A stretch of 16,485 nt of DNA from positions 1 to 16,485 of the forward strand of contig JBNAVT010000019.1 of NCBI GenBank assembly GCA_049700215.1. The letters run 5' to 3'. Under the pieces are notes generated by a model. The model was given only the letters and a program-made list of their open reading frames with translations, was not told where the DNA came from and did no database searches. How positions within the stretch are numbered: the first letter of the stretch is position 1; every line of letters starts with the position of its first letter. Below are positions 1-16,485 of the stretch, one piece after another. Both the position numbers and the translations under genes were made by a program. The DNA is from Thermoproteota archaeon. Its GTDB lineage: Archaea > Thermoproteota > EX4484-205 > JAAOZP01.

Positions 1-742
1 AGAGCTCCCTCGCGGGCATCGCGAAGGAAACATAGCCCATTTCAACCTGCCTCCTAACGGCCCAATCCATCTGGCGAAGGTTAGCGCCCTTAACCAGCCC
101 AATCAGAGGAATATCCAGCTTAAGGAATTCGTTCGCTAGGGAGACGAGCCTCATCGTTTGAGACCAAGATTGATAAAGCGGAACATCAGTGTAAGTATAG
201 TTATCTGGAATCATTGTGGCGTCTGGCCCCAGCTCTCCGATCAGCCTAAAGTAGTCCTTGGTCTCAAGCCTATCTATAAGCTCGTCAGGCATAACCGTCG
301 ACAACAGTATTTTGCCATCGAAGCCAAGATAATCATGAAGACCCTTGCCCGAAGCCTGAACCAGCATGCTTCTATTCGTAAGCAGCTGCCAGAGTGGCAC
401 GAAAACCGCTGATACTTGAAAACCCTCCCTCCATATCCAGGATCTTTGGTCAGTAATATCGATCTCGGGCACAAACCTAGGGAATCTTACCTTTATCGTT
501 TGTTTTCTCCCTGGCGATGGAACCTCCAATGGAGGAGGTCTATTCTTGCCTCCAATCGGGCAATACTGTCTGAGCCTGCAGAAACCCTTGGGATGCGTTA
601 TCCCAATATAGGAAGCGCCCCTGATGCATTCATCCACCACGCAAGCCTCGATCACGCAGCCAATGCAAGGCTTCTTAAAATAGGGACAGCTTACGCAATC
701 AAGCCCACACTTGCTCCTCCTCAACGCATCATTTTTCAACAC
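1..742 (-). CDS. Cys-rich N-terminal domain + divergent TGT-like/DUF4417-like protein (partial, runs off the left edge)
   Basis: Not in the ORF track; translated by hand. The frame is open from GTG 742 (alternative TTG 748 or 739; in-frame TAA at 752-754) to position 2. It reads MLKNDALRRSKCGLDCVSCPYFKKPCIGCVIEACVVDECIRG...FCRLRQYCP...GKGLHDYLGFDGKILLS...ELGPDATMIPDNYTYTDVPLYQSWSQTMR...IPLIGLVKGANL. The CDS call is firm; the family is judged by motif resemblance only. Confidence 0.8.
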   Translation of the reverse strand, partial: MLKNDALRRSKCGLDCVSCPYFKKPCIGCVIEACVVDECIRGASYIGITHPKGFCRLRQYCPIGGKNRPPPLEVPSPGRKQTIKVRFPRFVPEIDITDQRSWIWREGFQVSAVFVPLWQLLTNRSMLVQASGKGLHDYLGFDGKILLSTVMPDELIDRLETKDYFRLIGELGPDATMIPDNYTYTDVPLYQSWSQTMRLVSLANEFLKLDIPLIGLVKGANLRQMDWAVRRQVEMGYVSFAMPAREL

Positions 743-796
743 TTCCAAGATTTAAGCAGATACGTCCAGCTGGGCTCAAATACTAACCTTTCTTGA

Positions 797-822
797 AGCC
801 TCGGGAGGGATTTGAACCCTCG
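797..822 (-). other. tRNA 3'-end module (T-arm + acceptor 3' strand + U discriminator), tRNA-Thr-like
   Basis: Minus strand reads C-GAGGG-TTCAAAT-CCCTC-CCGAGGC-T. Bases 804-822 are identical to 1067-1085 of tRNA-Lys, but the acceptor strand differs. No D arm or anticodon arm is recognisable upstream. Confidence 0.85.
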
Positions 823-986
823 GCAAGCAGATGTCCCGGCCTTCACATATGAGGCTGCTAACCTAAGTGGTAGGTAGCTTGCGGATAGCAGGCTTAGGAG
901 CCTAGTCGAAAAGGTATTCAAGTATCCGGAGAGCAAACTGCATGGTTGCAAGCTGGCCTCAGTAAAGGCCTCGCAGCCGATGAGGC
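797..986 (-). ncRNA. candidate ~190-nt structured tRNA-like RNA
   Basis: 5' GCCTC(ATC)GG (986-977) is complementary to 3' CCGAGGC. Nested, abutting helices fill 853-978, and their G-U wobbles form only on the minus strand. Folded by eye. Confidence 0.45.
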
Positions 987-1059
987 TTGAGGAAGGAAGC
1001 TAATTAATGAGCGCCCCATTACGCTTCGTGTTCACCCTAGGTATAGGATGTGGTTAGAG

Positions 1060-1164
1060 CGGGCCCGGAGGGATTTGAACCCTCGACCCTCAGGTTAAGA
1101 GCCTGCTGCTCTACCATGTTGCTCCGAGATATATTTAAATTTTTCTCGACTGAGCTACGGGCCC
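1060..1164 (-). tRNA. tRNA-Lys(CTT) with 31-nt intron at position 15/16
   Basis: GGGCCCG TA GCTC AG[intron]CATGGTA GAGC A GCAGG CT-CTT-AA CCTGA GGGTC GAGGG TTCAAAT CCCTC CGGGCCC G. CCA is not encoded. Confidence 0.95.
1119..1149 (-). other. non-canonical archaeal tRNA intron (relaxed BHB/BHL motif)
   Basis: Central 4-bp helix GCTC/GAGC, 3-nt bulges AG^T and AA^C, and an intron hairpin CGAGA...TCTCG. Removing it restores the D loop AGCATGGTA. Confidence 0.85.
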
Positions 1165-1188
1165 TCGCGTTTTCAGCGTAAGGGAGGG

Positions 1189-1204
1189 TAATTAAAGTTT
1201 TTCG
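1189..1204 (-). promoter_or_regulatory. BRE-TATA promoter of tRNA-Lys
   Basis: Minus strand CGAAAAAC-TTTAATTA, ending 25 nt upstream of the tRNA 5' end. Confidence 0.7.
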
Positions 1205-1485
1205 TTCAGTGTTTGGGCTGTGTGGATTGGGCATGGTTCAGGGTGCTGTTGATAGATTTTTGTTTCTTATTTGGACTTTTTATCTGGTTGAAGTGTAGGT
1301 TTTCCCCTGGTTTTCTTTGGTTTTGCGTGACAACAGTATTCTTTGTTTGTTGGCTTGCCGTGGGGTTTTTCTCCTCTGCCCGCTTCTTCCCGCATTGGTG
1401 GCATGGGGAGGCTCCGCCTCGCGCGCTTAAGCGGGGTTTTTAAAATTTTTAACCCTGTATGCTTACGGCTAGTGGTGGAGGCTTA

Positions 1486-1929
1486 ATGGGTAGAAGGAGC
1501 TTTGTCGTGCTTACTACGGGTGTTTTCGACATTATTCACCCGGGGCACATCAGGTTTCTGGAGGAGGCTAAGCGTCTGGCGGGCAAGGACGGCAGGCTTC
1601 TCGTGATTGTCGCGTGCGACAGCGTCGTCAAGGAGAGTAAGGGCAGGAGCCCGATGTTCAGGGCTAGGGACCGGGCTTTCATGGTTTCAAGGCTTAAGCC
1701 GGTTGACAGGGTTTACGTCGGGAGGAGGGGCGATATTGAGAAGAATATCGAATGGTTTCTGAAGAGGCTTAAGCCGGATATCATTGTCTTCGGCTACGAT
1801 CAGACCAGTATCATGAGGAGGACTAAAAGGGTTTTGAAAAGGCTTGGGCTTGAAATCAAGACTGTTAGAATGAGGAAGTTTTTCAACACGAGTTCAAGCA
1901 AGATTATTGAGAAGATTAGGAACACTTAA
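1486..1929 (+). CDS. ribL: FAD synthase (cytidylyltransferase family)
   Basis: TGVFDIIHPGH, KGRSP and PDIIVFGYDQ motifs and a C-terminal SSSKI. ATG 1486 follows GGTGGAGG (the ORF track starts at 1459). Adjacent to the riboflavin kinase. Confidence 0.85.
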   Translation: MGRRSFVVLTTGVFDIIHPGHIRFLEEAKRLAGKDGRLLVIVACDSVVKESKGRSPMFRARDRAFMVSRLKPVDRVYVGRRGDIEKNIEWFLKRLKPDIIVFGYDQTSIMRRTKRVLKRLGLEIKTVRMRKFFNTSSSKIIEKIRNT

Positions 1930-1957
1930 CGGAAGCCTTTTCCCCAGCCTGGTTCCC

Positions 1958-2641
1958 TCAAACCGTCTCCACAGTCTTGAACGTGAAGGTTACTGTGTCA
2001 CCGTCCCTGAGCCTCAGCTCCTTCCTGAGATTGTGGGGAGAAATTATTTCGACGACGGAGCTGTCGTAAACCGTTCTCAAAGCCTTAACTATGGCTCCCT
2101 CGTAATTGTTGCCCACGATAACCGGGTAGCAGTACCCGTCTCCAAAGGTTCTCTCATGGTTTGTGAAACCCTGGATGAAGACCGGTGGCTTGGACATTTT
2201 CTCGATGAGCAGAAGCTGATCCATATACTGCTCTATTCTAAGGTTCAGAGTACCCGGGTAAGGGTAGAAGCCGAGCTTAGAGTAGAACTGCTCCAGATAC
2301 GGTTTTTTAGAGACATAGTATGCTCCCTCGCCCAGCCCGGTGAAAACCTTCCCGGTGAAGACATACGCCTTGTCAACCCTGTTTATCAACGATAGGACTG
2401 TGCCGGCGTGAAGCTTAATCTGGCTCAACCCCCTGCTTGAAAGCTTTATCACCCTCCCCTTGGGCGTCATCACTGTTTCAACCAAGCCTTCCTTCTCAAG
2501 CTCCCTGAGATACCTGGAGGCGGATTGATGAGACACTCCGACAGCGCTCGAGAGCCTTCTCGTTGAAACAGGCTTCTTCTCCTCTCCAGCAAGCTTCGCA
2601 ATAGCGATCAGCATGAATATCTTCCTATACTCTTTCATCAC
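1958..2641 (-). CDS. ribK: CTP-dependent riboflavin kinase with N-terminal winged HTH (RbkR-type)
   Basis: HTH SHQSASRYLRELEKEG; kinase motifs GKVFTGLGEGAYY, PYPGTLN and VEIISPHNLRKELRLRDGD. Confidence 0.93.
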   Translation of the reverse strand: MMKEYRKIFMLIAIAKLAGEEKKPVSTRRLSSAVGVSHQSASRYLRELEKEGLVETVMTPKGRVIKLSSRGLSQIKLHAGTVLSLINRVDKAYVFTGKVFTGLGEGAYYVSKKPYLEQFYSKLGFYPYPGTLNLRIEQYMDQLLLIEKMSKPPVFIQGFTNHERTFGDGYCYPVIVGNNYEGAIVKALRTVYDSSVVEIISPHNLRKELRLRDGDTVTFTFKTVETV

Positions 2642-3257
2642 CAGCCACCAGCGTTAACGCCCTCCTGGAGAACTTGTGCGCAGCCTCAAGGGGTATGGGG
2701 AGACCCCGGTTCCCCAGGGTGGTTCTCCTAAGCACTTTGAACGCTCCTTCAAGAGTCACCATGTTTCCCACACTGTAGTAAAACCTGTCTTCAAACGCTC
2801 TTAAATTGTTAACGTTGTGCTCTGCGTCAAGCCTCCCCAATGGTTCTCTAGCAACCCCTATAGTGGGCTTCTTAAGAAGTACTCCGAGGTATGTGGCTAG
2901 GCCGCATTTCCTAGGGTGTGCAAGCCCATGGCCGTTAACCAGGAGGACGTCATACTCCCGGATGAACCTTCTGAGAGTAGGGAGGACAACCGGCCCCTCT
3001 CTGAAGCACAGGAGCGAGGAGAAATACGGTATTCGCGAACGGGTTCTGGAGACGCTTACAAGGATTATCCTGTTCTCCGGGATGCTGAAAACCGTGAAGC
3101 CCACGGCGGCTGAATCCCCACGGTAGGAAGCGTCAACACCCGCAACCCTCTCAAAGCCTCTGGAAAGACCATTCTGCAGCACAACCATTTCAGAGACGTG
3201 TCTCTGGGTTTCGCAAAGCCTCTCGTACAGAGCCTGACCCGGCTCAAGCCTCCACAA
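2625..3257 (-). CDS. nfi: endonuclease V
   Basis: AGVDASY, PY..LLCFREGP, LLVNGHGLAHPRKCGLAT, PTIGVA and LPIPLEAAH motifs. Start moved to TTG 3257 to avoid overlapping the translin gene (the ORF track gives 3377); the start is uncertain. Confidence 0.88.
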   Translation of the reverse strand: MWRLEPGQALYERLCETQRHVSEMVVLQNGLSRGFERVAGVDASYRGDSAAVGFTVFSIPENRIILVSVSRTRSRIPYFSSLLCFREGPVVLPTLRRFIREYDVLLVNGHGLAHPRKCGLATYLGVLLKKPTIGVAREPLGRLDAEHNVNNLRAFEDRFYYSVGNMVTLEGAFKVLRRTTLGNRGLPIPLEAAHKFSRRALTLVAGDERV

Positions 3258-3270
3258 GGGTTTAAACGCG

Positions 3271-3909
3271 TCAGCGGGGCTTCTCAAAGTATTTTTCCAT
3301 GGATGATAAGAATGCTCTCCTCCGCTGCTCCTCGTTAAGTATTGAGAAGGCGGACTCCACCGAAGACCTATTAACATCTATCTTCCTCTTGAAGCCGGGT
3401 AGGGCAGAGTCTCCGAGCGCGATCGCCGAAACATTCTCGTAGAGCTTCACCATTATCCTGTAGGTTTCCTCCGCCTCTTTCAAACGGCCCCTCCGAAGAT
3501 GCTCAAGCATGACTCTTTTCAACTCGCCTATGAAGTCTGAGACAGCGTAGAGAATAGAAGCAGGGGGAGGCTTAACCCTAAGCCTATACTGCCTGCCGGA
3601 TGTGAACCAGTATACTAGGACAGCCTCGAGAAACTCCTGGTATGTCTGCACTATCGGGGGCCATGTTTCCCACACTCCCTCCCGGTAAGCAGTCTTAACC
3701 AGCCTCGCAATGTCGCGCTGCACATCGTCCAGTATCCTTCTCGAAGCCTTAAAGTCCTGCGCGTAGGATTCTTTAACGGAGCTCCTACACTTCTTCACAA
3801 CCCTGCTTATGCTCCTCAACAGGTCGTACTTAACGTCCTCCTGCCTCTTCAAATACTCGTAGGACTCTCTGATGAGGAGGCTTACCCTGCTGTTTAAATC
3901 AGCCGTCAA
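3271..3909 (-). CDS. translin/TRAX (C3PO) family protein
   Basis: Helical protein with YQEFLEA, SDFIGELKR and FKRKIDVNR, the typical archaeal translin motifs, with the acidic residues intact. Confidence 0.85.
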   Translation of the reverse strand: MTADLNSRVSLLIRESYEYLKRQEDVKYDLLRSISRVVKKCRSSVKESYAQDFKASRRILDDVQRDIARLVKTAYREGVWETWPPIVQTYQEFLEAVLVYWFTSGRQYRLRVKPPPASILYAVSDFIGELKRVMLEHLRRGRLKEAEETYRIMVKLYENVSAIALGDSALPGFKRKIDVNRSSVESAFSILNEEQRRRAFLSSMEKYFEKPR

Positions 3910-3912
3910 AGC

Positions 3913-4113
3913 CTAGACAACTCTCACAGTCCTCTGCAGCTTCTTGTTCTGCCAGGAGTATCTTCTTATCCTCGGGCTCCTGCCGAAGCCGCATGCAGCG
4001 CAATACTTCTTCCTAATGTTGAAAGACCTTCTCCCGCATCTCCTGCATATCTTGTGCGTCGACTTCTTATGGAGCCGTCCGAAGGCTGTTGTACCCGCCG
4101 AGGTCTTACCCAT
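3913..4113 (-). CDS. rpl37e: 50S ribosomal protein L37e
   Basis: [14 protein letters not shown]...CAACGFG zinc finger; lies downstream of lsm as usual in archaea. Confidence 0.97.
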
Positions 4114-4119
4114 TCCCCT

Positions 4120-4368
4120 CTACTCCTTCTCCTCAGGCTTATACTCTATCGGGGGGGAGATCAGGATAACGTTGTCCCCCCTTATAACTATCAGTCCAAG
4201 CCTAGTCGTCTCGTTGCCCCTCAGCTCCTCAGCGTCGGAGAGAACAATGTTTAGATGAGGATCATACCCGTCTAGGATTCCACGTATCTTCGCTCCTCCC
4301 CTGAGCTTCACTATTATGCTCTTCCCCAGGGATGCTTGAAGCAGCTCCATCGTAGTGTCCGCGGACAA
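4120..4368 (-). CDS. lsm: Sm-like archaeal protein (SmAP1/Lsm)
   Basis: Sm1 motif GILDGYDPHLNIVL and Sm2 motif IRGDNV. Confidence 0.95.
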   Translation of the reverse strand: MSADTTMELLQASLGKSIIVKLRGGAKIRGILDGYDPHLNIVLSDAEELRGNETTRLGLIVIRGDNVILISPPIEYKPEEKE

Positions 4369-4465
4369 TTCTCAAGGATTCCGCGGGAAGCTTAAATAAA
4401 TACTTTTCCAGCTGACGGTGGGAAACAGGCTCCAGGCTTTAAAAACACGGCTTTTCCACGAGTGT

Positions 4466-6370
4466 TCAGAGAGCCCTGTAGGTTTCCAGAAGCCTAGGCG
4501 AGTAAACGTTCTCCCCATAGATCCTGCTGAGAAGCTTCTTCATGTTCTGAATCTTCTTAGCCTCCCCGTGGACGAGAAACAGGGGTCCCCTCTTAGTGTA
4601 TACTCGCCTCACGTAGTTCAGTATCTGGTTCCTGTCGGAGTGGCCGGAGAAGCCGTCAACCCTCTCTACAGTGCTCCTTATGGTTATTGCCTCAACCCTG
4701 CCGTTAGCATTCTGCATCGTAAGCTCCTTAAGCCCGTTTAAAACCCTGTTTCCAAGAGTCCCCTCTATCTGGTAGTTTACGAAAATCACTGTCGAGCTCT
4801 CCTGCGGCGCGATCAGCTTGAAATACTCTATCACCGGTCCTCCTTCAAGCATGCCTGAGGGTGAAAGAATTATGTTACGCCTGCCCTCCGTTATCTCCTC
4901 CCTCGGAATCGAGTTTTTAACTGGAATCATGTACTCGGATTTAAACGGGTTGACACCGTTGCTCATCATCATCTCCCTCAGGTCCTTAGACAAGTAGTTT
5001 GGGAATGAAGCATGTATCGCGGTCACCTCCGAGATCATGCCGTCCACATAGATCGGCACCTCAGGGATCCTCTTGCTCCTTATAGCGTTGTCTAGAACCA
5101 GCATTATCTCCTGAGCCCTTCCGACGGCGAGCGTGGGGATAAGGACGTTCCCATTCTTCTCCAGAGTGGAGTTAACCAGGGAGACAAGCCTGTTCTCAAC
5201 CTCCTCCCTCGGCGGCATCGTGTCGTTAACACCGCCGTACGTGCACTCCGTTATAAGCGTCTCAACCCTGGGGAACATTGTTGAAGCATGCTCGAGCAGA
5301 ATTGAGCGGTCGTACTTCAAGTCCCCGGTGAAAACAATGTTGTGAAGCCCCTCACCGATGTGGAGGTGGATTATCGCCGAGCCGAGAATGTGGCCAGCGT
5401 TCCTGAAAGTCAGCTTAACATCCGGAGCGACGTCGACGACCACGCCGAACTTCACCGGGATCGTGTGCTGCAGAATAGTCCTGAGATCCTTAAGCTCGAA
5501 GAACGGTGTAACACCGTTCTTCTGGAGAACATCGTAGAGATCGTTAAGCAGGAGGAACATCAAGTATACTGTGGGCTCAGTCATGTAGACTGGGCCGCGG
5601 TAGCCGTATTTGAAGAGCAGCGGGAGCCCACCCATGTGGTCCAGATGGGCGTGTGAAACCACGACGGCGTCAATGTCTTCAACCGAGACCGGTATCCTGT
5701 CGATCCTCGGGAAGGAGTCTGAGTAGGAGCTTGCAGCAGGGTTTATCCCGAAGTCCATTAGAACATTGCTCTCGTCGGTTGAAACAAGTATGCTGGACCT
5801 CCCAACCTGCTCAGCACCGCCGAGGAAGGTCAGAGTAATGTTTTCAGTCTTGAACAGGGGTTTCCTGAATATTCTCTCACCGATCTCCCTGAGAATCCTG
5901 AACCTTTCCTCAGCGTTCTGGTTGAAAACATACATTACCTGCGGTATGATTGTCGTGCTCAGCGGCGGTATTCTAATGATGCTGGGCTTCCAGCCTGTTT
6001 CAACCATAATGTCGTTCAGAATCTTCTCGCCAAGCTCCTCGACAGCATCCGGATGCCTGACGGAAACCAGAACCTCGCCGAAAACATCGTTGAACACGAC
6101 GGCCTCGACGCCAGCCTTCTTGGGAACCAGCTGTTTAATCGTCTTCTCAGCCTCTTCCTTCGGCTTCCTCGCTTTAACAGCCGGCCTCACGACGATCCTC
6201 TTCCTAAGCTGCTTCGCAACCTCAGCCAGAACCTGCTGCCCACTCATCAGGAAGCCCAGGTTCTCAACGTAGACGGCTATCGCAGGCCCCTCCATCTCTA
6301 TGCCGACTATCTGGGCCTCTCTAGGTATTTTCTCGAAGATTACTTCCTTTATATCCTTCTCAGAACTCAT
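4466..6370 (-). CDS. fttA: beta-CASP ribonuclease aCPSF1 / transcription termination factor FttA
   Basis: N-terminal KH region, SHAHLDH, AGHILG, TGD, ECTYG, FSGHSD and VHGE motifs; 634 aa; directly downstream of psmB. Confidence 0.95.
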   Translation of the reverse strand: MSSEKDIKEVIFEKIPREAQIVGIEMEGPAIAVYVENLGFLMSGQQVLAEVAKQLRKRIVVRPAVKARKPKEEAEKTIKQLVPKKAGVEAVVFNDVFGEVLVSVRHPDAVEELGEKILNDIMVETGWKPSIIRIPPLSTTIIPQVMYVFNQNAEERFRILREIGERIFRKPLFKTENITLTFLGGAEQVGRSSILVSTDESNVLMDFGINPAASSYSDSFPRIDRIPVSVEDIDAVVVSHAHLDHMGGLPLLFKYGYRGPVYMTEPTVYLMFLLLNDLYDVLQKNGVTPFFELKDLRTILQHTIPVKFGVVVDVAPDVKLTFRNAGHILGSAIIHLHIGEGLHNIVFTGDLKYDRSILLEHASTMFPRVETLITECTYGGVNDTMPPREEVENRLVSLVNSTLEKNGNVLIPTLAVGRAQEIMLVLDNAIRSKRIPEVPIYVDGMISEVTAIHASFPNYLSKDLREMMMSNGVNPFKSEYMIPVKNSIPREEITEGRRNIILSPSGMLEGGPVIEYFKLIAPQESSTVIFVNYQIEGTLGNRVLNGLKELTMQNANGRVEAITIRSTVERVDGFSGHSDRNQILNYVRRVYTKRGPLFLVHGEAKKIQNMKKLLSRIYGENVYSPRLLETYRAL

Positions 6371-7026
6371 CTTAAACCAGTCAGCCTCGTCTTCTCCTCG
6401 AGCGAGAGCTCCCTACACCCGTTCGAGTCGACAACCATGACTTCGAAATCGTTACCCGTGGCAGTGTCCCTCTGCATGGCTGCGAGAATGGATTTAACCG
6501 CGATGGGTATCGCCTCCCCAACCCTAACCGGGGGCTTGAGCTCAGCCTCAAGGTATCCGAGCGCGACAGGGGAGCCTGACCCAGACCCTACGAAAGCCTC
6601 TTTCGAGAAGCCTCCGAGCGGGTCTAGAACGTACAGGCTAGACCCCTCCCTGTCGTAGCCTCCTATTATCAGCTGAATGTAGAGGGGAGCAATGCGCGTC
6701 GAAGAAAGTATTATTGAAGCAATGTTAGCGGCTGCCTTAACAGGCATGTTAACTCCTCTCTCAAGCTTGTAGGACCTCGCCTCCCATTGGAGAGAGCTGA
6801 TAAGGGCCTGCGCGTCAGCGACTCCGCCTGAAATGGTTGCAGCAATATAGTCGTCTATCTTCAGAATCTTCTTGCCGCGTTTATGAGCGATAAAATAGTA
6901 TCCCTGGACAACCCTAGTGTCTGAAGCTAGGACAACGCCGTCAGTGCAGGATATTCCGACCGTGGTGGTGCCCCATAGAGGGTCAACTACTCCCATTCTG
7001 CCCGCTCTCATATTAATGCTTGCCAA
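6367..7026 (-). CDS. psmB: proteasome beta subunit, catalytic type
   Basis: Propeptide then G|TTTVG, ASDTR, GSGS and RDTATG. ATGA overlap with aCPSF1. Confidence 0.95.
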   Translation of the reverse strand: MASINMRAGRMGVVDPLWGTTTVGISCTDGVVLASDTRVVQGYYFIAHKRGKKILKIDDYIAATISGGVADAQALISSLQWEARSYKLERGVNMPVKAAANIASIILSSTRIAPLYIQLIIGGYDREGSSLYVLDPLGGFSKEAFVGSGSGSPVALGYLEAELKPPVRVGEAIPIAVKSILAAMQRDTATGNDFEVMVVDSNGCRELSLEEKTRLTGLR

Positions 7027-7065
7027 CTCTTCTAAACACCTCTAGAACCCGAACCGTCCCAAGTA

Positions 7066-7093
7066 GGGAAAGGCTTAAAGATAAATCTTTCCC
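7066..7093. promoter_or_regulatory. overlapping divergent BRE-TATA promoters (psmB-fttA and egsA)
   Basis: Plus strand GGGAAAGGC-TTAAAG and minus strand GGGAAAGA-TTTATC, forming a GGGAAAG/CTTTCCC inverted repeat. Confidence 0.55.
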
Positions 7094-7110
7094 CTATCCG
7101 TGTCAACACC

Positions 7111-8181
7111 TTGCGAGACAAGAGTAGGCACACGGTTAGGCTCCCGAGGCGCATAATACTGGGGAGAGACGCTGTTGAGGAGCTGGGCTCCAGCGTGAGG
7201 GAGCTCGGGGCTAAGAGGGTAATCGTTTTAACAAGCAAGACCCCGATTAGGCTCTTCGGGGAGAAGATTAGGAGAATACTATCTGAAAGCAGGCTCTTCT
7301 TCAGGCTGAGCCCCGTAGGAGAGGGCGACGCTTTCACGGAGGCCCTGAGGCTTGAGAAGCGTCTAGCCAAGCCGGACAGGAAGCCGGGGGCAAGCGTGGT
7401 CGTCGGCTTCGGAGGAGGGAGGGTTATTGACGCTGGCAAGATACTCGCCTGGAGGAACAGCCTTGAGTTCATAAGCGTCCCCACTGTTCCCTCTCACGAC
7501 GGGATTGCGAGCCCGCTTGCTTCAGCCCCAAGGCGGGGAAGAAGATACTCGTTCAACACGATAATGCCCTCGGTGATAATAGGGGATGTTTCAATCCTCG
7601 CTACAGCTCCGCCAAGGTATTTCGGCGCCGGGGTCGGCGACCTTGTTGCGAAGCATACTGCGGTGAAGGACTGGCGTCTCTCCCACACGCTTCGCGGAGA
7701 ATACTACGGCGAGTATGCTGCAAGCCTTGCTGAGACGATTGCGGAGAGAATAGTTAAATGCGCTGAGACGATCGCTGGGGACAGGGTTGAGGGAGCCAGC
7801 ATACTGGTTGAAGCATTGATACACGCCGGGGTGCTCATAGGCATAGCTGGAAGCAGCAGGCCGTGCAGCGGCTCCGAGCATCTCTTCAGCCACGCGCTCG
7901 ACTATGTTGCGGGCTACCCGGCTCTACACGGCGAGCAGGTTGGAATAGGAACGATAATGATGAGCAAGCTTCACGACGGCGACTGGCTCAGAATAAGGAG
8001 CGCGCTCTCGAAAGTCGGCGCGCCGGTTTCCGCCAGGGGGATAAACGTTTCAGAGAAACAGGTTGTTAAAGCCCTCACCCTCGCCCACACAATAAGGCCT
8101 GAAAGATACACTATACTCGGGGACAGGGGTTTAACGAGGAGGGCTGCGGAGGAGCTTGCGAGAAGCACGATGGTGATATAG
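7111..8181 (+). CDS. egsA: sn-glycerol-1-phosphate dehydrogenase
   Basis: GFGGGRVIDAGK, PTVPSHDGIASP, SRPCSGSEHLFSHALD, LHGEQVG and RPERYTIL motifs. Confidence 0.96.
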   Translation: MRDKSRHTVRLPRRIILGRDAVEELGSSVRELGAKRVIVLTSKTPIRLFGEKIRRILSESRLFFRLSPVGEGDAFTEALRLEKRLAKPDRKPGASVVVGFGGGRVIDAGKILAWRNSLEFISVPTVPSHDGIASPLASAPRRGRRYSFNTIMPSVIIGDVSILATAPPRYFGAGVGDLVAKHTAVKDWRLSHTLRGEYYGEYAASLAETIAERIVKCAETIAGDRVEGASILVEALIHAGVLIGIAGSSRPCSGSEHLFSHALDYVAGYPALHGEQVGIGTIMMSKLHDGDWLRIRSALSKVGAPVSARGINVSEKQVVKALTLAHTIRPERYTILGDRGLTRRAAEELARSTMVI

Positions 8182-8191
8182 GTGTCTAGCC

Positions 8192-8629
8192 GTGGGCATT
8201 TACAGCTACCTCGACCCGTCTGCGAGAAAAGGCATGGTCTTCACCTACATGGGTGAAGCATACGAGTGCGAGGAGTGTGCAGCCAGGGAGAGGTGCCACG
8301 GCTCTCTGGCCGCAGGCTTCTCGTACAGGGTTGTCAGGAAGACGGGCGGCGAGAAGGTTTACTGCAGGCTGAGAGGAGGCGAGGCCGCGCCCTTCGAGCT
8401 AAGCATGGAGCCTCTCACTCTCATCTCACCCGGCAGGGTGAAGGAGGGCGCCTCCACGACGATTAGAAACAGCTTCTGCAAAGCCGGGTGCAGCAGGATC
8501 CTGGAGTGCCCCGTCGTCTTCAACACGCTGGTGTCAAACCGCAGAGTCAGGGTTGTCGAGAAGCTTGGGGCTTTCAACTGCCCCGGGGAGAAACTGGTCC
8601 TGGTTAAGGCTGAGATTGCTGAGGAGTAG
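8192..8629 (+). CDS. UPF0179 family protein
   Basis: F.Y.G...ECEEC.....C..L..G..Y pattern plus a second Cys cluster; the usual neighbour of egsA. Confidence 0.8.
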   Translation: MGIYSYLDPSARKGMVFTYMGEAYECEECAARERCHGSLAAGFSYRVVRKTGGEKVYCRLRGGEAAPFELSMEPLTLISPGRVKEGASTTIRNSFCKAGCSRILECPVVFNTLVSNRRVRVVEKLGAFNCPGEKLVLVKAEIAEE

Positions 8630-9332
8630 CCTGGGCCTCGCCGCTGGGCGCTGCCTCAGGCGCCGTGAAAACATCCGTGAACTCAACGGTTTTAACGTTC
8701 TTAACAATGGTGAAAACGTCTTCTGAAACAGCCTTCTTAACTTGTTGAATCCCCTCTGACAGGAGAATCCGCTGGGGAAGCCTTATCGAAGCCCTGTCCC
8801 CGTTGATCTCGACACCAACCTCCTCGACGGAAACCTCTGGCAGACGCCTGTTAACAAGATGCCTAATCTTCTCAGCGTCATCCTCAATAACCTTGAGTAT
8901 TTTAAACCTGTAGACCAGGGTCCTGCCTGCGAGAGGCGGGTTGAAATCGATATGGACTCTTCCGCTACTCACAGTCCTCACAACGCCAATCCTGTTATCC
9001 ATCTCAACCAGGGTCCCTGGGGCGAGCTCCTGGGGCTTGGAGAACCTTCTCGCAGCATACGTCTTAACCTTACCCGGGTCCCTGAAGCCGTAGGCCTTTT
9101 CAGGAGGTATTTCAACAGTCCTCTCGACGCCGATCTCGCTCTTGAGAAGCTCCTCCTCCCAGCTTTCCAAAACCCATTTCCCACCCAGGTATATCAGCCT
9201 AGGGGAATACTTCTCACCCTCCCTGTATATCGACGCCCTCTTAGCCTCCTCCTCCACAGTGGTCTCTATAATGCTGCCGGTCTCCTTAACGGTTAGAGTA
9301 TAGTCGACGAGCACTAGTGAACCAGGCTCCAT
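8604..9332 (-). CDS. slyD: long-type FKBP peptidyl-prolyl isomerase
   Basis: GSLVLVDYT, IPPEKAYG.RD and IDFNPPLAGRTL motifs plus the archaeal C-terminal extension. Confidence 0.93.
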   Translation of the reverse strand: MEPGSLVLVDYTLTVKETGSIIETTVEEEAKRASIYREGEKYSPRLIYLGGKWVLESWEEELLKSEIGVERTVEIPPEKAYGFRDPGKVKTYAARRFSKPQELAPGTLVEMDNRIGVVRTVSSGRVHIDFNPPLAGRTLVYRFKILKVIEDDAEKIRHLVNRRLPEVSVEEVGVEINGDRASIRLPQRILLSEGIQQVKKAVSEDVFTIVKNVKTVEFTDVFTAPEAAPSGEAQATPQQSQP

Positions 9333-9377
9333 GCTTCAAAAGCCTTTGAAAAGGATGTTTATAAACACTCCCGTTGC

Positions 9378-9914
9378 TTAAAAAGCCTCGTCCGAGGATG
9401 CTAGAGACCTTACTCTCTCAGGCCCGCCGATGCTCACAAGATACTTGTGGACACTAGCGGGGACAAGCTGGCTCCAGTCGACGCCGAGAATAATCCTCCT
9501 CCTTATCTCCGCGCCGGAGTATCTCTCCCTCTCGAGGAAGGGGATGGGCCTAACCTCGTAGCCAGCCTCCTTGAAAAGCCTCCCGGTGAAAGGCTGGTTA
9601 GTGTAGACCAGTTTGAAAGGAGGGCACATGGCTTCGACGAGACGGACCCAGAGGAAGTGCGCGTAAGGAATATCCGGGACCCCGGTTATGACGGTTTTCT
9701 CAAGCCCTATCCCAGCCTCTCCAAGGGCCAGGTGGAGCATTTGAAGCCTCTCGCCGAAGGTGAACGGGTTATCCTTATCGTGGCTCGTCAGAGAGCTGCC
9801 TATCGCGATAAGAATCCTCTCATGGTTTGAAACAATATGTTTTATAGCGTGAACATGACCATGGTGGACAGGCTGGAAACGGCCTATGTAAAGCGGGTAC
9901 GCTTCACCACTCAT
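9378..9914 (-). CDS. nadM: nicotinamide-nucleotide adenylyltransferase
   Basis: GRFQPVHHGH, NPFTFGER and YSGAEIRRRI motifs. Confidence 0.93.
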   Translation of the reverse strand: MSGEAYPLYIGRFQPVHHGHVHAIKHIVSNHERILIAIGSSLTSHDKDNPFTFGERLQMLHLALGEAGIGLEKTVITGVPDIPYAHFLWVRLVEAMCPPFKLVYTNQPFTGRLFKEAGYEVRPIPFLERERYSGAEIRRRIILGVDWSQLVPASVHKYLVSIGGPERVRSLASSDEAF

Positions 9915-9971
9915 TCTGCGGAATGCGGAAACAGCCTTATTGATAAACCTTAGTCCACCGTTGTCGGATAG

Positions 9972-11127
9972 TTAACATTTTATTACTATCCGTTCCATCT
10001 CAGCTTTAAAGGCTTCATCGACGGCTTTCGGGGGCAACGGTAAAGCACCCCACATTGGAAGTTTCATAGCTATGTTCCAAGCGGCTACTAGATGTCTATC
10101 CGCCTGGAAGCCGCACCTCTTGCATTTAAAGATGTGCCCATTCGGCTTATTCAACTCGCCACATATCGGGCACGTTTTAGAGGTGTTTTTAGCTTTAACG
10201 AATTTCGGTTTAAAGCCTCGCTCAATTGATTTATAGGTGATGTAGAACTGTATTCTTCTGAATGGCATGGTATGGAGTCTTCTATTCATTTTTATGCCAT
10301 AGTTTATCCTTTCCCAGTTCCTCCATCACGGGCTGGAGGCTTTCCTCATATACGATTCCAGTTATGGTCTTGGATGCTTTATGGAGTATGTCGCTGGCTC
10401 TCCTTTTCTCTCTTCCAGAGTATTTGGCTAGCAATCTAGCTTTAACGTTTCCTGAAGTTTTGGTTTGGATGCTCCTCCTCTTTTTGAAATATCTGTCTCT
10501 AATGTATTTTACTTTGCTAATATCTATCTTGATGAACTTGACCTTGTTCAGTTTTATGATGGCTAAATCTATGCTCTTTTCGTTAATATCTATTCCGAGA
10601 AGCCCGGAAGATTTCCTTTCTTCAATAACCGTTCTAAAGGTAACATGAAGAAAGTATTTGCTGCCTCTCCTCACTAATCTTGAACCTTTAATGCTCCAAT
10701 CTATGAACTTTTTAGAATGTTCATGTAATTCAAAGGGTATTATGATGTGCCCTTTGTGCGTGGATAGCTTAAGGCTACCCCAGTTGAACCAGAATAAGTG
10801 TGCGTCATCTAAGAGTATTACGTTTAACCTTTCAACGCTTGGAGCTTTCACATTTCTTCTCTTCCTCGATAATCGCCTAAACGATTTAAAAATCCCCAGA
10901 GCTTGCGTTATGGCTGTATAGATGTAATGTGAAGGATAAGAGGGATAACTAGCTCTCAACTCTTTATATATCGCTTCATGCAACCTCTTCCTCGATGTTA
11001 TCCCCATTACAATGGCTTTGTTAAGGCATTCTCTAACAATGTCCTCATATGTTGAGAAGAGCTCTTCTAATATTGCCTTATGCTCTTCATTTGGGTTGAG
11101 CTTGAATTTGCAGGTCTCATTCAGCAA
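9972..11127 (-). pseudogene. tnpB: TnpB RNA-guided endonuclease, frameshifted near 10310-10316
   Basis: RuvC-I LLGIDIN and RuvC-II PVMEEL are in ORF 10282-11160. The protein continues in another frame as ERINYGIKMNRRLH...TSKTCPICG...FKCKRCGFQADRHLVAAWNI. Probable start TTG 11127. Confidence 0.9.
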
Positions 11128-11749
11128 TAAGCTGCTTGACACCTTCAACCACCTTCTCATACTTGTGGCTTAAACCGTAGAGCTTTCCAGCAAAGCTCGA
11201 TACTAAAGCAATTAAGTCTTCAACAAGCTCTTGATTCGCATCTTTAGGCTCTCCACTATTGACAACCTCTATCTTGACATCATGAGATAAGAAGTATTGC
11301 TCTAGGTATTTGAAGCCGAACCTCGTGAGTCTATCCTTGAAAGCTACTAAGACTACACCTACCTCCTTAGCGCGCGCTCAACCATATCAAACAACATGCT
11401 CAGCGATTTCCTATTCTCATTGAGACCACTTGCCACATCATCTAAAACACCAACAACTTCATAGCCTTTTGATTTAGCATATTCTAACAAGTTTTGCTTT
11501 TGCCGCTCTAAATCCCCTTTCTGCTTCTGGTCATGGGATGAAACTCTACAATAGATTATGGCTTTTCTAGAAACATCGACCTTCACTAAGCCCATCAAGC
11601 GCTCAACTTCTTTCAAGGACTCTTCGTCTTCCACCAACAGTCCTAACGACCCTAATCTTCCCCTGTCTATCCCACTTCCTCAAGGTATTTGGATGGATAC
11701 CTAGTCTTTTGCAAGCTTCTTGGAGGGTCAACAACCGCTCTCGCATCAT
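11117..11749 (-). pseudogene. tnpA: IS607 TnpA (MerR-like HTH + serine recombinase), two frameshifts
   Basis: Three frames: MMRERLLTLQEACKRLGIHPNTLRKWDRQGKI...GGRRR; then IYCRVSSHDQKQKGDLERQ...VASGLNENR; then VAFKDRLTRFGF...QELVEDLIALVSSFAGKLYG...LIAE*. Shifts lie at ~11610 and in the GCGCGCGC run at 11370-11377. Confidence 0.92.
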
Positions 11750-11756
11750 ATTAATT

Positions 11757-11782
11757 GATGTTAAGAAGGGATGTTAAGAAGG
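11757..11782. repeat. 13-bp perfect tandem repeat in the IS607 left end
   Basis: GATGTTAAGAAGG x2, between the TTTATATA box (minus strand, ~11785-11792) and the tnpA start. Confidence 0.85.
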
Positions 11783-11807
11783 GTTATATAAAGTAACTAT
11801 TCAGAAA

Positions 11808-12896
11808 CTACTGATGAACCCGACGCTTGAAGCCCACGCCTTCAACCGTGTAGCCCCCAGGGGCGCCAACACTCCCTTCAACCAGGAACCTAACCGGGAG
11901 GAAGAGCTCGACGAGCCTTATCGTCGTCAAAGTGTGGAGAGTAATCTCGCTAGTCTTAAGCTTCGAAACCCCTTCAGCCAGGGCGGCATAGACCACAAGC
12001 TGGTCAGCAAGGTTTCTGTCAACAGGAGCCCCCGTCTCAACCTGTTTAACGAACTCTGAAGCAGCCTCGAGGCCAACTTTTTCAGAAGGCTTACTCCTCT
12101 CACCCAGGCTGCTGGAGGCGAAAACAATATTGTTCTCAAGCGTCCCAAGGATGATTATGCCACACCCCGGGTCGAGGGGAGCATTACTCTCCTCGCCAGT
12201 CAGAAACTCGACCTCGACGCTAGGCTGAACCCCAAGTCTCCTGCTAAGCTCGTTGGAGGCTGAGCGGGCAATCCTTTCAGCAACATGCCTCGGAAGCCGG
12301 GCGCTGTAGACAAGAATCCGGATGTTGCGAAGCCCGGGGAACCCGGTTAGGTTGAAAGCCCTCAGGGCCTCGACGGGCCTGGATCTGAACCTTACGACGC
12401 CCCCGCCCCTAGGGTAGAAGCCCCTGCGCTCAACACTGACTTCGACACGGTAGCCAATTTCAGCGAGGACCCTGGCGAGAACCTCCTTAACATAGTCTAT
12501 CGGGGGCGCCCCAGGATTATTCGTCCCACCCTTGAGGACAAGGCTCGCCCCACGGCTTGAAAACGCTAAAACAGGCATCAAAGCCTGGAGGACCAGCGGC
12601 ACGCTGCCGGCTGTTCCAACGTCAAGAGTAGCCTCGAGAACCTCAATCCCGCCGGGGGTGAAAACAATCTCACTGGAGCCGACTTCAAGGCCCTCAACCC
12701 TTGCCCCGGTTAGGCGGGCGACAGCGTTCACAGCGGCGAAGTGCTGCGGCCTCAAGCCAGGGTTGGAGCGCCTAGCCCTAATGTTGAAAACCCTGATGGG
12801 CCTTCTGAGAAGGGCTGAAAGAGCCACGGCGGTCCTTAAAACCTGGCCGCCGCCCTCGCCCATTGAACCGTCTATCTCAAGAGTCTCAACCATCAC
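11808..12896 (-). CDS. rtcA: RNA 3'-terminal phosphate cyclase
   Basis: IDGSMGEGGGQVLR, NPGLRPQH, TAGS, RGFYPRGGG, LADQL and the catalytic His in TLHTLT. Confidence 0.96.
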   Translation of the reverse strand: MMVETLEIDGSMGEGGGQVLRTAVALSALLRRPIRVFNIRARRSNPGLRPQHFAAVNAVARLTGARVEGLEVGSSEIVFTPGGIEVLEATLDVGTAGSVPLVLQALMPVLAFSSRGASLVLKGGTNNPGAPPIDYVKEVLARVLAEIGYRVEVSVERRGFYPRGGGVVRFRSRPVEALRAFNLTGFPGLRNIRILVYSARLPRHVAERIARSASNELSRRLGVQPSVEVEFLTGEESNAPLDPGCGIIILGTLENNIVFASSSLGERSKPSEKVGLEAASEFVKQVETGAPVDRNLADQLVVYAALAEGVSKLKTSEITLHTLTTIRLVELFLPVRFLVEGSVGAPGGYTVEGVGFKRRVHQ

Positions 12897-12916
12897 TCAG
12901 CGTTAGGCTTACGCGG

Positions 12917-12936
12917 AAGCTTTTCTATAAAAGCTT
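12917..12936. promoter_or_regulatory. palindrome overlapping the divergent rtcA/psmB promoters
   Basis: AAGCTTTT-CTAT-AAAAGCTT, a perfect 8-bp inverted repeat containing TATA-like sequence. Confidence 0.55.
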
Positions 12937-12982
12937 ATTTTCCACCCGGGCTGGTTGAAGAGCGGAGAAAGGTGGTTAGTAA

Positions 12983-13579
12983 ATGGGTGAATACGTGCCT
13001 GGCGCAACCGTCGTAGGGCTCGTCTACCGGGACGGCGTCATACTTGGGGCGGACAGGAGGGCAGCCTACGGAACGTTCATAATAGGAAAGTCTGTTAAGA
13101 AAATATTCCAGATAACTCCGAAAATAGGCCTCGCCTCAGCAGGCTTAATATCAGACGTTCAGACGATAGTCAGGGAGCTCAACTATCATGCTCGAATGTT
13201 CCAGTACAATACTTCCAGGGAGATTACTGCGAAGGCTCTTTCAAAACTATTGTCCAACATTCTTTTCGCGAACAGGCTCTACCCGTTGATAACGCAGACC
13301 ATTATCGGAGGCTTCACGTTCAACACGCACGGCATCTACGTTTTAGACGCGCTCGGCTCAGTCATAGAGGACAAGTATGCTGCATCCGGAAGCGGAACCG
13401 AGGTGGCTCTCGGAATACTGGAGGCGGAGTACAGGGAGGAGATGAGCAGGGAGGAGGCTAAGCAGCTTGCTTTAAAAGCCGTGAGGACGGCGCTGCAGAG
13501 GGACTCGGCGAGCGGAAACGGGATAGACCTGCTTATTCTGGATAAGGCTGGGCCGGCTGAGGAAAACTATCCTGGTTGA
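12983..13579 (+). CDS. psmB: proteasome beta subunit, non-catalytic type (Thr1 replaced by Ala)
   Basis: PGATVVG in place of TGTTTVG, with GADRR, SGSG and RDSASGNG motifs; GGTGG upstream of the start. Confidence 0.93.
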   Translation: MGEYVPGATVVGLVYRDGVILGADRRAAYGTFIIGKSVKKIFQITPKIGLASAGLISDVQTIVRELNYHARMFQYNTSREITAKALSKLLSNILFANRLYPLITQTIIGGFTFNTHGIYVLDALGSVIEDKYAASGSGTEVALGILEAEYREEMSREEAKQLALKAVRTALQRDSASGNGIDLLILDKAGPAEENYPG

Positions 13580-13632
13580 AAACCCGCCGCGAGTTGGGGC
13601 TTAAAACATTTTTAAAAACATTCTAGGCAGGC

Positions 13633-13962
13633 GTGAGCGGGAAGCCTCGTGAAGACGTTAGAAGCATTGCCGAAGCCTACGGGGAGCTCAGGCTCCAGGC
13701 GGAGGAGAACATCAGGAGGATGAGGGAATGCTCGAAAACGCTTTTCAAAGCCTTCATGAAATACGTTGAAGCCAGGAGCAGCGAAGGCGTCGCGGCTCAA
13801 CAGCTTCTGCAAGCCTTCCTGGCGGAGGAGCTTGGCTTAGACGGGGAGCAGCACAGGGCTACGAGGCTCTCCCTAGCGAGAAGATTCTACGCTCTCGCGG
13901 CGGAGCGTTCACGCAGCCGGGGGCAGGTGAGCCTCCTGCAATACTTGGAGAAACAGCCCTAG
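13633..13962 (+). CDS. hypothetical helical protein
   Basis: 109-aa ORF filling the gap between two genes, with host-like codon usage (AGG, GAG) and AAAACATTTTTAAAA just upstream. Confidence 0.65.
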   Translation: MSGKPREDVRSIAEAYGELRLQAEENIRRMRECSKTLFKAFMKYVEARSSEGVAAQQLLQAFLAEELGLDGEQHRATRLSLARRFYALAAERSRSRGQVSLLQYLEKQP

Positions 13963-13984
13963 CTCCCGCATAACCGGGAAACCG

Positions 13985-14719
13985 TTAAAGAGGCTCCAGG
14001 GGCTTAACGTTGCCGTGGACAGGCCTAGGCCTTTCAACCGGGGCGCACCATTTAACAGCGTTCCCAATAACCCTTAGAACATTAGAATCGTAGTACGTGG
14101 GATAGGTCTCGTGGCCCGGCCTAAAATAGAATATTTTGCCGAGGCCCCTGTGGAAGCAGCAGCCGCTCCTGAAAACCTCGCCCCCCTTAAACCAGCTTAT
14201 GAAGACAAGCTCATCCGGCTGGGGAATCTCAAAAGGCTCGCCGTACATCTCCTCATGCTCAATCTCAAAAAAGTCGCCAAGGCCCTCGGCAATAGGGTGG
14301 CCCCCTCCCACAACCCATATTCTCTCCCTCTCACCAGCCTCCCTCCATTTAACGTTGCAGGGAGTACCCATTAGACGCCTGAAAACCTTTGATAAATGGG
14401 CTGAATGAAGCGCGATAAGCCCCATGCCTTCGTCGACAATCCTACGGTAAACCCTTTCGACAACGCTTTCCTCAACCCTGTCGTGAGCCATGTGGCCCCA
14501 CCAGATTAAAACATCAGTATTATTCAAAACATCCTGGGTTAAGCCGTGCTCAGGCTCGCTTAACGTGGCTGTCCCGACTTCAAAACCCTGGCTGCGCAGG
14601 AAACCCGCTATAACACTATGCATCCCATCAGGATAGATCTCAGCAATCCTGGGGTCCTGCTTCTCGTGTAGAAACTCGTTCCAGACGGTTACACGCATCC
14701 TCCTCATAGGCCTCATCAA
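13985..14719 (-). CDS. thuA: ThuA-like trehalose utilisation protein
   Basis: [32 protein letters not shown] and [11 protein letters not shown] motifs. The true start may be one of the downstream ATGs. Confidence 0.92.
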
Positions 14720-15099
14720 GCAGCCTGAGGCACGGCTGGAGATAAGTCTTCCCCCGGGCTGGCGTGAAACAGGATGAGGAGGATTAAGCCCTGGGCTTCA
14801 AGTCTGTACCAGACTGCTTGCAAAACATCTTTTTAAGCCGGTAAAACAAGCCCTGCCAGCAGGGTGGAAACAAGGCTGCACGCCCTTCCCGTGGTTAAAC
14901 AAGGCCCCGGGGGAAGGGTGAACGGGGAGAGCCGTTGAGAACCCCTATCCCGGATCCGAGCGTTCCAGAAACCCCTTTCGGAGAAAAGAACCATTATGAA
15001 CCTTTATAAACCGAATTAAAGCCTTTTCAAAGAGATTTCTTGGAAAAAACGTTAAAACGCTTATTAGAAGCCCGCTGCAAGCCTTTATCGCGAACACTA

Positions 15100-16287
15100 A
15101 TGGGGAGAATGAGAATCATCACAGTAAGCCTCCTCCTAGCCGCATTAACAATACTCGCGTTAGCACAGGCCAACCCGGCAGGCCTATTCTTCCCACAGCA
15201 GAGCCTGGAGCCCGTGGAGAATACAGGCCCAACCCTCTCCACGAATAAGGAAAGCTACGTAATAGGGGAAACAGTCGTTTTCTCAGGAGAAGGCTATTCA
15301 CCAGGCGGAAAGTACCAGCTGAACATTACGAAGGAAAGCGAAACCTATGGAACCATAGATTTTGAAGCCACGGTAAACGGTGAAATCCCGGATGGGGTGG
15401 AATGGGATATAGGGGAGGGTATGCCAAGCGGTTTCTATACGGCGACTGTCTATAATGTGACTGACCCTGAAAGCCTTGAAACTTACAAGCAGGAAGTGGC
15501 CAGTGTAGAGTTTGTTGTGAACGCTGCAACCCTGCACACGGATAAGGATGAGTACATTGTTGATGAGACAGTAGTGTTTACAGGAGCCGGCTACACGCCG
15601 GGTGGAACAAGCTACGTGATAGAGATAGAGTTCAATGGAGAAGTCCTCGACCTCGAACCACCGCTTTCCTTCACCTCATCGGAGGATGGTTCAATACCCT
15701 CAGGAGTGGAGTGGGTTATTCCTTTCAATGCTGCGAATGGAACATACGTTGCGAAAGCCTTCAACGCAACCGAGGGTGGAGTAGGAGTTCTACTGGCCTT
15801 AACAGTTTTCCGGGTGAACGCTTCCATGGCGGCCAGGGCTGAGGCAATCTTCCGGGAGCTCAGGGCGCTGAACGCGACGATCAACGCGGATGTCGTGGGG
15901 ATAAACGTCAGCCTGACTCAGAAGGTGAACGTGGTCACGAAGAAAATAGAGCAGTTCACGAAATGGGTTGAGGAGGATAAGAACAATACTGCTGCGAACA
16001 TGCTTAACGCAGCAGTGAACAACCTGAAAGCATTAATCCATCATGTTGAAGCCCAGAGGGGCAAGCACATAGACGAGGAGACTGCGGACCAGCTTATAGC
16101 CCAGGCCAAGGAGCTCATAGAGAAAATGGAGGCAACGATGTCGAGCATGAATACTAAGGGCAAGGGGAAACAGGTTTCAACACAAGCCCGGACGCAGGAG
16201 CAGGAAATGGAGATGGAAATGGAGAGAGAAGGGAGGGGGCAGGGAAACAGCAACGGCAAGGGGAAGGCTAAAGGCAAAAACAAGTAG
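15100..16287 (+). CDS. secreted/cell-surface glycoprotein: signal peptide, two Ig-like repeats, FIMAH-like helical domain, charged tail
   Basis: Signal-like MRIITVSLLLAALTILALAQA; repeats TLSTNKESYVIGETVVFSGEGYSPGG and TLHTDKDEYIVDETVVFTGAGYTPGG; many N-x-S/T sequons; VEAQRGKHIDEETADQLI. Start ATG 15100 or 15109 (the ORF track gives 15040). Confidence 0.8.
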   Translation: MGRMRIITVSLLLAALTILALAQANPAGLFFPQQSLEPVENTGPTLSTNKESYVIGETVVFSGEGYSPGGKYQLNITKESETYGTIDFEATVNGEIPDGVEWDIGEGMPSGFYTATVYNVTDPESLETYKQEVASVEFVVNAATLHTDKDEYIVDETVVFTGAGYTPGGTSYVIEIEFNGEVLDLEPPLSFTSSEDGSIPSGVEWVIPFNAANGTYVAKAFNATEGGVGVLLALTVFRVNASMAARAEAIFRELRALNATINADVVGINVSLTQKVNVVTKKIEQFTKWVEEDKNNTAANMLNAAVNNLKALIHHVEAQRGKHIDEETADQLIAQAKELIEKMEATMSSMNTKGKGKQVSTQARTQEQEMEMEMEREGRGQGNSNGKGKAKGKNK

Positions 16288-16312
16288 CGGGAAACAACCC
16301 CCGTCTTTTTTT
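16287..16312 (+). terminator. hairpin + T7 terminator
   Basis: GCGGG-AAACAACC-CCCGT followed by CTTTTTTT, directly after the stop codon. Confidence 0.65.
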
Positions 16313-16485
16313 CTCAACCCCTGCGCAGGCCAGTCTCAAGCCGGAGCCTTATTTTCGCGAATGCACCTGTTTATTGCCAGATGAACAGCCTTGACCCTGG
16401 CCTAGGGCTCATTAGGATACGGCTTTCCAGGTGACCGTTGCACCTTTAAACCTTAAGCTGGTACAGGCTTCTAGGGTTCTCGTAG

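What the first reader, a model, noticed from the sequence alone, without database searches (positions are those of the whole stretch)
1..1164. Candidate new system: tRNA-Lys, then a tRNA-mimic RNA, then a Cys-cluster TGT/DUF4417-like enzyme, co-oriented
Seen: three minus-strand elements are packed tightly, with 73 nt between the tRNA and the structured segment and about 50 nt between its discriminator and the CDS start. No oligo-T terminator separates them. Established: TGT-fold enzymes (Tgt, aTGT, DpdA) exchange bases in tRNA or DNA, and RNase P and RNase Z cut at acceptor/T-arm modules. Inference: the RNA could be a substrate, decoy, guide or processing signal for the adjacent enzyme, in an accessory island anchored at tRNA-Lys. 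I know of no described system with this layout.
Basis: partly seen in the sequence, partly recalled or inferred. Interest (0 to 1): 0.8.

Follow-up and report, generated by a model that had tools for sequence, protein, structure and literature searches.

The report
tRNA relic inside a mobile cassette
The supposed tRNA-mimic RNA is a leftover piece of a threonine tRNA gene joined to a scrap of another gene, and it lies inside a small three-gene mobile element that inserted into the end of a lysine tRNA gene of a hot-spring archaeon.

Summary
The sequence features exist, but they do not form an RNA-plus-enzyme system.

- **tRNA-Lys(CTT), 1164..1060 (-).** It is real and carries a conserved 31-nt D-loop intron, which is why ARAGORN misses it.
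- **The 'tRNA mimic', 986..797.** It is a mosaic. 858..797 is the 3' part of a tRNA-Thr gene, from the anticodon stem to the discriminator. 995..~863 is the antisense of a stop-riddled fragment of an unrelated multi-copy gene.
- **The CDS, 748..2.** It has a TGT fold (nearest solved structure ArcTGT 1iq8). ArcTGT Asp95 and Asp249 align to Ser.
- **The gene family.** It is multi-copy, and a LAGLIDADG gene and an orphan gene always follow it.
- **The insertion.** The window's first 55 nt equal the end of contig C37. There the cassette continues and ends in an exact 24-nt copy of the tRNA-Lys 3' end. A sister genome has the empty site. Everything from 1057 leftwards is therefore a ~3.06-kb insertion.
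- **Upstream of other copies.** Of 20 others, 2 have a complete tRNA-Thr where this one has the relic. The rest have other tRNAs, a protein gene or nothing.

The scan has met this cassette before on other DNA. My three literature searches found no description of it.

The parts
1060..1164 (-). tRNA-Lys(CTT) gene, the integration target (attL side)
   Evidence: Rfam RF00005 scores 32.4 bits for 1128..1064. ARAGORN calls tRNA-Lys(ctt) after in-script removal of 27-34 nt from the D-loop, 240 of 400 variants tested. Acceptor stem and T arm are identical in 6 of 6 same-genus orthologues.
1119..1149 (-). predicted 31-nt intron in the D-loop (after position 15), with a relaxed bulge-helix-bulge motif
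   Evidence: RNAalifold on 6 orthologues pairs GCTC with GAGC, leaves a 3-nt bulge, then pairs CGAG with CTCG. The loop varies between genomes and one genome has 23 extra nt. The exact cut sites are inferred from the recalled rule that the endonuclease cuts after the second bulge nucleotide.
1058..1081 (.). left copy of the exact 24-nt direct repeat (T loop to 2 nt past the discriminator)
   Evidence: The second copy is at G000:C37:12625..12602, 3062 nt away in the joined contigs. The empty site is in G002:C34.
972..1057 (-). left arm of the insertion, shared with decayed cassettes behind tRNA-Lys in two other genomes
   Evidence: 95% identical to G006:C71 down to 1016, and 78% identical to G011:C47 down to 972. 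It overlaps the next part.
863..995 (+). fragment of about 45 codons, with stop codons, of a large multi-copy protein family; its antisense forms the 5' two-thirds of the 'tRNA mimic'
   Evidence: blastn: 79% identity to G000:C8:1266-1385 and 77% to C9:39754-39827. tblastn: 62.7% over 51 aa to residues 411-461 of the 901-aa C8 protein, E=2.8e-10. Stops in frame.
797..858 (-). 3' part of a tRNA-Thr gene (anticodon stem, degenerate intron, T arm, acceptor 3' strand, discriminator U); a relic att or attL piece
   Evidence: 82% identical to the 3' parts of G000's own tRNA-Thr(CGT) and tRNA-Thr(TGT). The two closest cassette copies have a complete tRNA-Thr at this place. The anticodon reads CAT instead of CGT, and one anticodon-stem pair is broken. 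Joined in a script to an intact native 5' part, it gives only a distorted ARAGORN call.
749..796 (-). cassette spacer with a TATA-like box (CTTAAAT at 756..750)
   Evidence: Homology to G007:C48 runs unbroken from the Thr T arm through this spacer into the gene: 81% over 112 alignment columns, window 843..741. A similar A/T box at this place is seen by eye in most upstream regions printed.
2..748 (-). cassette gene A: N-terminal 249 codons of a TGT-fold protein with a nine-Cys N-terminal region. It is cut by the contig end and continues on G000:C37, where a 4-nt deletion shifts the frame. The true start may be the in-frame TTG at 724.
   Evidence: Open frame. 83% identical to the full-length G007:C48 copy. 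The family profile hits ArcTGT 1iq8 at E=6.3e-8. AF2 pLDDT 82.3, and the top 50 Foldseek hits are all TGT. Frameshift.

Best explanation
Window 1..1057, together with the last ~2 kb of contig C37, is one ~3.06-kb copy of a three-gene mobile cassette. Gene A encodes a TGT-fold protein, gene B a two-motif LAGLIDADG endonuclease, and gene C an orphan protein. The cassette inserted into the 3' end of a genuine, intron-containing tRNA-Lys(CTT) gene and duplicated 24 nt of it.

The 'tRNA-mimic RNA' is not a gene. It is debris in the cassette's left arm. One piece is the 3' part of a tRNA-Thr gene, which marks the site this cassette lineage occupies in its two closest relatives; it is either a relic att copy or a truncated attL tRNA. 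The other piece, fused to it, is the antisense of a fragment of an unrelated repeated gene.

tRNA-like sequence sits next to the TGT-like gene because the cassette targets the 3' parts of tRNA genes. It is not there because the protein uses that RNA.

Shown: the insertion, its repeats, the empty site, the mosaic make-up, the folds and the multi-copy state.

Inferred: the LAGLIDADG nuclease opens the target; gene A, which lacks the aspartates at ArcTGT positions 95 and 249, serves in target binding or some other non-exchange role; and this copy is decaying.
For: 1. Contig join.
- Window 1-55 is identical to the last 55 nt of C37.
- C37 carries the rest of gene A, then B, then C, then the exact 24-nt repeat of the tRNA-Lys 3' end.

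2. Empty site.
- In G002:C34 the same tRNA-Lys, with the same intron, is followed directly by the C37 right flank.
- That flank is then 96% identical over 422 nt.

3. Mobile, multi-copy family.
- tblastn with the window protein hits 21 of 31 genomes, with up to 20 matches per genome and many with stops.
- None of 5 genomes outside the order has a hit.
- B follows A in 17 of 17 copies that have downstream sequence.
- C is full length at 18 places.
- 7 of 17 copies tested have exact flanking repeats of 16-120 nt, about 2.75-2.94 kb apart; this copy's lie 3062 nt apart.

4. tRNA association comes from targeting.
- 13 of 21 cassettes have an Rfam-scored tRNA at one end.
- That tRNA's 3' end faces either gene A or gene C.
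- Several tRNA species are involved: Thr, a CAT-anticodon tRNA, Arg, Leu, Ala and Lys.
- 3 cassettes sit at the 3' end of an ITPase-like gene.

5. The mosaic.

6. Not a tRNA.

7. Not an assembly artefact.
- An independent 1024-nt Logan contig spans 65-1088 with no differences.

8. Gene A.
- Profile hit to ArcTGT at E=6.3e-8.
- CxCxxC...H is invariant.
- Asp95 aligns to the invariant Ser150, Asp249 to Ser, and Gln169 to the invariant Lys220.
- Foldseek to 1iq8: E=2.9e-13, TM 0.63.

9. Gene B keeps the acidic residue of both motifs in 15 of 15 copies.
Against: - The history of the left arm is not resolved. The usual left repeat lies 45-70 nt before gene A; here the tRNA-Lys repeat lies 333 nt before it. 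The order of events is therefore inferred, whether att switching, gene conversion or recombination between copies.
- The 7-nt complement that closes the 'acceptor' is expected in only about 1% of shuffles. Calling it coincidence rests on its position inside coding homology and on its presence in G011.
- 10 of 17 copies showed no exact flanking repeat of 13 nt or more.
- The contig join rests on a 55-nt overlap plus synteny, not on a spanning read.
- No recombinase is identified, so the mobility mechanism is unknown.
- The roles assigned to Asp95 and Asp249 are partly recalled. PMC4770233 (passages read) names Asp95 as a conserved D-loop contact and Gln169 as the guanine binder. Asp249 as nucleophile is recalled.
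Confidence: 0.85

Rival explanations
1. The tRNA-Thr 3' part is a working piece of the cassette rather than debris. It would be a second, live attachment site (or a target mimic) that lets the cassette move between tRNA-Thr and tRNA-Lys genes, which share a 19-nt stretch of the T arm.
For: - Its 5' limit, the anticodon stem, matches the 5' limit of the 76-nt flanking repeat of the tRNA-Leu copy.
- It sits exactly where the left repeat of other copies sits, with its T arm about 70 nt before gene A.
- 15 nt of its T arm are identical to the right-hand repeat.
- tRNA-Lys and tRNA-Thr share CGAGGGTTCAAATCCCTCC.
Against: - Only this copy carries it.
- Its anticodon arm is degenerate.
- Gene A of this copy is frameshifted.
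- No recombination products are available to show that it is used.
Confidence: 0.1
2. 797-986 is a true tRNA gene with a CAT anticodon, broken up by several non-canonical introns or made from split halves, as is common in this intron-rich lineage.
For: - The genome has many intron-bearing tRNAs. ARAGORN finds only 32 tRNA genes.
- tRNA-Lys next door has a D-loop intron.
- A 7-bp acceptor-like closure can be drawn.
Against: - 0 of 8001 single-segment deletions give a tRNA.
- The 5' part is homologous to a protein gene throughout, with no D arm.
- Three Thr isoacceptors and three CAT tRNAs are present elsewhere in the genome.
- Even with a native 5' part, the 3' part gives a distorted call.
- Variants with two or more removed segments were not tested.
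Confidence: 0.03
3. One reading: the RNA is a substrate, decoy, guide or processing signal for the adjacent TGT-like enzyme, and the three form a new system.
For: - Co-orientation and tight spacing, with no oligo-T between the elements.
- TGT-fold proteins do bind tRNA (1j2b is among the fold hits).
- The insertion removed the T-run that follows tRNA-Lys in the empty site, so read-through transcription is possible.
Against: - Not conserved upstream of the 20 other copies.
- Two-thirds of it is antisense pseudogene.
- ArcTGT Asp95 and Asp249 align to Ser.
- This gene copy is frameshifted.
- The gene has its own TATA-like box.
Confidence: 0.02
4. The mosaic is a mis-assembly of a metagenome bin.
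For: - The window starts at a contig end inside a repeat.
- Many cassette copies and tRNA T arms can confuse assemblers. Logan contigs break at 795-824 and 1059-1088.
Against: - A separate Logan contig of 1024 nt covers 65-1088 without a difference. It may, however, come from the same sample.
- G011:C47 and G006:C71 share the left arm behind their own tRNA-Lys.
Confidence: 0.03

Closest known systems
Archaeal integrative elements at tRNA genes (SSV-type and pNOB8-type tyrosine-recombinase elements; reviews PMC8371274 and PMC7253208 seen only as search listing and start of abstract)
   Same: It inserts into the 3' part of tRNA genes. It leaves a complete tRNA on one side and a partial 3' copy as a direct repeat on the other. 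An empty site exists in a sister genome.
   Different: No tyrosine or serine recombinase was recognised in the cassette, and PF00589 has no hit anywhere in this genome. It is only about 2.8-3.1 kb with three genes. It is found in both orientations relative to the tRNA, and also at a protein-gene end.
Archaeosine tRNA-guanine transglycosylase (ArcTGT, PDB 1iq8 / 1j2b; Pfam PF01702, TIGR00432)
   Same: TIM-barrel catalytic fold (Foldseek E=2.9e-13, TM 0.63) and the CxCxxC...H zinc site.
   Different: Asp95, Asp249 and Gln169 align to Ser, Ser and Lys. It scores below the Pfam and NCBIfam cut-offs. At about 370 aa it has no C1-C3/PUA domains. It has an extra N-terminal Cys-rich region of low model confidence. 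It is multi-copy and cassette-borne.
LAGLIDADG homing endonucleases of archaeal introns and inteins (examples such as I-DmoI are recalled, not from a call)
   Same: Gene B matches PF14528 at E=2e-11, with two motifs that keep the acidic residues.
   Different: It is free-standing, not inside an intron or intein. It always travels with two further genes, and the unit is bounded by duplications of the target.
DpdA/Dpd and phage 7-deazaguanine DNA-modification systems (recalled knowledge)
   Same: A TGT-fold gene on mobile DNA.
   Different: No ParB-like partner or preQ0 synthesis genes in the cassette. The aspartates at ArcTGT positions 95 and 249 are not kept. There is no NCBIfam or Pfam match beyond weak TGT hits.
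tRNA gene disruption by mobile DNA in Archaea (PMC3293823, seen as search listing and start of abstract only)
   Same: tRNA gene pieces sit next to inserted DNA in an archaeon rich in tRNA introns.
   Different: Here the host tRNA-Lys stays intact. The tRNA-Thr piece is a carried relic, not a half of a split functional tRNA.

Membership tests
tRNA (for segment 797-986) | Cloverleaf with acceptor, D, anticodon and T arms, detectable by covariance model or ARAGORN | tested here: not met
   No Rfam match at E<=1. ARAGORN finds nothing. 0 of 8001 one-segment-deletion variants are called. There is no D arm, because the 5' part is homologous to a protein gene.
tRNA (for 1060-1164, tRNA-Lys CTT) | Covariance-model score above the gathering score; cloverleaf after intron removal; conservation | tested here: met
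   32.4 bits against 29. 240 of 400 intron-removed variants are called Lys(ctt). 6 of 6 orthologues keep the acceptor and T stems.
Archaeal bulge-helix-bulge tRNA intron | Two 3-nt bulges on opposite strands separated by a 4-bp helix | tested here: inconclusive
   A 4-bp helix GCTC/GAGC with a 3-nt bulge and an inner helix CGAG/CTCG is predicted in 6 of 6. The second bulge has no clear outer helix (a relaxed form). Splicing cannot be tested here.
TGT / ArcTGT family (PF01702, TIGR00432) | TIM-barrel TGT fold | tested here: met
   AF2 pLDDT 82.3. The top 50 Foldseek PDB hits are all TGT, with 1iq8 at E=2.9e-13. The profile hits 1iq8 at E=6.3e-8. The model is of the 83%-identical full-length G007 copy, not of the truncated window protein.
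TGT / ArcTGT family (PF01702, TIGR00432) | Zinc site CxCxxC...H | tested here: met
   C326, C328, C331 and H357 are invariant in 35 sequences. In this copy the site lies beyond the frameshift on C37.
TGT / ArcTGT family (PF01702, TIGR00432) | Catalytic aspartates and guanine-binding residue (ArcTGT Asp95, Asp249, Gln169) | tested here: not met
   The HMM alignment puts the invariant Ser150, a Ser of the YSNLSW motif, and the invariant Lys220 at these places. The residue roles come from PMC4770233 passages (Asp95, Gln169) and from recall (Asp249).
TGT / ArcTGT family (PF01702, TIGR00432) | Score above the curated family cut-off | tested here: not met
   PF01702: 12.8 bits against 26.3. TIGR00432: 12.7 bits against 350. 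The window's own 249 aa has no Pfam hit at E<=1.
   Not among the Pfam matches at E<=1 for P0001 or P0002.
DpdA-type DNA transglycosylase system | TGT-like gene with a ParB-like DpdB and/or preQ0 synthesis genes nearby | tested here: not met
   The cassette holds only the LAGLIDADG gene B and the orphan gene C. The feature list itself is recalled.
Site-specific integrative element at a tRNA gene | Direct repeat of the tRNA 3' end flanking the insert, plus an empty site in a relative | tested here: met
   An exact 24-nt repeat 3062 nt apart. The empty site is in G002:C34.
Site-specific integrative element at a tRNA gene | Element-encoded integrase (tyrosine or serine recombinase) | tested here: not met
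   No such Pfam, NCBIfam or PHROG match for A, B or C. Gene C has no PDB fold relative at E<=0.001. PF00589 has no hit in the genome.
LAGLIDADG homing endonuclease (gene B, outside the window) | Two LAGLIDADG motifs with a conserved acidic residue | tested here: met
   PF14528 at E=2e-11. D or E in motif 1 and D in motif 2 in 15 of 15 copies.

The most novel reading that the evidence does not exclude
The cassette is a new kind of integrase-less mobile element aimed at tRNA genes. A TGT-fold protein that has lost base-exchange chemistry would recognise the tRNA gene's T-arm and acceptor region (or the tRNA itself), and would direct or license a LAGLIDADG nuclease. This copy, with a tRNA-Thr att relic carried into a tRNA-Lys site that shares the same T arm, would then record such a cassette switching targets between tRNA genes.
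Probability: 0.25. Interest if true: 0.75.

Novelty: new variant of a known kind. Interest (0 to 1): 0.4.

Why it matters
This removes a false lead: there is no tRNA-mimic RNA partner of a TGT-like enzyme here.

It also gives one of the cleanest anatomies of the cassette so far, with exact 24-nt repeats, a matching empty site in a sister genome, and an internal relic of a previous tRNA target. The cassette appears not to be in print; three full-text searches listed nothing that describes it.

If the cassette moves without a classical integrase, it would add a mechanism to the short list by which archaeal mobile DNA targets tRNA genes. It would also bear on how tRNA genes in these lineages come to be fragmented.

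For annotation, tRNA halves next to these genes should be read as insertion scars. Intron-bearing tRNAs such as this tRNA-Lys are missed by standard finders.

Tried and rejected
- **Multi-intron tRNA.** A script removed every single segment of 12 nt or more from the 5' part (8001 variants). ARAGORN made no call, as with 5 shuffled controls. Variants with two removed segments were not tried.
- **Positive control.** A native tRNA-Thr 5' part was joined in the script to the window's 3' part. This gave only a distorted His(gtg) call.
- **Longer right-hand repeat.** A global alignment of the right end to the tRNA-Lys 3' half was gap-riddled beyond the 24 nt, so I make no claim.
- **Expression.** No RNA holder was listed for window 1-1300. 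The two DNA runs laid were contigs only. Nothing can be said about transcription.
- **Read laying.** It shows contig breaks at the repeated T arms and no piece that bridges the window's first base into C37.
- **Gene C.**
  - Pfam: only a 0.13 E-value hit to PoNi_N.
  - PHROGs: nothing meaningful.
  - PDB by sequence: E=0.42.
  - PDB by fold: 0 hits at E<=0.001.
  - BFVD: best hit a microvirus replication initiator at E=6.5e-4, but with TM 0.14 and rmsd 19 Å, so not accepted.
- **The large C8/C9 protein family.** No Pfam or NCBIfam family reached its cut-off.
- **Promoter/terminator scanner.** Not used, because it models bacterial signals.
- **Unused tools.** Complex prediction, the search of protein representatives, the protein-atlas search, the look-up of encoding contigs and the search for related loci. 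The question did not need them.
- **Literature.** (full-text term searches) listed no paper describing a TGT-like plus LAGLIDADG cassette. Only listings and abstract starts were seen, supplements are closed, and subscription journals are not covered.
Full report
**What is at the coordinates**

The window is the first 16,485 bases of contig C19 (42,101 b) of a 2.09-Mb, 85-contig archaeal genome, 94.6% complete.

Three things lie on the minus strand:
- a tRNA-Lys(CTT) gene at 1164..1060;
- the segment 986..797;
- an open frame 748..2 that runs off the contig.

ARAGORN reports no tRNA in the window. Rfam scores only 1128..1064 as tRNA, at 32.4 bits against a cut-off of 29. The reason is an insert in the D-loop. 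When a script removed 24-39 nt there, ARAGORN called tRNA-Lys(ctt) in 240 of 400 variants; the Lys calls listed had 27-34 nt removed.

In six same-genus orthologues the acceptor and T stems are identical. The insert folds as GCTC/GAGC, a 3-nt bulge, then CGAG/CTCG, with a variable loop. This is a relaxed bulge-helix-bulge motif. I place the intron at 1149..1119 (31 nt, after position 15). The exact cuts rest on a recalled rule.

**The 'tRNA mimic' is a mosaic**

A search of the organism's own genome split the segment in two.

The 3' piece, 858..797:
- It is 82% identical to the 3' parts of the genome's tRNA-Thr(CGT) (C20) and tRNA-Thr(TGT) (C49).
- It has the same T arm, the same acceptor 3' strand and the same U discriminator.
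- It starts at the anticodon stem.
- Its anticodon reads CAT instead of CGT.
- One anticodon-stem pair is broken, and the variable region is one base shorter.

The 5' piece, 995..876:
- It is 79% and 77% identical to stretches of contigs C8 and C9.
- Those stretches lie inside long open frames on the opposite strand, of 901 aa (cut by the contig start) and 558 aa.
- The window's plus strand encodes a fragment of about 45 residues of that family, with stop codons. tblastn gives 62.7% over 51 aa, E=2.8e-10.
- The family is itself multi-copy in the genome, often at contig ends.

The heptamer that seems to close an acceptor stem (986..980) lies inside this coding homology. At the same place C8 has a version that differs by one base. 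G011:C47 has the identical heptamer in the same left arm, with no Thr piece beside it. Shuffling the 142-nt 5' part gives the heptamer in 184 of 20,000 trials. It is therefore unlikely a priori, but its history explains it.

No tRNA can be rescued from the segment:
- None of 8001 single-segment deletions is called by ARAGORN.
- Joined in a script to an intact native 5' part, the 3' piece gives a distorted call.
- Three Thr isoacceptors and three CAT tRNAs exist elsewhere in the genome.

**The gene and its family**

- The window protein (P0001) has no Pfam match at E<=1.
- tblastn finds it in 21 of 31 related genomes. There are up to 20 matches in one genome, and many are fragments with stops. 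It finds none in the 5 genomes outside the order.
- Full-length copies are about 355-385 aa.
- In 17 of 17 copies with downstream sequence, a ~305-aa gene follows. That gene matches LAGLIDADG_3 at E=2e-11. It keeps the acidic residue of both motifs in 15 of 15 copies.
- A third gene of about 225 aa follows at 18 places. Its model is confident (pLDDT 92.1), but it has no relative in the PDB and no accepted one among viral models.
- A database search found 121 relatives. All are unnamed or 'hypothetical'. Where a source names the organism, it is a MAG labelled Candidatus Brockarchaeota or Thermoproteota.

**Fold of gene A**

- A 35-sequence profile hits ArcTGT (1iq8) at E=6.3e-8 over the catalytic barrel.
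- The AlphaFold model of the 83%-identical full-length copy has pLDDT 82.3 and pTM 0.81. Its first ~70 residues, the Cys-rich part, are below 55.
- All of the top 50 Foldseek hits are TGTs, and 1iq8 scores E=2.9e-13 with TM 0.63.
- The zinc motif CxCxxC...H is invariant.
- In the HMM alignment, ArcTGT Asp95, Asp249 and Gln169 fall on an invariant Ser, a Ser and an invariant Lys.
- PMC4770233 (passages read) names Gln169 as the G15 binder and Asp95 as a conserved D-loop contact. Asp249 as the nucleophile is recalled.
- DUF4417 is not matched.

**The insertion**

- The last 55 nt of contig C37 (14,661 b) are identical to window 1-55.
- Read onward, C37 carries the rest of gene A, then B, then C.
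- Sixty nt after gene C's stop codon there is an exact 24-nt copy of the tRNA-Lys 3' end (window 1081..1058). It lies 3062 nt from the first copy.
- In G002:C34 the same tRNA-Lys, with the same intron, is followed at once by the sequence that follows the second copy on C37. The homology then continues at 96% over 422 nt. That is an empty site.
- In the empty site a run of four T follows the tRNA. In this genome that run is now 3 kb away.
- On C37, gene A has a 4-nt deletion relative to its closest relative, which shifts the frame before the zinc motif. This copy is probably dying.
- An independent Logan contig of 1024 nt covers 65-1088 without a difference. It may come from the same sample.

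**Why tRNA sequence sits next to this gene**

I examined 21 cassettes: 19 in loci L031-L048, one on G000:C8, and this one. They sort as follows.

| What lies at the cassette end | Cassettes |
|---|---|
| An Rfam-scored tRNA | 13 |
| A tRNA or tRNA piece seen only by eye | 4 |
| The 3' end of an ITPase-like gene, one with a 120-nt repeat | 3 |
| Nothing | 1 |

- The complete tRNA's 3' end faces gene A in some copies and gene C in others. Two copies have a rearranged gene order.
- Exact flanking repeats of 16-120 nt were found in 7 of 17 copies tested, and none of 13 nt or more in the other 10.
- The two closest relatives of the window's gene are G007:C48 (83%) and G006:C45 (80%). Each carries a complete tRNA-Thr (58.9 and 53.4 bits) where the window has only the 3' part.
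- Homology to G007:C48 runs unbroken from the T arm through the spacer into the gene.
- The 42 to 85 nt just after tRNA-Lys recur behind tRNA-Lys in G006:C71 and G011:C47. Both carry decayed cassette remains.
- I infer that a Thr-associated cassette came to lie at a tRNA-Lys site, by att switching or by recombination with a resident copy. I cannot order the events.

**Comparison and verdict**

The layout looks like a classical tRNA-targeting integrative element, but no integrase was recognised in it. PF00589 has no hit anywhere in the genome at E<=0.001. Gene A has the TGT fold but fails the family's catalytic and score criteria.

The earlier notes of this scan describe the same cassette on other DNA. 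I reached the multi-copy, LAGLIDADG and tRNA-adjacency results before reading them. I then tested their claims about the fold and the lost residues myself.

Three full-text searches listed no paper on such a cassette.

Its guesses of an island at tRNA-Lys, of a 3' duplicate and of a TGT fold were right.

Noticed in passing
whole genomes G000-G030 (not the window): Pfam TGT gives full-length hits of 241-289 bits in 12 of 14 genomes outside the window's genus. It gives none in 0 of 17 genomes of that genus, 9 of which are at least 90% complete. There, only 18-26-bit hits to the cassette gene's zinc region appear. TIGR00432 also has no hit in G000. The genus seems to lack canonical ArcTGT while holding most of the cassette copies.
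   Followed up: partly
G000:C8:2-2704, C9:39314-40987, also C42, C57, C78, C85, C15; fragment at window 863-995: A large protein family (558 to over 900 aa) is multi-copy and often lies at contig ends. It has no family match above any cut-off. By eye it has a C-terminal IVE(V/I)KTT motif that recalls PD-(D/E)xK nucleases. It is probably another mobile or defence-linked gene.
   Followed up: partly
G000:C37:12685-13356 (cassette gene C): A confidently folded two-lobed alpha/beta protein (pLDDT 92.1) with no PDB relative at E<=0.001. It has an invariant Gly-Tyr pair (G192, Y193) among 18 copies. It is a candidate for the missing recombination function, but that is speculation.
   Followed up: partly
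window 1058-1060 and G002:C34 (L009): In the empty site tRNA-Lys is followed by GTTTTC, while in this genome that T-run now lies 3 kb downstream. tRNA-Lys transcripts may therefore read into the cassette.
   Followed up: no
genome-wide; L033, L008, L012, L013: ARAGORN finds only 32 tRNA genes in the genome. Non-canonical introns are common. Examples seen by eye are a T-loop intron in a CAT tRNA (L033), and both a D-loop and a canonical intron in tRNA-Lys of G011 and G006. G009 has a D-loop intron 23 nt longer.
   Followed up: partly
L031 (G007:C48) 7800-8858; protein P0123: Distant paralogues of gene A (25-31% identity, open frames of about 560-660 aa) exist. One lies divergently next to the tRNA-Thr cassette in G007:C48. 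One database relative of 561 aa carries a metallophosphatase domain, PF12850.
   Followed up: no
L010 (G008:C8), about 150 nt after tRNA-Lys: The palindrome TAGCGCGCGCTA lies in the otherwise unrelated DNA that follows tRNA-Lys in this genome. Earlier notes of the scan call this motif a rejoining scar.
   Followed up: no
window 7588-7604 (-): A weak partial Rfam match to CRISPR-DR9 (22.5 bits against a cut-off of 45, E=0.46), covering only the ends of the model. It is probably chance.
   Followed up: no
window 722-748: The TATA-like box (756..750) abuts the TTG at 748. The in-frame TTG at 724, about 25 nt after the box, matches the short N-termini of other copies. The real, perhaps leaderless, start may therefore be 724 rather than 748 or 742.
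   Followed up: no
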